Positions 1 to 64,000 of a stretch of DNA of 64,000 nt are shown one piece after another (positions within the stretch are counted from its first letter, which is position 1; every line of letters begins with the position of its first letter). The notes beneath the pieces were generated by a model that searched no databases, was not told where the DNA came from, and was given only the letters and a program-made list of their open reading frames with translations. Both the position numbers and the translations under genes were made by a program. Source of the stretch: Promethearchaeota archaeon (GTDB taxonomy: Archaea > Asgardarchaeota > Lokiarchaeia > Sigyniarchaeales > SOKP01); the NCBI GenBank assembly GCA_016840165.1, contig JAEOSU010000009.1, positions 1-64,000 of the forward strand, read 5' to 3'.

Positions 1-447
1 GATAATCTAAAGTGGTGGAACGGCAAAAGATGGCTTCTATCCGGCGATATAGGTTTCATGGATGAACATGGATTTATTGAAATAAGAGATAGGAAAAAAT
101 CTTTAATAAAAGTTTCAGGGCATTCAGTTTTCCCCAAAGAAGTTGAAGAACTTATGGGAGGCCATGAGATGGTTGATGAGGTAGCTGTAGCAGGATTACC
201 AGACGAATATACCGGTGAAGCTGTAAAAGCATGGGTTACACTTAAGCAGGGATTTAAAGCAGATCGCGATATCACTTCTGATCAGCTTAAAGAATGGTGT
301 ATTGAAAATATGGCGAAATGGAAATCACCAAAATACATTGAATTCGTACGTAATCTGCCTGTAAGTATGACTGGTAAAGTACAGAGAAGAGCTCTCCAAG
401 AAAAAGACCTTGAAAAGATTGAAAAAGGGAGACAGATAAAAGGATAA
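1..447 (+). CDS. AMP-binding (long-chain acyl-CoA synthetase family) protein, C-terminal part; begins upstream of the window
   Basis: Frame is open from base 1 (DNLKWWNGKRWLLSGDIGFMDEHG...). ANL-superfamily motifs are present: SGDIG, RKKSLIKVSGHSVFPKEVE, AVAGLPD, LPVSMTGKVQR. Confidence 0.9.
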   Translation, partial: DNLKWWNGKRWLLSGDIGFMDEHGFIEIRDRKKSLIKVSGHSVFPKEVEELMGGHEMVDEVAVAGLPDEYTGEAVKAWVTLKQGFKADRDITSDQLKEWCIENMAKWKSPKYIEFVRNLPVSMTGKVQRRALQEKDLEKIEKGRQIKG

Positions 448-556
448 TTATTTCTTTTTTTTTTAATTTTTTATTTTTCATATTTCGTTTTGCATAAAGT
501 TAAATTAAATTAGTTTTATAATCTTAATAATTAAATCGGAAATCTGTGATCCCAGC

Positions 557-1441
557 ATGTCCGAAGCTTTTAAGCGAATAAGTTTAGCATGTCCTAAATG
601 TGGCATAGAAAAATCCGTTAAGGTCCCTTTGGAGCTATTTAATGGAAAGGGTTTTGGAATAATCAAAATACAAGTTCCACTTGGCGGTGTTTGTGAAAAA
701 CACAACTTTCTTGTGCTACTTAATAAAGAAGGTGCTGTTTTAGGATATGAAACATTCGATATGTTGGTATCAAAACCATCAGAAGCTGGAAAGGAAGAGG
801 GGTACCCAGAAGAGCCAAATTTACAGGAGGAACTACAACAATCTGAATCAAATTTACAGAAATATGTTAATAAGTTTGGATTCAATTGTATTGTTGGATA
901 TTTACATAGTAAACTTTTTGATTATCCCTCCTATCTCATATGTCGCGACGATGTGGAGGTACAAATCGATGAAATGGAAATATTGTTCAATGGCATTATC
1001 CCTCAAACTTATAGAAATTCTCATAAACTAAATGTTGTCTTATTTGATCCTGAAATTTATCCCCAACCAGGATATTATTATGCTCTGTCAAAAAACCGAC
1101 ATCAAGACGCATTCATTATCAACCCAAATCGTCATGTTATTAATGTTCCTTGGAAAACGAATATTGATTATGAAAAAGTAATGTTGCGAAATGCTTTAAG
1201 TGAGAATAACTCTCAAAATCAGGTCAAAAAACTATCAGAATATATTAATCACTTTATAAAAGATGTAGAACATACCGTCTTATTTTTAAAGAGTGTTAAA
1301 AAAATTAAAGAAAAAGATTTAATTAATAGTTTAAATCAAGCAAATCCCTTAACAACCTTTAATAAACCACGTCTACGATTAATCCGGGAATTCATAAGTA
1401 AGCAAATTACTCCTGAATTAGCCTCTAAAATTATAATCTAA
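557..1441 (+). CDS. Hypothetical protein with N-terminal putative Zn-ribbon (CPKC...CEKH)
   Basis: 294-aa ORF; CxxC plus CxxH near the N-terminus; remainder not recognised. Confidence 0.7.
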   Translation: MSEAFKRISLACPKCGIEKSVKVPLELFNGKGFGIIKIQVPLGGVCEKHNFLVLLNKEGAVLGYETFDMLVSKPSEAGKEEGYPEEPNLQEELQQSESNLQKYVNKFGFNCIVGYLHSKLFDYPSYLICRDDVEVQIDEMEILFNGIIPQTYRNSHKLNVVLFDPEIYPQPGYYYALSKNRHQDAFIINPNRHVINVPWKTNIDYEKVMLRNALSENNSQNQVKKLSEYINHFIKDVEHTVLFLKSVKKIKEKDLINSLNQANPLTTFNKPRLRLIREFISKQITPELASKIII

Positions 1442-1452
1442 TCTCTTTCTGC

Positions 1453-3078
1453 TTATATATTTAGTCTTTTATGGGTTTTTCCCATTATTTTGTAGATGTT
1501 TATAAATTCGCTGTACAAATTATCATATGTTTCTCTATTTTCAGGATTCGGTGTATAGACATTTGCAACTTCACAACAACTCTGAACTTCATCCCATTTG
1601 AGATATCCCAGTCCAACTGATGCCATAAATGCCGCTCCACGAGCATTTGCTTGTATCGGATCCTTATTTTGACGTATTTTCCTATTTAATACATCTGCAA
1701 AAATCTGACACCATATGTTGCTGGTTGCCCCCCCTCCAATAATGGTTATTTCTGGCATTACTACATCCTTCTTTGTCATTCCTGGAGTAACTTTCATTTT
1801 TTCTTTTTGAATAAATTTTTCCACATAGGTGAGCAACCATTTTATATTATATGCGACTCCCTCAAATATTGCACGAATTATATGAGCTCGTGACATCTCT
1901 AATGAGAGATTATACAACCCGCCGCGAACAGAATGGTCATCAACAGGGGCTCTTTCTCCAAAAAGCCATGGTGTAAAGATTAGATTATTTGATCCTGCTG
2001 GAGTCTCTTCCACTATTCTATCAAAGATTTTATAGACATCGGGAACGGCCTCTTCTCTTAGGAGCTCGTCTTTATGGTATAATATCTTATCCCTAAGGAA
2101 TTGCAATGCTCCCCCCGCTATCTCTTGTTCATTAATAATCATATATTTACCTGGGATAGCTGCAGGAACGCTAGCCATATTATGGAAAATATCTGTTTTT
2201 TTGAATGGTACATGGCATAGTAACCAATCAGAAGTACCAACATATATATGACCTTCATAATCCCCTACTGCTCCAGAGCCTATTGTTGCTCCATATAAAT
2301 CGGGTGCTCCCATTATGACCTTCGTATCCTTATTTAAACCAAGTTCATCTGAAACTTCTTTACTCACTGTTCCTAATACATCAGTAGACCACTTTAAATC
2401 TGTTGGAAATTTGTCCGGATCAAGCTTTAACTTCTTTATTAATTTCTTTGAATATTTTATATCATGAATTTTCCTGATATCTGTAATCCAGTGCATTTGA
2501 ATAGAAGCATAAGAGGCAGCAAATTTACCTGTGAGTTTAAAATTTATATAATCTTGTGGTTCTAAGAAATTGTAAGTTTTCTCATAAATATCCGGTTTAT
2601 TATATTTGATCCAAAGAATATGAGCTACTGGGTCCTTACCCGACAAGCTAGGACCGCCTGCTGTTCTTTTCATCCAACTTAGCATCTTAAATAAAGAATA
2701 TCCAGAGACTTGAAACAAACTTTTATGCAACTTTTTCATATAGGAGGCTCCGCGGGTATCCATCCATATGATCGAATTCATTAGATGATTTCCATCTTTA
2801 TCTACAGCAACAGTCCCACTCCATTGACTAGTATCGCACACACCCACAATATCATCAATTGAAACGGTTCCTTTATCAATAACTTGTTTTGAAGTTTTTA
2901 AAATAGCATTCCACCATTCCTCAGGGTCTTGCTCTGCCCCTCCTCCTTTTTCCAAATACAATGGAACCTCTTGGAATGCCCACTCAACCACCTCGCCTGT
3001 TGTGCTCACCAGCGCAGATTTAGGTCCTTGAGTCCCGTGATCGATTGCTAAAATATACTTTTTTTCTGAATTTAACAT
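1453..3078 (-). CDS. FGGY-family carbohydrate kinase (xylulokinase-like)
   Basis: Motifs LAIDHGTQGPK, EQDPEEWW, IIWMDTR, PWLFGERAP, RAIFEGVA, GGGATS...QIFADV. Confidence 0.9.
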   Translation of the reverse strand: MLNSEKKYILAIDHGTQGPKSALVSTTGEVVEWAFQEVPLYLEKGGGAEQDPEEWWNAILKTSKQVIDKGTVSIDDIVGVCDTSQWSGTVAVDKDGNHLMNSIIWMDTRGASYMKKLHKSLFQVSGYSLFKMLSWMKRTAGGPSLSGKDPVAHILWIKYNKPDIYEKTYNFLEPQDYINFKLTGKFAASYASIQMHWITDIRKIHDIKYSKKLIKKLKLDPDKFPTDLKWSTDVLGTVSKEVSDELGLNKDTKVIMGAPDLYGATIGSGAVGDYEGHIYVGTSDWLLCHVPFKKTDIFHNMASVPAAIPGKYMIINEQEIAGGALQFLRDKILYHKDELLREEAVPDVYKIFDRIVEETPAGSNNLIFTPWLFGERAPVDDHSVRGGLYNLSLEMSRAHIIRAIFEGVAYNIKWLLTYVEKFIQKEKMKVTPGMTKKDVVMPEITIIGGGATSNIWCQIFADVLNRKIRQNKDPIQANARGAAFMASVGLGYLKWDEVQSCCEVANVYTPNPENRETYDNLYSEFINIYKIMGKTHKRLNI

Positions 3079-3222
3079 AGTTAATATAAAAGTTCTAAAA
3101 CTAAATAAAGGTTTTTTGAATTATGACAAAAAAGGAAAATCAGTAATCTTCGTCGTAATTAAATTAATTAGTCTTTTTACTTTTTACTAGATAAGAATAA
3201 GGATCTTTTTAGAGGATTAGAT

Positions 3223-4623
3223 ATGGATTATGAAGAAAAAGTCACTAAAATAGAAAATATTGTAAGCCAACCATTAAAAAGATTTAAACCTGAAGAATTA
3301 AAAGGAATCATTGAAAGATACGAAAAAAATCACTCAAAGTCAAAGCAAGCATTTGAAAGAGCTCGAAAAGTTATTCCTGGAGGAGTTGAGCACAACTTAG
3401 CTTTTAATTATCCATTTCCTTTAACTAGTAAACGAGTTTACGATTGTTGGATGGAGACGGTTGATAATGTAACTTTACTAGATTATCTTATGTGCGGAGG
3501 TCCCATTATCCTAGGGCATAATTATAAACCATTGACCGAAAAAGTATTAGAGGTCATTAAAGAATCAGCTCCTTGCCATGGAATTACGAGCGAATATGAA
3601 TATTTAGCTGCGGAACAATTACAAAAACATTTTCCATCCTGTGAAAAAGTGCGATGGCTGCAGAGTGGAACAGAAGCAGATATGTTAGCTATACGGGTAG
3701 CTCGTGTATTTACAGGTAAAAAATACGTAATTAAAATTGGAGGAAGCTATCATGGTTGGTCTGATCAGCTACTTTATGACTTACATATACCAGGTACTGG
3801 AAGGATGGAGTCTCATGGAATTCCAAGGGATATTTATAAATATATTGATTCAGTCCCTCCAAATGATATTGAAGCTCTTCGTCAAATGTTTAAGGAAAAA
3901 AGAAAGGTTGCTGCGGTAATTATCGAACCAATGGGAGGCGAGAGCGGAGCTATTCCAGTTAGACCAGGGTATAACAAAGAAGTAGAAGAGTTATGCCGCG
4001 AAAATGAGACTCTACTAATATCGGATGAAGTAGTTTGTGCATTTAGATTGGATATGGGAGGCGGTCAAGCGTATTTTGGCTATACTCCTGATCTTTCAGT
4101 ATTTGGAAAGATAGTTGGTCATGGATATCCTTCGGCAGCAGCATTAGCGGGACGATCAGATGTTATGGCTACCGTTGCGGCAGGAGTTGGTGGAGGGGCC
4201 AAAAGAGCATATTGTGGTGGTACATTAGCAGCAAATCCGTTAACATGTGCTGCGGCATATTGGGCTATCAAATTTGTGGAAGAGACCAATGCTACTGAAA
4301 TTGCTGGTAAGGCAGCAACAAAATTATCAATAAGAATGAATGAAATTTTCGAAAAATATAATCTACCGTGGTTTTCCTACAACTTTGGTGGAACAGTCCA
4401 TTTCCATACCTCATGTGTGTTTGGTATTGATATAACGGATCCTAAACAAGCACCTCAAGTTAAAGAACGAAAAGAATTTATGGAACAAATGGGGGCTGCT
4501 TTAGTTGATCAGGAAATCATTTCCGTCTCAGGAAGTAGGTTTTATACTTGCATTCTTCATTCTGATGATATCATAAATCACACTATTCAAAAAGTAGATG
4601 CAATCTGTCAAAAGATTGAATAA
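3223..4623 (+). CDS. Class III PLP aminotransferase (glutamate-1-semialdehyde aminomutase-like)
   Basis: Motifs IPGGV, SGTEA, GSYHG, DEVVCAFR, PDLSVFGK (PLP lysine), GTLAANP. Confidence 0.9.
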   Translation: MDYEEKVTKIENIVSQPLKRFKPEELKGIIERYEKNHSKSKQAFERARKVIPGGVEHNLAFNYPFPLTSKRVYDCWMETVDNVTLLDYLMCGGPIILGHNYKPLTEKVLEVIKESAPCHGITSEYEYLAAEQLQKHFPSCEKVRWLQSGTEADMLAIRVARVFTGKKYVIKIGGSYHGWSDQLLYDLHIPGTGRMESHGIPRDIYKYIDSVPPNDIEALRQMFKEKRKVAAVIIEPMGGESGAIPVRPGYNKEVEELCRENETLLISDEVVCAFRLDMGGGQAYFGYTPDLSVFGKIVGHGYPSAAALAGRSDVMATVAAGVGGGAKRAYCGGTLAANPLTCAAAYWAIKFVEETNATEIAGKAATKLSIRMNEIFEKYNLPWFSYNFGGTVHFHTSCVFGIDITDPKQAPQVKERKEFMEQMGAALVDQEIISVSGSRFYTCILHSDDIINHTIQKVDAICQKIE

Positions 4624-4722
4624 TTAAAATAATACCATCTATTTTCTTTATAAACAACTACTAATTTCAAATTTAGTCAAAATAAAAATTAATAAAGCAT
4701 TTTGACCAACTTTATTTAGATA

Positions 4723-6237
4723 ATGTCGGATAGACCGAATATCTTATTTTTATTAAATGATCATCAGACCTATTATGGACATGGAGAGATGTCGGGAGGT
4801 CCAAAAATACAGAGACCTCATTTTAAAAAATTAGCTTCTCAAGGCATCGAATTTTCTCATGCATATACTGCATGTCCTTTATGTGGACCAGCAAGAAGAA
4901 CACTTTTAACTGGATTATATCCTCATAATCACCGAGAATTGAAGAATGAGGTAAATTTTCCTTTCGATAAAGAAACCTATCTGGATATTTTAGGAGATAA
5001 TGGATATGATAACTATTATTATGGTAAATGGCATGCTGGTCCTGGTACTGCCCATGATCATCAATGTGAGGGTTTTAGCTACCCAAATTATAACAACCCC
5101 CTTACTAAACCAGAGTATCGGGCATATTTAAAAAGAAAAGGACTCCCTTTACTAAAAGCTCGAATCGTTCGGAGTTTCTGGGATCTTGAATGGAAAGTTC
5201 CTAAAGAGTATGGGATGCAAATTGGCAAAGAATATACACCATTAAGCCTAAATTATGAAGAAGGTGCATTTGGCATAATGACTACTCCATTAGAAACCCA
5301 CGAATCCTTTTTTCTTGCTAATCTTGCTTGTGAGAAATTAAAAGAAATTTCCCAATTAGATAATCATAAACCATTCAATATGAGGGTTGATTTTTGGGGG
5401 CCACATATGCCATACTTTGTAACTCAAGAACTTTTGGATCTGTATAATCCTGAGGAAATCCCCATACACCCAAATTTTGAATCAGATTTAAGCAATAAAC
5501 CAGAGATATATAAATTCGATTTTTATTATCCTATTAGCAAGAATGGAAGACTTCTTTATCCTAATCCACTTCCGTGGTCAGAATGGCAAAAAGTTCTAGC
5601 GATAAGTTATGCTCATAATACTCTAATAGATCAAGCAGGAGGTTTAATTCTCAATACTTTAGAAAGGTTAGGATTAGATGACAATACTCTTGTAATTTGG
5701 ACAACTGATCATGGAGATGGGTTAGCATGTCATGGAGGTCATTTTGATAAATACTCGTATATGCCAGAAGAAATGCTAAGAATACCCTTAGCTATAAAAT
5801 ATCCAAAAAAAATTCCCTCAGGTCAAGTAAGCGACAATCTTGTGAGTAATATTGATATTGCACCAACCATTCTTGATGCTGCAGGATTAAGCTTCAAAAA
5901 TGAAGTCGATGGTACAAGTTTGTTACCTTTGTGTTCGCGAGAAGATCATGAATGGAGGGAAGATCTCATGTGTGAAACCCATGGACACCATGGTCAAACT
6001 CATATAGGTAGAGCAATTCTAACAAAAAGCTACAAATATATTTTTAATTATAAGGATATGGATGAGTTATATGACTTAAAAATTGATCCCTATGAATTAA
6101 ATAATCTTATCTATGATGATAAGCAAAAAGAATTACTTGAAAATATGAAAAGTAGATTAAACAAATGGCGTTCAATAACAAATGATGAGATGGATAGAGC
6201 AACATTAAGAAAAATTGTGTCAGGAAAGATTCAATAA
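4723..6237 (+). CDS. Cys-type sulfatase-family hydrolase
   Basis: PNILFLLND, signature CGPARRTLLTG (CxPxR), GKWH, TDHG, ELYDL..DP.E. Confidence 0.9.
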   Translation: MSDRPNILFLLNDHQTYYGHGEMSGGPKIQRPHFKKLASQGIEFSHAYTACPLCGPARRTLLTGLYPHNHRELKNEVNFPFDKETYLDILGDNGYDNYYYGKWHAGPGTAHDHQCEGFSYPNYNNPLTKPEYRAYLKRKGLPLLKARIVRSFWDLEWKVPKEYGMQIGKEYTPLSLNYEEGAFGIMTTPLETHESFFLANLACEKLKEISQLDNHKPFNMRVDFWGPHMPYFVTQELLDLYNPEEIPIHPNFESDLSNKPEIYKFDFYYPISKNGRLLYPNPLPWSEWQKVLAISYAHNTLIDQAGGLILNTLERLGLDDNTLVIWTTDHGDGLACHGGHFDKYSYMPEEMLRIPLAIKYPKKIPSGQVSDNLVSNIDIAPTILDAAGLSFKNEVDGTSLLPLCSREDHEWREDLMCETHGHHGQTHIGRAILTKSYKYIFNYKDMDELYDLKIDPYELNNLIYDDKQKELLENMKSRLNKWRSITNDEMDRATLRKIVSGKIQ

Positions 6238-6369
6238 GTTTTAGATTATGTCATACTATACGTAGAATTATTTAGGACCATACTTTATTTTTCTTTACAG
6301 TACAATTATTCAACAGCAAAACCACTTAACTATTAAAGGTAATTAATTAATAAAATCCTAAACAAGTCT

Positions 6370-8496
6370 GTGAAAATTCATAAATCTATAATTTATGCAA
6401 TAGTAAAACAAATTTCATATGAGACTTTATTAGAAGAATTTCTTCAATACAGATCTGATGCGACTAATCGATTAGTTCAGAAATTTAGTAAAAATAGTAA
6501 AAGAATAAAATTAAAACTTCTTTCTAATAAAATATTTAATAGTATTATCTTGATAATTCAACCTATTTTTCTATTATTTACTTATATAAGCTTAGATCAG
6601 ACTATAACTGGAGATAGACACTTCCAAATTATATTATTTGCAAAAGCCATAAATTTGGAATTTTTTTTTGTTTTACAATTCTTTAACTTTCTATTATTAG
6701 GTATTTTTAATTTGAGTAGCATTATGTCCGGCAGAAATTTCGATTGGATTAATACTCTTCCTTTATCTCGTAAAGAATTGAAAAAATTATTTTTCTACTC
6801 TATCTACCACAATCTAAATTTACCAATCATAACAAATATGGTGACTTTTCCGATAATAATGCTTCTAGCTACTCAAAATTTTCTGGTTTTATTAGTTTCT
6901 ATAGGGGTATCAATTCTAAATAGTATCTTTACTCTCTCAATATTAATTATTTTAGGCGAAAAAATTGTTAAATTCATGATAAAGCATAAATCAAAGTCGA
7001 GAAAACCGCTATTCACTCAATTGATTAATTCTTTTAGTTATGTTATAATAATCTTTGGAGGTATTTATATTATTGAAATTGTAATGAATTTAATTGTCTC
7101 TTTCATATTAAATTTACCACAACTTAATTATTCTCCATTCTATAACATGATATTATTCTTGATACCATTTCCTTCTAATGTAAGTTATTTCATATTGATC
7201 TTTACAAATATACCTTCAATGCACATTATTTTTTGGCTTAACTTAATTTATGGTTTAGGATTATACTTAATTACAATATACTTTCTTCTTCGTAGATCAT
7301 TTAAATCGGTCGGTACCGTATTTTCACAAAAATTTAATCTAAGCGGATATGGTTCAGAAGAAAAGGATGAGTTTACAATTAATGTGAAATCCCATTATAA
7401 AGCATTTATTCGAAAAGACTTATTAATTGCTTCAAGAGATATCCAAACATCAATGAGTTTTATAATGCCCCTAATCATGTCTATAACCTTTACCTTTTTC
7501 TTTAATTTTAGTTTAATGAGTGGCAATATACCACTAACAAATATTTTATTTATAGATAACTGGTTGGTAATACTGGGATTTGCTCCCATCATTTCTGCCA
7601 TAATTGTAAATAGTATTTTAACTATTGATGAATTAGGAAGGACGGTTATGGATACACTACCTATTATCCGTCGAGAGCAAGCAAGGTCAAAACTTACCAT
7701 CATACTTTTAATACAAATACTTTCTGTTCTCTCTCCAACAGTTATTTATCTGTTCCATGATAGATTTTTTGATTTCTTCTTAGCTTTTTTGAGTGCTGTC
7801 CCTATTGTTTTGATATATTCGATCGTCACTTACCTATTAAGAATACGTTATTTTGGAAGGAAAAAATATTATTATACACTTAATGAAGTTTGGCCTGAGA
7901 ATAAAGTAGGAAAATGGACTTTAATTTTCACTGTAAATTACCTGTTTTATATAATTATTTTTGAAATCTCCTATTTTTTATTTTTAGTTTTTGGTTTTTT
8001 CATTTTTTTAGTTAGTGAAATAATCCTTTCCATAGTTATTATTCTCTTTTTAAAAAGCAGATTTGATAAATATTTCCCTATGGATTCAAAAAGAAAGTGG
8101 AGTTTAGGAATCGCAATTTTCCTATTATATTGTTACGTATTATTCAATATTTTCTTATTTAGCACAATTATATCATTCCCAATTGGTATTATTTCTTTAT
8201 CAGCATTAATAATTTTATCGGGATGCATTTTAATTGTGAAATTTCTTATAAAACAAAGGAATAAAAATAAAATCATAATGAGAAAACAAAGATCTCCAAA
8301 AATGATGAGAATAAGTGACAAAAAGATAAATAAATCAGTTATTTTTCTGAGTTTGGCAGTCTTATTTTTCATAGGTAGTTTAATTCCACGATTTGGTAAC
8401 TTTTTGCCATTTGCCCATTTGCTTATGGGTGCTTTTTTAATCCAACTTGGAATTTTAATATTCTATATCGCGTTTAAAATAAAAGGACGCAATTGA
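6370..8496 (+). CDS. Polytopic membrane protein, ABC-2-type permease-like
   Basis: More than 12 hydrophobic segments; two internal 'TLP(L/I)' motifs; 'KD..IASR' motif at the start of the second half; GTG start. Confidence 0.65.
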   Translation: MKIHKSIIYAIVKQISYETLLEEFLQYRSDATNRLVQKFSKNSKRIKLKLLSNKIFNSIILIIQPIFLLFTYISLDQTITGDRHFQIILFAKAINLEFFFVLQFFNFLLLGIFNLSSIMSGRNFDWINTLPLSRKELKKLFFYSIYHNLNLPIITNMVTFPIIMLLATQNFLVLLVSIGVSILNSIFTLSILIILGEKIVKFMIKHKSKSRKPLFTQLINSFSYVIIIFGGIYIIEIVMNLIVSFILNLPQLNYSPFYNMILFLIPFPSNVSYFILIFTNIPSMHIIFWLNLIYGLGLYLITIYFLLRRSFKSVGTVFSQKFNLSGYGSEEKDEFTINVKSHYKAFIRKDLLIASRDIQTSMSFIMPLIMSITFTFFFNFSLMSGNIPLTNILFIDNWLVILGFAPIISAIIVNSILTIDELGRTVMDTLPIIRREQARSKLTIILLIQILSVLSPTVIYLFHDRFFDFFLAFLSAVPIVLIYSIVTYLLRIRYFGRKKYYYTLNEVWPENKVGKWTLIFTVNYLFYIIIFEISYFLFLVFGFFIFLVSEIILSIVIILFLKSRFDKYFPMDSKRKWSLGIAIFLLYCYVLFNIFLFSTIISFPIGIISLSALIILSGCILIVKFLIKQRNKNKIIMRKQRSPKMMRISDKKINKSVIFLSLAVLFFIGSLIPRFGNFLPFAHLLMGAFLIQLGILIFYIAFKIKGRN

Positions 8497-8577
8497 ATGA
8501 ATTTTAAAAATAAGCCATTAGTCAACTAAATTAAAAGAACCTTTTAATTTGAAATTTAATTTTATATCAGATAGGAA

Positions 8578-9612
8578 GTGGTTACTATGGCAAAGCAAAT
8601 TGAAATAATAAAACCTTCAAATCTATTTAATGAAGATGGAACTCTCGTTCAACAAGGATGGGCACGAAAACCTATATTAAATTATAATAAAGAAAATATT
8701 GGAAAAGGCTGGAGCAGAATTAAAGAATGGGATCATTATTCCATATTGAACAAGGAGTTTGGATTTCAACTCACAATAGGAGATATTGGATATTTAACTC
8801 AAATGAGTTATGTGTGGCTTGATTTCAAAAAAAAGGAAAGATTCGGACGCTCAATTATGAAATTCTTTACTAAATCAAAAATCCTACCCCTAAGTTCTAC
8901 AGAAGACAGTATAATTGAATTTCCAACCGAAAAATTTAGTTCAATAATGGAGAAGAGAGGAAATAAGAGAATTCTCACTATAAAAGATGATACATTTTTG
9001 GAAAAGGGTATAGATGGGACAATTACTCTTACTGATAATCCCGATTGGGATAATACAGTTGTAGTTACAGGGTATAAGGAAGATCCAAAACGATTCTACT
9101 ACAACCATAAGATTAATATGATGCCCGCTGAGGGAGAAATCTCGTTAGGTGATAAATCTTATAGTTTTCAACCAGACACTTCTTTTGGTCTAATGGACTG
9201 GGGGCGGGGAATATGGCCGTATAAAACCCATTGGTTATGGGGTTCTGCTTGTGGTATGGTTGATGGAGTACCAGTTGCGTTCAATATTGGTTATGGGTTT
9301 GGGGATCTTTCAAATCATACTGAAAATATTATCTTTTATAACGGTAAAGCACATAAAATCGATGAGGTAACCTTTCATCACGAAAATCGTGATCCAACAA
9401 AACCTTGGGAATTTACTAGTAATGATAATCGATTTACTATGACTTTAGACCCATTAATCCCTCATACAGAAAAAATAAATTTTGGGTTAATTTATCTCAA
9501 CTCCTCGTTAATGCACGGCCTTTATTCTGGGAAATTAGTTTTAGATAATGGTGAAAAGTTGGAAATTAAGAACATGCTCGGTCATGCCGAAGATATCTAT
9601 TGGCGTTGGTAG
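8578..9612 (+). CDS. DUF2804-like protein
   Basis: GWARKP, RIKEWDHY, FYYNHKIN.MPAEG, DWGRGIWPY, FNIGYGFGD, GHAE at the C-terminus. True start is probably the ATG at 8587. Confidence 0.75.
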   Translation: MVTMAKQIEIIKPSNLFNEDGTLVQQGWARKPILNYNKENIGKGWSRIKEWDHYSILNKEFGFQLTIGDIGYLTQMSYVWLDFKKKERFGRSIMKFFTKSKILPLSSTEDSIIEFPTEKFSSIMEKRGNKRILTIKDDTFLEKGIDGTITLTDNPDWDNTVVVTGYKEDPKRFYYNHKINMMPAEGEISLGDKSYSFQPDTSFGLMDWGRGIWPYKTHWLWGSACGMVDGVPVAFNIGYGFGDLSNHTENIIFYNGKAHKIDEVTFHHENRDPTKPWEFTSNDNRFTMTLDPLIPHTEKINFGLIYLNSSLMHGLYSGKLVLDNGEKLEIKNMLGHAEDIYWRW

Positions 9613-9750
9613 TGCTTTTACTATATTTTCTTTCTATTATTTAATAAATTTCTGATTTCAATCCGATTTTAATTTAAAGAAGAAATATTTTTTTAGTATT
9701 AAAAATTAAAAACAAGCAGTAATAATCAAAAACAACATTCAATTAAGAAG

Positions 9751-10425
9751 ATGCGGATTTACGTATTCGCTCCCCATCCCGATGATGAAGTTTTTGGAGC
9801 GGGAGGTCCTATTTTAAAGTGGTTAGAGGAAGATCATGAAGTTTTTATAATTTGGCTTACTGATGGACGAGCAGGCTATAGAAAGTCTAGAGAACTTGGT
9901 ACTCTAATTGATAATGAAGAGACCAGAATAACTGAAGAACAATTAGCAGAAAAAAGATTAGCTGAAGCTGCTGCTTCTGCAAAAGTTCTCGGAATAAAAC
10001 CTGAAAATTGTTCCTTTTTAAAATATCATGATAGAGATTTACAAAATCATGTATATGACGCTGTGGAGAAGGTTGCCAGAATTATAAAAAATCCTGATAG
10101 ATTCGTAATTTCCAGTACAAATAATGAACATCCTGACCATCAAGCAACTCATGATATTGCCGTAAAAGTAGCAGAAAAATTAAACTTAAAGGACATAGAA
10201 TTTTACGTATATGCTTATCACACCGCTCTAAAAGCTAATGCGGAGCATCTTGTAACTGTTAGATTTGGAAATCTGCGATTCAAAGCACTCGAAGCTTTGA
10301 AAAAACATCGTTCCCAATTTTTCACACCGGATTTAGAATGGCAAAGTAAATGGGTGGAAGGGAAAAGAAGAGATTATTATGGTCGCTATAAATTAGCGGA
10401 TAAAGGAAAGTTCTATAATTTCTGA
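9751..10425 (+). CDS. PIG-L/LmbE family deacetylase
   Basis: APHPDDE, TDG, HPDH, H.SQ motifs. Confidence 0.9.
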   Translation: MRIYVFAPHPDDEVFGAGGPILKWLEEDHEVFIIWLTDGRAGYRKSRELGTLIDNEETRITEEQLAEKRLAEAAASAKVLGIKPENCSFLKYHDRDLQNHVYDAVEKVARIIKNPDRFVISSTNNEHPDHQATHDIAVKVAEKLNLKDIEFYVYAYHTALKANAEHLVTVRFGNLRFKALEALKKHRSQFFTPDLEWQSKWVEGKRRDYYGRYKLADKGKFYNF

Positions 10426-10447
10426 AATATTTTTATAGGCAATAAAG

Positions 10448-11200
10448 ATGTATGAAAAATCATTGCTAAAAGAAGCAGCCAAGATAATTCAAAAAGAAAA
10501 TGATATAGTAGTTTTCACCGGAGCTGGCTCTTCAACTGAATCTGGTATTGCAGACTTTAGAAGTGAAGGTGGTTTATGGTCAAGATACGATCCTTCAATC
10601 TATGCGAATTACTTTTACTTCTTAAAGGATCCGACTAAATTCTGGGAAATGCATAACGATTTAGTCGACATCCTGGTAAAAGCAGAGCCTAATGATATTC
10701 ATTTAGGCGTAGTAGCATTAGAAAAATTAGGTAAAGTAAGTGCTATTATTACTCAAAATATAGATTCTCTGCATCAAAAAGCTGGAAGTGGTTCTTACAG
10801 TGATATTCCAATATATGAATTACATGGAACCTATAGGAAATTAGAATGTATTGAATGTAAAAATGAATATCACTTCGAAGAAATCGAGACAAAGAATATT
10901 CAATATCCCGTTTGTAAATGTGGGGGTTTAATTAAGCCTAAAGTTGTATTATTTGGTGAAGCCTTACCTGCGGGTGTATTAGATGCTGCAATGAACGCTG
11001 CACAAAATTGCGATTGTTTTCTGATGATTGGTAGTTCCTTATTAGTATCCCCCGCAAATTTCTTACCCCCAATTGCTAAACAAAGTGGAGCAAAAGTAAT
11101 TTTTATTAATCGAGATCCCACTCCAATGGATGACATCGCAGATGTCTTTTTAAAAGGTAACGGTGGAGAAATACTTTCCGAGATAATTAGCTTGTTATAA
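10448..11200 (+). CDS. cobB: NAD-dependent protein deacylase, Sir2 family
   Basis: TGAGSSTESGIADFR, TQNIDSLH, ELHG, CxxC...CxC zinc site, KP.VVLFGE, GSSL.V.PA. Confidence 0.92.
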   Translation: MYEKSLLKEAAKIIQKENDIVVFTGAGSSTESGIADFRSEGGLWSRYDPSIYANYFYFLKDPTKFWEMHNDLVDILVKAEPNDIHLGVVALEKLGKVSAIITQNIDSLHQKAGSGSYSDIPIYELHGTYRKLECIECKNEYHFEEIETKNIQYPVCKCGGLIKPKVVLFGEALPAGVLDAAMNAAQNCDCFLMIGSSLLVSPANFLPPIAKQSGAKVIFINRDPTPMDDIADVFLKGNGGEILSEIISLL

Positions 11201-11408
11201 TGTCTTTCAAAAGTAATAAGATTTAGTAAATTCTAGTAATTACACCTTTTTTAACATTTTTTAGCTTTTGGGCTTCAGAAAAAACATAAGATTTAAATAT
11301 CACTTATCAATTAAAAAATGGGAATTTACAAATTTTTGAGACACTATTTTAATAGCCCTTTTTTAAATGAGAAATTTTTAAATAATTTTAGAGGGATATC
11401 ATTAAAAG

Positions 11409-12368
11409 ATGATTGAGCTTGTATTAGCCATATTTATGTTGCTTGGGGGACTAAGTTTAATTATCTTCTGTAGTGTGAAAGCAGTAAAGCATTCAGCTAT
11501 TCTTGCTGCAGCCTTAGGCATTTCTCCACTATTTATCGGAGTTGCATTAGTCTCAATTGGAACTGACATCTCAGAGATTTTTAATTCAATAGTAGCATGC
11601 GCATTAGGTCATGGAGATATTGATGTAGGAGATAGTGTGGGTTCAGATTTAACTCAACTCACATTGGTTTTTGGAATATTACCACTAGTTTCTGGGGTTT
11701 TTTATGTGCATAGAAAAGATGTAATAATTTTAGGAGCTTGTGAGGTTTTATCATTAATTGTGATTTTTACAGTTGTCGAAAAGGGTTATTTTTCGAGGTT
11801 GGATGCTATACTTATGATTGGAAGTCTTGGGATATATATATGGTTAGTATACAACACGAATAAACAAAGTATCTTAGATCGAATTGATATGATTGAAAAA
11901 ATTAAAGCTCCTCGTTCGAAAAAATTTCATCTATTTATTGCTGCTATAGCTTTTGGTGGGGTGACAATCAGTTCTTTCCTAATTGTTGAATCGGTTGTCA
12001 TAATTTCAAGCTTTCTGAATGTTCATGAATATATAATTAGTTTCTTTATTGTCGCTGTTGGAACTTCTTTACCCGAATTAGCAGTTGATATCAATGCTTT
12101 ACGATTAAAACATCATGAAATTGCAATAGGGGATATCATAGGGTCATGTATAGTTGATTCTACTTTATCAATAGGTATAGGTCAAGCTCTTTTCCCACAA
12201 GAGGTAACTGCTAGTCTCGCAGTACCAACAGTTTTATATACACTAATTGCAAGCTTTATTGTTATAACTATTGTAGCTGTTAGAAAAAAAGTAGATAGAA
12301 AAGCGGGATTGGTATTCATTCTAATTTATCTAGCATCCTATTATTTCTTATTTTCTTTTTGGATATAA
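11409..12368 (+). CDS. Na+/Ca2+ antiporter (CaCA family)
   Basis: Two alpha repeats (IGTDISE...GDSVGS and VGTSLPE...GDIIGS); about 10 TM segments. Confidence 0.88.
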   Translation: MIELVLAIFMLLGGLSLIIFCSVKAVKHSAILAAALGISPLFIGVALVSIGTDISEIFNSIVACALGHGDIDVGDSVGSDLTQLTLVFGILPLVSGVFYVHRKDVIILGACEVLSLIVIFTVVEKGYFSRLDAILMIGSLGIYIWLVYNTNKQSILDRIDMIEKIKAPRSKKFHLFIAAIAFGGVTISSFLIVESVVIISSFLNVHEYIISFFIVAVGTSLPELAVDINALRLKHHEIAIGDIIGSCIVDSTLSIGIGQALFPQEVTASLAVPTVLYTLIASFIVITIVAVRKKVDRKAGLVFILIYLASYYFLFSFWI

Positions 12369-12421
12369 ATATAATAAGATGAATGATTAGAGCGAATTGA
12401 TTAAGAATTAGTATTTATTTA

Positions 12422-12778
12422 TTATTCAGGCATATAAAACTTACATACACTGCACTGTTTTGCACGTATTCGTTTTTCTGGGCCCAATATTATATAAATG
12501 CTCTTAAATGCCCCGCCACATTTAGGACAGTTTTTCGCAAAATTCTCTTTAATAGAATTGAGTACTTGTTGAATATTTTTTTCTAATTGGAGTAGTTCAT
12601 TCGCATTCTCGATTATTTTTTTAGCTGATTTGACTCCGATACCTTTAATCCATGCTAGTTCTTCTGGTGTAGCATTAGCAATCTGTTCAATCGATTTAAC
12701 TCCTGCCTTAACCAAATTCACAGCAGCAACGGGGCCAATACCTCTCACCCGTTCAATTTCGTTTGACATTGGTATCAT
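12422..12778 (-). CDS. Helix-hairpin-helix DNA-binding domain protein with C-terminal Zn ribbon
   Basis: Two HhH motifs (VRGIGP, IKGIGV) followed by CPKC...CSVC. Confidence 0.8.
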   Translation of the reverse strand: MIPMSNEIERVRGIGPVAAVNLVKAGVKSIEQIANATPEELAWIKGIGVKSAKKIIENANELLQLEKNIQQVLNSIKENFAKNCPKCGGAFKSIYIILGPEKRIRAKQCSVCKFYMPE

Positions 12779-12947
12779 AATCCTTTAATTTTATATTGTT
12801 TTGCCTCTCTTCCGGGTGCAGCTTTGAAATGAAGCGTATTATTGTAATTTCATTGACTCTAATTTTTTAACTATAGATAGTATTAGGAATCCTAAAAAAT
12901 AAAATTTCAGATGATAAAAAAAAGGAAAAATAAAATAAATTTTTTAT

Positions 12948-13688
12948 TTATTTCGATAAACTACGCCCCACGCCATAATAGATTAAATACCCCCCGCCTA
13001 ATGCTAGTATAAGCCCAATAACTCCCATTATCATCCGAAAGGTACCATCATTCAGAGTATTTGAGATAAATATTCCATACATAAAAATGGCTAGAGCCGT
13101 GAAGCCATATATAAAAAATTTCCATTTTTTCTGTAAGACTTTATCTTCAAACTTTTTGTATATTTTTAGGGATAAATAATATATTGGTATGACTGCTCCA
13201 ATCGTTTCGATGAGCATTACATAAAGGAAGAAACAAGGACTCCAAACAGGGGACCACTTGCTTACTTCACTTCCATCTATTTGTACTCCACACCCAGGTA
13301 TAAAAAGCAATATGAACATTCCGAACATCGCGATTCCGAAAATAATAAACACCAAGAACTGCTTAGCAGTGTTAATTACTTTTTCTGATTTTAGTAAAAT
13401 CAAATCAAACACAACAAGAAAGATCGGGGCATAAAAGATGCCAAAATTCGTAAGAAAGTTGAGGATTTTTACTATATCGGGAATATCAATTGGACCATAA
13501 ATGAAATTAATTAAAATTCCGATTATTGCAGAGATATAAAAGCCACTGAAGATGATGTTGAGTCTCTTACGATCGCGTTTAAGTATTTTATAGGCTAAGA
13601 ATAGAAAGAATATAAATAATAATCCCTGGGCAAAGTAGATTGTAATTATTCTCGGAAGGGTTAAAGGAGAGGTTTGATAAAAAGTCAT
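12948..13688 (-). CDS. Seven-TM membrane protein (paralogue of 13802-14503)
   Basis: Seven hydrophobic segments; shares QG, LN.I.S.FY, KSE..I, W.P.WS, LKKKWK.F..G, SNTL.D..FR, IY.GV with its neighbour. Confidence 0.8.
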   Translation of the reverse strand: MTFYQTSPLTLPRIITIYFAQGLLFIFFLFLAYKILKRDRKRLNIIFSGFYISAIIGILINFIYGPIDIPDIVKILNFLTNFGIFYAPIFLVVFDLILLKSEKVINTAKQFLVFIIFGIAMFGMFILLFIPGCGVQIDGSEVSKWSPVWSPCFFLYVMLIETIGAVIPIYYLSLKIYKKFEDKVLQKKWKFFIYGFTALAIFMYGIFISNTLNDGTFRMIMGVIGLILALGGGYLIYYGVGRSLSK

Positions 13689-13801
13689 TATAAATCACTT
13701 TTTTTTATTGGTTTTTGTTAATACTATCATATTCTATTAATTTAAATGCATTTAACAAATCAATATTATTTATAAAAGGAAGTAAATTTGGGCATTGTTC
13801 G

Positions 13802-14503
13802 CTATAATTGTTTGACAACACCAAAGTAGATAAAATATAAGCATATAAGGGAGGGTAATGATAATATTGACCATATAAACCGAAATGTAGGGTCTGCTAA
13901 TGTATTTGAAATAGATGTTCCATAATAAACGAAATAATAAGCAAACATTCCAACAATAAAGTATTTCCATTTCTTTTTAAGCTCTATATGTTCAAACTTC
14001 AGATAAAGCTTGACAGAGAAAAAAATTGTTGGGAGTATTACAGAGTTACAAATCACAAAACTATAGATTAAAAATGGCCAACTCCATTCTGGTTTCCAAT
14101 TAGTTGATTCATTGATGGTAATTCCGCCTGGAATAAATAAAAGACCCAATAAACCTGCACTAAATATGATAAGAAGGAAGGCCTGAACTTTTTTCGTTAT
14201 GATGCTTTCAGATTTCATTAAAACGAGCAAAAATATTAATAAGAACATTAAAGATAAACAGAGAAAAAAGTATGTTAAAAAATGTAAAATAAATACAATG
14301 ATTTCTATAAAAATGAACGCATATATTATATTGATTACAACACCTATCGTTGTTGATAAATAAAAACAACTTATTATCAAATTTAATCCCTTGCTCTCTC
14401 GTCTAAGAATTCGAAATGCGATGAATAAAAAGAAAAACCCAATTAATCCTTGAACAAGAAATATTTGGATAAACCTTGCTAAATCTAAGTGTTGATATAA
14501 CAA
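13802..14503 (-). CDS. Seven-TM membrane protein (paralogue of 12948-13688)
   Basis: Same motif series as its neighbour; TTG start. Confidence 0.8.
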   Translation of the reverse strand: MLYQHLDLARFIQIFLVQGLIGFFFLFIAFRILRRESKGLNLIISCFYLSTTIGVVINIIYAFIFIEIIVFILHFLTYFFLCLSLMFLLIFLLVLMKSESIITKKVQAFLLIIFSAGLLGLLFIPGGITINESTNWKPEWSWPFLIYSFVICNSVILPTIFFSVKLYLKFEHIELKKKWKYFIVGMFAYYFVYYGTSISNTLADPTFRFIWSILSLPSLICLYFIYFGVVKQL

Positions 14504-14613
14504 CTTTTAATCCCTTTATGTTAATGTCCTAAATTAACTTTATAATTATTATGATATATTTTTAATTCTATAAAATAATATACCTAAATAGCTTAAATAA
14601 AATATATTTTTCT

Positions 14614-15861
14614 GTGATGACTGAATCAAAAACAAAAGAAAAAGATGAATCAAGGGATCCAGCAGTTTTAAAAATGATTGACCAAGTTAAAGCTTCGGCT
14701 AATTATTGTTATAATTGTAATCGCTGTGTGACTGTCTGTCCGCTCTCACATCTGGGAATATTTTCACCACGAGATTTGATAAATGATATCTCTTATCTCA
14801 GTATTGAAGAAGCATTGGAAAATAATAATATTTGGCAATGTTTAACTTGCGGTCAGTGTTCAATCTATTGTCCTATGACCTCGGATAAGGTAGGAGTAAG
14901 AATTCCTGAATTAATTTTAGAGTTGAGAAAAGTTTTTGGTAATGATCAATCACAAGTTGATAAATTAATGGTATGTGAGACTCATAACGGTATATTTCCT
15001 TTAATTTCTCAAATAATGGCAGAAAATCCTCTTCCTCCTGACAAATTATCCTTTTTAAGTGATAAAGGATTAAAAGTTAAAAGCAAGGGAGATATTGCGT
15101 ACTTTATAGGGTGTTTACCCTTAATGGAAGATATTCTTCACAATTTAAATGTGCAATATACCAATGCTGCAATTACGGTAATAAGTTTGTTAAATGGTGC
15201 AGATATTACTCCAGTTGTTTTAAATGAAAAGTGCTGTGGTCACGATATTTTGTGGGCAAAAGGAGATATTCAAACCTTCAAAAAATTAGCAGAATATAAT
15301 GTTAATCTCTACAGAGAAGCTGGGGTAAAAACAATAATCGTGAGTTGTGCTGAAGGGTATAGAACTTGGAAGATAGATTATCCGAAAATTATTGAGGATT
15401 TTGATTTTGAAGTTTTACATTTTTCTGAATTTATACTAAAGGAAAAAATAATTGATAACCTACGATTTCCTCAGGAAGACAAGGTAAAAGTAACATATCA
15501 TGATGCTTGTAGAATCGGGCGATTAGGTGGGAAATTATATGATGCTCCTCGTAAAATCTTATCAAAAATTCCCGGAGTAGAATTATTAGAGATGGAAAAT
15601 ATCAAAGATGATGCTCAGTGTTGTGGTGTATCGGCTTTTTCTTGCTGCAATGAATACACTCGCGTAATCCGCCAAAATAGAATTCAAGAAGCAGTCAATA
15701 CTGGGGCAGAATACTTAGTTGTGCCGTGTCCTAAATGCCTTTCCCATTTTAATTGCTACTTGAGTGAACCTAGTTTGGATGAGACACATCAACAATTAAA
15801 AGAAAAGATCAAGATTATTGATTTAGCCACATTTCTCGGTAAACGGTTATTTTTAGTCTAA
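14614..15861 (+). CDS. Heterodisulfide reductase D-like Fe-S oxidoreductase (2x[4Fe-4S] plus two CCG domains)
   Basis: CYNCNRCVTVCP, CLTCGQCSIYCP, KCCGH, SCAEG, TYHDAC, QCCG, PCPKC. Confidence 0.88.
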   Translation: MMTESKTKEKDESRDPAVLKMIDQVKASANYCYNCNRCVTVCPLSHLGIFSPRDLINDISYLSIEEALENNNIWQCLTCGQCSIYCPMTSDKVGVRIPELILELRKVFGNDQSQVDKLMVCETHNGIFPLISQIMAENPLPPDKLSFLSDKGLKVKSKGDIAYFIGCLPLMEDILHNLNVQYTNAAITVISLLNGADITPVVLNEKCCGHDILWAKGDIQTFKKLAEYNVNLYREAGVKTIIVSCAEGYRTWKIDYPKIIEDFDFEVLHFSEFILKEKIIDNLRFPQEDKVKVTYHDACRIGRLGGKLYDAPRKILSKIPGVELLEMENIKDDAQCCGVSAFSCCNEYTRVIRQNRIQEAVNTGAEYLVVPCPKCLSHFNCYLSEPSLDETHQQLKEKIKIIDLATFLGKRLFLV

Positions 15862-15872
15862 ACTTTATTTTT

Positions 15873-16098
15873 TTATTGTTCTCTCCATTCAATCCCGCAT
15901 TTACCACATTTATACTCTATAGCATCAAATTGCTATAGATCTATATTTTTTGCCATAGACACGCGGGTAATCACTGATAATATGCGATCTGTCGGTAGAT
16001 TCATGAATCATGTGTTTATTCTCTTCACCACAGCTAGGACATTTTCTTCTTCCATCTGATTTCTCAATTGTTAAAATTTTATTCTTTTCTTCTCCCAT
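15873..16098 (-). CDS. Small Zn-ribbon protein interrupted by a 31-nt insertion (exon 1 16098-15941, exon 2 15909-15873; 64 aa if joined)
   Basis: Manual translation gives MGEEKNKILTIEKSDGRRKCPSCGEENKHMIHESTDRSHIISDYPRVYGKKY followed by RSIAI-stop; the +1 frame continues (K)CGKCGIEWREQ-stop. Removing 15910-15940 joins CPSC and CGKC in one frame. Not in the supplied ORF track. Confidence 0.75.
15910..15940 (-). other. Candidate bulge-helix-bulge (tRNA-type) intron in a protein-coding gene
   Basis: mRNA reads AUAU-AG^A-UCUAUAGCA-AUUUGA-UGCUAUAGA-GUAU-AA^A: 9-bp perfect stem, 4-bp central helix AUAU/GUAU, two 3-nt bulges. Cutting after the second base of each bulge removes 31 nt and restores the frame. 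Confidence 0.6.
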
Positions 16099-16191
16099 AA
16101 TAGTATTTCATCTCTATTTATGTAGAATTAAAATCAATTGATAATTGAATATATATTAAAATTTGGGTTTATTAAATCTTTTTATTCCAAT

Positions 16192-16812
16192 TTAAGAATT
16201 TTGATTATATTTTCCTTTCAATAATTCTTGTCCATAGCTCTTAGCGCGAACAAGTGATTCAGGACTTGATGTTTGAAATCTTAGTAGGATATCGTAGAGA
16301 ATTTGCTCCAAAATAGCGTCTATATCTTCACTTTTGTTTTGAATTTCAAAACAGTAAATAAAATTTAATTCATTAGTTTTCTTTATTAAATTCAATCGGC
16401 TGATTCTAAAATATTCAGATGGAACTCCTTTCTCAATGTAATAAGAATCTACACCAACAAATACAGTCAATACTTGGAAGTTATATTGTTGTGTGAATTG
16501 GTTTAATGAGTGAGGTGTATATTGATTAATAGATTGGGTATTATAGATGTTAATACAGATTATCAGGGCATCCAAATTTTTCAGCTTAGAAGTTTCTTTA
16601 ATCAACTGATCGAGGCTTTCTACTACAATTAACCTAATTTTGAACGGGATTTCTTGATGAATCACCAAGTACTCATGAATATCATTGTTTTGACAATAAT
16701 CAAGAGCAATTTGATAAAAATGTTGTTGAAAAAGCTCTTTACAAGAATCTTCCATTCCCATAATCGCTAAATTGACGCTAAATCTAACTTTTTTCAAGCC
16801 CAATCTTTCCAA
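16192..16812 (-). CDS. Degenerate small-GTPase-fold-like protein
   Basis: Ras-like order of elements (NLAIMG.., LDALIICINIYNTQS, VFVGVD, CFEI) but no GxxxxGK[ST], DxxG or NKxD; TTG start. Confidence 0.5.
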   Translation of the reverse strand: MERLGLKKVRFSVNLAIMGMEDSCKELFQQHFYQIALDYCQNNDIHEYLVIHQEIPFKIRLIVVESLDQLIKETSKLKNLDALIICINIYNTQSINQYTPHSLNQFTQQYNFQVLTVFVGVDSYYIEKGVPSEYFRISRLNLIKKTNELNFIYCFEIQNKSEDIDAILEQILYDILLRFQTSSPESLVRAKSYGQELLKGKYNQNS

Positions 16813-16893
16813 AAGAAATAATTAATCTTCGTAATTTAACAATATAAATAAATAATATTTGTTTATTTATTAAAACCGGAAATTGTTGATTTC

Positions 16894-17865
16894 ATGCTGA
16901 AAATATATGGAAGCTTAACTTTTATGATAATCATGTGGAGCTTCTCTTTCATAATAGTTGATATCGGAATAGAATTTATCACACCTTTAACTTTAGCTCT
17001 ATACAGGTTTATAATAGCATCAATGGCTTTTGCAGTTATAGACATTATTCAAGTTTTTAAAAATAGAAAACCCAATGGGGCTCCAATCAACAAAAACGAT
17101 AGAATAGTTTCTATAAGAAAAACACTCCTATTATTATTTTTTGCAAGCCTATCTGGAGTATCTCTTTTTTTTCTCAGTCAATATTTAGCTATTCAACTAA
17201 TAGGGCCCTCTCTCCCTGCTCTATTTGTTTGTTTATTAGCCCCGATTATTATTAGTGTTTTTGCTCTAATCTTTTTTAATGAAAAGTTAACAAAATTAAA
17301 GATACTAGGAATAATCATAGCTACATTTGGGAGTTTCCTTTTAATAACAGGCGGGGATATCTCAAATATTCTACCAAATTCTCCGAATTTCATAGGATAT
17401 GTTCTAGCGCTTCTAACTCCAATATTATGGGCAATCTATTCAACTATTTCAAAACAATTAATTAAGAAATCGTCGAGTATAAAGATCAACAAATATATTT
17501 CATATTTGGGTCTACTTGAACTTTTCATATTTGTTATAATATCTAATGAGTTTGGCATTTTCCTTTTAAATTTTACAAATGCAATTGTATTTTTATGTGC
17601 ATTATATCTTGGATTAGGAAGCTATGTAATTGGTTATTATATTTGGCAATACTCACAAACCAAGTTGAATTCATTAAAAGTTGCTTCATTTCTTTATATT
17701 GAACCATTTCTAACTCTAATTTTTTCACTCTTATTGGCAAGAAACGAGCTAATCGTATTGGGAAACATTGTAGGAGGAATTATAGTATTGCTGGCAGTTT
17801 TTATTATTAATTATGATAAAACAAGAAAAAAAGATTTGAATCCAAAAATTAGTGTCTCTTTATAA
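16894..17865 (+). CDS. DMT/EamA family transporter
   Basis: About 10 TM segments; WS.SFI, LA.YRF, NEKLT..KILG, WAIYS, FLYIEP. Confidence 0.9.
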   Translation: MLKIYGSLTFMIIMWSFSFIIVDIGIEFITPLTLALYRFIIASMAFAVIDIIQVFKNRKPNGAPINKNDRIVSIRKTLLLLFFASLSGVSLFFLSQYLAIQLIGPSLPALFVCLLAPIIISVFALIFFNEKLTKLKILGIIIATFGSFLLITGGDISNILPNSPNFIGYVLALLTPILWAIYSTISKQLIKKSSSIKINKYISYLGLLELFIFVIISNEFGIFLLNFTNAIVFLCALYLGLGSYVIGYYIWQYSQTKLNSLKVASFLYIEPFLTLIFSLLLARNELIVLGNIVGGIIVLLAVFIINYDKTRKKDLNPKISVSL

Positions 17866-17894
17866 CCACTTGGGGGATTAGAGACTGATTTTCG

Positions 17895-19340
17895 TTATAA
17901 ATTGGACTTCTCAATTCTATTTAATTCCCTCAAGAGATCCTCTTCAATGGGTATTAATGGTGCTTTTTTCTCTAATTTTAAGGCCTCCACTCTTGCGCGA
18001 CTTCTCGCAGAATTCGACCCTAACATTCTCCACGAATCTCTTGTGGCTCGATCAACTATTGGACCAGTAAAAAGCAACTCTTCTCTAAATAACTTTAAAG
18101 TACTGGGATGTGATAGTAATTCTTGCTTATCATCATAATCCTTTAGTATCTCTGAAGCAAATGGAGAACCATAATCTGTAATTCCTTTTAAGAATCTTTT
18201 TACCATACCACATATCTCATTATCTATTAGTAGTTTTTCTATGCTTTGAGTTGATTCAAAATCAAGCATTCCGGGACCAGATATCATATTTATCCCAGCG
18301 ATACCTGCAAGTAAAGCACCCATTCCAGCTTCAAATCCCGCTTGGGCATCGGGAACTTTTGAATCACTTAAGCTCATATAGGCATGTGTTGGTAAGTTGA
18401 GGAATTTTCCCATTTCAACATCTCCTAAGTTAATCATCATAGTCTCAATTGCACCCATTGGAGTAGTTCCTGTTTTCATGTCTAGTATCGCTGGTGAACC
18501 TCCCCATATTATTGGAGCTCCTTTTCTTGATAATTGAGCAATAACAACTCCAGCTAAACTTTCAGCACAATGTTGAGTTATCGAACCTAAAAGAGTTACA
18601 GGGGCACTCGCACCAGCTAAGGGCATCGAAACAAACTCGGATGGTATCATGCTTTTTGCAGCATCAATAACCGATTGAGTAGTTAAATCGGACCATTTGA
18701 GAGGGGGGCTCGGACATGCATCGAATATAGCTAATGGCTTTTCAGCAAGGGCTTTTTCTGAGTTTCGACAAGTTAGTAATAATTCCCGCATAATCGAGAA
18801 GCTTTCCACGCGAAATGTACCAGTAATTACGGGCTTATAACAATATGTTAGCGCTAAATAGAGTCTATGCCAATCCTGAGCGTTCTTGGGAACATCTTGG
18901 TAGATTAAGGCGGTACTTTGAGCATCGATATACGGCAAATGCTCTACAATTTTTGAAAATCGAATAAAATCCGCAGACTGGGCATTTCGAATCTCTCCAG
19001 TTTGCTCATCTAAGATCAATATTGCAGCAGAACCGGGATCATAATTAACCTGATCTCCACTTAGTGTGAGATGATTTTGTCCCTCTCTATCATATAGTTT
19101 AACCTCATCTGGTACACTTTTTAAACACCGATCAATAAGATCTGGTGGAATAAAAAATCGTGAATTTTTCTCTGGTAGTCCTTCTCGTTGGAAAAGTTCG
19201 GCGGCATCTCGATTTTCGACAAAAATTCCTTGAGTTTTTAATATGCTTTTAGCTTCTTCTAAAATTTTAGTTCTATACTCATCATTTAATATACTAATTT
19301 TAGGCCTAATTATGGTCATAGTTATTTTTTCATTCCTCAA
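17895..19340 (-). CDS. mttB: Trimethylamine methyltransferase (MttB) superfamily protein, non-pyrrolysine
   Basis: SPPLKW, PLAGASAPVTLLG, AESLAG, GAP.IWG, DMKTG..PMG..E, SDSKVPDAQAGFE, GMLD; no in-frame TAG. Confidence 0.85.
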   Translation of the reverse strand: MRNEKITMTIIRPKISILNDEYRTKILEEAKSILKTQGIFVENRDAAELFQREGLPEKNSRFFIPPDLIDRCLKSVPDEVKLYDREGQNHLTLSGDQVNYDPGSAAILILDEQTGEIRNAQSADFIRFSKIVEHLPYIDAQSTALIYQDVPKNAQDWHRLYLALTYCYKPVITGTFRVESFSIMRELLLTCRNSEKALAEKPLAIFDACPSPPLKWSDLTTQSVIDAAKSMIPSEFVSMPLAGASAPVTLLGSITQHCAESLAGVVIAQLSRKGAPIIWGGSPAILDMKTGTTPMGAIETMMINLGDVEMGKFLNLPTHAYMSLSDSKVPDAQAGFEAGMGALLAGIAGINMISGPGMLDFESTQSIEKLLIDNEICGMVKRFLKGITDYGSPFASEILKDYDDKQELLSHPSTLKLFREELLFTGPIVDRATRDSWRMLGSNSARSRARVEALKLEKKAPLIPIEEDLLRELNRIEKSNL

Positions 19341-19346
19341 TCTTAA

Positions 19347-20219
19347 TTAGATTAACTTTTTAATTTGATTAATTGTTTTGGGAGATGTACCACAACAACC
19401 TCCCACAATCTTTACTCCTATTTCAATCATCTTATAAATATGGTTTACAAACTCTTCCACAGGCTGATCATAATATATTTGCCCATTAGACTCCACTCTT
19501 GGTTGTCCGGCATTTGGTTTTATTGAGATTGGTAATTCAGTACACTTTTTCATTTCCTTTAGCAAATCTATCATATCGAGTGATCCTAAGGTGCAATTTG
19601 AACCAATTACATCCACTTTGCTCTCTTCTTGAGTTTTAATACATTTCTCAAGACTATCTCCCATAATGGTGAAAAAGCCTCTCTTTGTTCGTTTATAAGT
19701 CATTGAGCTGATGATTGGTTTTGAAGAAACTTTCTTGATAGCATCTATTGCCGCTTTCATTTCATCGATATCAGAAATAGTCTCAATATGCCATAAATCA
19801 ACTCCCATTTCTAATATTTCTGCTTGTTTTAAGAAACTTTCATACCACTCCTCAGGGGTAACTTTTCCAACCGGGGATTTAAAATATCCTGACGGACCAA
19901 CATCACCCACAATAAGTTTACCATTAGGACGAACCGCATTGATATTTTTAATCGCACTTTGATTTATTTCTTTAATTCTCTCTTCAAGTCTGTATTTCTT
20001 TAGATTAAGGTAACTCGAACCAAATGTGTTAGTTTGAACCATATCTGACCCTGCATCGAAATATGCTTTATGAATTTCTGAAATAACCTCTGGTTTTTCG
20101 ATATTCAAGAGATCTGGCAACATTCCTGGTTTGATACCCCGTTTAAAAATCTCAGTACCCATACCCCCATCAAAAAGAATCACCTTAGAGTTATCCTCCA
20201 ATAATTTATTAAATAGCAT
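19347..20219 (-). CDS. Homocysteine S-methyltransferase domain protein (stand-alone MetH N-terminal domain)
   Basis: DGGMGT, TNTFG, GDVGP, ET, GSNC, KPNAG.P, GGCCGT. Confidence 0.9.
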   Translation of the reverse strand: MLFNKLLEDNSKVILFDGGMGTEIFKRGIKPGMLPDLLNIEKPEVISEIHKAYFDAGSDMVQTNTFGSSYLNLKKYRLEERIKEINQSAIKNINAVRPNGKLIVGDVGPSGYFKSPVGKVTPEEWYESFLKQAEILEMGVDLWHIETISDIDEMKAAIDAIKKVSSKPIISSMTYKRTKRGFFTIMGDSLEKCIKTQEESKVDVIGSNCTLGSLDMIDLLKEMKKCTELPISIKPNAGQPRVESNGQIYYDQPVEEFVNHIYKMIEIGVKIVGGCCGTSPKTINQIKKLI

Positions 20220-20247
20220 TTTCTATTTCACCATTTTCCCAATAATT

Positions 20248-20898
20248 CTAAGTATGACTCATCAAATGCTTAACTAACTTTACTGCTTCAACCGCATTAT
20301 CTGCATAACCATCCGCTCCACTCTCTTCAACCCAAGATGGAGTAACTGGAGCACCACCTAAAATTACCTTAAAATTACCTCTAATTCCTCTGGATTCCAA
20401 CAAATCAATAACTTTTTTCTGCCCGAACATTGTTGTAGATAATAACGCCGATACTCCGATTATGTGTGCTTTTTTTTCAATGGCGGTTTCTACGATAGTT
20501 TCTGCGGAGATATCTGCTCCTAAATCGTAGACTTCGAATCCATTTGCACTCAACATCGTGCCTACTATCGTTTTTCCAATTGAATGAATATCTCCTTCGA
20601 TCGTTGCAATCACAATCCGTCCTAAAATAATACCCTTATCTGATGATTTTAGGGAAGGTAAAAGAATTTTCATACATTCTTGCATAATAGTTCCACCAAG
20701 CATCAATTCAGGTAAGAAAAATTCACCATCTTCCCATAAATCACCAATACGACGTATTCCTTCTCCAAATCCTCTCTCGATTGTCTTAATTAAATCCATA
20801 TCCTCATTAATAGCCTTAGTGGCTAATTCAATCGCTTTTTCTTTATCTAAACTTACTATAGCATCAGAAATTTCTTTATAAAATTCTTCTTGAGACAA
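20248..20898 (-). CDS. Corrinoid (cobalamin-binding) methyl-carrier protein
   Basis: B12-binding cap (GEFFLPELM), GDIHSIGK (DxHxxG), DLG, SALLSTT, GGAP, GADGYA. Confidence 0.92.
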   Translation of the reverse strand: MSQEEFYKEISDAIVSLDKEKAIELATKAINEDMDLIKTIERGFGEGIRRIGDLWEDGEFFLPELMLGGTIMQECMKILLPSLKSSDKGIILGRIVIATIEGDIHSIGKTIVGTMLSANGFEVYDLGADISAETIVETAIEKKAHIIGVSALLSTTMFGQKKVIDLLESRGIRGNFKVILGGAPVTPSWVEESGADGYADNAVEAVKLVKHLMSHT

Positions 20899-20990
20899 AA
20901 ATATTTCTCTCGATACTTAATTAATTATAAGTTTAACAATATTTAGGTTAATTAATTAAAATTTCGAAAATGAAAAAAACCACTAACCAT

Positions 20991-23900
20991 TCATCTTAAA
21001 ATTTCATGATGTAAACTTTCAATAAATTCATTAAAATTATCTCGATTAAATTTGACATATAACATTGGCATTAATAAAATTGGAATAAACTTATCATTTT
21101 CACAGACAGGAATAATTTTTATTAATCCTTTTTTGCTAATTTGATAAGCTGACTGCCATTCACCCTTTACAGCTTCAGATTTCATAGAGTTCTCAGAGCA
21201 AAAAAGAATAAAGGTATTACTCTTCCTAAGTGTTTTTTCCATGAAATCTACAATATTCTCCCCACTATCAGCTTCCCAAAAAGAAATTTCTTCAATTTCA
21301 GAATATACTTTTAAGTTTTCTACAATAATTGGAATTTGAAAATAATCCGAATCTTTTGTAGCATAGCTAATAAATATTCTTTTTTTTGGGATTTCTTTAG
21401 AAATACGCAGCAGCTCTTTAAAATTTAGCTTTGGTTTACTTACTGTCGCCTTAGATGCCAGTACTCTATTAGATTCTTCTGCAATTTCACGAATTTCACT
21501 TAATCTAGGAGATTGACTGATTTCCACGGGGCAAGCAGGAGCGAATATGCCCACCGTACTTCTTGAAATCGAAGGTTCTTCAATCGTACTAAGAGCAGAA
21601 ATTAATATTAATTCTTCTTTTTGCACTCTTTCCAATTTGGTTAGAACTTCAATCTCTTTATCTTTATGGCCTGCTTTGCTGAACAATTCTGCAGCAGATT
21701 TTAAATACCCCGATCCAATCCTTAAAAGCTTTTTTCTTTTATCAAGATCTAACTCCTCATCGACTCTGATTAAATGCCATGCCGCATCAAAATAAGTTGA
21801 AGTAGCTAAAGCCCAATCAGCTGCATTATTGAAATTCCCTTTTTCATATAAAGAAGCCGCTTTCCTAAGCTTAGATTTAATTTTCGAGTAATGCTCTGTT
21901 TTTGTTTCTTTTTCAAGGGATTCATCAAATTTACATCCAAATTCTAGTGCTTGACAAAATGCAGAATTTCCCGAAGCAAGTAATTTAAATTTAGTATCAG
22001 TAAAACTATTGCTAGCTCTTTTGAATAAATTTCCTGCTTCTGCAAACCGTTCAGGATCTCCATACTTTTCAGCAAGCGTCATATTCTCCCAAGCTCGGCA
22101 AAGATAGTATATTGATTCAAGTTCTCTTCGCTCTCGCTCTACTTTAAATACAGTACAAATTATTCTAAATTGCGAAGCAGCAGTCGCAAATTTTTCAGCA
22201 GCTTCAAGTAAATTACCACGTTTACTTAAGACTCTTCCTTTTTCAAGTTTAATTCTAGAAGAACAATAATCTTTCCTGATTTTAGCTACTTTCTCAAGTT
22301 TTTCAATTGTTTTCCTTTCTTCTTTAGAATATTTAGATGTATCTCCTAGTTTTTTTATTGTATTTTTGAAAGCGATTTTAGTCATCTTATAAATTCTAAT
22401 GGCTTCTTCTTGTTTCCCTTGTTTACTAAAATCTTCTGCTTCTTCTAATAAAGCCCATGCTGTGTAATAAGGTGCTTCATAATTGTATTTACGCACTTTT
22501 TTTAGAATTATAACTGCTTGCTCATAACTTTCTTTCGCTTTTATATGTTTCTCTCTTTTATGATAACTTTTAGCGCTTTCTATTAAACTCCAAGCATGAG
22601 CGTATCTTATTTTTTCTTGAACTCTCTTTTTAAGCGGTTTATATTCAACATTTTTTAGTGATTCTCTATGAATTTCTTGAGCCCTTTTATAATTTTCTGC
22701 CGATTCATCGTGATTACCCATTCTATCTTCGATACGTGCAATATATTCATGAGTAGCGGCAGCAAGGGAATTGTGTCCTCTTTTTAGACATTCATCAATG
22801 GTTTTAAGAAACAATTTTTTAGCTTCAATTAATGGATTAATATCTACTTTAGTGATACCTAATTCTTCAAGAAGAAGTCCTAATCTAACTTGTCCTACTA
22901 TATTACCAGTACGAGACTCAACAGCATGTTTTATATATTTTTTAGAAGCATCTATGGCAGCTTCTAACATTTTTATCTTTTTTTGCTTGTTTTTTGCAAT
23001 ATCTGCCATAGTTTTATATGCTCTATATTGAGACGAATTAAATGATGCTGCTGCATTACCTCCTCTGTATGTTTCCCCAATATCTTTAGCTTGTTTAGCA
23101 TAATAAAGCATTTTTCGAGCGTATCTATCTTGTTGTTCTTTTTCTGTAGTGAGAATTGCCATTTGTGAGTAAGACCAAGTAAGCAGTTGGAAAGCCCATA
23201 CACAAAAAGGACCGAAAGCGAGATTTTTTAGTGAATTTTTGGTATAACTAATCCCTTTTTTAGCGTAAATTTCCCTCTCGTTTAGTGAAATAAAACTTCT
23301 CTGAGCAAAATTTCCATAATAAAATCCTGGTAAGAAATTGGAATAAAAATACCAGAGACTATTTTCATCTTCATATATTTTTCCTAAATCTATAATTTCA
23401 TTTATATCATTAATAATCCTCTTTTGGAGATAATTAAATCTACCACTAACTATTGCCCATAAATTTAACCAAAATAATGAAAGAATCGTAATTTTTTTTT
23501 CATTTGAATCCATGGCATAACTTAATCCCTTTTCATGGTATTCTAATCCTTTAAGAAAGTCTAATCTTTGGTCCCGTTCATCTTCAATAAAGTGAAATGC
23601 ATAAGCAGAATATATAAAACCTGTTGCAAAATTAATCATAGCAAGGATGGAATTATCAACGCAACCCTCAACTCTCTGTATACTTTCATCACATTTTAAT
23701 AGGAATTCTCTTGTATATTGCTTATAAAAATGCTCTCGTTTAAACGGCATTATAAAAAATATGATATGTAGATTAATAAAAAATTCAGCAAACAAGGATT
23801 CTGCCAGAATTTGAATATTTTCTTTTTCTTTTAAAATCTTCCAGATTTTATCCAAAATCTCCCTAGCTTTTTGAAAAATCTCTTCAATTTCTTTATTATC

Positions 23901-24386
23901 ACTACAATATGAGGTTATTAATCCTAAAGTAATTGCAGCTCGACTAAAAACTCGTGCTCTACCCATTTGATTATCGTCTTTAGAATAACTTTCACTTGCC
24001 CTAATAAATAGATCATATGCTTTACTAAATGATTCCTTTGCTTTAGCTACAGATTCGGTTATAAAACCGATATAATAACAAACTTCAGCCTTATTTTCTA
24101 ATTCATCAGATTGCATCTCAACTTCTTTAAAAAGATTTGCTGCTTCAGTATAAGCTTTAATGGCATTACTGTACATCTCTCTATGATCTTCTACCGTTTC
24201 TACGGTATCAGCGGCTCTAGCATTTGCATATCCGGACTTCCTATAAAATTCTGCAGCCTTTTCCATCTCATTTTCAATTAGGAAAGAATTAGCGGCTTTT
24301 TCATATAATGATGCTGCTTTTACCCAGTTGTAATTTCTTTCTTCTATAAGAGCTTGCTCTAAAGATCCATTTTCAACTTCTAACAT
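20991..24386 (-). CDS. Large TPR/alpha-solenoid protein with C-terminal TIR domain
   Basis: About 950 aa of helical repeats (e.g. KAASLYEKAA, AAEKFATAASQF, LRKAASLYEKG), then TIR motifs RIFISYATKD, FILFCSENSMKSEAVKGEW, IIPV, IP.LL. Confidence 0.8.
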   Translation of the reverse strand: MLEVENGSLEQALIEERNYNWVKAASLYEKAANSFLIENEMEKAAEFYRKSGYANARAADTVETVEDHREMYSNAIKAYTEAANLFKEVEMQSDELENKAEVCYYIGFITESVAKAKESFSKAYDLFIRASESYSKDDNQMGRARVFSRAAITLGLITSYCSDNKEIEEIFQKAREILDKIWKILKEKENIQILAESLFAEFFINLHIIFFIMPFKREHFYKQYTREFLLKCDESIQRVEGCVDNSILAMINFATGFIYSAYAFHFIEDERDQRLDFLKGLEYHEKGLSYAMDSNEKKITILSLFWLNLWAIVSGRFNYLQKRIINDINEIIDLGKIYEDENSLWYFYSNFLPGFYYGNFAQRSFISLNEREIYAKKGISYTKNSLKNLAFGPFCVWAFQLLTWSYSQMAILTTEKEQQDRYARKMLYYAKQAKDIGETYRGGNAAASFNSSQYRAYKTMADIAKNKQKKIKMLEAAIDASKKYIKHAVESRTGNIVGQVRLGLLLEELGITKVDINPLIEAKKLFLKTIDECLKRGHNSLAAATHEYIARIEDRMGNHDESAENYKRAQEIHRESLKNVEYKPLKKRVQEKIRYAHAWSLIESAKSYHKREKHIKAKESYEQAVIILKKVRKYNYEAPYYTAWALLEEAEDFSKQGKQEEAIRIYKMTKIAFKNTIKKLGDTSKYSKEERKTIEKLEKVAKIRKDYCSSRIKLEKGRVLSKRGNLLEAAEKFATAASQFRIICTVFKVERERRELESIYYLCRAWENMTLAEKYGDPERFAEAGNLFKRASNSFTDTKFKLLASGNSAFCQALEFGCKFDESLEKETKTEHYSKIKSKLRKAASLYEKGNFNNAADWALATSTYFDAAWHLIRVDEELDLDKRKKLLRIGSGYLKSAAELFSKAGHKDKEIEVLTKLERVQKEELILISALSTIEEPSISRSTVGIFAPACPVEISQSPRLSEIREIAEESNRVLASKATVSKPKLNFKELLRISKEIPKKRIFISYATKDSDYFQIPIIVENLKVYSEIEEISFWEADSGENIVDFMEKTLRKSNTFILFCSENSMKSEAVKGEWQSAYQISKKGLIKIIPVCENDKFIPILLMPMLYVKFNRDNFNEFIESLHHEILR

Positions 24387-24636
24387 TATTAATCATACTT
24401 CTTTCGGGGCGAAACCAAACAAAAAAATATTATAATTAATAATTTGCATAATGAATTAATATGTCTTATTACATTAATGTAAATTTAATTTTAGGAAGTT
24501 ATTAGAGAAAGTCTGGTTCTATTTGGGATAATCTTATTATTCCATTGTTAGCAGATTATTTAACTGAATAAATTATATTATCTCACACTATACTAAACTA
24601 AAAAATTGTAAATAATAATCAAATGGTGATGTTAAA

Positions 24637-25128
24637 ATTCCCCGACGATATTATGCTAAAGCTAAAAAAACCTATGCCAAAGATCAATCTTTCGAGCAGG
24701 ATCAAGTTGGAGAGGAAAAAGAACGCTATCTAGTGAGCATAGAGTTAATGAGCTTAAAGACTACAAAGGATTATGACATATTCGGCTGGCGTGGTGAGTT
24801 CTATTTCAAAATCGATTCCGAGGATAAATTATTTAAGGCTCGTTGGCCCAATAAAGGAGAGATCAAATTACAAAGGAATCAAGAATTTACTTCAAAAGCA
24901 GATATGTCTCTCTGGAGCCAATTTATTACGGTGAGGGCAGATGAAAGTATTATACTTCCAATAAAAGTGATATTAAGAGAGAGAGACCCAATTCAGAAAG
25001 ACAAGACTGTCGCAAAACAAGTGTTTGAGATTAGATTACCCCAAAAAACAGAGTATGTAATTCTTCAGGATGACGATGAAGATACTAAAGCTAAACTCCG
25101 TATCCAAGCAACTAGAACGAGATATTAA
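24637..25128 (+). CDS. Beta-sandwich (C2-domain-like) hypothetical protein; probable ATT start at 24637 (ORF track uses GTG 24733)
   Basis: Frame is open from 24619; SD-like GGTGAT at 24625-24630 lies 6 nt before an in-frame ATT. C2-like patterns 'KDYDIFGWRGEFYFKI' and 'VILRERDPIQKDKTVAKQVFEIRL'. Confidence 0.55.
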   Translation: MPRRYYAKAKKTYAKDQSFEQDQVGEEKERYLVSIELMSLKTTKDYDIFGWRGEFYFKIDSEDKLFKARWPNKGEIKLQRNQEFTSKADMSLWSQFITVRADESIILPIKVILRERDPIQKDKTVAKQVFEIRLPQKTEYVILQDDDEDTKAKLRIQATRTRY

Positions 25129-25160
25129 CTTTATCTTTTTTCTTAATTAATTTTTATTTT

Positions 25161-26312
25161 TTATTTTAGGGTAAATTTCTCATACTTAGATTCGCACGGA
25201 TGGTTATCAGTAACCCAAAATTCCTTCTTTTGAGGTAAAACGATTATTGAACCTAAAGTTCCTGCAGCAGGACCATGCGTGCAAACTGTAAAATCATCTG
25301 GTTCCCTATTATCATGATCTCTTAAAATTTCTTTAATAATTTCAATGCTAATTTGTCCATGATACTTGTTCAGAAGTTCAATTTCTCTATTGTACCGCCT
25401 TATAGGGGATTCTATAGGACTTATATCCATATCATCCATTTTAAATCGAACATACTCTGGCAAATTAGCGTCTTTAAGCTCTTCTGACTGGTAATGGTTT
25501 GTGTGGGCTAGAATTCCGTTGTTAGGTCTACGAATCGCATAACGAGTGCTTGTAGTCTCAATAACACAAGTGTCGCCTGAATTGTCCATTAAACCACAAT
25601 GGAAGCCATTTGCTCGAGCAGGAAAATTAGATATAAAATCAATGGCTTCTTGAGTTGTTGCGCAAGTTTCTAATGCTTCCTGTATGATGAATGTAGCGGG
25701 AACACCTTTTAATCTGAAATCTAGTGGTTGCTTTTTCCACGACCGACCAAAATTATACCCTATAGCTAAACCTTTCTCATTTAACCCCATATGACAACCA
25801 ACTAGTGGATATTGTGTAAAATTCAAATTTTTATATCCATTATCTGGTCTTTCTTTACGGACTACCTGAAAAGGTTGGAGAACGTTAGGAAAATCATAAT
25901 TTCTTCCAAAAATCATCGAATTATCAATCGTTGCCTCCGAATAGGCAAAAATCATTGAACAAGCGGGAACTGGGGGGTTTTTATATATTGATTTGGGATC
26001 ACCAGACATAACCTCTATAAAATGACCACCATAAATCAATCCTTTGCTTATACCAGCTGCTTTGCTCAGAGCATTCATCTTCTCATGCTGGTTGGGAAGG
26101 AGATGTGATAATGATTTTTTAATATTTCTTTTTCCCATTACACCTAGAGCAAATTTAATAATGGAAAGTGGTATCCATTTAGAAGTCACTTCAGAAAACA
26201 TTTTTGAGTGTAAGACTGTATCAAATGTAGTATAAATTTTTTCTTTTAACTGTTCTCCTTGTTGAAAACCACGCTCAGCGGGATTTCCTTCTATCTTTAT
26301 ATAATCCACCAT
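25161..26312 (-). CDS. Peptidase C45 / acyl-CoA:6-APA acyltransferase family Ntn hydrolase
   Basis: ERG.QQG, nucleophile context PA-CS, GRNYD, G.NEKGLA, HTNHY, S..RY.R. Confidence 0.85.
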   Translation of the reverse strand: MVDYIKIEGNPAERGFQQGEQLKEKIYTTFDTVLHSKMFSEVTSKWIPLSIIKFALGVMGKRNIKKSLSHLLPNQHEKMNALSKAAGISKGLIYGGHFIEVMSGDPKSIYKNPPVPACSMIFAYSEATIDNSMIFGRNYDFPNVLQPFQVVRKERPDNGYKNLNFTQYPLVGCHMGLNEKGLAIGYNFGRSWKKQPLDFRLKGVPATFIIQEALETCATTQEAIDFISNFPARANGFHCGLMDNSGDTCVIETTSTRYAIRRPNNGILAHTNHYQSEELKDANLPEYVRFKMDDMDISPIESPIRRYNREIELLNKYHGQISIEIIKEILRDHDNREPDDFTVCTHGPAAGTLGSIIVLPQKKEFWVTDNHPCESKYEKFTLK

Positions 26313-26366
26313 AAATAATTCATCTCATTATAACTAATATATAATTTATAATATAATCGAAAATCA

Positions 26367-27764
26367 CTATAATCTTTTTTCCTGCATACGATATAGTAGG
26401 AATGCAAATACTACGATTAAAACTGCAATTATTATTTGAATAGTCCCACTCAATGCTCCACCAACGACATCTTCTAAAGCTAAAGAGGCAACTAATACTC
26501 CAAGTTCGAATAATGCAAGATAATTAAGAATTGCGAGAAACTTATTCTCTATTGATGATGATTTGGTATTTAGTGTATTTCTTTCACGATTTAAAGATTT
26601 TCTTATACGAGTAATTACCTCATCAGTTTTTTCTGAGAAGGTAAATCCATCGAGTTTATCAATCATTTCATTGAACATACTTGTTTTAAAGGTACTTGTA
26701 AAAAGTAAGCGTGTTATTTTCGATAAAATAACATCTTTATTTAATTCCAGAATAATTCGATTTAATTCCGTCTCTAACTCTTCTAAACGCTCGATTTTAT
26801 CCTTTAACTTAAGATTTTCTGCTTGAGCTCGCGTATCAGAAATGATACTATCAAATCTTTCGGCTACGGTCAAAATATTTTCCATATGCATCAAAATCAA
26901 GAATCTCTGAACATTACCGACTTCTGGCGCAAAAATGGTATCAATCAACATATTTTTCATCGAATCAGGGTCTAGCAACCCAGGACCGGGAATTATAACA
27001 TTTCCAGCATGCGTTATCATTACAAATTCATTTTTGTAGGGAGAGAGATTTTGAAGATTAATTTGATCTCGATAAGCTATTGGGTCCAATTCACGATATT
27101 TATCTGTCCTTAATGTTAATCCAATAGAATAGTGCGCATCTTTTCCTAATTTTTTTCCGATAAAATTATAATCTTCTCTATTAAATGTAGGTTTTGCGTC
27201 CCAGATAACCCACGTGTGATGCCATGGTTCTAAGACGGATTCCAATTTTGCTTTTCTTGGGTAATTTGCTTTTTTTAACAATTCTATAGTATTATCTCTT
27301 ATTTCAATAAATTTTTCTGTAATTGGTCTGCCTGTACTTTCGAGAATTATATTTGCTGGTTGAGAAATCTCGATAAACTCTTCAATTTTATGGTAATTAT
27401 CAAAAATTAACTCACAATGAATCACTAATACTGAACCATAGTGAATGTGTCCTTCAAGCCGGATCTTTCCCACTACGGACGGGACTGTTGAACAGGAAAA
27501 CCTATCTGACTTTCCTATCTTAAAACATACCGGTGCATACAAATGGGATTGACTCGAGATCCATTTTAATGGTTGGTGACATTTAAATCCCGTAGCTTTA
27601 TTTTTAACAGTACAATGATATCTTTTATAAATCTTTAATGAGGTTTCCGTCTCTAAAAACTCTCTTACTTCGGGAAGCGTAAAATAAAGACCTAGTTCAT
27701 AAAATTTCCAAAACACTAAAGTGACTTTAAACTCTTTTTCAGGTTCTATTTCAGTAATCTCCAT
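26367..27764 (-). CDS. Hypothetical membrane protein: soluble domain, long helices and two C-terminal TM helices
   Basis: 465 aa; hydrophobic hairpin at the C-terminus; CorA-like topology but no GMN motif. Confidence 0.6.
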   Translation of the reverse strand: MEITEIEPEKEFKVTLVFWKFYELGLYFTLPEVREFLETETSLKIYKRYHCTVKNKATGFKCHQPLKWISSQSHLYAPVCFKIGKSDRFSCSTVPSVVGKIRLEGHIHYGSVLVIHCELIFDNYHKIEEFIEISQPANIILESTGRPITEKFIEIRDNTIELLKKANYPRKAKLESVLEPWHHTWVIWDAKPTFNREDYNFIGKKLGKDAHYSIGLTLRTDKYRELDPIAYRDQINLQNLSPYKNEFVMITHAGNVIIPGPGLLDPDSMKNMLIDTIFAPEVGNVQRFLILMHMENILTVAERFDSIISDTRAQAENLKLKDKIERLEELETELNRIILELNKDVILSKITRLLFTSTFKTSMFNEMIDKLDGFTFSEKTDEVITRIRKSLNRERNTLNTKSSSIENKFLAILNYLALFELGVLVASLALEDVVGGALSGTIQIIIAVLIVVFAFLLYRMQEKRL

Positions 27765-27953
27765 ATACCTTATACCATAATTATTTAATATTATAATTAA
27801 ATTTAGGATAAATAAAACTTTATAAAATGATATATAAAAATCTGTTAATAAGGCTCCTTAATTTACAAAAATGGTCAAATTTTATTTATCCTATTAAATT
27901 AATAATATAGAAGATAATATAATTTGAATAAAACTGGATAAGCTGAGAGTTTT

Positions 27954-28601
27954 TTGAATACAAATAAAAAGAATATTCCAAAAGTAGATTATGAAATCAT
28001 TATTGCAGATATCTCGGATGCAGAAGGAATTCATACTGCTTTAAAGGCGAATTTAATCGAAATAGAAGATCTTGATTTGATTTCTGAAAATCAGAGGAAA
28101 AAGTTAGAGCAAAATGGCTTTTTAAGGAAAGAAGTTGATGTTGGATATTATCAAAATCTAATTCAAAACCAAAAAACCGAAATTTATGTTGCCAAAACTA
28201 AAGATGACCAAATTCTAGGGTTTGCAAGTATTCATAAAGAGCAGACTGATATCAAAAAATTGCGAAGTACTTTAAAGAATCTTTATCTTGATAACCAGAA
28301 AATAGAAGATCTTCTTTTAAAGGAGGAGTACAAATTTATTTATCTAGATCAAATTAGTATAATAAATAAATACAAACGGAGAGGGATCGCAACTAAACTC
28401 ATGAAAGCTATCTTAGAGAATAGTCAAAACCCGATTGTTGCGTTTATCGTGAAATATCCACTTCATAATAAAGCCTCTGCATTATGGCATGAGTTTAATG
28501 ATTTTGAATTAGTCGGGTCTGCCGATGGTTATTATAAAGATAAGCAATTTCAGTGGTATATCTACATTCATTGGAATAATAGTAAATTAATTAAAAAATG
28601 A
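27954..28601 (+). CDS. GNAT family N-acetyltransferase
   Basis: YLDQISI..KYKRRGIATKL acetyl-CoA motif; N.AS..WHE..DF. Confidence 0.85.
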   Translation: MNTNKKNIPKVDYEIIIADISDAEGIHTALKANLIEIEDLDLISENQRKKLEQNGFLRKEVDVGYYQNLIQNQKTEIYVAKTKDDQILGFASIHKEQTDIKKLRSTLKNLYLDNQKIEDLLLKEEYKFIYLDQISIINKYKRRGIATKLMKAILENSQNPIVAFIVKYPLHNKASALWHEFNDFELVGSADGYYKDKQFQWYIYIHWNNSKLIKK

Positions 28602-28652
28602 GTCTTAATAAACTATTTTATCGATCTAACAAACGAACGATAAGTGTTTAAA

Positions 28653-28835
28653 TTACTCTTCTTCTTTTGAAGCTAAATCTTTTGCAAGCTCAACGCCTAA
28701 ATCAAGAAAGTCTTTCATAGAGTTATAAAATATATCTCCGATAAGTTCTCCATCTTCGTCAACCGACTCGAACTCATTTATTAACTCTTCTTTCCGTCGT
28801 TCTAACTCGAAATTTAGTTCTATTTCACTTCCCAT
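28653..28835 (-). CDS. Small acidic protein (60 aa), last gene of the lipid operon
   Basis: Strong SD (GGGAGG) upstream of ATG; 17 bp from the upstream gene; shares a DIFY helix with 28853-29548. Confidence 0.7.
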   Translation of the reverse strand: MGSEIELNFELERRKEELINEFESVDEDGELIGDIFYNSMKDFLDLGVELAKDLASKEEE

Positions 28836-28852
28836 TTATATCGTCCTCCCTT

Positions 28853-29548
28853 TTATTCTTCCATAGGTTGGATTTTGAGAGATTCAATAATATTGACAAT
28901 ATCTTCAGCAAGTTCATATCTTTGATCTCGATATTTCTCTCGATTTAATCGTCTCTCTATTGGTAAAGGTGTTCCCACTTTAACTCTGATCCCTTGTGCA
29001 TCAAACATATTTAATATCTTGGTCTTTTCGGTGTATATTGCAAGTGGAATAATTGGTGCTTCTCCCGCAACGGCAAACTTAATAATGCCTGCCATTGCTT
29101 TTATTTGGACATCTCTTTCCAATTTAGATTCTGGAGTCATTGCAACAAGATCCCCCACTTCATTTAAGTAATGGAATACCTTATCGATTGGTTCCGTATC
29201 TTCCTTATCTAATGTGCTTCGAAACATACCTAAAGATTTAAGAATCGGACCGTACATTTGATTTTTCATGAGTTTATGGTGAACCATGAAATGAATCCTT
29301 CTACCAGAAACTTGACTGATGATAAGCATATCTCTTAATGCATTATCGCTTATAGTTGTTAAAATCGCTTTGCCCATTAATGGAACATTTTCTTTACCTT
29401 CAATTTTTAGGTCTGCTAAAGCAGAGAGCCCAAATGCACCAATACCCTTCACTGCCCCATAAAAAATATCTTCCATTAAATCCTTACTTATAAGCTTGTC
29501 TTTCCCCTTAGTTTCTTCTTCTACTGGCGTTTCTACATTTTCTTCCAT
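28853..29548 (-). CDS. PlsC-like lysophospholipid acyltransferase-fold protein lacking the catalytic His
   Basis: IEGKENVP..G.AIL, RRIHFM, G..VAMTPE, APIIPLAI, VKVG.PL; the HxxxxD motif is replaced by TISDNALRD. Confidence 0.75.
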   Translation of the reverse strand: MEENVETPVEEETKGKDKLISKDLMEDIFYGAVKGIGAFGLSALADLKIEGKENVPLMGKAILTTISDNALRDMLIISQVSGRRIHFMVHHKLMKNQMYGPILKSLGMFRSTLDKEDTEPIDKVFHYLNEVGDLVAMTPESKLERDVQIKAMAGIIKFAVAGEAPIIPLAIYTEKTKILNMFDAQGIRVKVGTPLPIERRLNREKYRDQRYELAEDIVNIIESLKIQPMEE

Positions 29549-29562
29549 TTTTTTTACCTCAA

Positions 29563-29757
29563 TTATAATTTGTCTATAAATAAATTTACTTCCTCCATTC
29601 GCCTCTCATAATATTCCTTCAAATCTTTTTCAGAAACGAATGTTGGTATTACTTTTTCGGTGTATAAATCAAAAATCGTTGATAATTTCATTTTATGCTT
29701 GATATTATCAAAAAAATCTTCACCCATTTCTCTTAATTGTTTGATGAATTCTGCCAT
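29563..29757 (-). CDS. Small helical protein (64 aa) in the lipid operon
   Basis: SD GAGGTG upstream; tightly packed between co-oriented genes. Confidence 0.7.
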   Translation of the reverse strand: MAEFIKQLREMGEDFFDNIKHKMKLSTIFDLYTEKVIPTFVSEKDLKEYYERRMEEVNLFIDKL

Positions 29758-29783
29758 TTCATATACACCTCTTAATTATTTAA

Positions 29784-30809
29784 TTATGTTAATTGATCCC
29801 ACTTTCCACATCTTGAACCCCAGCGAGCAATAATCTTATTGTCTTGTTCGGGCATTCTTACTTGTACAATCTCACAATTATTAGGACAGTCACCACAATG
29901 GAAAGTAGATGTTTTGAATTCGATATCCGAGACTTCCAATCCACGGAATACGGTTTCACTTCCGTGCTCTGTATAGTAATCTCTGACTAAAATTGCCATT
30001 CCTAGAGCACCCATCAAAACGTTATATTTTGGTACGATTACCTTGCATCCTAAGTGGCGCTCAAATGCTTGAATTATCCCTTTATTATATGAAACGCCAC
30101 CTTGAAATACCACAGGTTCATCTAATTCCTTTCCCTTTCCTACATTATTCATATAGTTTCTTACTAAAGAATCGCACAATCCTGCAATGATATCTTCTTT
30201 TGAATAACCTGCGTTTTGTTTATGAATCATATCCGATTCTGCAAAGACTGTGCATCTCCCCGCAATACTCACGGGGTTTTTAGACTGTATAGCATAATCT
30301 CCAAAATCCTCGATAGGAATACCTAATCGTGCTGCTTGATGATCAAGAAAAGAACCCGTGCCTGCAGCACAAACCGAATTCATAGCAAAATCAACTATTA
30401 TGCCATCCCGGAGGATAATAATTTTTGAATCTTGTCCTCCAATTTCTAATATAGTCCTTACATCAGGATACATTGACTGGGTAGCAACCGCATGAGCAAT
30501 TATTTCAGTTTTAGCTAAATCTCCACCTACCACTGCTTTCGTTAAATAACGGGCTGAGCCCGTGGTTCCACAACATTTTATCGCATAATCATGGAGATTT
30601 GGATCCTCTTCTATTTTATCACGTAATTCTGACATTCCTGCTTTCGCAGAATCAATAGGAGAACCGCGATTACGCAAAAATACACTAGTAAGAACTTCTC
30701 CATTAATATCCATTAAAACGAATTTACAAGATACGGATCCGATATCAATTCCTAAAAAAGCCTCTTTCTTTCCCTCTTCACTTTTTACTTTATTAGATAC
30801 TTCAACCAT
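29784..30809 (-). CDS. ATP-dependent CoA-substrate-specific enzyme activase (HgdC/BadF-BadG-BcrA-BcrD, ASKHA fold) with C-terminal Cys cluster
   Basis: GIDIGSVSCK, TTGSAR, EIIAH, EIGGQDSK, MNSVCAAGTGSFLD, AGRCTVFAESD, QGGV, CGDCPNNC...GSRC. Confidence 0.92.
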   Translation of the reverse strand: MVEVSNKVKSEEGKKEAFLGIDIGSVSCKFVLMDINGEVLTSVFLRNRGSPIDSAKAGMSELRDKIEEDPNLHDYAIKCCGTTGSARYLTKAVVGGDLAKTEIIAHAVATQSMYPDVRTILEIGGQDSKIIILRDGIIVDFAMNSVCAAGTGSFLDHQAARLGIPIEDFGDYAIQSKNPVSIAGRCTVFAESDMIHKQNAGYSKEDIIAGLCDSLVRNYMNNVGKGKELDEPVVFQGGVSYNKGIIQAFERHLGCKVIVPKYNVLMGALGMAILVRDYYTEHGSETVFRGLEVSDIEFKTSTFHCGDCPNNCEIVQVRMPEQDNKIIARWGSRCGKWDQLT

Positions 30810-30816
30810 TTCTTTT

Positions 30817-32004
30817 TCACTCCGCTTGAATTAACTGAGCTATTTCGTTATAAAATTCCCCACCATATTGTGGATATATTTTCTTTTGGCCGTTTGCCAT
30901 AAATTCTGGTGTACTTTTAATCTCTCTATCACGTCTCGCTTCCAATAAATCATAAAATGCCTCTAATCTAGTTCGAAATCCTTCTTGACCGCTCTGCTCA
31001 TCAAAAGAAAAATAAATTACTGGAAGGTCGTAAATTTTCTTGAGTTTATTGGTAATTATTGTTCGGGCTGTAACCTCAGGCATACAAGTGAAAGGGTACG
31101 AATGAATGAATCCATCGAATCCCGCATTTGCCTTATCAATATATTCGCCTAATACCCATACACATTCTCCGCCAATATCCATAGGCATATATGGTTTAGC
31201 CAAATGTTCAAGCCATTTGCGGTGATAATTCAAATGAAATTTATGGACAACCCAGTCATATAAACTCAAACTCTGGTGGACCTCGACTCCCATCTCACCT
31301 AATTTTCTTCGAATGTCAAGATTCACATAAGGTTCCAAGCTTATATGTATCTCACCAGAAAGACCAACTCTTAATGGGGTTCTCGATCTATCAATATCGA
31401 TTGAATTGAAATCATCTTTAATAATTTTTTTAAAACTACGCAATTCCACTAAAGTGTTAGCCTTATCAAGTTTTTGTAATAATTCATTCACAACTCGTGT
31501 TGTGTCGCCTAAATTACGCTCATACGCACGAAATAAGCCTTCGGCGGTCTGAATATCATTTAATAACTTTGCTTTTTTCAAAAAGTAAATAACTGCTTTT
31601 ATATATTTCGAATAGATAAATAAATCTTTTCGACCACTTACTTCTTGTAAGGTCTTAATCCAGTGAAATTCCAATAGATCTGCTTGATCTAATGGAATTA
31701 CGCGAATATTTTTATATCCCATATCTCGTAAAATGCGTTCTTGGACACTTGCATAAAAACCGAAACGACATGGTCCGCAATCAATTGCCATTACAAGAGT
31801 ATCAGCACCCTTTTTAATTGCACTAACAAAATCACCAAGAGTAGCTTTAAACGGAAAACATACGAATTCAGGACTGTATTTTACTCCGATTTTAATCGCT
31901 TCACGATTTGTGGGATCGGGAAGGACAACATCTAAATCTAATGCTGTGAATAATGTCTTGAAGGCGACCCAGTTAGGTCCCATGTTTGGAAAGGAAATTA
32001 GCAT
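30817..32004 (-). CDS. 2-hydroxyacyl-CoA dehydratase/reductase-like subunit (PlsR-like)
   Basis: CFPFK..LG, GPCRFGFY, GEI, PFTCMPE, DEQSG.EG..TRLEAF. Confidence 0.8.
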   Translation of the reverse strand: MLISFPNMGPNWVAFKTLFTALDLDVVLPDPTNREAIKIGVKYSPEFVCFPFKATLGDFVSAIKKGADTLVMAIDCGPCRFGFYASVQERILRDMGYKNIRVIPLDQADLLEFHWIKTLQEVSGRKDLFIYSKYIKAVIYFLKKAKLLNDIQTAEGLFRAYERNLGDTTRVVNELLQKLDKANTLVELRSFKKIIKDDFNSIDIDRSRTPLRVGLSGEIHISLEPYVNLDIRRKLGEMGVEVHQSLSLYDWVVHKFHLNYHRKWLEHLAKPYMPMDIGGECVWVLGEYIDKANAGFDGFIHSYPFTCMPEVTARTIITNKLKKIYDLPVIYFSFDEQSGQEGFRTRLEAFYDLLEARRDREIKSTPEFMANGQKKIYPQYGGEFYNEIAQLIQAE

Positions 32005-32184
32005 TATTTATTCGTTTTTTGCGGGTGTCTTGCTTTTTACTTAACTATGTATTTTAATAAAAACAGTCTTATATAAAAAATTACCCATTAACTTCAGAAT
32101 CTCAAAAGTATGATAGCTTCTATTAAAATGTTATAATTTTTTTATTAAATTTAAGAATAAATCCAAGTCTTTTGAGGATAGTAA

Positions 32185-33258
32185 TTAAGTCGCTTCATAG
32201 AAATTAATTTTTGATTTCCATCTCGGTTCCAACCCAAGTTTTTTTCTCTTTCTACGAACCATTTCAACAAAACTTTCAATTCGGGTCATCATTCCTGCCT
32301 CTCCAGAATGTTCGTCCATAATTATTTCTAGAAATGGTAATCCAACCACTTTCATATCGCGCATTATTAGTTCGGAGATAAGACTGTCAGGACCGCATGC
32401 AAAACTTATTAGAAAGATTACCCCATCAATCTCGTTTCGACCTTTAGTGAGAAAAAAGCGTATCGCCTGCATAATCTCTTCCTCATGTCGCCAATAATTT
32501 CTTAGAATTCCTCCTCTAGGATTGACAATAACAGGTTTTTTAAACAAATATTCTGGGAGATTTTCGATAGTAAGTACTTCCACACCTTGGTTATGCAACT
32601 TTTTAATAAAATCCAAATTGATGAAGGTATCAAATATATTATAGGCATGTCCAAGTAATAAAAAGCGGATATCCCCTTGTACTTTCTTTTTTGGTAATTT
32701 AAAGGGTAAACTACGTTGAACGAGACGTAAGGCATGATTCACAGAGCCCCCCTCTCGTAAAAACCTGTGATAATCATCAAAATAGGTTTGCGCTTTATTA
32801 TATGCGTCGAGAGATGCATTTTGTCCCTTTCCCAATTGTTTTCCAAGTTCTATTGCAGATGTAGAAATGGGAAAATCTTTTACATTTACTTCAAAATTCA
32901 AAATTTTTGGTATAGGCAAGATTTTGATTACATCGGGTAATGATAAAAACTTAGGACAAAAGTAGGATTCTGGAACTTCAGAAACATATCGTGGGACAAA
33001 AATAAAATCTAAATCAGGATTTGCTTCAACTAATTTGAGAACTTGACCATAATAAATTTTTACGGGAATACACAATTCTCCAAATCCATGTGTAACTCCT
33101 TCCTCAACAATTTTTTTGTTTGTAGGAGGACTGAGTACGATCTCTGCATCTAATTCTTCCAATAATTTTTTCCAAAAAGGATAGTAACGATAATAATGAA
33201 GAGCTCTTGGAATTCCGACTTTATATCGCTTTTTAACACCAATATTACTTAAAGCCAT
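32185..33258 (-). CDS. DUF2229-like CoA-activase-associated reductase/dehydratase subunit
   Basis: KVGIPRAL.YY.YYPFW, CIPVK.YYG, CPK, LLGHAYN..D, FACGPD, DEHSGEAG..TRIESF. Confidence 0.82.
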   Translation of the reverse strand: MALSNIGVKKRYKVGIPRALHYYRYYPFWKKLLEELDAEIVLSPPTNKKIVEEGVTHGFGELCIPVKIYYGQVLKLVEANPDLDFIFVPRYVSEVPESYFCPKFLSLPDVIKILPIPKILNFEVNVKDFPISTSAIELGKQLGKGQNASLDAYNKAQTYFDDYHRFLREGGSVNHALRLVQRSLPFKLPKKKVQGDIRFLLLGHAYNIFDTFINLDFIKKLHNQGVEVLTIENLPEYLFKKPVIVNPRGGILRNYWRHEEEIMQAIRFFLTKGRNEIDGVIFLISFACGPDSLISELIMRDMKVVGLPFLEIIMDEHSGEAGMMTRIESFVEMVRRKRKKLGLEPRWKSKINFYEAT

Positions 33259-33278
33259 CGCAAGAGTCCTTTTGCTAA

Positions 33279-34949
33279 TTATGCGTCCGGAGTATCATAG
33301 AGCATTAAGTCTTTAATTTGAGCCATCATATTATCCGTTAACCGTTTCAGTTCTTCGTAATCAGGCATAGGTTTACCCCAATATTTTTTATGTTCTAAGA
33401 AAACTGGTCCGGCTTTGAATATATTACCTTTGTAGAAATTTATGTTCTTTGCATGTTTCGGATAAGTATTTTCAGTACCAGTGACACCAACTAACACGAT
33501 CGGTACTTGAGCTTCAATTGCCAACCGTATTGCCCCCGTATGAGCATCCAATAACTCGCCATTACCAGGATTTGTTGTTCCCTCTGGATAGATGGTTACT
33601 ATTTGCCCTTTACTAAGTAAATATCTAGCATAATTAAATGAATCCACATCGTGGGCTCCTCTTCTTAATGGAAAGGCAAAATGGGTTCTTACCCATGCAT
33701 TTACTACAGGGATTTGAAATAAGGACTGCTTAGACATTTGCCAAATTGGTCTTTTCTTATGAATTCCAAAAGCAGTTGCGAGCATAATTACATCCCATTC
33801 AGAATTGTGATTCGTACAGAGTATAAATGCCCCTTCATCAGGGATGTTTTTCTCCCAATCTATGACACGGTAGGGAGCCATAATATCACACCACCTATTC
33901 ACTACCTGAGCCGAAAACATATATATAGTCTCTTTAAATTTCCAATCAATCTTCAATTCCTCTAAACTTCTAATTAATGCATACCATGAATCATCAATCA
34001 ATTGTAGTGTTCCTTTCAATAAATCCTTTCCATATGTTTTCAGATTAAATTTTGACTTCTGTTCAACATCTTCTGGTGATCCAATCGAAAGCTCCTCCTG
34101 TGGTTTTCCATAAATCCCTTGCCTTAATTCATATATTACTGTTCTTAATTCATTGGTCAATCTCCTTATGTCATCATATGACATCTTATCAACATCGTAT
34201 TTGTCATAGTATATAGGTTCTCCTACTCGCGCGATTACTTGAGTTGGTTTCATCACTAATTTTCCTTTTGGTAATGCATTCTGCGAACCAATTATTGCCA
34301 TTGGGACAATAGGGCAATCCATCTCTAAAGCTAAACGCACTGCTCCTGTCTTGAATTCACCGATATTCTCATCGTGGGCGCGAGTTCCTTCTGGAAAAAT
34401 ACCGACTACTTCACCTTCACTTAATAAATCCTTTGCATATTGCCAACCAAGTGTTGGATTCTCTCGATCTAATTTAAATGCACTTAAATTAGTAAATAAA
34501 GTTCTAACTATAGGGGTCTTGAAATTATCTAATTTACTCATCCAATGAATATGGCGATGCATGGCTGCTCCACAGAAAAACGGGTCCAAATGACTGTTAT
34601 GAGTACTTACGAGAATAACGGGGCCCCATTCTGGAAAGAGGTTCTTCTTTGGATATTCGGCTTTGAAGTTCCAAAACATCCTAGCTGCAAGTTTAACATA
34701 TATATATGCCGCCCACCATTGAAATCTCTTTTCTAAGTGAGTGAGATTCAACCGCTCGATAATATCCCGGTAGATATTATTGATTGAGTCGATTGGATTG
34801 TATTTTAAAAGCTTATAGAGAACATTTTCATGCGTTTTATCCAGCTTCAAATCTCCTTTAAGTTTTTCCTCTATTATTCTTTCTGGCTCGTAGTCATAGT
34901 CCTTTGAGACGACTTGCTTTGGTTTTTGCGTTTGTTTTTCGAGTTCCAT
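33279..34949 (-). CDS. Tandem two-domain PlsC-like (LPLAT) acyltransferase
   Basis: Domain 1: HNSHLD, WMSK, FPEGTR, FKTGAVRLA, PIVP. Domain 2: NHNSEWD, QMSK, YPEGTT, HTGAIRLA, PIVLV. Confidence 0.9.
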   Translation of the reverse strand: MELEKQTQKPKQVVSKDYDYEPERIIEEKLKGDLKLDKTHENVLYKLLKYNPIDSINNIYRDIIERLNLTHLEKRFQWWAAYIYVKLAARMFWNFKAEYPKKNLFPEWGPVILVSTHNSHLDPFFCGAAMHRHIHWMSKLDNFKTPIVRTLFTNLSAFKLDRENPTLGWQYAKDLLSEGEVVGIFPEGTRAHDENIGEFKTGAVRLALEMDCPIVPMAIIGSQNALPKGKLVMKPTQVIARVGEPIYYDKYDVDKMSYDDIRRLTNELRTVIYELRQGIYGKPQEELSIGSPEDVEQKSKFNLKTYGKDLLKGTLQLIDDSWYALIRSLEELKIDWKFKETIYMFSAQVVNRWCDIMAPYRVIDWEKNIPDEGAFILCTNHNSEWDVIMLATAFGIHKKRPIWQMSKQSLFQIPVVNAWVRTHFAFPLRRGAHDVDSFNYARYLLSKGQIVTIYPEGTTNPGNGELLDAHTGAIRLAIEAQVPIVLVGVTGTENTYPKHAKNINFYKGNIFKAGPVFLEHKKYWGKPMPDYEELKRLTDNMMAQIKDLMLYDTPDA

Positions 34950-35245
34950 AATTTCTCAACTCTACGAATTATTAAAAAAAGGGCTAAAATTTAATAAAGT
35001 CCCTTTTCAAGTGTAATTATCTTTACTTAAAGATCCTTTTGTTTTTATATTTATTCATTTAATTAATATGCAATTAAGTATGATACCTAGATTGCTAAAA
35101 TGGAAGGTCTAAGGCTATTTTTTAGTATTATTTCTTTAATTTCAAAAAAGGAAGAATGTCTATTCCACTTGAAGATCTCATTCTTTAATTTATATATTTC
35201 AGATAAAATTATTTTCCATCAGGAATTAATTTTAAGAATTTGATT

Positions 35246-36001
35246 TTATTTAGAATTAGATGGCTTTTTTTGTTCTACCAATCCTAAAAGTTCATCCAAT
35301 GATTCAACCAAAACTTCTGGGCTGGATTCAGCTAATGTTTGTTTACTACTTACACCACTTGCTATGCCAACCGTCCATACTCCTGCTTCTTTGCCCGATA
35401 TGATATCAGAAGGCATGTCTCCGATCATGATGAATTCTTTTAATTTAGTTGATTTATAACTTTCAAGAACCGGAGTTAAAGCATTAGGATCGGGTTTTAG
35501 TGCAGGTAATAGATCTGCCCCATATACTCCTTTAAATAAATGTTCGATATTTTCCTTCTCGAGATGTTCCAATACATTTCTGGTTTGATTATGTGAAACG
35601 ATAAATAAATCGAAAGATTTCTTAAGTTTTTTCAATATTTCTATGCAATTTGGATAAAATGGAGCCTCTTTCGCATAAGTCAAATATTTGGTGAAAATTC
35701 TAACAGCTATTTCTAATTTCTTAAAAAATGTAAGTGATTTTAAGGATGTTATGTACTCAAACATATCATACGATTCAAGCAGGATTTTAGGAAGAGGATA
35801 TCCTTGAATAGTTTCCATTAAAGCTCCTATTTCTTCTATTGTATTGCTGATATCAGCATTAATATTTTTTTTTTGATATACTTCCTCTATTGATTTTTGC
35901 AGCGGTTCTCTAATATCTAGAAGTGTACCATCAAAATCAAAAATAATACCTTTAATCGCTCCTGTTTGGAGCCGTTTTAATAGTTGGTTGTCAGCGGACA
36001 T
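35246..36001 (-). CDS. HAD-superfamily phosphatase
   Basis: FDFDGTL, IVS, KPDP, IGDMPSDI..G..AG. Confidence 0.88.
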   Translation of the reverse strand: MSADNQLLKRLQTGAIKGIIFDFDGTLLDIREPLQKSIEEVYQKKNINADISNTIEEIGALMETIQGYPLPKILLESYDMFEYITSLKSLTFFKKLEIAVRIFTKYLTYAKEAPFYPNCIEILKKLKKSFDLFIVSHNQTRNVLEHLEKENIEHLFKGVYGADLLPALKPDPNALTPVLESYKSTKLKEFIMIGDMPSDIISGKEAGVWTVGIASGVSSKQTLAESSPEVLVESLDELLGLVEQKKPSNSK

Positions 36002-36301
36002 GAATTTAAATTTGTAGGTTGTTGAATATCTTTATGAAAAGAATTATTTGTTTTTATATTTAATCGATTGAATAATATGCTATTAAGTATGAAAATAATA
36101 AATCTGTAGACTATCTTTTTTAAGCAGAAAAAGCAATAATTTTTCTTTTTCAAAAACAACTCTCTAAGATTATAATTTAGCTTTTTTAGATATTTTAACA
36201 GTATTAATTTTATTGTTTCATATAAATTCTCTGCCAAAATTATTTATACTGATTTTGTTATTAAGAATTTAAAACTTTAACTTATCTAATAATTAAAAAG
36301 G

Positions 36302-38593
36302 GTGTCTAAGGTGGAAAGGAAATGTAAGCTTTCTATAATAATTATATTTTTTTTGACGCTTAATTGTACTCTAATGATGAGATTTTTCAATTCTTTAACA
36401 ACTTCACCAAGTGGTGAAAGTTTTGGGTTAAAGAGTAGTCAAATTTATGCTGGAAATTATTCTGGTGATATTTCAATAATGTATTTTGATCAAGACTCTA
36501 TCTCATCATCAGAATTTAGTACTTCCTCTTTAACACAAATTATTCCTCATAATATATCAAGACCTGGGGCAGAATATAAAGTGAACAATTTAGATATTTA
36601 TGCAGAGATAGCCTTCGGTCATAAAATTGCGGGAAATATATCGGAACAGATTAGCTATGCTCCATCATTAGCTTTTGGACAAGAATTTATCTATCCAGAT
36701 ATAGAATATCTTGAAGGTTTTCTCCTTTATTTAAATTATAGTCTGCTTTTAGAGCCAATTTCATATTATTATTGGGATGTGTCTATCTATGATGAATTTT
36801 TTACCACCGAAATTGATTGGTTTTATAACTATGAAGAAAGAAAAGAAGTAGATGAGTGGATGCGTTTTGAACCGTATGTGCATAAATATAATGTGTCCCA
36901 GAAATACAATATTGTTTTGAGGTTTTATCACTCCAATTTAGGATATGTCCGACCATTTGATTTTTGGAAGGCAGAAAACTATACTAGTCCTATCTATAAT
37001 CAAGGAGCAACTACTTACTTCAATGGCACTGACTTTGTCCCGGTTAAAAATGATACAACATCAGATTTGCTCTGCTATTTATTATATTCTGAAAAGTTAA
37101 ATCCATCAACTATTGATATTCAATTTATCATCAATGATGTATCCTATACTCCTATTTATGCTGATACTTATGTATATTATTCCCACTCCTTTGGTGCCCC
37201 ACTATTTCAAGCTATCAATCTTACTATAATAAGTGATAAAGTAATCCCAGTATTACGCGTCACCACAGATGTATATTATATTAATTTAATCCAAGCGGAG
37301 GGAATTTATAAGGTTTATAATAATCACATTGAATGGGTTATAAATTATCCATATAGAGAAATTCACTATGGATGGCCTCCCCCCCTCTTCTTGTTCGAAA
37401 AAGACTGGGTTCTGGACTCTTTAAATGACTCACGTGGTTTTGAGATGAGTGATATTTATTTTGGTCCAGTTACCTTATATAATACGTCATATTATGGTAT
37501 TGTCACATTTTTTGGGCCCCCTTTAGAACAAGGGAATTATACTGGTACTTTTTTCTCACCGAATTATTGTCAATCAATCAATCCTCAATTAAAAACAGTA
37601 AACGGATTTATTTCTCAAGTTTCATTTGAACTTGGACAGACTTTTCGCATCGAGGCACCTTTGATCAGCACTTTATACCCAAATGTAACTGATGGAATAG
37701 GCCAAATTAATTTACGAAATCCCTCGGGTCAAATAATCCATGATGAATCAAATATATCTCCTACTGATGGCAAACTTATTAGTTCAGAAATCGAAATTAC
37801 TAATGAAATGGAAGAAGGTATATATGAAGTTGAGATTTTTTGGTCAAATGGTAAAGAGGTAGCATATTATACCTTTCAATTTGAAGTAAGAGCACCCCTC
37901 AATTTACTTTTAATCATTGGCTTATCTTTATCTATTGGAGTAATTTCTATTGCAGCTGCGTTAGTAGTAAGAAGGCAAATTCGCATGAGAAATTGGGAAA
38001 AATCATTACGAAATTTATTTGTATTAACAAAAGACGGATTAAGTCTCTACGAATATTCATTTGGGATCGAGATTCAAGATCCTGCTCTTATTTCTGGAAT
38101 GATAGCCGCTCTCACTCAATTTGTACGGGAAGCTACAGGAAGTAAGAAGGCGCTTCGCACTGTTGACCAAGAAGATAAAAAAGTTCTTCTTTATCATGGG
38201 AGCTATACAACCACAGCTTTATTAGCAGAAAAAGATTTGCCAATTATCCATAAAAGGATTAAAGGTTTTGCTGAGGAATTTGAAGGAACCTTTAATAAGA
38301 ATATTAAGCATTTTAGTGGCGAAGTATCTGCTTTTAAAAATGCAAATGTAATAGTAAACAAATATTTTCCCTTAGATGTAGAAGAACAAGTTATACGGGG
38401 AGTTCGTGAAAAATTAATAGAATTTCGAGAACGTTTAAATGTATTAACTGACCCAAGACATATTATATCCTTAATGAGAGAAATAACTGAATTTATCTCT
38501 CGGTATCATGCGATAGTTAACGAGCATTATCTCAATTATTACAATGAGATTATCAAAGTAGCAGAGCAAAAAATCTCTGGGCAATCTAATTAA
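36302..38593 (+). CDS. Receptor-like membrane protein: N-terminal anchor, large extracellular domain, TM helix, cytoplasmic longin-like domain
   Basis: Many N-x-S/T sequons in aa 30-530; TM LLLIIGLSLSIGVISIAAALVV followed by RR; then LFVLTKDGLSLYEYSF...DPALISGMIAALTQFVREATG. Confidence 0.72.
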   Translation: MSKVERKCKLSIIIIFFLTLNCTLMMRFFNSLTTSPSGESFGLKSSQIYAGNYSGDISIMYFDQDSISSSEFSTSSLTQIIPHNISRPGAEYKVNNLDIYAEIAFGHKIAGNISEQISYAPSLAFGQEFIYPDIEYLEGFLLYLNYSLLLEPISYYYWDVSIYDEFFTTEIDWFYNYEERKEVDEWMRFEPYVHKYNVSQKYNIVLRFYHSNLGYVRPFDFWKAENYTSPIYNQGATTYFNGTDFVPVKNDTTSDLLCYLLYSEKLNPSTIDIQFIINDVSYTPIYADTYVYYSHSFGAPLFQAINLTIISDKVIPVLRVTTDVYYINLIQAEGIYKVYNNHIEWVINYPYREIHYGWPPPLFLFEKDWVLDSLNDSRGFEMSDIYFGPVTLYNTSYYGIVTFFGPPLEQGNYTGTFFSPNYCQSINPQLKTVNGFISQVSFELGQTFRIEAPLISTLYPNVTDGIGQINLRNPSGQIIHDESNISPTDGKLISSEIEITNEMEEGIYEVEIFWSNGKEVAYYTFQFEVRAPLNLLLIIGLSLSIGVISIAAALVVRRQIRMRNWEKSLRNLFVLTKDGLSLYEYSFGIEIQDPALISGMIAALTQFVREATGSKKALRTVDQEDKKVLLYHGSYTTTALLAEKDLPIIHKRIKGFAEEFEGTFNKNIKHFSGEVSAFKNANVIVNKYFPLDVEEQVIRGVREKLIEFRERLNVLTDPRHIISLMREITEFISRYHAIVNEHYLNYYNEIIKVAEQKISGQSN

Positions 38594-38704
38594 ACTTTTT
38601 TTCTTTTCCTTTCATTTATCTAATACGTCTAATAGGACTCATAAGCTTTAATAGAATTTCATTATTTATTTTCTCTATAGAAAGGAGCATATTGGATTCG
38701 TTAT

Positions 38705-39901
38705 ATGGATGAAAAAAAATATAAAATATTTCCTATCTTGTTTTTAGCCTTTTTTAGGGTTGCATTAGGGGTAGCTATTGGTTTAGCAGTTCCAATATAC
38801 TTAATTAGTATAAATCTTGAACCTGAATTTATTGGAATCATTACTTCTGGAACAGCGATGGCATATTTATTCTCCCCCTTACTATTTCGTAACATTCATA
38901 AAAAATTAGGTTTAAAAATGACCTTAATTCTCTCAAGCTCGGGATTTTTATTAATTCAAATAATAATTCAATTTACATTAGATCCTTGGGTTATCTATAT
39001 TCTTTTAATCGCGGATGGAATCTTTTTAGGCTTCTTTTGGCCTGATTTAATGAATATTATCTCTATTATATCAAATCAAAAACAATATTATAAGAATGAA
39101 CAAGAGAAAAACAAATTAATGAAATCATATAGTCTGGCTTGGAATTTAGGAGGAGTATTTAGTTTTATAATGGGGACCATACTTCTTTTCTTGATAGATA
39201 ATAATTTAATTATGTTTAATTTCGCACTGATTTTTGCTATAATTGGGGTTATCTTTGCATTTTTAATTCAAAATCCAGATAATGATGTCAAATCGGAGAT
39301 TGTCATCCCTCCTGATAATGGTTTAAAGTGTATCCCTATTGAAGATGAAGTTTCCTTTCCTTTATATATCCCTCTTATGATAATTGGAATCTATGGCTTC
39401 TTAATCGGAGGAGTAGGATTAGCTTATCCGCTTAAGTCTGATTTATTAAGTTATGCGGTGTTCACAAATTATCTTTTTTATGCCATACGTTTGGCATCTC
39501 AAACAACAACTATCGCTAAATCAATGGATTTTAAACTCAATCGTATTAAAAAGGTGCTTCCTTATTCTACGGCGATCATCATCTTCACTCTTGTATTAAT
39601 GGCTTTCAATCAAAATCTTATAATGTTTGGTGTTTTATTTTTTATTTTTGGGACATTCTTATCATTTCATTACGTACTCTCATTCAAATTGATTGTATTT
39701 AAAAATATTGCTGAGAATACTTCGAAATATAGCGCCTACTTCGAGACTATGGTAGGATTTGGCTTTTTTTTTGCCCCTATTGTTTTAGGATTTGTGGTAA
39801 ATTTAGGTATCGACATAGGTTTTCTGTTTTTAGCCAGCTTATGTATATTAAGCTTAATTTTTTATTTATTGAAGAGAAAGAAAATAACGATACAGACATA
39901 A
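38705..39901 (+). CDS. MFS transporter
   Basis: About 12 TM segments in a 6+6 arrangement; G.FLGFFWP, AWNLGG..S...G. Confidence 0.8.
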   Translation: MDEKKYKIFPILFLAFFRVALGVAIGLAVPIYLISINLEPEFIGIITSGTAMAYLFSPLLFRNIHKKLGLKMTLILSSSGFLLIQIIIQFTLDPWVIYILLIADGIFLGFFWPDLMNIISIISNQKQYYKNEQEKNKLMKSYSLAWNLGGVFSFIMGTILLFLIDNNLIMFNFALIFAIIGVIFAFLIQNPDNDVKSEIVIPPDNGLKCIPIEDEVSFPLYIPLMIIGIYGFLIGGVGLAYPLKSDLLSYAVFTNYLFYAIRLASQTTTIAKSMDFKLNRIKKVLPYSTAIIIFTLVLMAFNQNLIMFGVLFFIFGTFLSFHYVLSFKLIVFKNIAENTSKYSAYFETMVGFGFFFAPIVLGFVVNLGIDIGFLFLASLCILSLIFYLLKRKKITIQT

Positions 39902-39977
39902 ATTTTGAACATAATAGTCTATCTTTTCAATAGATTCAAATTTCAAAAACCATTTTAAGGTAGCATACCAAGGCAAC

Positions 39978-41390
39978 TTGAAACTGAGTCTCATGCCTCA
40001 AGAACATCGATATAATTCTCTTCTCTGGCCAATTTATTTTTTAAATGGATTTCAAAGTATCGCGTGGGGAGGGATTATCTTCCTTATCGTTCCGATATCG
40101 CGAATAATTTGGCCAGGAGATCCGAGTCATGCCTTAGAAATGGGAATAATGATCACAACTTTATCTTGGTCTGCATCTATTTCAGGGCTGTTATTGGGAT
40201 TTTATATCGATAAATATTCTCGAAAGAAAATTCTATTTATAATATCCATATTTAGGGGTATTGCCATTATACTACTAGGTTTTGGGATTCAAGGCGGAGA
40301 AGACTTTACTTATCTTTATTTCTTAATCTTTATATCGATTTTTGGAATTTTTGCAGGGTTAAGTTGGCCGACAGTCATTTCTCTCTCTAATGATATTGTA
40401 CCTAAGGAGCATAGGTCTAGATTTTTTGGGAATTATGAGATTGTTCGTTCTTTAACGATGACACTGGGGTTTGTTTTTGGAGCTTTATTAATGCAAACAG
40501 GTTATTGGCGTTTCTTTTTTTGGATAGCTGGCAGTGGAATAATTATATTCGGAATTGTTTATGATATCCAAAGCGAGGAACCGAAACGCGGTGCTCAAGA
40601 AGAAGAATTGATTCATATTTTAAAAAAGGATAATCTAACTTATAATTATAAAATTAATCGAGAAATGATGAAGAAAACAATGTTTAGTAAAACCAATATT
40701 GTTGCCTTAATCGAAGGTATTTTTACATGGATTCTAATGGGTTCTATTAATTTCTTGATACTTAATCTGATCCAAAACGAGCCACACAATATCTCAGAAT
40801 TTTCAACTAGTATATTTATGGTAATTTTTGGATTAACGGGGGGCATCTCAGGTCAGCTAATTTTGGCTCGATTAAGTGATAAACTCGCTCGGAAATATAT
40901 GAATGCACGAGTACTAATGATTATTTTTGCTTTAATAGGCGGTATCATAACATTTGCGCTCTTTTTCTTTATTCCTTGGCCAAATTTAACAGTGGAACAG
41001 GGAAAAGATATTATATATTTAATGTCATTCCCAGCAATTTGGTTAATGGGAGCTTTATTCTTCTTTTCCAGATCCATTTTTTCTCTCTATATTGTAAATC
41101 AAAGCCCCGTGTTACAACATATCAATTTGCCTGAAGCGCAAGCTCAAATTGTCTCTTGGAATCAATTTTTAGAAAACCTTGGCAGAGGAATAGGACCCGC
41201 AATAAGTGGACTTTTATTGGTCCTTACACAATATAATTATCAGCAGACTATTCTCTATGTAATTTTATGTATTTTACCAGGAGTAATCCTCTGGACATTT
41301 GCGATAAAATGGTATCCGAGTAATGTTATTCAAATTAAAGCCATCTTAAAAGAAAGAGCAGAATCTATTAAATCAAATTCTAAATCCTAA
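39978..41390 (+). CDS. MFS transporter
   Basis: Motif A (GFYIDKYSRK; LSDKL), P.EHRSRFFG, WR..F, GRGIGP.ISG. Confidence 0.88.
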   Translation: MKLSLMPQEHRYNSLLWPIYFLNGFQSIAWGGIIFLIVPISRIIWPGDPSHALEMGIMITTLSWSASISGLLLGFYIDKYSRKKILFIISIFRGIAIILLGFGIQGGEDFTYLYFLIFISIFGIFAGLSWPTVISLSNDIVPKEHRSRFFGNYEIVRSLTMTLGFVFGALLMQTGYWRFFFWIAGSGIIIFGIVYDIQSEEPKRGAQEEELIHILKKDNLTYNYKINREMMKKTMFSKTNIVALIEGIFTWILMGSINFLILNLIQNEPHNISEFSTSIFMVIFGLTGGISGQLILARLSDKLARKYMNARVLMIIFALIGGIITFALFFFIPWPNLTVEQGKDIIYLMSFPAIWLMGALFFFSRSIFSLYIVNQSPVLQHINLPEAQAQIVSWNQFLENLGRGIGPAISGLLLVLTQYNYQQTILYVILCILPGVILWTFAIKWYPSNVIQIKAILKERAESIKSNSKS

Positions 41391-41448
41391 ATAAATGATT
41401 TTGATTAATAATAAAAAAATTTAATAATAAAACAAGAAGTAAGAAATT

Positions 41449-41940
41449 ATGGTAAAAGTATTAGTGGTATATTATTCGTTGACTGGTAATACCAAATTTA
41501 TTGCAAATCATATAGGCAATGAACTAAATGCAGATTTCGAAGAAGTAAAACCCGTCAAAGATTTGGATCCGGAAAGTGGTTCGAAATACTTCTGGGGTGG
41601 AATGAAAGCTACGATGAAGATTAAACCTAAACTAGAAAAGTTAATACATAATCCAATGGATTATGATTTAATTATTATCGGTAGTCCTGTATGGGCGTGG
41701 ACATTATCTCCGCCAATTCGGTCTTATTGCTCGCAATTTGATTTAAAGGATAAAAATGTGGCGTTAATCACCAGCAGTAGCGGTGATGGAGTAAAGGCAA
41801 TGAATAGATTTAAGGATTTTCTGATAGATAGTAATATTATTGGTGAATACCGCTTTCAAGATCCCTTGACTAACAATCCAGAACAAGCTAGAGAAAAGGC
41901 AACTGAATGGGTAAAAGAATTAATGAGGATCATCCAATAA
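41449..41940 (+). CDS. Flavodoxin family protein
   Basis: YYSLTGNTK.IA, YD.III.GSPVW. Confidence 0.88.
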   Translation: MVKVLVVYYSLTGNTKFIANHIGNELNADFEEVKPVKDLDPESGSKYFWGGMKATMKIKPKLEKLIHNPMDYDLIIIGSPVWAWTLSPPIRSYCSQFDLKDKNVALITSSSGDGVKAMNRFKDFLIDSNIIGEYRFQDPLTNNPEQAREKATEWVKELMRIIQ

Positions 41941-42058
41941 GAAGTGATTAAGTAATTTTTAAAATTTAAAATTATATTTTTTTACTCTATTCCTTTTTTA
42001 AATATTTATTGAATCATAAACATTTAAATTGATAATTAAGTATTAAACAAAGTAGATT

Positions 42059-42604
42059 ATGAGTGATTTTAAGTTCAAGCTCCCAATAATCGGCGACGGC
42101 GGTGTGGGTAAAACTACATTAACACATCGTTATTTAGAGGGCATTTTTGATGAGAAATATGCCCTTACAATCGGAATGGAGTTTTATATTAAGAAACTTG
42201 AGGTTGATGAGAAAATGACTAGCCTTCATATCTGGGACTTCGCTGGAGAAGAAAAATTCCGATTTCTTTTGCCAGGAGTTATAAATGAAGCAAATGGTAC
42301 TTTATTTATGTTCGATATCACTCGCTACAAGACATTTAGCAATCTGATAGATTGGTTAGCTGTTTTTAACGAAACAAATAGAAATTATGGTCAACAAGTT
42401 GAAACTATCTTGATAGGAAGCAAGTTAGATCTTGAACAAGCGCGCACGGTTTCCAAAACTGATGCTGCTGAATTCGCTAAAGAACATAATTTTTCAGAAT
42501 ATATAGAATGTTCTTCTAAAACTGGAGAGAATGTACAGTTAATCTTTGAAAGAATCGCACGATTAATGCTAAAGAACGAAATTTCGCTGCTGAAAAAAAA
42601 GTAA
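42059..42604 (+). CDS. Rab-like small GTPase
   Basis: G1 GDGGVGKTT, G2 TIG, G3 WDFAGEE, G4 SKLD, G5 ECSSK; no C-terminal Cys. Confidence 0.92.
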   Translation: MSDFKFKLPIIGDGGVGKTTLTHRYLEGIFDEKYALTIGMEFYIKKLEVDEKMTSLHIWDFAGEEKFRFLLPGVINEANGTLFMFDITRYKTFSNLIDWLAVFNETNRNYGQQVETILIGSKLDLEQARTVSKTDAAEFAKEHNFSEYIECSSKTGENVQLIFERIARLMLKNEISLLKKK

Positions 42605-42747
42605 GAGATCGAGATAAAATCCATTTACTTGCTACAGGATGCTTTTTGCTTTTTCAATAACTTTTATTATCATTTCTAAATTAATTAAAGATATTGAATA
42701 TGGAATTTAGACTTAAATTTTAAAATTCTAATCCAAATTTAGGAGCA

Positions 42748-44370
42748 TTGAATGAAAGAATGAAATCGATGTATGATTTAGATGTCCCTATTCCTTCTAA
42801 AAAGGCCCATATAGTACGAAATATAAAAGAAGTTTCTCAAGCCCAGAGAGAAACTTTACTTAAGGAGACCGAATATAGTATGTTCTCTTTTCCGGCAGAT
42901 ATGCTCATTTTAGATTTTTTATCTGATAGTGGTACCTCAACAATGACAGATTTACAATGGGCAGCAATACTTCTCGGTGATGAGTCATATGGACGCAATC
43001 GTGGATATTATATTCTCCTTGATGCAATTAGGGATACTTTCGAACGTGGTGATCAGCAAAAAAAAGTTATCAATCTAATTCTTTCAGGCGAAACTAATGT
43101 TGATAGACTCATGAATGAACTTTATCTTACCTCATTTGAAGGTGGGTTTGTTAATGGAGGAGTTCATCAATTAAAACGACCGAATGCTTTTCTTGTCCCA
43201 CAAGGACGTTGTGCTGAATATCTACTCTTTTCCACCATTGCACCATTATTAAAACGAAATAATCCGAAAGATGTGTTCTATATTCCCAATAATGGGCACT
43301 TTGACACCACTGAAGCCAATATAAGAGCCAACGGATTTCAGCCTGTAAACTTTTTTTCGAACAATCTTCTTGAAGATTTTCCTGTTGAAAAGATAAGTCT
43401 TAAAAATCCATTTAAAGGTAATATGGATGTAGATGGTTTAAAAAAATTTATAGAAAGTAAGGGAGTGGGTACCATTCCTTTAATCTATTTAACTATTACT
43501 AATAATACTGCTGCAGGTCAACCAGTTTCTATGAAAAATATAAAAGAAGTTAGAGATGTCGCGAATAAATTTGATATTCCTCTTTTCTTAGATGCCTGCC
43601 GATATGCGGAAAACGCTTACTTCATAAAAGAGTTCGAGCAAGGATATAAAAATAAATCCATCCCTACTATAATAATGGAGTTATTTTCTTATGTTGATGG
43701 ATTTACAATAAGTTTCAAGAAAGACGGTTTAGCGAACATGGGAGGAGGATTATTTTTCAGAGATCAGGGAGTTTTTCATAGGAAATTTTCTGAAGATGGT
43801 GATATTGGGATTAAATTAAAAGAAAGACAAATTTTAATTTTTGGAAACGATTCCTATGGAGGATTGAGTGGCCGTGATATTATGGCTTTAGCTGCTGGAT
43901 TATATGAAGTTGTTAAGGAAAGCTATCTTAAAGAAAGGATTACTCAGGTACGAGACTTTGCTACAAAACTCTCACATAATGGCGTTCCTGTTGTTCTTCC
44001 TCCTGGTGGTCATGCCATCTATATCAACGTTGATAAGTTCTTTGCTGGTACAGATATGAAAATAAATGATTTTGGAGGCGTCGGGTTTGCTATCGAATTA
44101 TTAAGGTATTACGGTATTAGAGCATGTGAGCTAGGTCCATTTGCCTTTGAATGGGATAATAAAACTCCTAAGGAACGTGAGGGGATTTTAAATTTAATCC
44201 GTTTTGCGATCCCTCGAAATGTATATAACACTGATCATATCGATTATGCAGTAGCTGCAGTTACTGAATTATATAATAATAAAGAGAAAATCCCAAAAGT
44301 TAAGATCTCGCGAGGAGCTAAATTACGCCTTCGACATTTTCAATCCGGTCTTCAACCTATTTATAAATGA
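42748..44370 (+). CDS. tnaA: Tryptophanase / tyrosine phenol-lyase family beta-eliminating lyase
   Basis: DFLSDSGT, GDESY, QGR.AE, HFDTT, TITNN.AAGQPVS, DACR..EN, SFKKD, YGGLSGRD, P.GGHA, R.AIPR.VY, LRHF. Confidence 0.85.
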   Translation: MNERMKSMYDLDVPIPSKKAHIVRNIKEVSQAQRETLLKETEYSMFSFPADMLILDFLSDSGTSTMTDLQWAAILLGDESYGRNRGYYILLDAIRDTFERGDQQKKVINLILSGETNVDRLMNELYLTSFEGGFVNGGVHQLKRPNAFLVPQGRCAEYLLFSTIAPLLKRNNPKDVFYIPNNGHFDTTEANIRANGFQPVNFFSNNLLEDFPVEKISLKNPFKGNMDVDGLKKFIESKGVGTIPLIYLTITNNTAAGQPVSMKNIKEVRDVANKFDIPLFLDACRYAENAYFIKEFEQGYKNKSIPTIIMELFSYVDGFTISFKKDGLANMGGGLFFRDQGVFHRKFSEDGDIGIKLKERQILIFGNDSYGGLSGRDIMALAAGLYEVVKESYLKERITQVRDFATKLSHNGVPVVLPPGGHAIYINVDKFFAGTDMKINDFGGVGFAIELLRYYGIRACELGPFAFEWDNKTPKEREGILNLIRFAIPRNVYNTDHIDYAVAAVTELYNNKEKIPKVKISRGAKLRLRHFQSGLQPIYK

Positions 44371-44493
44371 TGGAAAAAAAGAGATTACATTACTTTTTAG
44401 TTAATACTAAAGTAAGAACGTAACCTAAATGGCGAAAATTAAACAAAACTTTGAGTAAAGCAAAAAGAATGACGACTTAATATGAAAATACCT

Positions 44494-44814
44494 TTAGATT
44501 TCCAAAGTTCTTAATCGTTTGGACATGTTTTTTCTCTTCAGGATCTTCATAAAGTCATCTTCTTCTTGCTTTAATCTACTAAGAAACGTATCGAGTTTAT
44601 CAAAGTTATTAAACCAATGTTCCTCACCATTAACAATAATCTTGACACCCTTTTTATCAATATTATTGATAATTGCATAGATACCACCTATTTCCGAATC
44701 ATGTTTGATAAATACCTTTTCCCCATTCGAATTAACCCCTTTTTCATTCCCTTTTTTAGCCCAAAATTGATTTTTAAGAAGGTAACTTCTATACATACTC
44801 ATTTTCACACACAC
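44494..44814 (-). CDS. Hypothetical protein (106 aa)
   Basis: Protein-like composition; fills the gap; no family recognised. Confidence 0.55.
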   Translation of the reverse strand: MCVKMSMYRSYLLKNQFWAKKGNEKGVNSNGEKVFIKHDSEIGGIYAIINNIDKKGVKIIVNGEEHWFNNFDKLDTFLSRLKQEEDDFMKILKRKNMSKRLRTLEI

Positions 44815-44838
44815 AACCTATATTTTTAATTTTTAATC

Positions 44839-44951
44839 ATGGGTCATCGTGATATAGTAGATAATGGCCCATAGAGTAGTATCTAAGTAATATAATATTG
44901 AGCTATATTATAGAACCGTGTATTATCCAAATGTAATCTAGATAATACGCG
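44839..44951 (+). other. Cluster of three stem-loops (candidate structured RNA)
   Basis: atgggtcat/atggcccat (44839-44872), tataatat/atattata (44891-44912), cgtgtattatc/gataatacgcg (44917-44951). Both imperfect positions are U-G pairs on the + strand. Confidence 0.4.
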
Positions 44952-45171
44952 ACTTTTAATTTCTATTAACCCAACTATTTTACTCAGATCCATTATTATC
45001 AAAAATCTCAAAATTCCTATTTAAATGGGCAACTAAAGAAAATTATAGCATTTCATACAAAATTTTTTCTTATGGTAGATTTCGACTGCAAGTTTGTAAT
45101 ATGGTAACGATAATATAGAAAAAAAATGGCTTTTAAAAAGTCATATATATTATTATTTTTGGGAGCTCAAA

Positions 45172-45465
45172 ATGTTGATGAATGAAGAATTCGAATTCTT
45201 AGTATCGATATATGAAGGATTTCTAAAGACGAAAAATGATCAGATCCATAAATTTATGTGGAAATTGAATTCTATCACTAAAACCATGAAATTTTCAAAC
45301 GATCAAAGTGATGATGGCTTCTGTGAGAATGCCCTTCGAATGATCATGAGTTTGTTCCATAATTACATCATTGATGATTCAGAAATCGAAGAAACTGTTG
45401 ATAATGGATCACTTTTTAATGATAGGGATGTAATTTTGCCTATCTTAATTGAAGAATTCGTTTAA
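45172..45465 (+). CDS. Hypothetical acidic helical protein (97 aa)
   Basis: ATG start after an SD-like GGGAG; no family recognised. Confidence 0.6.
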   Translation: MLMNEEFEFLVSIYEGFLKTKNDQIHKFMWKLNSITKTMKFSNDQSDDGFCENALRMIMSLFHNYIIDDSEIEETVDNGSLFNDRDVILPILIEEFV

Positions 45466-45516
45466 CTTTCATTATTAGCAATATTAATCATTATCTATTA
45501 ATTTAGAATTAAATTA

Positions 45517-46023
45517 TTACTTAAACTGTTTTTCAAATTCCCATACTGAATCTTGAATGGTGTGTAGGTTTTTTATGACCTTCCCAGATTCCTTTCTCTT
45601 CATCTCATCTGCGTCGTACATTGCTTTCCCCACAGCCAATGAACGGTCATGAGTTTCATCAGCTATTTCAATAATATCTCCTTTTTTAATCGAGGAATCT
45701 ATTTTGGTGATTCCCGGTCTCATAATATCTGCACCGTTTGCAACAAATTTAATAGCTCCCATATCCACGACAACCTTCTTTAAATTAACTTGATTGTTTA
45801 AAAGAAGGGTCAAAACCGGGATATATCCCTCTTTAGATTTCCAAAGCTTTAAAACATCATTAATTGCAAACAAGGTGTCTCCAGCATCAGTTTGAATGAG
45901 TTCTATCTTAGCTTTTTTAGGGAAGATTTGCGAGAGAAATTTCTCATCATATTGCTTTAAAATATCCTCTTTTAATTCCCTAATTTGTGATTTCTGAATA
46001 AAATGTCTTTGTTTGATGTTCAT
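45517..46023 (-). CDS. PUA-domain RNA-binding protein (DUF1947 / Tma20-MCT-1-like)
   Basis: QRHFI.KS, IPVL, VVVDMGAIKFVANGADIMRPGI, AVG, GKVIKNLH...D..W. Confidence 0.9.
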   Translation of the reverse strand: MNIKQRHFIQKSQIRELKEDILKQYDEKFLSQIFPKKAKIELIQTDAGDTLFAINDVLKLWKSKEGYIPVLTLLLNNQVNLKKVVVDMGAIKFVANGADIMRPGITKIDSSIKKGDIIEIADETHDRSLAVGKAMYDADEMKRKESGKVIKNLHTIQDSVWEFEKQFK

Positions 46024-46093
46024 GATTTACTAACTAAATAATAATGATTCCATAAAAACCTTTTAATTTCATATTCCCATATCTTCAAGTGTC

Positions 46094-46639
46094 ATGTCTA
46101 AGGTATATTCCTCGGCCGTAGTATTCATCCCTCCCGAAAAACTATGGAATCCAATTCAAGCAATACGAGAAAAATATGACAGAAATTTCCGCCGTTGGAT
46201 GCCTCACATCACTCTATTATATCCCTTTCGACCAGAAAGCGAATTTGATTCATTAGAATTAGACTTTAAAAAAGTATGTAAGGATTTGGCACCTTTTGAA
46301 CTAAAGCTAGAATCTTTCAATTTTTTCCAGCATGGAAAGCAACGTTTTACTATATGGCTCGAGCCAAAACCGCAAGACATAATTATTAATCTCCAGAGAA
46401 AAATTCAAATCGTTGCCCCCAATTGTAATGACGTTGTTTTATTCAAGGGAGGTTTTACTCCCCATCTAAGCTTAGGGCAGATAACGGGAAGAGATGTATT
46501 AGAGAGAACTTTACTAGATTTTAAATCTCATTGGAAATCTCTTCAGTTCATAATTGACAAATTGTTTATTATTGCTCGAGAAGCGAGCAAGAATTCCATT
46601 TTTCAAATTAAAAAAATCATTCCCTTCTCAAAACAATAA
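46094..46639 (+). CDS. 2H phosphoesterase (2'-5' RNA ligase family)
   Basis: Two HxT/S motifs: PHITL and PHLSL. Confidence 0.88.
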   Translation: MSKVYSSAVVFIPPEKLWNPIQAIREKYDRNFRRWMPHITLLYPFRPESEFDSLELDFKKVCKDLAPFELKLESFNFFQHGKQRFTIWLEPKPQDIIINLQRKIQIVAPNCNDVVLFKGGFTPHLSLGQITGRDVLERTLLDFKSHWKSLQFIIDKLFIIAREASKNSIFQIKKIIPFSKQ

Positions 46640-46689
46640 AAAAGTCAAATTCCAAAAAAGATAAAGAAGTAAGTCTAGGTAAAAAATAA

Positions 46690-47253
46690 TTAATCTAAAG
46701 TCTGTTTTGCTTTATAGACTAATTCTGCGATTTTTTGAAACACCATTTTAACATTCTCCCCCGTTAATGCTGAAGTTTCAAAATAAGGAGCATTCAATTT
46801 TTCACTTAAATGTTCTGCCATAGGTAAAATAATCTTACGCTCATCTTTTAAGTCAATTTTGTTGCCTATCAATATGCGTGGTACACCACTTAAGCCATAC
46901 TTTATAGCAGAATTCCACCAGTTATTTACATTCGAAAAAGTGCTTGAGCGGGTAACATCAAAAACTAAAATGACACCATCCGCACCATTGAAGTAAGGTC
47001 GATGGAGCATATAAAACTGAGGCTGACCTGCTACATCCCAAAACATTAGATTTACAACAGTATTTTCATCCAGATTAATTGGTTCCTTTAATATATTTAC
47101 ACCCACTGTTGGAAGATACTTTTCTTCGAATTGATTTTTCGCAAACTTAGTAAGAAGACTTGTTTTACCAACTGCGGGATCCCCGATCACGATAACTTTA
47201 TAGATAGACTCTGTTTTCCCCTGAAATATAATATCGCTTTTATCTTTACTCAT
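46690..47253 (-). CDS. Rab-like small GTPase
   Basis: GDPAVGKTS, PTVG, WDVAGQ, GNKID, ETSA; no prenylation Cys. Confidence 0.93.
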   Translation of the reverse strand: MSKDKSDIIFQGKTESIYKVIVIGDPAVGKTSLLTKFAKNQFEEKYLPTVGVNILKEPINLDENTVVNLMFWDVAGQPQFYMLHRPYFNGADGVILVFDVTRSSTFSNVNNWWNSAIKYGLSGVPRILIGNKIDLKDERKIILPMAEHLSEKLNAPYFETSALTGENVKMVFQKIAELVYKAKQTLD

Positions 47254-47416
47254 AATTCATTCCTTTTATAAAAATAAAATATCGTTCAAATATGAATATG
47301 ATTATTATTAATATGGAGTATATATTTTAAAATCTTTAGTGAATTTTTCTTAAAAAATGCTCTTTACTATTTCTTAATATCCATATATTTAACTTGATAA
47401 ACTTTTTAATGCCATA

Positions 47417-48046
47417 TTAAAATTTTTTTTTCCAAAAAGCTATTTTTTCTTTTAGAAAATTACTAATTGTTGGAGAATTTGGTTTTTCTTTATGATATTC
47501 CTCTGTTAATGAACTTGCATTTTCCAGGCGATTGATCGATTGAGAAATTTCATATAGTATTCGATGTCCTCCAGTAAATTCAAATATTTCTTCTTTAATT
47601 TTTTCTAGTGTATCTTTAATAGCTATAGGATCGTCATTAGTCTTTAAATCACCTTTTAAATCTTCAAACTGCTTTATAATCGACTCTTTCTTATCAGTAG
47701 CACTTTCATCTCTTTCTATAGCTTGACCAATAGTTTCTTCTTTAGAAGAGACTGATTTCAAATTTACTAGAAGTGATTTTATTAAATCTAATTCTTCTTG
47801 AATTTTACTCTGGTTATCGATTACGCTTTTTAACTGTGGATTTAAACTTTTGATATCAATAGTTGCCTTATGAAGATCTTCTATTTTATCAGTAAGCATG
47901 TTAATTTTAAGGTTAGTTTGCCCCATTTTGGTTATAATATCTAACCCAAATTTTTCAAGCACCGAAGAGAATTGTCCTATCTTTTCATCAAGGCTATTTA
48001 CTCGGGTTAAAAAATCCTCTTTATTAATGTTTTCCTTCTCGTTCAT
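47417..48046 (-). CDS. Coiled-coil hypothetical protein
   Basis: 209 aa, heptad-rich and helical; no family recognised. Confidence 0.65.
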   Translation of the reverse strand: MNEKENINKEDFLTRVNSLDEKIGQFSSVLEKFGLDIITKMGQTNLKINMLTDKIEDLHKATIDIKSLNPQLKSVIDNQSKIQEELDLIKSLLVNLKSVSSKEETIGQAIERDESATDKKESIIKQFEDLKGDLKTNDDPIAIKDTLEKIKEEIFEFTGGHRILYEISQSINRLENASSLTEEYHKEKPNSPTISNFLKEKIAFWKKKF

Positions 48047-48279
48047 CAGATTATTACCACATACAATTGAATATTCTACTTAAGATGAATAATTCAAATT
48101 AATAATAAAGAATTGTGTAAATGATCAATTTTTAATTGTTTTTAATTATTTAGTAATATAATAAGTAATTTATAAATCAAATTTGTAAATTGTGTAGTTC
48201 TAAGATTTAATATTACAGAATATTAGAATTAAAATAATCTATTAGGAAAATATGAATAAATTTTTTGATGTGATGTGTT

Positions 48280-49182
48280 CTGGGAATACTTTATTTAAAC
48301 ATCCTTACTAAAGATGGTAAATCACTGGTTTTTCGAAACTATAGTAATACTGATGTCGATCGTGATCTTTTAGCAGGATTTTTAAGCGCATTCTCGGGAT
48401 TTATGAAGGAAATCAGTCAAAGTGAGATTAGATCGACAGCTACTGATGAATTTAAATATTTCTACACCATTATTGATGAGATAATTATTGTGGTTTGTAG
48501 CGATTTAGAAGATGATGATGCAACAGTTAATTCAAAGATATCCACGATTAGAGCAAAATTTATCAAAAGATATGGAGAAATCTTGGAAAGTGGGACATGG
48601 ACAGGCAATAGAGCAATCTTTAACGAATTTGAGCGCGAGATTGATGAAACTATACTTGGAGCAATTAAAGTCTCTATAATTGGGACGGGTGGAGTAGGAA
48701 AAACCACTCTCCTGCAACTAATTTGCGGGAAAGATATTGATTTAGAATACATCCCAACAATCAATGTAGATATTACTTCTTTTGATGGAGAAGCACTCGA
48801 AGTTAATCGTTCTATTGTTTTTTGGGATTTTGCTGGTCAAGCAAATTTTAGATCGCTTTGGAAAAGTTTACTTGATAGTACTGATGTTGCATTGCTGGTT
48901 CTAGATTCAAGTTTCGAAAATGTAAATCAATGTAAAGAGATAATTCGTGATGTTTTAGACAAATTTTACAAAGATACACTTGTAATTGGAATTGCTAATA
49001 AACAAGATCTTCCTCATCGACTAACTCCTGAATTCTGTGAACGAATTTTATCTGAGGCAGATCGACATCCCCCAATTAAAGTTCATGGCATGATAGCAAT
49101 CAATTCTGTCTATCGTGAGAAAATTCATGCAATATTACGAGAAGCGATTAAGAGAGTTTATCCTGATATAAAGAAGAAGTAA
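48280..49182 (+). CDS. Longin-domain / small GTPase (Arf/Rab-like) fusion; start lies upstream of the ORF-track ATG and is probably non-AUG
   Basis: Frame is open from 48274: LGILYLNILTKDGKSLVFRNY...DRDLLAGFLSAFSGF precedes MKEIS (longin beta1-beta2-alpha1). Then GTGGVGKTT, PTI, WDFAGQ, ANKQD. Confidence 0.8.
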   Translation: MGILYLNILTKDGKSLVFRNYSNTDVDRDLLAGFLSAFSGFMKEISQSEIRSTATDEFKYFYTIIDEIIIVVCSDLEDDDATVNSKISTIRAKFIKRYGEILESGTWTGNRAIFNEFEREIDETILGAIKVSIIGTGGVGKTTLLQLICGKDIDLEYIPTINVDITSFDGEALEVNRSIVFWDFAGQANFRSLWKSLLDSTDVALLVLDSSFENVNQCKEIIRDVLDKFYKDTLVIGIANKQDLPHRLTPEFCERILSEADRHPPIKVHGMIAINSVYREKIHAILREAIKRVYPDIKKK

Positions 49183-49296
49183 GATCCTTCTCAAAATATT
49201 TTGCTATTTTCAAAAAAAACTAAATCAAGGAAAAATAATTTATAACTTTCGTAATTAATGCTTATTATCTACTAAACACATTCGATAATTTATTTT

Positions 49297-51045
49297 ATGA
49301 TTAAATACAAATTAGATGATATTCCTCTAGAAGATGATGGCGATTATAAAGTATTAAATTTACCGCCCTTATCAAAGAATGAGATAGATATTATTGATCC
49401 AATTGTTGCTCCCACCTCAGGTCTTAGAATTCAGATTTTAGAGAGCGCTGGTGAGGAGGGATCGAAAGAATACATTTTACCTAAACAGAATCTTTATCTT
49501 TTTTTAAGGGTTTTTAAAGCGATTTGCCATAAATATAAAGAACTAAAAGGAAAAGATAATTTACGAGTTTTAATAGTTACTGATGATCGACCAACTAAAG
49601 ATATCTTACTTAATTATTGTTCCCAAATTTTTTCATATGAAGGATTTGAAATCTATTTTCAAACCGATGAGGAAACAAAGTCGCGAATTTCCTCTCCATA
49701 TGGAGCTGCTTCCGTTGCCTTGATTGAGAATATCAAATTAGTTATAGTTCTAACTGCTTCCCATAATGATTTATCTTGGAATGGGATAAAATTTTATATT
49801 GATTATCCTATACCGATCTCGGGAGATTTATTTAAAGATATTTCTCAAATGGCATTGAGTTATAATGAAATTAAATTGAATCCTTCTTTCAAACCAACCT
49901 TAATCGATGCGGAGCAAATGAATAATGAATACGTAATCAATTTACTAACTAATGTATTAGAAATTAAAAGCCTTATTAATAAAGACATTGTAATTTGGCC
50001 ATATTTAGGAAAAGCGAGAGGAATTGTAAACCTTTTCACTCAGCTAGGAGCAAATGTACATTTAATTGAGGAAGAAATAAATCCTCCAAATCCCATTAAG
50101 GAGATTCGTGAAGACAGGCTCCAAAAAGAAATGAAGGATACAAACTCTGACATAGCTCTATTATTAGATGCAGATAGGGACAGAATTGCACTTTATGTTA
50201 ATCAAGACGGGAAATATTTTACTTACATTCCAAATGAAATATATTCTGCGATGCACAATATCTTAGCAAAAGAATTTAATAAGAAAGTAATAAATGTAAG
50301 AACTATACCAAGTGATTTAAGAGGTGATAGCTCAAGCTTCTTAAACATTCTGACCGGAGTAGGTTATAAACACCTAGGGATAATTTTATATTTTCTTTTT
50401 GATATAGAGGTTGATCAATCTAAAATTGATGGTGCAATTCTTTATATTGAAGGAGAGCATAAAGAACTGATAAAAATTAACAATGCTATTCCTTTAAAGG
50501 AACGTATAATAAAATTAATGGAAAAGAATCAATTAATTGATCAACAGTTTCTGATTGTAATGTGGGAAGAATCAGGAGGCCATACATTAAATATTTTAAA
50601 CGTATCCAAGCAAAAAGGCACCAACAATTATTCGTTCAGAACCAACTTCCCTCTTATAGCAGATAAATATCCTGTACCTGCTTTAGTACTTGCTACAGAG
50701 TTATTTGCAAGAGGATATCGTATCTCAGAATCGATCGACTGGTCAATAGTAGGAATCAATAAAACAATGCATGCAGATGACAAGGAAAAAGTAAAAATCA
50801 TGAAGAATTTTGAAAAAAATGATGGAAACCAAGTTTCTATTGGAAATATCAAATATTCAGTAGAAGCCTTATCAGATAATATTAATAATATTGATATATA
50901 CCGCTTAAAGAGTCAAGATTCACTGCTTTACTTTCGTCCTTCAGGAACGGGTCCCGACGTTAGATTTTACATTTTCGCGAACCGGGAGAAATATCAAGAA
51001 GAGATTAATAAGGTTATGCATTTTGTAAAAAATTATTATGTTTAA
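49297..51045 (+). CDS. Phosphohexomutase (PGM/PMM) superfamily protein, divergent
   Basis: TSGLR, TASHN (phospho-Ser), NGIK, DADRDR, TGVGYK, EESGG, RPSGT.P..R.Y. Confidence 0.82.
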   Translation: MIKYKLDDIPLEDDGDYKVLNLPPLSKNEIDIIDPIVAPTSGLRIQILESAGEEGSKEYILPKQNLYLFLRVFKAICHKYKELKGKDNLRVLIVTDDRPTKDILLNYCSQIFSYEGFEIYFQTDEETKSRISSPYGAASVALIENIKLVIVLTASHNDLSWNGIKFYIDYPIPISGDLFKDISQMALSYNEIKLNPSFKPTLIDAEQMNNEYVINLLTNVLEIKSLINKDIVIWPYLGKARGIVNLFTQLGANVHLIEEEINPPNPIKEIREDRLQKEMKDTNSDIALLLDADRDRIALYVNQDGKYFTYIPNEIYSAMHNILAKEFNKKVINVRTIPSDLRGDSSSFLNILTGVGYKHLGIILYFLFDIEVDQSKIDGAILYIEGEHKELIKINNAIPLKERIIKLMEKNQLIDQQFLIVMWEESGGHTLNILNVSKQKGTNNYSFRTNFPLIADKYPVPALVLATELFARGYRISESIDWSIVGINKTMHADDKEKVKIMKNFEKNDGNQVSIGNIKYSVEALSDNINNIDIYRLKSQDSLLYFRPSGTGPDVRFYIFANREKYQEEINKVMHFVKNYYV

Positions 51046-51078
51046 AATAAATGTCTTTAAATCATTAAACTCCAACTT

Positions 51079-52725
51079 TTATTCTTTTTGGATAATACCA
51101 GGAATTATAATATTATTTCTTTCAATACGTAGAATTCCCTTACTTTGAAGATCTTTCATGATAGAAAGTACTTTTTCTTCATCCCAGCCTAAACCCTTGA
51201 TGAAATCTTCCTTATTCATTGGTTTTTTGTCCAATGCAAAAGTAATAAAGTCCTTTTCGGATTTCTCCAATTTGATTTCTTTAAATGTAATAAATTGGTG
51301 GTCCATTAATTTAAATGTATTGTGAATCATCTTTAACTTATTCAATTTTACAATCGTTTCTTGAATGAGATCTTCTGAGGCATCTTCAATGTCTCCTTTA
51401 ATAAAATTTGAGATTTTTTCATATTGAACAAGCCCGCCATTCAATAAGGAGTATTTTTCATGAAAGCTTAAAATGGTTTGAGAGATAAGTTTTTTCAAAT
51501 CGCTTTCAGAGATTTCTTCTGGAGATTCTTCATAGATTGCTCTAATCTTTTTTAATTCTGCGATGTTTTTTACTTGAGGTTTACTTTTAAATTTAATCTG
51601 GGGTGATTCTTCAACATCAGGTTTTAGATCTTTTTCACTTTCTATAATGTAATCTTTTTTTTCCTCTTTTTCTTCTTTGATGCTGGGCTCTTCTCCCACA
51701 TCCTTTAGCTTATCATGTAGACGGAGCTCAAAAGCTTCTTTTTTCTTCTTTTTTTCTTCTTTTCTTAATCGGTTTTTTTCATCAAATTTTGAAATACTCA
51801 TGTTCCACTTAATTCGTTCTTCCTCCGAACCAAAACCTTCTACAATTATTCTGTCATCTGTAATCGAGGCAATATCCTTGCTAAATAACTCATTTAAGAC
51901 CTTACTAGCATAACTAAAATCCCATTCTGTTTTCTTTAATAAATCTTCAATAGTAAGAGTCTCTTCATCATAGGCAAAAGTAAGAATTACCTTTTCAGGA
52001 TTTGAAAAATCGTATTTCTCATTAGTTAGTATGATTATATATAATTTTGGATTTATTTCAATAAAATCTGTGATAAGCTCAGTTTCTTTCATAAGATTTA
52101 AAATCGGTAAAAAATCATCATCTTTAATATTTTTAATCTCTTTTATAGCATGATATTTAAGTCGTTGAATCGGAATAATTTTATAATTTAATAATTGCTG
52201 CTCTTCAATAATCTGCTGAAATTTCCTCGTAATTTTATCATAAAACATGCCTATCCCCACATCTGCTTTTTTTGGCTCTGATAGATAATATTCCTTGTCC
52301 AATGATTCGAGAGTGTCTATGGATTCTTTAAGGTTTTCCATATCTACGTGTAATTCCTCTTCTGTCTTTGGCATTGCGGAGCCAAACTCAGCAGAATGAA
52401 TAAGATATTCTTTTTCCGCTTGTTCGATAATAAGAGATTCATCGACTACTAAACTATCTTGACTTTTAGCAGCTTTAACCTTTTTCTCAATTTCCCGTTC
52501 TAAAGATTTTTCAGTTTCTCGGATAATGTTAGAAATTTGGTCTAATTTTTCCCTCATTTCACTTCTTTTCTCCTCAGGTATATATTTATCGATCTGGATG
52601 TCCAACTTAGTTTGCTCTTTTACCATTTCAATTTTACTGAGATATAATCTATACCAAAAGGTTAAAAGAATATAAAATACCAGAAATAAAATAGATATGG
52701 TGATTGCGAAAAAGATCTGACTCAT
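51079..52725 (-). CDS. N-terminally membrane-anchored protein with coiled coil and two EAP30/Vps22-like (ESCRT-II) tandem winged-helix modules
   Basis: TM aa 4-25. Module 1: VGIGMFYDKI...LTIEDL.KKTEWD..YA..VL.EL. Module 2: NGGLVQYEKI...ASED.I...I.KL...MNKEDF..GLGWDEEKV...M.DLQSKG. Confidence 0.65.
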   Translation of the reverse strand: MSQIFFAITISILFLVFYILLTFWYRLYLSKIEMVKEQTKLDIQIDKYIPEEKRSEMREKLDQISNIIRETEKSLEREIEKKVKAAKSQDSLVVDESLIIEQAEKEYLIHSAEFGSAMPKTEEELHVDMENLKESIDTLESLDKEYYLSEPKKADVGIGMFYDKITRKFQQIIEEQQLLNYKIIPIQRLKYHAIKEIKNIKDDDFLPILNLMKETELITDFIEINPKLYIIILTNEKYDFSNPEKVILTFAYDEETLTIEDLLKKTEWDFSYASKVLNELFSKDIASITDDRIIVEGFGSEEERIKWNMSISKFDEKNRLRKEEKKKKKEAFELRLHDKLKDVGEEPSIKEEKEEKKDYIIESEKDLKPDVEESPQIKFKSKPQVKNIAELKKIRAIYEESPEEISESDLKKLISQTILSFHEKYSLLNGGLVQYEKISNFIKGDIEDASEDLIQETIVKLNKLKMIHNTFKLMDHQFITFKEIKLEKSEKDFITFALDKKPMNKEDFIKGLGWDEEKVLSIMKDLQSKGILRIERNNIIIPGIIQKE

Positions 52726-52896
52726 AATCCATCGATTTAGATTAGCTTAAATGGTTATTCTTAAGTAAATTATGAATCTTCACATTAAAATAATTTTACG
52801 ATTTTTTCAATGGTAGATGATATTAAAGATTTAATTGCAATAAATAATTTGACTACATATAATTATTCTTTCACTTAAGTTAATTGTAAAACTAAG

Positions 52897-54177
52897 TTGA
52901 CTAAAATGAAAATGCAAGAGAAAATAATTGATGATGAAATCCTTCAGAAAATGACATTGGAAAATGTCTTCAAAATTTTTAATGATAATGTCTTTCCAAT
53001 GCTCAATGAGGAGGATAAAGACTATTGTAAGGAGCTTCAAGAATTTTGCTTAGAATTACATCCTAAAATCGATAAATCTCAAGATGTTTATATCCTATTC
53101 CCTGAACTGGGTAAGCATGGTTATTTACAACGTATTAATAAATGGAGAGATTTTGAACCATTCGGAATGAAAAAGGAAATTTTACTTGGAACCCATCTCT
53201 CATTACTAGATCCTCAACTTGAACTTGCAAGATTAGCAAGTGGAATCTTATGTGGGAATCCTACCTTTCATTACTACACTCATGGAGGTACTGGAGGTAC
53301 AATTCAAAAAGTTCAAGATGAATTGATGTCGGGACAAAAGATTGGATGTATCGGAATCACTGAACCTAATCGCGGTTCTGATGCGGTAAATTTAACTACA
53401 ATTGCCACTAAAACTGAGGAGGGAGTCATTTATAATGGTGAGAAAGTATATACAACAAATGGACCAAAAGCAGACTATTTCTGTGCTTATGCGGTCTATG
53501 ATGAAGCACAACCACGAGATACCATGGTACAGGCAATGATTAAACGCGAATTTGGAGTGAAAACTGAACGCTTGAAAATTAATTCCGTACCTCGTGTGCA
53601 TATTGCGCATACCTTGTTCGATAACGTTAGAATTCCAAAAGAATATATTATAGCGGATGATGGACTTGGATATGTACGGCTGTTTGAGGGTTTAGTCCCT
53701 GAGAGACTTTCAATTATGGGGAGTGGAGTCGGAATTTGTTGGTCAGGTTTAATATATGGTATGATTTATACCAATCTCAGAAAGCAATTTGGTAAACCTG
53801 TTATTAGATATCAAGGAGTAGGTTATGGTTTAGCAGATTTACTGACTAAAACAAATGCTGCTACTGCGTTAGCTCTCCAAGCAGCGTCGGTTTATGATGA
53901 AAGAATCTTATTTGCAGATAAATCCTCTGAAGGAAGATCAGCTGCCGAGAAGTGGGTGGCCTCTATCTCTTCCCAAGGAAAGTATTTTCTTTCTAAATTA
54001 ACTCATGATGTCTGCTATGAAGTCCAGCAGCATATGGGTGGAGTCAGTGTGACTGATAATACTCCTTTAGATGAATTAACGGATATAAGCAAAATCGAAG
54101 AGGTTATTGGCGGAGCTAGAAATATACAACTACTTTTAATTCAATCCCAGATTCAAAGATTTATGAGACTATTATAA
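52897..54177 (+). CDS. Acyl-CoA dehydrogenase family protein
   Basis: ITEPNRGSDA, NGEKVYTTNG, FDNVRIP, ERL, RKQFGKP...YQ, QHMGG, E.IGG..NIQ. Confidence 0.9.
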   Translation: MTKMKMQEKIIDDEILQKMTLENVFKIFNDNVFPMLNEEDKDYCKELQEFCLELHPKIDKSQDVYILFPELGKHGYLQRINKWRDFEPFGMKKEILLGTHLSLLDPQLELARLASGILCGNPTFHYYTHGGTGGTIQKVQDELMSGQKIGCIGITEPNRGSDAVNLTTIATKTEEGVIYNGEKVYTTNGPKADYFCAYAVYDEAQPRDTMVQAMIKREFGVKTERLKINSVPRVHIAHTLFDNVRIPKEYIIADDGLGYVRLFEGLVPERLSIMGSGVGICWSGLIYGMIYTNLRKQFGKPVIRYQGVGYGLADLLTKTNAATALALQAASVYDERILFADKSSEGRSAAEKWVASISSQGKYFLSKLTHDVCYEVQQHMGGVSVTDNTPLDELTDISKIEEVIGGARNIQLLLIQSQIQRFMRLL

Positions 54178-54401
54178 ATCTTTTTTATTTTCTTTTTAGT
54201 ATTATCTTTAAGACTTTAATATACTTTTTTATAATAATCTTTTTCATTAAAAGAATCTTTTAATATATCTCAACTTTTGATATTATTAGAGAGGAATGAT
54301 TTGAAATAATGAAGAATATCATATCTAAATATTAAATCTTAGGATTATGGTTATTTTCCAGAACTCTGAGATAAAAAATCAAAAGCTATATAAAATTAAA
54401 A

Positions 54402-54465
54402 TTATCCTAATTAAGTATAACTAAAAGGTTTAAATATAACTTTTAACAATAATATATTAGGATAA
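54402..54465 (+). promoter_or_regulatory. Putative feoAB promoter (BRE/TATA) bracketed by a 10-bp inverted repeat; possible metal-repressor operator
   Basis: ttatcctaat (54402-54411) and attaggataa (54456-54465) flank aaaaggTTTAAATA; imperfect palindrome ttaagtataactaa at 54411-54424. Confidence 0.35.
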
Positions 54466-54501
54466 AATATTTTTTTTTAACTATTAACATGAAAAAATCT
54501 T

Positions 54502-54804
54502 ATGAGTGTTATGAAAGTTAATCATGAAAAACGCTCAAACTCTGAACCTGTAAGTCTAATTAAATGCTTAACAGAATGTGGTAGAGGAGAGGAAGTAGAG
54601 GTAGTAAGCGTTAATGCGGGCATTAATGCAAGAAGAAGATTATACAATCTAGGCATTTATCCAGGTTCAATTATTATTAAAAAGCAGGGTGCTCCTTTTA
54701 GAGGGCCATTACAGGTTATTGTTAAAGGGACAAATATAGTTTTAGGGCGGGGATTGGCGGCGAAAATCTTTGTTAGATGCGGAACCTCGTGCACATTTGA
54801 TTAA
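54502..54804 (+). CDS. feoA: Ferrous iron transport protein A
   Basis: RRL..LGI.PG, APF.GP..V.V.G..I.LGRG.A.KI; directly upstream of feoB. Confidence 0.9.
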   Translation: MSVMKVNHEKRSNSEPVSLIKCLTECGRGEEVEVVSVNAGINARRRLYNLGIYPGSIIIKKQGAPFRGPLQVIVKGTNIVLGRGLAAKIFVRCGTSCTFD

Positions 54805-54875
54805 GCTCTCAAAATTTTATTTACTTATTTATGAATTTTTAAATCTAATAGCAAGTTTATACCAGAGGAATAAAT

Positions 54876-56939
54876 GTGAGTTTTCATAGACCTAGAAAAA
54901 ATAATTATAAAAAAGATGATTGTGAATCTAAAACAACAATAAATATTGCTTTAGCTGGCAATCCGAATGTAGGAAAATCTGTAATTTTTAATCAATTAAC
55001 GGGATTAAGCCAGACGATAGGGAACTGGCCCGGAAAAACCGTAGAGAAATTAGAAGGACACTTAAACTTTCTGGGATATCACTTTAATATTGTAGATTTA
55101 CCTGGGATCTATTCCTTGTCCACCTATTCTTTGGAAGAAATAGTAAGTCGGGAATATATTGTTTCTAATGATGTCGATCTCATTATAAATGTGATTGATG
55201 CCACTAATTTGGAAAGAAATCTCTTTCTCACATTTCAACTACTTGAGTTAAAAGTTCCAATAATTTTAGCAATGAATCAAATGGATATCTTACGTAAAAG
55301 AAATATAGAACTTGATTTCGAGAAATTAGAGAAAATATTTAAAGCTCCAGTACTTCCAGTCGTGGCAGTACACGGTATAGGGGTACATGAGTTATTAGAG
55401 CAGACTATTGATATTATTGAAACTAATCCAAATTTTAAAATCAACTTCCCCGATTTAACAGAGATCTCTTCTTTTGGGAAAGAAATCGAAACAAAAATTC
55501 AAATATTGATTTCTGAATTCAAAAATAATTACCCTCGCATTATGGCTTACAATTATCCAGCACGTTTCCTAGCGATAAAAATGCTTGAAAAAGACGAGGA
55601 GATCTTAAAAATAATTAATGATATTGAAAAAGTTAAACCACTACTTGATATTACAAACCAGTTCATTGAAGAATTAGAAGATTATCATGGTGAGGATATA
55701 AATTCAATAATTTCCTCGGAAATTTACAACAATATCCATCAAATAATAGACAAAGTAATGAAATTCAAAACTAAAAAACAGATGATGCGCAGAAATCTAA
55801 CAGATAAGATTGATCATCTTACAACCCATTCGTTTTGGGGCTATATTGTTCTGATATTAGTGGTAATTGGAATTTATGCCTTTACTTTTTCAATCGGAGG
55901 CTTTTTAGGAACAATAATAGATGATTTTTTTTCATTGTGGACGGAAAATATCTATCTATTATTTGGTGAGGAAAATTTTCTAGTGAAGTTATTGTGGGAT
56001 GGGGGAGTTGGAGGTTTTATGGGTGCAGTCGCAGGGGTACTGGTTTATGTGATTCCATTTTTTTTTACTATTGAAATCCTACAAGATTCTGGCTATTTAC
56101 CCCGAGCGGCATTTCTAATGGACAAAGTTATGCATGTATTAGGAGTTCACGGAAAAACGGTAATTACGATGATTCTTGGATTTGGATGTAATGTGCCAGC
56201 ATGTGCTGGATGTCGAATCATGGAAACTGAACGAGAAAAAAAGATTTCTATCGCACTTACATCATTAATTCCATGCGCTGCAGTCATGGCGGTAGTTTTA
56301 GGGTTAGTAGGACGTTATTTAGGAGTAGGTTGGGTAATAGTGTTGTTTATAATAAATTTTATGGTAATTCTCATCGTAGGGAGAATCTTAAATAAAACTT
56401 TGCCCGGAACTTGTACAGAATTAATTATGGAAATGCATGAATATCGGAAACCTAATTATAAAGTAATTCTGAAACAAACTTGGTTAAGAAGCAGGGAATT
56501 TATATTTAAAGCACTTCCAATCATCATTATATTCGGGATATCCTTGGAGATTGTCCTTATCCTTAATGTTTTAGAACCAATTAACTTTATATTATCGCCT
56601 ATCACTGTTTTCTGGTTAGGTTTACCTTCGATAACGGGCGTATTTTTAATATATGGTATAATAAGAAAGGAACTAACGTTAGTCCTTTTGGTGCTATTTG
56701 CTGAGAGTATTGGGAAAACTTTAGATCCTTTATTAAATCCTTTATTATCTCCAGCGCAAATGATCATTTTTAGCTTAGTAACTATGCTTTACATTCCTTG
56801 TTTTGCGACTATTATTGTTATAGCGAAGCAAACAAGTTGGAAATATGCAATTCAAATCGCTCTACTAGAAATATCGCTCGCTTTGCTAATTGGAGGGGTG
56901 TTAAACTTTAGTTTAGGGTTTATCACTGGCATTTTATAA
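54876..56939 (+). CDS. feoB: Ferrous iron transport protein B
   Basis: GNPNVGKS.IFN.LTG, GNWPGKTVE, DLPG.YSL, DATNLERNL, DSGYL.RAAF.MD, GFGCNVPA, LYIPC.AT. Confidence 0.95.
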   Translation: MSFHRPRKNNYKKDDCESKTTINIALAGNPNVGKSVIFNQLTGLSQTIGNWPGKTVEKLEGHLNFLGYHFNIVDLPGIYSLSTYSLEEIVSREYIVSNDVDLIINVIDATNLERNLFLTFQLLELKVPIILAMNQMDILRKRNIELDFEKLEKIFKAPVLPVVAVHGIGVHELLEQTIDIIETNPNFKINFPDLTEISSFGKEIETKIQILISEFKNNYPRIMAYNYPARFLAIKMLEKDEEILKIINDIEKVKPLLDITNQFIEELEDYHGEDINSIISSEIYNNIHQIIDKVMKFKTKKQMMRRNLTDKIDHLTTHSFWGYIVLILVVIGIYAFTFSIGGFLGTIIDDFFSLWTENIYLLFGEENFLVKLLWDGGVGGFMGAVAGVLVYVIPFFFTIEILQDSGYLPRAAFLMDKVMHVLGVHGKTVITMILGFGCNVPACAGCRIMETEREKKISIALTSLIPCAAVMAVVLGLVGRYLGVGWVIVLFIINFMVILIVGRILNKTLPGTCTELIMEMHEYRKPNYKVILKQTWLRSREFIFKALPIIIIFGISLEIVLILNVLEPINFILSPITVFWLGLPSITGVFLIYGIIRKELTLVLLVLFAESIGKTLDPLLNPLLSPAQMIIFSLVTMLYIPCFATIIVIAKQTSWKYAIQIALLEISLALLIGGVLNFSLGFITGIL

Positions 56940-56995
56940 TGCCGCATTAAAGAGGAGTAGAAAATCTTTTTAAATTAAATATTTTTGTAAATTCT

Positions 56996-57370
56996 TTAAA
57001 ACCACATAGTTGCATCTGCTTCTAAGGCAAGATCATTAAGGGTTGCTGCTCCAACGATTTTCATACCCGGGATTAATTCTACTTGTTCCCACCCTAACAT
57101 CCTTTTTGAAGCTTCACACACTAATATCTTCACACCTGCTTTAAGCGTCTTATCAATCATTTCCCTTACTGAAGGAAAATTTCCTAATTTAATTTTCTCA
57201 GCTTCTCCTGGTTTTAGCATTTTTAAGCCCATACCTAAATAATAGACAATTGCATCTAAATCCATTGCTTTTGCCGTTTGAGCTAATACAAGGGGCGAGT
57301 ATTGTCTTGCAGGATCATCGCTCGTTTGAACATATAAAATTGTTTTTTTTTCATTTGCCATTTTATTCAA
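56996..57370 (-). CDS. DsrE/DsrF-like family protein
   Basis: LA..A.AMD.D, G.KILVC..S, IVGAA; typical size. Confidence 0.8.
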   Translation of the reverse strand: MNKMANEKKTILYVQTSDDPARQYSPLVLAQTAKAMDLDAIVYYLGMGLKMLKPGEAEKIKLGNFPSVREMIDKTLKAGVKILVCEASKRMLGWEQVELIPGMKIVGAATLNDLALEADATMWF

Positions 57371-57654
57371 CTTTATCTATTAATTTCTTAAATTTTCTTA
57401 TTTATTTTTTTTTAGTAAATATTCATTAGAATAAATCAATAAGGTTGTGTATAAATATTTGGCTTACTATTTATCTACTCAAAATTAGATTTTAATTATT
57501 ATAATTGCCCTAATTCACTAATAAATTTATATATTATAAATTCACGAAGAAAAACATAAATCAAATAACACTAAACCGCGGGGCTCATGATATTAAATTG
57601 GGACAAAAATCTTTTTAATAATTAATCATATAAAAAGAGCGAATAGCGGTTTAT

Positions 57655-58968
57655 ATGCCATCAATTGTTGAGAAAATACGAGTTCTGGGGGCTGCTGGTA
57701 AATATGACATATGTGCTTCAAGTAGCTGCTATACTCATTCAAACAACTGGTCAAACAATCTTCAATGTTATTCTAAATCACAAAATTCTAGTAAAGATCA
57801 ATCTAAAAAGGATAATTTATATTTTGGTTCAATGCTTTCGGGTGGAATATGTCATAGTTTTACACCAGATGGTAGATGCGTTTCATTATTTAAAGTTTTA
57901 TTTTCAAACGCATGCTCATTTAATTGTAAATATTGTTTCAATAAAATTAGCAAGAAAAAAATGAGTCTTACACCAGATGAATATGTAAAAGCCTTTATGC
58001 ATTTATATTTAGGCAATTATGTAGAGGGGATGTTTCTATCATCCGGGATTACAAAAAACTCAGATGATACGATGGAAAAGATGCTTGAAGCAGTAAAAAT
58101 ATTACGTAATCAATATAATTATCGAGGATATATTCATTTTAAATGCCTACCTGGTGCTTCCAAAGATGTAATTAAAGAAGCAGCTCATTATGTTGATCGT
58201 ATGAGCGTAAATGTTGAATCTCCAACTGAAGGACACTTATCTGAAATTGCAGATCAAAAATCATATAAAACCGATATTTTAAAACGACAGGAATGGATAA
58301 GGGATCTTTCTGGAAAGAAATTTGATGATTGGGAGCAGGTGGATAAAATAAATACTTTTAATGATAATATAATTGACCAAGAATCTCCCATAGATGATGA
58401 AGAGAAGTATCGAAATGCAAAGTATATCCCATCTGGACAAACTACTCAATTTGTTGTTGGAGCTGCTGATGAAACCGATTGGGATATATTAAAAAGATTA
58501 TACTGGGAATATAAAACTATTAAATTAAAAAGAGGATACTTTTCCGCATTTTCACCAATTCAAGGTACCGAATTAGGAAAAAAAGAAGCAACCCCCCTAT
58601 TAAGAGAACATAGATTATATCAAACAGATTGGTTAATGCGATTATACAAAATTCCGATTAGTGATATTAAGGACATATTAACCGAATCTTCTAATTTACC
58701 TCGTCAGGATCCTAAAATATTTCTTGCCCGTAATTATTTCGATAAAAGAGGACCACTCGATATAAATAACCTTTCCTATAGTGAGATTCTGAAAATTCCA
58801 GGTATTGGGTTAACATCAGCACATAGGATTATGAAATTACGAAAAGAAGGCATAAAAATTACCAAAAGAACCCAATTAAAAAATATTGGCGTGGTATTGA
58901 AGAGAGCAGAGCCTTTTCTTAGAATTGGAAACTCCTATCAAGCGAATATGATAAATTATTTACATTAA
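57655..58968 (+). CDS. Putative DNA modification/repair radical SAM protein with C-terminal HhH (TIGR03916-like)
   Basis: KYDIC.SS, GICHSFTPDGRCVSL.K, CSFNCKYC, GMFLSSG, GYIH.K, GQTTQ, R.YFSAF.P, REHRLYQ.DWL.R.Y, IPGIG..SA. Confidence 0.9.
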   Translation: MPSIVEKIRVLGAAGKYDICASSSCYTHSNNWSNNLQCYSKSQNSSKDQSKKDNLYFGSMLSGGICHSFTPDGRCVSLFKVLFSNACSFNCKYCFNKISKKKMSLTPDEYVKAFMHLYLGNYVEGMFLSSGITKNSDDTMEKMLEAVKILRNQYNYRGYIHFKCLPGASKDVIKEAAHYVDRMSVNVESPTEGHLSEIADQKSYKTDILKRQEWIRDLSGKKFDDWEQVDKINTFNDNIIDQESPIDDEEKYRNAKYIPSGQTTQFVVGAADETDWDILKRLYWEYKTIKLKRGYFSAFSPIQGTELGKKEATPLLREHRLYQTDWLMRLYKIPISDIKDILTESSNLPRQDPKIFLARNYFDKRGPLDINNLSYSEILKIPGIGLTSAHRIMKLRKEGIKITKRTQLKNIGVVLKRAEPFLRIGNSYQANMINYLH

Positions 58969-58974
58969 AAGAAA

Positions 58975-59694
58975 TTGGAGAAAAAAAGTGGTATTATGTT
59001 TAATATGAGAAAAAGTAAGATTTGTTTTATGGTACCACGAAATCATGAATATCTTAATTATTCTTTGAAGGACCAGAAAAAAATTTTAAATGAAATAGAG
59101 GACCTTCCACAGGCAGTTTTAGAAAGTAATGTTACCTCAAATGCAAAGCGATATTATCGTATGGCACGAGCAGTCTCTAGGGAAATTCATTATCATAAAA
59201 TGTTTACACGTCTTAAAATTGAAGGAAATGCAGTATTATCAGGGACAATTCAACCAGAACATGAAATAGAAGATATTATCCTAAAGTTTTTTTATCACCG
59301 CTTTCCTAAGTTTATTATCATTTTAAAATCAACAAGAAAAAAAAGAAATTATTTTATTGCTCCAAAAGAGTTAAAAGAATCTGTAAATAAAAAAGAAATT
59401 TCGGTTAAAATTGAACGTGATTATATTGTTGGTAACACTACAATTAATTTAGAAACTCTTCTTTCAATTTTTTTACCATTAGTAGAAAGCAATTTACTTT
59501 TTAAGGAGATATTAGACACTGACTTAGATCTAAATAGATTATTCAAGGAGTTTTATGATTCTCAATACATCGATTCGAGGGAAAATTACACTCTTTTTTT
59601 CCAGAACATGCCAAAAAAATATCAAAAAAAAAAAGATATGGTAGTAGAGAAAACATTTCGCACCAAAACACTTGATAAATTTCTGAATGAGTGA
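58975..59694 (+). CDS. DUF4130 / TIGR03915-like partner of the radical SAM protein
   Basis: V.RE.H....F.R, I.PEH.I, F..RFP, FY.S..I..REN...F..NMPKKY; 6 bp downstream of the radical SAM gene. Confidence 0.8.
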   Translation: MEKKSGIMFNMRKSKICFMVPRNHEYLNYSLKDQKKILNEIEDLPQAVLESNVTSNAKRYYRMARAVSREIHYHKMFTRLKIEGNAVLSGTIQPEHEIEDIILKFFYHRFPKFIIILKSTRKKRNYFIAPKELKESVNKKEISVKIERDYIVGNTTINLETLLSIFLPLVESNLLFKEILDTDLDLNRLFKEFYDSQYIDSRENYTLFFQNMPKKYQKKKDMVVEKTFRTKTLDKFLNE

Positions 59695-59695
59695 T

Positions 59696-60151
59696 TTATT
59701 CATTCCTAAAAAAATCTTTAAATGGAATAAAGAGTCCTACTATAAGCAAAGCTGCTCCTACGATAAAGGTAATCATACTACCACCAAAATAGCCTATTAA
59801 GATTTTATAACCAATAAATGTTCCCCAGACTAATGCACCCGCAATTAAAATAAAATACCAAGCCCATTTATCACCCTTGCTATAATTCATTTTCGCAATA
59901 AATAGTACAAGAACTCCGACACTGCTTAAGATAAATCCCATGACTTTCTTTTGTAATATAAAAATCTCAGCAAAGATACGTGTGGAAGGATTTGCATAAT
60001 ATTCACTATATTCTATCCCTGTGTGCCAACCAAAATCGCTGATAAACATAATTTCTGTCACAAAGATCATTAAAATGCCCATTAAAAGGATATAGCATCC
60101 CATAAAATTTATGAAAAATGTTCCGAGTTTTAATTTTTCCATTAATTTCAC
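59696..60151 (-). CDS. Four-TM membrane protein
   Basis: Four hydrophobic segments; 'Y.KG.KWAW' loop. Confidence 0.7.
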   Translation of the reverse strand: MKLMEKLKLGTFFINFMGCYILLMGILMIFVTEIMFISDFGWHTGIEYSEYYANPSTRIFAEIFILQKKVMGFILSSVGVLVLFIAKMNYSKGDKWAWYFILIAGALVWGTFIGYKILIGYFGGSMITFIVGAALLIVGLFIPFKDFFRNE

Positions 60152-60295
60152 TTGAATTTCTTAAATTAAAGTTAATTTGCAAATTTGTAAAAAAATTATA
60201 TAAAGTTTTAGATTCTTATTATAGTCTACTTAAAAAGTTTGTAGATTAGAGAAATAAGTTTAAATTTTTACTTTGAATTTTAAATCATGAATTAA

Positions 60296-61189
60296 ATGCG
60301 GAAATTCATTGAGAAAAGAAGTTTTAAATCTTCCATTATAATAGCTTTATTTATATTATCCAATTTCATCAATAGCGTTCCTAAAATGGTTGCGCCCATC
60401 CCACCTCCATTGTATTCATATCAATTAATAAGTGAAATTCTTCCTAATCGAACATTGTCTCTAAATCTATTGAACAGAAATGTCGTAATTAAGATAAATG
60501 CATCAAATTACCCAGATAACGTTCAAATTGATTTTAATGCCAATTATACTATTTTTAACGCAGAAAATGATTCCAATCTAACGCTAGGACTTCCTTTTTT
60601 TTTAAGAATTAATGTTAGTAAGTCCAATTTCAGTGTAAAATTAAATAATGTTCCTATTGATTTTGTATTAGAAAACTATACGCAAGGTGCTACTAATAGT
60701 TCTGAATTTGATTTAGATTTTTTTTCACATTTCATCAACGAGAAGCCAGTTATTGTAATTAAATGCAATATAACGATTTTAAAATATGAATCAATCAAAA
60801 TTGAGTACGATTTTAATGGTATAGTTGATTTTTGGGATGACATTTATTTTGGGTATTATTTAAATGCAAGTAAAACGTGGAATGGCAATACTACAGGAAG
60901 AGTAGAATTTAGGGTATTTGGAAAAGTTCCTTCCTTTTTTACTTCAGGAGATTATCATGGGAACAAGCAAGTTTCAGACATTATTGAAGGAATATCTTGT
61001 ATCTGGGAATGGTATAATTTAAAAGTAAACACTTTAGTTTTTGGAATTGAGTATTATAGTTATAATTTTTACCCTAATCTTACGATTTATGATATTTTTA
61101 TTATAATTATAAATATTACTGCTTATATATTAATAATATCAGCGATAATTTACTTCATAGTAAAGAGAAAATCAAGGAAAAAAACTTAA
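60296..61189 (+). CDS. Membrane-anchored extracellular (probable glyco)protein
   Basis: N-terminal hydrophobic signal, many N-x-S/T sequons, C-terminal TM plus basic tail KRKSRKK. Confidence 0.7.
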   Translation: MRKFIEKRSFKSSIIIALFILSNFINSVPKMVAPIPPPLYSYQLISEILPNRTLSLNLLNRNVVIKINASNYPDNVQIDFNANYTIFNAENDSNLTLGLPFFLRINVSKSNFSVKLNNVPIDFVLENYTQGATNSSEFDLDFFSHFINEKPVIVIKCNITILKYESIKIEYDFNGIVDFWDDIYFGYYLNASKTWNGNTTGRVEFRVFGKVPSFFTSGDYHGNKQVSDIIEGISCIWEWYNLKVNTLVFGIEYYSYNFYPNLTIYDIFIIIINITAYILIISAIIYFIVKRKSRKKT

Positions 61190-61219
61190 GGGGCACTAAT
61201 TTAACTCATTTTAGTTTTT

Positions 61220-61981
61220 CTAACCAATTAACGCAATAATGGATGTTATAACGGATTTTGCACCGATAATAATTAAAAAACAAAAGACTAGAATTTGAAA
61301 AAGTTTTACTGGAATTTTGGGAGTGAATTTCTGCCCAATTTTGGTACCTATAAAAATAATCGGAAAGGCAAAAATAAATAATAGAAGTAAATCAAACGGA
61401 AAAATATTTCCAATGAAATAGAAAGGAATTCTTGAAACCGAAAGCACCAGACCAATAGCAGCAAAATTTCCGATAAATACCTCGCGATAATGACCTGTTT
61501 TTTCCAAAAGAGCAACATTAATCGGACCCGCAGCACTAATTAATCCCGTTAATAAGCCATAAGTAAACCCTCCAAAGAAGATTAGAGGCGATGTAGTCTC
61601 AATATGCTTTCTTAATTCTATTCTATCGGTTCTTTTATAATATTGATATAATCTTAAAGAAGAGTAACCCAATATAAACAACCCAAGAATCAGTTCAATC
61701 CATTCAAATTCAATAGTAATTACCATGAAAGTGCCTAAAATTGTAGCGGGAACGGCAATTGGAATAAATCGAAAAAAGTAACCTTTATCTAAATACTTTC
61801 GATACTTAATGAAGTTTAGTAATGCGGGAAATGTGCCCCAGATATTTACAAGAACGATCGCATTTCGGACTCCAATAAATGGTGTTATTATAGGAATAAG
61901 AACGAGAGCATCACCGAAACCGATGATACCATAAACCATACTTGAAAAGAAAATTGCAATAAGCGAAAGATAAATTATCAT
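61220..61981 (-). CDS. Sulfite exporter TauE/SafE family protein
   Basis: G.IGFG.AL..IP, GGF..GLLTGL...AGP, G..IG; about 8 TM segments. Confidence 0.85.
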   Translation of the reverse strand: MIIYLSLIAIFFSSMVYGIIGFGDALVLIPIITPFIGVRNAIVLVNIWGTFPALLNFIKYRKYLDKGYFFRFIPIAVPATILGTFMVITIEFEWIELILGLFILGYSSLRLYQYYKRTDRIELRKHIETTSPLIFFGGFTYGLLTGLISAAGPINVALLEKTGHYREVFIGNFAAIGLVLSVSRIPFYFIGNIFPFDLLLLFIFAFPIIFIGTKIGQKFTPKIPVKLFQILVFCFLIIIGAKSVITSIIALIG

Positions 61982-62041
61982 CTAATAAGTACATCCCTAA
62001 TTTAAACAATAAATCGTAAATAAAAAAAAGTAGCTTGCTTT

Positions 62042-64000
62042 TTACCTTTTTCTAATCAGAATCTTACTAAGACTTGTTCTCACGATTATCAAACTGAGAA
62101 TGAAAACACTCATCAACAATAAAGGTAAGATAAATCCTGGAATTTCTTCTATCGTTTGGGGCTGTTTATTAAAATTGACCTCTGCAAATCCGACTTTTCC
62201 TGTCTTATCTATAGCGTAAAACTTTAAATTAACTAAACCATACGATAATGAATTCCAAGCATTTTGGTCTATCGTACCATTTTCAGTAAATGTGAAATTA
62301 TTCAGTCCTCCATCAAGCGTGTACCACATCGCATCCAAATATTTTTCATCAACCCAGATATTAAAACTAGGATTACTTGCAAAATTAATATTGGAGCTTG
62401 GTGAGTATATTGTGATATTTGGCGCGAGATTATCTACAATTGGTAGATAATCATATATTAACGAAGAATAATCAATAAGGTGGGGGGAGTCACCGATTCC
62501 GTCGTCATTATTATCAAAACCCGTGTAATTATCCCAATAATTGCCTATATCTGTAGTATTCCATGTGTTTGTTATCGGACTATTAATCACGTGGTTTTCT
62601 TCGTTGTCTATAAAGAAATTTAGGTAAAACTTATTGTTTACACATGACGGATCAAAGTAAACTCCTATTTGATTGCTCTTAAATACATTTTCTTTAATTC
62701 TATTATTTGTACTATACAGTGCTAATGATAAACCTTCAAGATAATTATCTTTAAACCTATTATCAGAAATTAAATTATCTGAACAGTATCCGAACATCCT
62801 TATTCCAGCTCTAAATCCATTTGAATTTATGCTATTCTTTGAAATTGTATTATTATTAAATGAACTCATGTAGATACCTTCCAATAAATTATGGTTAATT
62901 TCATTTTCTGATATGATTGAGTTATTTACATTATGGATTTCGATCCCTTCGCGATTGTTATTTATTTCATTCCTAAATATAGAAATCTTAGAGCAATTTC
63001 GTAAGTCCATACCAAAAGCATAATTGCTTGAAAGGTTATTATCGCTAATTTCAATATTATTGCACTCAATTAAAGAAATCGGGAGGGTACTATCAGAAAG
63101 ATCCTGACCTGTGATATTCGTGTTATTACAGTTTACGAGGTAAATTTGCCCTGCATTTGAAAAATCTACTTCACCTAAATCATCCCTATCTTTATAAAAG
63201 TAGAACGGACCATTGTTAACCAAATTAGAATCATCAATTTTATTAATAGAGAATATATAATAATCCGAATAAAATCCACTTGACTCCATTTTATTCCCTT
63301 TAATTGTATTATTTTCACATGGACCTTCTAGGAACATACCCACTTCTTCATTATTGATTAAATAATTATCTATAACAGTATTATTAATACAAAATGCATA
63401 GAAATAAATTCCCCAACGATTGTTGTTGATAATATTTCCTTTGAAAACATTATCTTCCAATTCTCCTGGAGGACCAGCAGCGAAACCACGACAGTAAATT
63501 CCAAAATCTTCGTTGAAATTTATGGTATTGTTAGAAACAGTGTTATTCATACAATAACATTGTGCAACAATTTCTGGAGTAGGATGGGGGATATCTATCC
63601 AACTATCTAAATAAATTCCATTCTCATTAAACGAGCAATTATTATTTACAAGCGTACCATTACACGATATACCTAAACGAATACCGTAAGTGCAATTAAA
63701 AACAGTACAGTTTTCAATTCTGAAAAAAACATTTTTTGAATTCCCAATTGAAATGCCTGTTCCTGTACCATTCCCATCAATAATAAAATCTTGGATAATA
63801 TAGGGATCTGAGAATGTTCCTGATCCTGAACAAATACCAGAATCTACAGCTTCAGTCCAATTACTTATACTAATCCTTTCAGAATTTGCAGCAATTTTTA
63901 GATACTTCAGTTCTGAAACTGGCTTATTCCCAATACGCATACCAAGGTTAGTATCTATAAACAAATCATAACTCATCGGAAATGAAAATAAAATCAATAG
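62042..64000 (-). CDS. Cell-surface right-handed parallel beta-helix (NosD/PbH1) protein with C-terminal IPGF-TM-basic sorting tail; may start beyond the window
   Basis: GSGT..DPYII, repeated N..I..N.I.NN..GI, GNYWDNY.G.D.N.DGIGD.P, WYTLDGG Ig-like domain, IPGF + TM + RKR. The frame is still open at the window edge. Confidence 0.88.
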   Translation of the reverse strand, partial: LLILFSFPMSYDLFIDTNLGMRIGNKPVSELKYLKIAANSERISISNWTEAVDSGICSGSGTFSDPYIIQDFIIDGNGTGTGISIGNSKNVFFRIENCTVFNCTYGIRLGISCNGTLVNNNCSFNENGIYLDSWIDIPHPTPEIVAQCYCMNNTVSNNTINFNEDFGIYCRGFAAGPPGELEDNVFKGNIINNNRWGIYFYAFCINNTVIDNYLINNEEVGMFLEGPCENNTIKGNKMESSGFYSDYYIFSINKIDDSNLVNNGPFYFYKDRDDLGEVDFSNAGQIYLVNCNNTNITGQDLSDSTLPISLIECNNIEISDNNLSSNYAFGMDLRNCSKISIFRNEINNNREGIEIHNVNNSIISENEINHNLLEGIYMSSFNNNTISKNSINSNGFRAGIRMFGYCSDNLISDNRFKDNYLEGLSLALYSTNNRIKENVFKSNQIGVYFDPSCVNNKFYLNFFIDNEENHVINSPITNTWNTTDIGNYWDNYTGFDNNDDGIGDSPHLIDYSSLIYDYLPIVDNLAPNITIYSPSSNINFASNPSFNIWVDEKYLDAMWYTLDGGLNNFTFTENGTIDQNAWNSLSYGLVNLKFYAIDKTGKVGFAEVNFNKQPQTIEEIPGFILPLLLMSVFILSLIIVRTSLSKILIRKR

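What the first reader, a model, noticed from the sequence alone, without database searches (positions are those of the whole stretch)
15873..16098. Candidate bulge-helix-bulge (tRNA-type) intron inside a protein-coding Zn-ribbon gene
Seen in sequence: this gap in the ORF track holds a minus-strand gene, MGEEKNK...RRKCPSCGEE...DYPRVYGKKY, that stops after RSIAI (57 aa). Its natural second zinc knuckle, CGKCGIEWREQ*, sits in the +1 frame. Between the two halves the mRNA reads AUAU|AGA|UCUAUAGCA|AUUUGA|UGCUAUAGA|GUAU|AAA. This forms a perfect 9-bp stem with a 6-nt loop, a 4-bp helix (A-U, U-A, A-U, U-G) and two 3-nt bulges on opposite strands. The exons can also pair further out (CCCGCGU with AUGCGGG). 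Established: archaeal splicing endonuclease EndA cuts BHB motifs after the second nucleotide of each bulge, and mRNA introns of this type are known from very few archaeal genes (crenarchaeal cbf5 is the classic case). Applying that rule excises 15910-15940 (31 nt) and gives ...KKY-R-CGKCGIEWREQ*, a 64-aa protein with both CxxC pairs. The insert has stops in all three frames. Inference: an EndA/RtcB-spliced mRNA intron in an Asgard archaeon, possibly an on/off switch analogous to HAC1/XBP1 splicing. Caveats: the exon-side helix next to the second bulge is weak (relaxed HBh'/BHL type); a TATA direct repeat flanks the insert, so it could be an inactivating hairpin insertion; a +1 slip at AUU-UGA would also reach exon 2.
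Basis: partly seen in the sequence, partly recalled or inferred. Interest (0 to 1): 0.92.

Follow-up and report, generated by a model that had tools for sequence, protein, structure and literature searches.

The report
tRNA-type mini-intron splits zinc-ribbon gene
A 31-base hairpin that breaks a small, conserved zinc-ribbon gene of an Asgard (Promethearchaeota/Lokiarchaeia) archaeon has the shape and cut sites of an archaeal tRNA intron. It is kept with compensating base changes at the same spot in related genes, so the mRNA is very probably cut and re-joined by the tRNA-splicing enzymes, which published work has confirmed for only one archaeal protein gene (cbf5).

Summary
The minus-strand ORF 16098-15925 stops after RSIAI, and the second CxxC knuckle lies in the +1 frame down to 15873. 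All 19 same-genus orthologues are uninterrupted and read YGKKY[RKL]CGxCG. The window therefore carries exactly 31 extra bases (15910-15940).

Cutting by the bulge-helix-bulge (BHB) rule restores the orthologue sequence. The motif is class HBh': a 4/4 central helix, a 9-bp intron helix and a weak exon helix.

The insert is not an assembly artefact and not a repeat. It is present in independent assemblies and in a lineage about 8% diverged. There, exon 1 shows pN/pS 0.09 and exon 2 is intact.

A paralogous gelsolin + zinc-ribbon gene carries 30-31-nt introns at the homologous site in three metagenomic lineages. Across five variants 98% of the pair cells stay paired, and 8 of 13 pairs changed on both sides.

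The same genome has HBh' mini-introns in EF-2, RNase HII, mevalonate kinase and DnaG. It also encodes two EndA paralogues and RtcB.

A HAC1-like switch role is untested. This scan has reported similar Asgard mRNA introns before on other DNA. I found no paper describing them.

The parts
15941..16098 (-). Exon 1 of the 64-aa zinc-ribbon micro-protein gene: M1 to Y52 plus the first two bases (AG) of codon 53. It contains the first CxxC knuckle.
   Evidence: It aligns to residues 1-53 of 19 orthologues. Against the L024 lineage pN/pS is 0.09.
15910..15940 (-). 31-nt BHB (class HBh') mini-intron. It has stops in all three frames, and its length is not a multiple of 3.
   Evidence: It is absent from 19 orthologues. 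It is present in independent assemblies L021-L025. BHB scoring is and covariation.
15873..15909 (-). Exon 2: the last base of codon 53 (R), then CGKCGIEWREQ and the TAA stop. This is the second CxxC knuckle.
   Evidence: There is no in-frame start codon of its own (read from the sequence). Only 1 synonymous change against L024. The second knuckle is kept in all 30 intact homologues.
15943..15946 (-). Central helix H, 5' (exon) strand AUAU.
   Evidence: 4/4 pairs. It covaries with the 3' strand across variants.
15940..15942 (-). 5' bulge AGA. The predicted cut is after AG, between 15941 and 15940.
   Evidence: The same A-rich bulges are seen in the EF-2, RNase HII, MVK and DnaG introns.
15931..15939 (-). 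Intron helix h', 5' arm UCUAUAGCA.
   Evidence: Seven of its 9 pairs show changes on both sides across five variants.
15925..15930 (-). Hairpin loop AUUUGA. It contains the in-frame TGA that ends the unspliced ORF.
15916..15924 (-). Intron helix h', 3' arm UGCUAUAGA.
15912..15915 (-). Central helix H, 3' (intron) strand GUAU.
15909..15911 (-). 3' bulge AAA. The predicted cut is after AA, between 15910 and 15909. Because the exon helix is weak, this bulge lies in a 4x3 internal loop.
15961..15967 (-). Distal exon-exon clamp, 5' strand CCCGCGU. It pairs with 15894-15900.
   Evidence: MFE fold. Five of 7 pairs are kept in L091, with no covariation. Its significance is uncertain.
15894..15900 (-). 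Distal exon-exon clamp, 3' strand AUGCGGG.
16192..16812 (-). Upstream 206-aa gene of unknown family. It is the conserved neighbour (same strand, about 100 nt upstream) of the zinc-ribbon gene.
   Evidence: A homologue lies next to the zinc-ribbon gene in 17 of 17 orthologous loci examined. No Pfam family passes its cut-off.

Best explanation
The 31 nt at 15910-15940 are a bulge-helix-bulge (class HBh') mini-intron in the pre-mRNA of a conserved 64-aa four-cysteine zinc-ribbon protein. Shown: the insert exists, and its boundaries equal the BHB cut sites. The structure is conserved with compensatory changes, and the interrupted gene remains under purifying selection. The genome encodes the splicing enzymes and carries the same kind of intron in essential genes. 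Inferred: the transcript folds so that exon AUAU pairs with intron GUAU, next to a 9-bp intron hairpin. The splicing endonuclease, which has two paralogues and so probably a crenarchaeal-type (alpha-beta)2 enzyme of broad specificity, cuts after the second base of each 3-nt bulge. RtcB then joins the exons to give ...KKY-R-CGKCGIEWREQ, and probably circularises the 31-nt intron. Unspliced mRNA would yield only a 57-aa product without the second zinc knuckle. The intron is young in this gene: only this species and a sister lineage have it. It belongs to a family of same-site introns that also occurs in a paralogous gelsolin + zinc-ribbon gene.
For: (1) All 19 same-genus orthologues, which are syntenic, are uninterrupted. 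They read YGKKY[RKL]CGxCG, so the window has exactly 31 extra bases.
(2) The BHB rule applied at register 0 gives H 4/4, h' 9 bp and 3-nt bulges AGA and AAA, and restores the orthologue reading. The BHB conformer lies 0.3 kcal/mol from the MFE.
(3) The insert is real DNA. It is identical in an independent Logan assembly that is 97.9% identical over the locus. It is also present in a lineage about 91.5% identical, represented by an NCBI MAG and another Logan run.
(4) Between the two intron-bearing lineages exon 1 has pS 0.43 and pN 0.039 (pN/pS 0.09). Exon 2 has one synonymous change and no other change. The BHB core is unchanged.
(5) Exon 2 has no start codon of its own, and all 30 intact homologues keep the second CxxC.
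(6) Introns of 30-31 nt at the same site in the gelsolin + zinc-ribbon paralogue (L091, L189-191, L192-193) all have H 4/4, h' 9 bp and a 5-6 nt loop. In the five-variant alignment 98.4% of cells are paired and 8 of 13 pairs changed on both sides. No shuffle out of 500 reached this, and slid controls gave 29-62% paired.
(7) The same genome has HBh' mini-introns at homology-defined boundaries in EF-2 (absent from 11 of 11 orthologues), RNase HII (same site in 5 species), MVK (4 species, covarying h') and DnaG (4 genomes, with a compensatory change in H).
(8) There are two EndA paralogues. One is closest to the catalytic alpha subunit of the A. pernix heterotetramer (E 3e-38). RtcB is also present. 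Asgard EndA is reported as (alpha-beta)2 with the L1 loop that confers broad specificity (PMC5829648).
Against: There is no RNA evidence. The exon-side helix h has only 1 bp next to the 3' bulge, so the 3' site sits in a 4x3 internal loop, which is a relaxed motif. The two substitutions in the L024 intron are not compensatory: they give one G.U pair and one U.C mismatch in the distal stem. Conservation of exon 2 and of the intron between the two lineages is significant only against the synonymous rate, not against the 8-12% intergenic divergence. BHB-like motifs alone are common in this AT-rich genome and have no genome-wide discriminating power.
Confidence: 0.85

Rival explanations
1. Translational recoding rescues the gene without splicing. 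One route is a ribosome hop from the codon before the insert to a matching codon after it (TAT...TAT here), as in phage T4 gene 60. The other is a +1 slip at AUU-UGA that would give a 74-aa protein with RSIAI-DAIEY between the knuckles.
For: Matching take-off and landing codons exist: TAT 31 nt apart in the window and in L091, and AAA...AAA in the 30-nt variants. A hairpin lies in the gap. The +1 frame is open from the loop into exon 2.
Against: The AUU-UGA site is not conserved in L091, L189 or L192. The 30-nt variants are in frame and carry TAA, so a frameshift cannot rescue them. Bypassing does not predict pairing between exon bases upstream of the take-off site and the 3' end of the gap, yet that helix covaries (G-C against A-U). 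Neither mechanism predicts exact 3-nt bulges and a 4-bp helix, which recur in five unrelated genes of this genome. After a slip to UUU, tRNA-Ile would pair poorly (my inference).
Confidence: 0.06
2. The insert is an inactivating hairpin insertion. On this view the gene is a young pseudogene, or it now makes only a truncated 57-aa protein.
For: The unspliced ORF ends in the hairpin loop. The insert is lineage-specific. The exon-side helix is weak. BHB-like flanks occur at 2.3% of hairpins by chance.
Against: Exon 1 shows pN/pS 0.09 over pS 0.43 accumulated after the insertion. Exon 2 is intact in both lineages, with only a synonymous change. Every intact homologue needs the second CxxC. Same-site inserts in a paralogue keep the structure through 8 compensatory pair changes and keep intact second exons. 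Essential genes such as EF-2 and DnaG carry the same kind of insert in this 99.7%-complete genome.
Confidence: 0.06
3. The insert is an assembly or sequencing artefact, or a footprint of a repeated mobile hairpin element (MITE).
For: The genome is a MAG in 105 contigs. The insert is palindromic.
Against: The identical insert occurs in Logan assemblies of separate runs, and a 2-substitution variant occurs in an NCBI MAG and another run. There is a single copy in the genome at up to 5 mismatches and by blastn-short. None was found in 41 other genus genomes. There is no true target-site duplication: other introns of the genome have complementary flanks, not repeated ones.
Confidence: 0.01

Closest known systems
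BHB intron in the cbf5 pre-mRNA of Crenarchaeota (Aeropyrum, Sulfolobus; Watanabe 2002, Yoshinari 2006, Yokobori 2009 = PMC2738675)
   Same: [quoted passage not shown] It is attributed to a hetero-oligomeric splicing endonuclease of broad specificity, and it shows lineage-specific presence and absence.
   Different: The phylum (Asgard/Promethearchaeota) and the gene (a 64-aa zinc-ribbon micro-protein) differ. Here the intron is one of several in the same genome, including EF-2, DnaG, RNase HII and MVK. It recurs at the homologous site of a paralogue. Splicing of cbf5 was shown experimentally, whereas here it is inferred.
[quoted passage not shown]
   Same: The same motif class, with 4 central pairs plus an intron helix and a weak or absent exon helix. 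The size range is similar, the enzymes are inferred to be the same, and gains are repeated and recent with an unknown route of arrival.
   Different: The host RNA is an mRNA, so the exon half of the motif is constrained by codons. In addition, failure to splice truncates a protein.
HAC1/XBP1 unconventional mRNA splicing (IRE1 + tRNA ligase/RtcB)
   Same: Non-spliceosomal removal of a short stem-loop-flanked intron. It changes the reading frame of the C-terminus and ends with RtcB-type ligation (in metazoa).
   Different: The nuclease differs (IRE1, not EndA/Sen). That system is a regulated stress switch. No regulation is evident here, and housekeeping genes carry the same introns, which points to constitutive splicing.
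Translational bypassing of phage T4 gene 60
   Same: A coding gap containing a hairpin and flanked by matching codons.
   Different: Bypassing needs no 4-bp helix between upstream exon bases and the end of the gap, and no paired 3-nt bulges. Here those features are conserved and covary.

Membership tests
Archaeal BHB (EndA-type) intron | A central 4-bp helix flanked by two 3-nt bulges on opposite strands | tested here: met
   AUAU/GUAU forms 4/4 pairs (3 Watson-Crick + 1 G.U). The bulges are AGA and AAA. The 5' bulge is clean. The 3' bulge lies in a 4x3 internal loop because the exon helix is weak.
Archaeal BHB (EndA-type) intron | At least one flanking helix (h or h') of 2 bp or more; the strict form hBHBh' needs both | tested here: met
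   h' is a perfect 9 bp. h is only 1 bp, so the class is HBh' and not strict hBHBh'. The other verified mRNA introns of this genome fall in the same class.
Archaeal BHB (EndA-type) intron | Cuts after the second base of each bulge remove exactly the intervening sequence and restore the functional molecule | tested here: met
   Excising 15910-15940 gives the KKYRCGKCG reading of 19 orthologues. That the cut position falls after the second bulge base rests on established knowledge (Marck & Grosjean 2003), recalled from memory rather than tested.
Archaeal BHB (EndA-type) intron | Structure conserved in relatives through compensatory changes | tested here: met
   Across five same-site variants 98.4% of cells are paired and 8 of 13 pairs changed on both sides. 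No shuffle out of 500 reached this.
Archaeal BHB (EndA-type) intron | The host encodes the splicing endonuclease and an RtcB ligase | tested here: met
   PF01974 is found twice (201 and 205 aa, each with N- and C-terminal domains). One copy is closest to the A. pernix alpha subunit. RtcB matches at E 5e-167. The heterotetramer architecture is inferred, not shown.
Archaeal BHB (EndA-type) intron | Excision and exon ligation observed in RNA (spliced junction, circular intron) or in vitro | not testable with these tools
MITE or other repeated hairpin element | Multiple copies in the genome with target-site duplications | tested here: not met
   There is a single copy in the genome and none in 41 genus genomes. 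The flanking 'repeat' is the self-complementary helix H.
Programmed +1 ribosomal frameshift | A conserved slippery site and stop context in relatives | tested here: not met
   AUU-UGA is kept only in the near-identical L024 lineage. L091 has a different sequence there, and L189 and L192 have in-frame 30-nt inserts carrying TAA.

The most novel reading that the evidence does not exclude
BHB mini-introns are currently mobile in the protein-coding genes of this Promethearchaeia genus. On this reading, related 30-31-nt introns occupy the homologous KKY|[RK]CG site of two paralogous genes in different lineages, and most relatives lack them, because the intron spreads to sites whose exon half can complete a BHB. 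The route could be ectopic gene conversion between paralogues, or reverse splicing followed by reverse transcription. If so, this would be an ongoing, site-selective intron-gain process in mRNAs of the closest prokaryotic relatives of eukaryotes.
Probability: 0.3. Interest if true: 0.9.

Novelty: new member of a known kind. Interest (0 to 1): 0.72.

Why it matters
Published work has confirmed tRNA-type splicing of an archaeal mRNA only for cbf5 in Crenarchaeota (PMC2738675). Here an Asgard archaeon carries such introns in several protein genes, including EF-2 and DnaG. The zinc-ribbon case is unusually informative for three reasons. It is young, so the empty site is known from 19 orthologues. 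It is retained under purifying selection. It also has structurally covarying counterparts at the same site of a paralogue.

This has practical and conceptual consequences. Gene callers will mis-annotate such genes as truncated or as pseudogenes. The exon half of the BHB shows what makes a coding site permissive for an intron. The system also offers a testable model of how introns are gained and lost in protein genes in the lineage closest to eukaryotes.

Tried and rejected
Neither splicing nor DNA read support could therefore be examined directly.

(2) Genome-wide scan for BHB motifs that repair ORFs. Counts were the same for bulge sizes 1 to 5 at every threshold, so the scan has no power in this AT-rich genome. 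The hairpin-conditioned test also showed no enrichment at 3-nt spacing. It served only to give the 2.3% chance rate.

(3) Search for a donor or repeated copy of the intron. None was found in the own genome or in 41 genus genomes.

(4) First metagenome pattern, fixing the BHB core and freeing the distal stem: 0 hits. The second, looser pattern found L091.

(5) Short homologues P0050 (YGKRSIIP tail, near a contig end) and P0034 (in-frame TAG in place of the Tyr codon). Neither is intron-like.

(6) Members of the 90% cluster of P0001 were uninformative.

(7) Rfam: no family; best E 0.46. Pfam: the protein fits no family above its cut-off and gives only generic zinc-ribbon hints.

(8) The target-site-duplication idea. 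It was rejected because the 'repeat' ATAT/GTAT is the self-complementary helix H, and other introns of the genome have complementary flanks, not repeated ones.

(9) The status of the genome's own gelsolin + zinc-ribbon paralogue could not be settled. Contig C61 ends 46 nt before the homologous site, and no database protein more than 91% identical to it was among those retrieved.

Full report
OBSERVATION. On the minus strand an ATG at 16098 opens a frame that reads MGEEKNK...CPSCGEE...DYPRVYGKKYRSIAI. It stops at a TGA inside a hairpin loop, giving 57 aa. The second zinc knuckle, CGKCGIEWREQ*, lies in the +1 frame and ends at 15873. Between the two lies a perfect 9-bp stem with a 6-nt loop, preceded by AUAU-AGA and followed by GUAU-AAA. 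The 96-nt region folds to -27.1 kcal/mol (z = -3.4). The exact BHB register is essentially isoenergetic at -26.8.

IS IT AN INSERT? A six-frame search of 41 related genomes found the gene in 38. I read the junction in 19 same-genus loci. Every one is uninterrupted, 61-64 aa long, and reads YGKKY[RKL]CG[KRQ]CGxEWxE*. In 17 of 17 stand-alone loci the gene lies just downstream of a homologue of the window's 206-aa gene, so these are orthologues. The window therefore has exactly 31 extra bases at 15910-15940. An AT repeat allows three equivalent registers. All 30 intact database homologues that I aligned keep the second CxxC. Exon 2 has no start codon of its own, so the gene cannot work in two pieces.

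NOT AN ARTEFACT, NOT A REPEAT. The truncated 57-aa product is encoded on Logan contigs from other runs. One locus (L022) is 97.9% identical over 4.6 kb and has the identical insert. The only two differences in the gene are synonymous. A more distant lineage, about 91.5% identical, is represented by NCBI MAG GCA_975965205.1 (L024) and another Logan run (L025). It also has the insert, with two substitutions in the distal stem that give one G.U pair and one U.C mismatch. The central helix, both bulges and the four stem pairs next to them are unchanged. The hairpin is unique in the 3.6-Mb genome. It is absent from 41 other genomes of the genus, both with its exon flanks and alone. It is therefore not a MITE.

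SELECTION AFTER INSERTION. Both lineages carry the insert, so I take their differences to post-date it. Exon 1 has 12 synonymous and 5 non-synonymous differences (pS 0.43, pN 0.039, pN/pS 0.09). This is at least as constrained as the neighbouring genes, which show 0.14-0.22. Exon 2 has one synonymous change (CAA to CAG) and nothing else. The 33 nt after the stop have 5 changes. The gene is thus still in use, including very probably its second exon. A caveat applies: the low divergence of exon 2 and of the intron is significant against the synonymous rate but not against the 8-12% seen in the intergenic spacers.

BHB GEOMETRY. I scored each homology-equivalent register. Only register 0 gives 4/4 central pairs (AUAU/GUAU), a 9-bp intron helix directly abutting them, and 3-nt bulges AGA and AAA. 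The exon helix h has just one pair. The class is therefore HBh', and the 3' site lies in a 4x3 internal loop. Cutting after the second base of each bulge removes 15910-15940. That cut position is established knowledge recalled from memory, not tested here. For the chance level, among 32,000 to 1.2 million genomic hairpins, 2.3% have such a 4-bp helix at 3-nt spacing, and the rate is the same for other spacings. With the added requirement that the cut sites match the insert boundaries, I estimate a chance of about 1%.

THE SAME SITE IN A PARALOGUE. A metagenome scan looked for the end of exon 1, a gap of 25-55 nt, and then CGxxCG. It found L091. L091 is a 2x gelsolin + C-terminal zinc-ribbon gene (Pfam PF00626). 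It is syntenic with contig C61 of this genome at 80% nucleotide identity. It carries a 31-nt insert at the homologous KKY|RCG site with the same core (ATAT AG|A ... GTAT AA|A) but a different 9-bp stem. A protein search for that paralogue then gave two more truncated forms, P0103 and P0163. Their loci, L189-191 and L192-193, come from several JGI and Logan samples. They carry 30-nt, in-frame, TAA-containing inserts at the same site, again with H 4/4, h' 9 bp and AAA bulges.

In an alignment of the five variants, 98.4% of pair cells form standard pairs, and 8 of 13 pairs have changes on both sides. One of those 8 is in the central helix, where the exon codon changes (G-C against A-U). No shuffle out of 500 reached these values, and slid controls gave 29-62% pairing. 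The intron is missing from 20 genus copies of that paralogue, from 76 GTDB species loci and from about 116 database proteins. It is therefore a minority, lineage-specific feature in both gene families.

THE GENOME CONTEXT. Notes from this scan pointed to other candidates in the same genome, and I tested four of them myself.
- EF-2 has a 30-nt insert with an in-frame TAA in switch I. All 11 orthologues lack it.
- RNase HII has a 30-nt stop-containing insert between GIDEAGR and GPV at the same site in five species, with diverged sequence.
- Mevalonate kinase has a 30-31-nt insert at LFGE|HFVVYG in four species, with a covarying intron helix.
- DnaG has a 29-43-nt insert at GAIFGQ|TEGLL in four genomes. 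One of them is in another family and has a compensatory change in H.

In EF-2, MVK and DnaG, and in four of the five RNase HII variants, one homology-consistent register gives H 3-4/4, an intron helix of 1-9 bp and an exon helix of 0-1 bp. This is the same HBh' class as the zinc-ribbon intron. For the G007 RNase HII variant, neither scored register fits (H 0 and 2 of 4); a register one base upstream that keeps the protein but not the nucleotides looks BHB-like by eye and was not scored. An organism cannot do without EF-2, so it must remove such inserts.

The genome encodes two full-length EndA paralogues. One is closest to the catalytic alpha subunit of the Aeropyrum pernix heterotetramer (E 3e-38). 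It also encodes RtcB. Asgard EndA has been described as (alpha-beta)2 with the L1 loop that confers broad specificity (PMC5829648). A 2026 preprint reports heavy, repeated gain of tRNA introns in Asgard archaea, with canonical BHB classes occurring at 4-8% by chance (10.64898/2026.10.13.758758). ARAGORN finds only 24 tRNA genes here, several of them with oddly placed introns. That fits a genome rich in non-canonical introns.

MECHANISM AND RIVALS. The best-supported reading (about 0.85) is constitutive EndA cleavage and RtcB ligation of the pre-mRNA. A +1 slip at AUU-UGA is rejected as a general rescue. The site is not conserved in L091, and the 30-nt variants are in frame with a stop. Ribosomal bypassing between matching codons cannot be excluded from sequence alone. 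However, it predicts neither the covarying helix between upstream exon bases and the end of the gap nor the fixed 3-nt bulges. A pseudogene or a truncated protein is contradicted by the selection data and by the conserved structure. The suggested HAC1-like switch has no support or contradiction. The presence of the same introns in housekeeping genes argues for routine splicing.

COMPARISON AND NOVELTY. The closest known case is the cbf5 pre-mRNA intron of Crenarchaeota. As of 2009 that paper states that no other archaeal gene had confirmed mRNA splicing (PMC2738675). Five full-text searches found no report of BHB introns in Asgard protein genes. Earlier agents of this scan have reported the same phenomenon on other Asgard genomes, so within the scan this is a further member. 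It is distinguished by its youth and by the same-site intron family in a paralogue. I class it as a new member of a known kind.

LIMITS. There are no RNA data. The heterotetrameric architecture of EndA is inferred. The direction and route of intron spread between the paralogues is unknown. The genome's own gelsolin + zinc-ribbon copy ends at a contig edge 46 nt before the site.

Noticed in passing
G000 contig C1, + strand, about 7920-7949 (L032/L036): EF-2 carries a 30-nt insert with an in-frame TAA between ...MTDSD and DEEQERGITI. It has an HBh' BHB (UCAG/CUGA, bulges AUU and AAG, 5-bp intron helix). All 11 orthologues examined lack it.
   Followed up: yes
G000 contig C100, + strand, 6689-6718 (L033/L050); also L052, L056, L057, L058: RNase HII has a 30-nt stop-containing insert between GIDEAGR and GPV at the same site in five species of the genus, with diverged sequence. 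It is absent from four other genus genomes and from two outgroup genomes examined.
   Followed up: yes
G000 contig C87, + strand, about 6225-6255 (L035/L078); also L079, L080, L084: Mevalonate kinase has a 30-31-nt insert at LFGE|HFVVYG in four species. The intron helix covaries (UUUAU/AUAAA, UUUACU/AGUAGA, UCUACU/AGUAGA, 9 bp in G007).
   Followed up: yes
G000 contig C58, - strand, about 14482-14524 (L064/L065); also L070, L072, L075: DnaG has a 43-nt insert at GAIFGQ|TEGLL (38, 39 and 29 nt in three other genomes). One of those genomes is in another family, where helix H changed from GGCC/GGCU to GGGC/GCCU, a compensatory change.
   Followed up: yes
L091:9030-10075; L189, L192; G000 contig C61:1-936 (-): A protein of about 337 aa with two gelsolin repeats and a C-terminal copy of this zinc ribbon is widespread in Promethearchaeota MAGs. 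The window's 64-aa protein is a free-standing version of that C-terminal domain.
   Followed up: partly
G000 contig C61, position 1: The genome's own gelsolin + zinc-ribbon gene runs off the contig end 46 nt before the homologous intron site, and the rest is not assembled. A repeat shared with the window's gene might have broken the assembly.
   Followed up: partly
L027:91-300 (JGI 3300041080): An orthologue has an in-frame TAG in place of the conserved Tyr codon (YGRK*RCGRCG), and the frame stays otherwise open. In the window's own lineage (loci L021, L023, L024) an MttB-family gene lies about 2 kb from the zinc-ribbon gene. Pyrrolysine read-through, a polymorphism or a pseudogene are all possible.
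   Followed up: no
window 16192-16812 (-): A 206-aa protein of no Pfam family is the conserved upstream neighbour of the zinc-ribbon gene in all 17 orthologous loci. The two may form a functional pair or an operon.
   Followed up: partly
whole genome G000: ARAGORN finds only 24 tRNA genes in a 99.7%-complete genome. Several have inserts in the D-arm or elsewhere that it mis-assigns. This suggests many tRNA genes with non-canonical introns that the tool misses.
   Followed up: no
L026:2001-2193 (ENA ERZ23499022): A 55-aa homologue ends ...YGKRSIIP* about 25 nt from its contig end, with no recognisable second knuckle downstream. It may be a chimeric contig end or a different disruption.
   Followed up: partly

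Follow-up and report, generated by a model that had tools for sequence, protein, structure and literature searches.

The window, a 64,000-nucleotide stretch of an Asgard archaeal contig, carries on its minus strand a run of seven co-oriented genes (28653-34949) that appears to couple acyl-lipid synthesis with an ATP-driven radical reductase, and by analogy with known anaerobic enzymes there is about an even chance that the reductase converts an ester of the acyl lipid into an ether. The operon would offer a testable, though unproven, route to non-isoprenoid lipids in archaeal close relatives of eukaryotes. The surprise that a sequence-only reading of this DNA attached to acyl- and ether-lipid genes in an Asgard archaeon is only partly warranted, as homologues of the glycerol ester reductase Ger and of PlsC and PlsY have been published from this group (PMC13159169, PMC6431249); no paper on the operon itself was found.

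The seven genes and their intergenic gaps (20, 180, 7, 26, 14 and 17 bp in order) were borne out by ORF calls. They encode a tandem acyltransferase (AT2x), two catalytic subunits of a reductase (D1 and D2), an activase (ACT), a predicted small subunit (s64), a pseudo-acyltransferase (AT3) and a further small ORF (s60), with a HAD-type phosphatase gene upstream. All PF01553 domains of the 99.7%-complete genome lie in this operon, as does its sole DUF2229 locus, a coincidence that counts in favour of the ester-to-ether reading. That the contig is archaeal, as had been supposed, is evident from proteins 77-96% identical to D1, which carry Promethearchaeota or other Asgard source names, and from orthologous clusters in the window's own family and order and in the cultured Promethearchaeum syntrophicum MK-D1. 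Across the window's family, where D1 was found in 38 of 40 genomes at 67-96% identity, the order HAD-AT2x-D1-D2-ACT-s64-AT3 is kept, and, with no fewer than 10 genomes from five or more genera sharing the gene order, the arrangement is more than chance. The linkage to acyltransferases extends to simpler versions in the sister family (AT-AT-D1-D2-ACT) and MK-D1 (AT-D1-D2-ACT-small ORF), and to one further lineage (AT-D1-ACT-D2). Both this conservation and the presence of all sampled words of the MK-D1 cluster in one RNA-Seq run were counted for the ester-to-ether reading; a search for an AT-D1 fusion protein found none, which was counted against it. The close spacing (7-26 bp) and the persistence of the order in two families, MK-D1 and a further lineage also speak against the view that the genes share no pathway, the D1-D2-ACT trio being a low-potential reductase of general use, comparable to the double-cubane protein DCCP, lodged by chance among lipid-remodelling acyltransferases in an insertion-prone operon; that view we regard as quite improbable.

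On the acyltransferase side, AT2x (33279..34949, minus strand, 556 aa) is a tandem PlsC/LPLAT protein with two PF01553 matches (179 bits) and a TIGR00530 score of 160 bits, where the cut-off is 103. Both domains find their best family match, above cut-off, in the 1-acyl-G3P acyltransferase domain model, and the two motif sets that had been described as intact, HxxxxD (here H-x-S-x-x-D) and (F/Y)PEGT, are invariant in nine orthologues, so that both domains are apparently catalytic. The earlier proposals that the enzyme acylates both glycerol positions and that the route is self-contained are suggestions drawn from sequence. Transmembrane helix prediction gave none for AT2x, and homologues of its length are nearly all Asgard-labelled, an example being LCGC14_1041950 from the Loki's Castle metagenome. 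Within the genus AT2x changes faster than the reductase (65% identity versus 89-93%). AT3 (28853..29548, minus strand, 231 aa) has an LPLAT fold and a weak PF01553 match (32.7 bits), and its description as degenerate holds for all six aligned orthologues (57-87% identical), in which Asp or Lys replaces the catalytic His and the position of FPEGTR is taken by TPE[SEA]K or, in one, TPQAK. It is followed by s60 (28653..28835, minus strand, 60 aa), a small acidic ORF whose orthologues (38-78% identity) were found in the window's own genus only and which shows similarity to AT3's N-terminal helix (local score 50, equalled in one of 500 shuffles). The HAD-IA type phosphatase gene (35246..36001, minus strand), outside the seven-gene run, matches HAD_2 at 97 bits and phosphoglycolate-phosphatase-like models below their cut-offs; it adjoins the AT2x gene in nearly all window-family loci that reach that far (44-81% identity), other genes intervening in L017 and L029.

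These proteins bear on the identity of the substrate, which might, though we think it unlikely, be an acyl ester other than a bacterial-type diacylglycerolipid, for instance a hybrid lipid made by acylating an archaeal monoether, an aminolipid or a different small molecule that carries an acyl group. The PlsC family uses many acceptors, AT2x has weak matches to lyso-ornithine-lipid acyltransferase models, and the genome encodes GGGPS (172 bits) while a clear GpsA was not found in it (best 44.8 bits), in keeping with the report that Asgard archaea are without G3P-forming genes (PMC13400652); the faster change of AT2x points the same way. Against these stand the 1-acyl-G3P acyltransferase matches of both AT2x domains and the content of the operon, no gene of which suggests an amino-acid or sugar acceptor.

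The reductase consists of recognisable modules. D1 (32185..33258, minus strand, 357 aa) is a Red1-like DUF2229-type subunit (match 1-217/218, 152 bits) with an HGD-D tail, and every D1/Red1 module keeps its C63, C101 and C288 unchanged. When its AlphaFold2 model (pLDDT 88.9) was compared with PDB folds, HadB/C, DCCP, BzdNO and MbdON filled the first 20 places. D2 (30817..32004, minus strand, 395 aa), in the position of Red2/PlsR, is a divergent relative with a DUF2229 match in its N-terminal part (44 bits), an HGD-D tail under cut-off (23 bits) and invariant C49, C76, C79 and C307; it clusters with the modules that stand second in D1-D2 fusions, and its profile matches, weakly and collinearly, the Red2 region in 78 of 80 long fused forms. 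The sequence-only reading named a DUF2229-like subunit and a 2-hydroxyacyl-CoA dehydratase-like partner; as a bona fide dehydratase subunit D2 was rejected, the protein being a second DUF2229-type module. ACT (29784..30809, minus strand, 341 aa), an HgdC/HadI-type ATPase activase, matches BcrAD_BadFG at 160 bits and TIGR00241 at 192 bits, and aligns with HadI (4eht) at 132 bits with the cluster cysteines C147 and C186 in register. Its cysteine tail, CxxCxxxC...C, noticed earlier, comprises C305-x2-C308-x3-C312...C334, is kept by every split-trio activase examined and reappears as the Act2-Red1 linker in long fused forms. The fold of D1, shared with HadB/C, BzdNO and DCCP, and the HadI cluster cysteines of ACT were counted for the ester-to-ether reading, for which the features cited as common to the trio and the long fused proteins are DUF2229, three invariant cysteines per module, the collinearity of D1 with Red1 and D2 with Red2, and the activase tail; such DUF2229 enzymes as have been characterised all act as lipid-ester reductases (PMC9702350, PMC13159169).

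A different chemistry is suggested by the solved fold relatives, every one of which binds, and acts on, CoA thioesters or small molecules, a point counted against ester reduction. D1, D2, s64 and ACT might be an acyl-CoA thioester dehydratase or reductase resembling HadBC or BzdNO that supplies the acyltransferases with a modified donor; ACT has its nearest relatives in HadI, MbdQ and HgdC, and there are 15 acyl-CoA-ligase-type genes in the genome. This too seems unlikely. PF06050 is confined to the last 60 residues, below cut-off, and NCBIfam dehydratase/reductase models match neither D1 nor D2; moreover, DUF2229 modules and the activase cysteine tail are common to PlsA/Ger-type proteins, not to HadBC/HadI. 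A true 2-hydroxyacyl-CoA dehydratase was rejected on the PF06050 result and on the 12-16% identity to HadB/C, in agreement with the earlier argument against a plain dehydratase.

The placing of D1 tells against the ester-to-ether reading. In the tree, activase-fused forms make up a single clade (SH-aLRT 100, stem 1.56) outside which D1 falls, so D1 was rejected as an orthologue of the PlsA/Ger reductase module; a split-D1-like profile scores D1 at 340-360 bits versus 136-182 for fused Red1 modules. The likeness to PlsA/PlsR/Ger that had been claimed therefore stands for the module set, cysteine triads and cysteine tail, and fails for membership of D1 in that clade. The nearest relatives of D1 are uncharacterised split D1-D2-activase trios, mostly without acyltransferase neighbours, and around the non-Asgard ones the neighbours are not lipid genes. 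A PF01553-like gene lies within 6 kb at one of 80 long-fused loci, so the fused clade is not one marked by acyltransferase neighbours. Two Asgard families (f5 and f27) have long fused forms and unlinked trios, and PF01553 was absent from the genomes searched; Asgard DUF2229 enzymes are therefore not always dependent on PlsC-type products. All of these were counted against the reading. Long fused Asgard proteins, that of MK-D1 among them, group with long forms from Thermotogota and other bacteria and are most likely the published Ger homologues (PMC13159169); from the window's genome long fused forms are entirely absent.

The AT-rich D1/D2 spacer (32005..32184, 180 bp) contains a TTTATATA element and is the site of inserted genes in relatives, where its position is occupied by a PlsA/PlsR-type gene pair, by an FAD-D1'-activase-D2' cassette, or by unrelated genes (beta-helix surface proteins and a toxin-deaminase-like ORF). 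In at least three relatives (L015, L016 and L051) the operon includes a PlsA-type gene of about 980 aa, with the modules Act1-Act2-Red1, together with a 469-aa Red2-type gene (E 1e-34 to the C-terminal parts of long forms), in two of them right after D1; the pair also occurs in L052, and in L053 with D1 and D2 gene fragments nearby. The presence of this pair inside the operon of several relatives is a new observation, counted for the ester-to-ether reading and weighing against the acyl-CoA alternative. For a reductase with no shared pathway one may cite the unrelated insertions, split trios elsewhere that mostly have no acyltransferase neighbour, and DCCP among the best fold matches; yet three different DUF2229-type systems meet at this one locus in relatives, and three cysteines per module contrast with the double cubane's six. 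A further new observation is that D1-D2-ACT-s64 is absent from two complete genomes of the same genus (G083 and G174) that retain HAD-AT2x-AT3-s60. Such loss agrees with a reductase step that modifies an acyl lipid optionally, and would also be expected if the reductase only diversified acyl donors.

The loss of s64 (29563..29757, minus strand, 64 aa) along with the reductase genes agrees with its proposed role as a small fourth subunit. A small ORF, with D30 and P38 invariant, comes after the activase gene not only in the window's family but also in the sister family, in MK-D1 and in a non-Asgard trio. A complex model of s64 with D2 scored 0.84 (0.84, 0.84 and 0.83 in three runs; best control 0.00), with contact agreement of at least 83% and partner pLDDT of at least 69; 58 of 80 solved complexes attain the mark applied, as do two of 110 mismatched pairs. 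Binding of s64 to D2, not described before, is predicted from this model, which was also counted for the ester-to-ether reading.

Under the ester-to-ether reading, AT2x would most likely take fatty acyl groups from acyl-CoA and attach them to a backbone that is either a glycerol phosphate or a lyso-lipid; the ligase-type genes are of the AMP-binding kind, and no ACP was found in the genome. The HAD enzyme may remove a phosphate. As a catalytic pair, probably a heterodimer, D1 and D2 would make up an enzyme in the DUF2229 branch of the BCR/HAD superfamily, each offering three cysteines to an Fe-S cluster, with s64 predicted to clamp onto a helical insert specific to D2. ACT, which has an additional four-Cys site, would dimerise around a bridging [4Fe-4S] cluster in the manner of HgdC and hydrolyse ATP to inject a low-potential electron into the ester carbonyl, and the resulting ketyl radical would, by analogy with PlsA/PlsR and Ger, give a 1-alkenyl or 1-alkyl ether; substrate, product and order of steps are all proposed on this basis. 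AT3, without its catalytic His, may be a lipid-binding partner on the acyltransferase side. MK-D1, which has the homologous cluster, is reported to show isoprenoid ethers only, a finding counted against the reading; the assay recorded hydrocarbons freed by ether cleavage (PMC7015854), and a caveat on that analysis has been raised (PMC13400652).

Among known systems, the anaerobic plasmalogen synthase PlsA/PlsR (Clostridium perfringens CPE1194/1195, Q8XL48/Q8XL47; single-chain PlsA in Enterococcus and Lactococcus) shares with the operon the Red1-Red2 pair of DUF2229-type modules with three cysteines each, BCR/HAD superfamily membership, anaerobic hosts, and an HgdC-type activase followed by the CxxCxxxC...C element; it is itself split into two genes (PMC8788747, PMC12838417), and the split form recurs in the operon of relatives. 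The operon differs in having four separate proteins, a single activase, presumably homodimeric, in place of Act1-Act2, an extra 64-aa subunit, a D1 from another clade, an archaeal host, and acyltransferase genes, which almost never accompany the fused clade. Ger (Thermotoga maritima Tmari_0479, Desulfatibacillum alkenivorans SHJ90043) belongs to the superfamily branch of the operon's enzyme and matches its module composition (BBDHDDH in the published notation; PMC13159169), but D1 scores about 110-180 bits lower against long fused forms than against split trios.

HadBC/HadI, HgdAB/HgdC, BzdNO and MbdONPQ share the fold of D1 (TM about 0.5), an activase with retained cluster cysteines (120-132 bits) and ATP-driven electron injection; they differ in their low identity, the marginal PF06050 match and the lack of the activase's four-Cys tail. 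DCCP with DCCP-R (Carboxydothermus hydrogenoformans; PDB 6eno, 7yyl) resembles the trio in fold and activase partnership, but is a homodimer with six cysteines for an [8Fe-9S] cluster, whereas D1 and D2 keep three each and are unlike one another. PlsC (E. coli, T. maritima) has the HxxxxD and EGT(R) motifs of AT2x, both domains of which exceed the TIGR00530 cut-off, whereas AT2x joins two catalytic domains in one chain, a form almost confined to this Asgard group, has no transmembrane helix and is accompanied by a His-less paralogue.

The seven co-oriented genes that the sequence-only reading placed at 28653-34949 were confirmed as a head-to-tail row on the minus strand, with gaps of 20, 180, 7, 26, 14 and 17 bp. 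The row begins with AT2x (33279-34949), a tandem PlsC-type acyltransferase of 556 aa with two PF01553 domains and a TIGR00530 match of 160 bits, above the cut-off of 103. It is followed by two DUF2229-type catalytic subunits, D1 (32185-33258; 357 aa), which matches DUF2229 over its full length at 152 bits and ends in a short HGD-D tail, and D2 (30817-32004; 395 aa), with a DUF2229 match of the N-terminal part at 44 bits and an HGD-D tail of 23 bits, below the cut-off. Then come the HgdC/HadI-type activase ACT (29784-30809; 341 aa; BcrAD_BadFG 160 bits, TIGR00241 192 bits), the 64-aa ORF s64 (29563-29757; no family), the LPLAT-fold protein AT3 (28853-29548; 231 aa; PF01553 32.7 bits) and the 60-aa ORF s60 (28653-28835; no family). 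A co-oriented HAD-IA phosphatase gene (HAD; 35246-36001, minus strand) lies upstream, and transmembrane helices were predicted in none of the operon proteins. The 180-bp spacer between D1 and D2 (32005-32184) holds an element, TTTATATA, that looks like an archaeal TATA box, and because of this element D2-ACT-s64-AT3-s60 may have a promoter of their own; a sigma-70 promoter scan, a model not applicable to archaea, gave no excess. Downstream of the operon are an Ntn-hydrolase (25161-26312, minus strand; 108 bits) of the AAT/choloylglycine-hydrolase family, to which lipid-amide hydrolases belong, and further a DUF2207-like membrane protein (26367-27764, minus strand) and a GNAT acetyltransferase (27954-28601, plus strand), none of which was found in the three relatives checked.

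ACT scores 119-132 bits against HadI, MbdQ and HgdC and keeps both cluster cysteines, C147 (CAAGTG) and C186 (CTVFAES), as aligned with HadI (4eht); it thereby combines the ASKHA fold with the pair of cysteines that holds the bridging [4Fe-4S] cluster of the dimer, as do activases of the BCR/HAD superfamily. The Cys-rich tail that had been noticed on ACT is indeed present, as some 60 extra residues bearing C305-x2-C308-x3-C312...C334. HadI and HgdC, in contrast, lack such a tail. It is kept in all activases examined from split trios (separate D1, D2 and activase genes), including those from outside the Asgard archaea, and in the long-form alignment it is the counterpart of the linker between the second activase and first reductase modules (Act2 and Red1) of long fused proteins. 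The D1 cysteines C63, C101 and C288 do not vary in any of the 104 D1/Red1 modules compared, whether split or fused, and D2-type modules have a separate triad, C49, C76/C79 and C307. The AlphaFold2 model of D1 (pLDDT 88.9) has as its 20 best PDB matches in Foldseek HadB/C, DCCP, BzdNO and MbdON, with a TM score of about 0.5 and 12-16% identity; the HadB/C-type fold of D1 and the three invariant cysteines each of D1 and D2 are those of BCR/HAD superfamily catalytic subunits. The existence elsewhere of D1-D2 fusion proteins of 690-770 aa argues for D1 and D2 forming a pair. An unlikely alternative is that the reductase modifies an acyl-CoA. The label of a 2-hydroxyacyl-CoA dehydratase-like subunit, earlier given to D2, had to be withdrawn, as there is no full-length HGD-D (PF06050) match: in D1 and D2 the match covers only profile positions 282-341 of 342, at 27.1 and 23.3 bits, which is below the cut-off of 28.4, and in the PDB sequence search HadB is matched over residues 274-334 only. 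No NCBIfam model matches D1 or D2, and a PDB sequence search with D2 returned nothing useful.

The reductase is predicted to have a further subunit. After the activase gene, the window's family, the sister family, the cultured Promethearchaeum syntrophicum MK-D1 and an Omnitrophota-type trio all have a small ORF, and these ORFs have the motif S-x-[FIV]-[FLV]-D...P in common. Three runs of a model of s64 in complex with D1 and D2, scored for s64 alone, gave 0.84, 0.84 and 0.83, and the best control gave 0.00; 58 of 80 solved complexes attain this mark, as do 2 of 110 mismatched pairs. Contact agreement was at least 83% and partner pLDDT at least 69. In the model, s64 residues 24-64 rest on D2 residues 109-146, 185-192, 253-267 and 381-384, an insert specific to D2, and the modelling supports binding of s64 to D2.

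The description of an intact tandem acyltransferase and a degenerate third one held up. The HxxxxD and EGT(R) motifs are invariant in both AT2x domains across nine orthologues, and among six aligned orthologues AT3 has Asp or Lys at the position of the catalytic His and a degenerate FPEGTR; AT3 keeps the LPLAT fold and probably lacks acyltransferase activity. The idea that AT3 is an adaptor dedicated to the reductase was downgraded, because AT3 is retained where the reductase block is lost. The s60 ORF, found in the window's genus only, also remains beside AT3 after that loss; it resembles the N-terminal helix of AT3, sharing DIFY...K...G...DL (local score 50, equalled by 1 of 500 shuffles). 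PlsC and PlsY homologues were already known in Lokiarchaeum (PMC6431249, PMC13400652), and AT2x has a near relative, LCGC14_1041950, in the Loki's Castle metagenome. Across 200 sampled genomes of the window's phylum, PF01553 was present in 39 of 40 genomes of the window's family, in 3/3 of the sister family and also in families f14, f22 and f25, and was not found in the genomes searched of f5, f7, f12 or f27. Families f5 and f27 have long fused Ger-type genes and unlinked trios, yet PF01553 was not found in the 24 genomes searched.

The contig had been taken as archaeal, and this was borne out by orthologues across the window's family, the sister family and MK-D1, and by more than 100 metagenome and MAG proteins, 77-96% identical to D1, whose source labels are Promethearchaeota or other Asgard groups. 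Within the phylum sample, 38 of the 40 genomes from the window's family have a D1 orthologue (at least 67% identity); all three sister-family genomes have a D1 match, at about 50% identity in two, and the MK-D1 copy, 43-46% identical to the window's D1, groups with the sister family. The check on synteny across Asgard genomes bears on an unlikely alternative, that the reductase and the acyltransferases are unrelated neighbours. Searching fetched loci with eight proteins (those of the operon and HAD) showed that the linkage of acyltransferase and trio is kept in each of four groups. Genera g1, g4 and g8 of the window's family have HAD-AT2x-D1-[spacer]-D2-ACT-s64-AT3, with partial loci in g5 and g6; in the sister family the acyltransferases are encoded by two separate genes, of which the second lacks the catalytic His, and D1-D2-ACT and a small ORF come next; MK-D1 has a 308-aa acyltransferase followed by D1-D2-ACT and a small ORF (NZ_CP042905.2, about 336.5-341.0 kb; the locus L141:5270-9998 spans about 336.3-341.0 kb); and a further lineage, P0124, has acyltransferase-D1-ACT-D2. 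Within the genus, identity is 89% for D1, 91% for D2, 93% for ACT, 94% for s64, 87% for AT3, 81% for HAD and just 65% for AT2x, and the arrangement is, judging from conservation such as the 67-96% identity of D1, under strong purifying selection. A MAG (GCA_964457955.1; L147:7075-11373) shows the order acyltransferase-D1-ACT-D2, and a PF01553-like ORF adjoins, on the opposite strand, an Asgard and a Leptospira long fused gene (L049:2291-7188, L127:5141-10329).

Natural variation at the locus separates the two halves of the operon. In two genomes from the window's genus that are 100% complete and have no D1-type gene anywhere, the locus reads HAD-AT2x-AT3-s60 with an ORF of about 203 aa of the PF14424 toxin-deaminase family between AT2x and AT3 (L143:6896-11421, L144:6207-10659). 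The acyltransferases are thus kept without D1-D2-ACT-s64, and the reductase and s64 therefore form a dispensable block on a constant acyltransferase core; such a pattern of loss would be the expected look of an optional lipid modification. Other relatives in the window's family carry a PlsA/PlsR-type pair, an Act1-Act2-Red1 gene of 977-987 aa and then a 469-aa gene that matches the C-terminal Red2 part of long forms (E 1e-34). It lies directly after D1 (L015:10019-14404, L016:6975-11335), in the operon region behind an unrelated surface-protein gene (L051:9961-14329), near fragments of the D1 and D2 genes (L053:5792-10162) and at L052:6492-10858, and is absent from the window's genome. A paralogous cassette, in which a gene joining a VAO-type FAD_binding_4 domain to a D1-like module (806-837 aa) precedes activase and D2-like genes, sits between D1 and D2 (L016:1781-6641, L018:4207-9001), just upstream of D2 (L145:11269-15409) or, in another genome, away from the operon (L034:6095-10871). 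An AGPS-like role for its FAD domain was rejected, as the match is to cytokinin dehydrogenase/DprE1-type VAO proteins at 74 bits and to AGPS at just E 5e-4. Since the D1-D2 spacer holds unrelated genes in other genomes, insertion alone is weak evidence.

MK-D1 was described as lacking ester-lipid genes, and its lipids were analysed after ether cleavage (PMC7015854), a method that, according to a later paper, could miss ester lipids (PMC13400652). Against that description, its genome has two PF01553 genes. It also has three DUF2229-type systems: the acyltransferase-linked trio with its small ORF, an unlinked trio (L142:5511-8739) and a long fused form (L054:6001-10164). All sampled words of the acyltransferase-linked cluster are present in a 2020 RNA-Seq run, a result that gives word share only. 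A PadR-type regulator gene lies upstream of this cluster.

The genome of the window (3.6 Mb in 105 contigs, 99.7% complete) has, beyond the operon, no further DUF2229 locus or PF01553 domain. It encodes a PlsY homologue (126 bits), GGGPS (172 bits) and 15 AMP-binding ligase genes; ACP and a clear GpsA were not found in it. The open frame that holds the PlsY homologue (G000:C86:6470-6997) runs to 404 aa, roughly double what is usual for PlsY, and may be a fusion. That the reductase turns the acyl ester made by the neighbouring acyltransferases into an alkenyl or alkyl ether is the most likely function, to which, from gene context and family analogy, we would give an even chance. A wider proposal, that Promethearchaeales (Lokiarchaeia, MK-D1 included) make fatty-acid-derived glycerolipids and convert ester to alkenyl or alkyl ether by an undescribed split DUF2229 radical reductase of four subunits, which would be D1, D2, the 64-aa subunit and a single activase, is tentative and rather doubtful. 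If true, it would give archaea an O2-independent route to non-isoprenoid ether lipids, and possibly mixed membranes, and would touch the open question of how an archaeal host with isoprenoid ethers led to eukaryotes with fatty-acyl lipids. PlsC/PlsY and Ger homologues have so far been separate published observations in Asgard genomes; in one Asgard order the sole PlsC-type acyltransferases share their operon with a dedicated radical reductase from an ether-forming superfamily, a version of the cluster is present in a cultured organism and its sequence in an RNA-Seq run, and what was a general speculation is narrowed to five to eight defined genes. Our literature search found no published description of the operon, of a split four-part enzyme or of the pseudo-acyltransferase, and nothing relevant on DUF2229 apart from the Ger work. 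Several points are new here: D1 was placed by a clade test, s64 was predicted to be a subunit, natural deletion variants were recognised, a PlsA/PlsR-type pair was located within the operon, and the MK-D1 cluster was found together with an RNA-Seq run containing its sequence.

This returns us to the characterised ester-to-ether lipid reductases. Ger has the architecture BBDHDDH, and in C. perfringens the modules Act1-Act2-Red1 make up PlsA and Red2 makes up PlsR (PMC13159169, PMC12838417, PMC8788747); Ger homologues were already known in Asgard archaea, MK-D1 included (PMC13159169), and the long fused protein of MK-D1 is most likely the published one. The DUF2229 (PF09989) matches of D1 and D2 follow the order Red1 then Red2, in 78 of 80 long forms a D2 profile gives a collinear but weak match (8-36 bits) to the Red2 region, and the ACT tail supplies the CxxCxxxC...C element that accompanies the activase in PlsA/PlsR/Ger. 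An exhaustive search with D1 (2,724 cluster representatives) gave as nearest relatives outside the Asgard clade stand-alone proteins some 330 aa long, with 35-40% identity at about 200 bits, as well as D1-D2 fusions; forms of about 1,400 aa rank below the best 150 matches. Among longer proteins there were FAD-D1, D1-D2 and activase-D1 fusions only, and no acyltransferase-D1 fusion. In a maximum-likelihood tree of 111 Red1/D1 modules, rooted on D2-type modules, every activase-fused form, from the MK-D1 long protein to Thermotogota, Bacillota and others, falls in one clade (SH-aLRT 100, stem 1.56), which is equated with the characterised enzymes by architecture and the published MK-D1 match, their own sequences being outside the tree. 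The Red1 module of the in-operon pair lies in this clade and D1 outside it, in a clade (SH-aLRT 98) with the sister-family and MK-D1 copies, the FAD-fused paralogue and a few representatives, inside the split-trio radiation. A split-form profile likewise scores 340-360 bits for split forms versus 136-182 for fused Red1 modules. The proposed split PlsA/PlsR-like identity thus stands for the module set and the Cys tail, as do the same-design reductase and its acyltransferase linkage; orthology with PlsA/Ger falls, since the fused clade excludes D1. A substrate that is an acyl ester other than a glycerolipid is an unlikely alternative. The nearest non-Asgard split trios adjoin ferredoxin and flavin reductase genes, DNA-repair genes or an epimerase gene, none of them lipid genes, and a PF01553-like gene lies within 6 kb in just 1 of 80 long-fused loci. 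A stand-alone D1-like protein with about 39% identity to D1 is encoded in cultured species of Thermoanaerobacter (cluster P0131), which could offer a tractable bacterial system for split-trio function. The split four-component form of the PlsA/Ger superfamily defined here is widespread in bacteria. On the sequence comparisons, the reductase of the window is built on the PlsA/PlsR/Ger design but is not their orthologue, because the modules are shared yet its clade is separate and the fused forms score lower with the split-form profile; all the PlsA/PlsR/Ger modules are present, but as separate proteins, and with a single activase domain instead of two.
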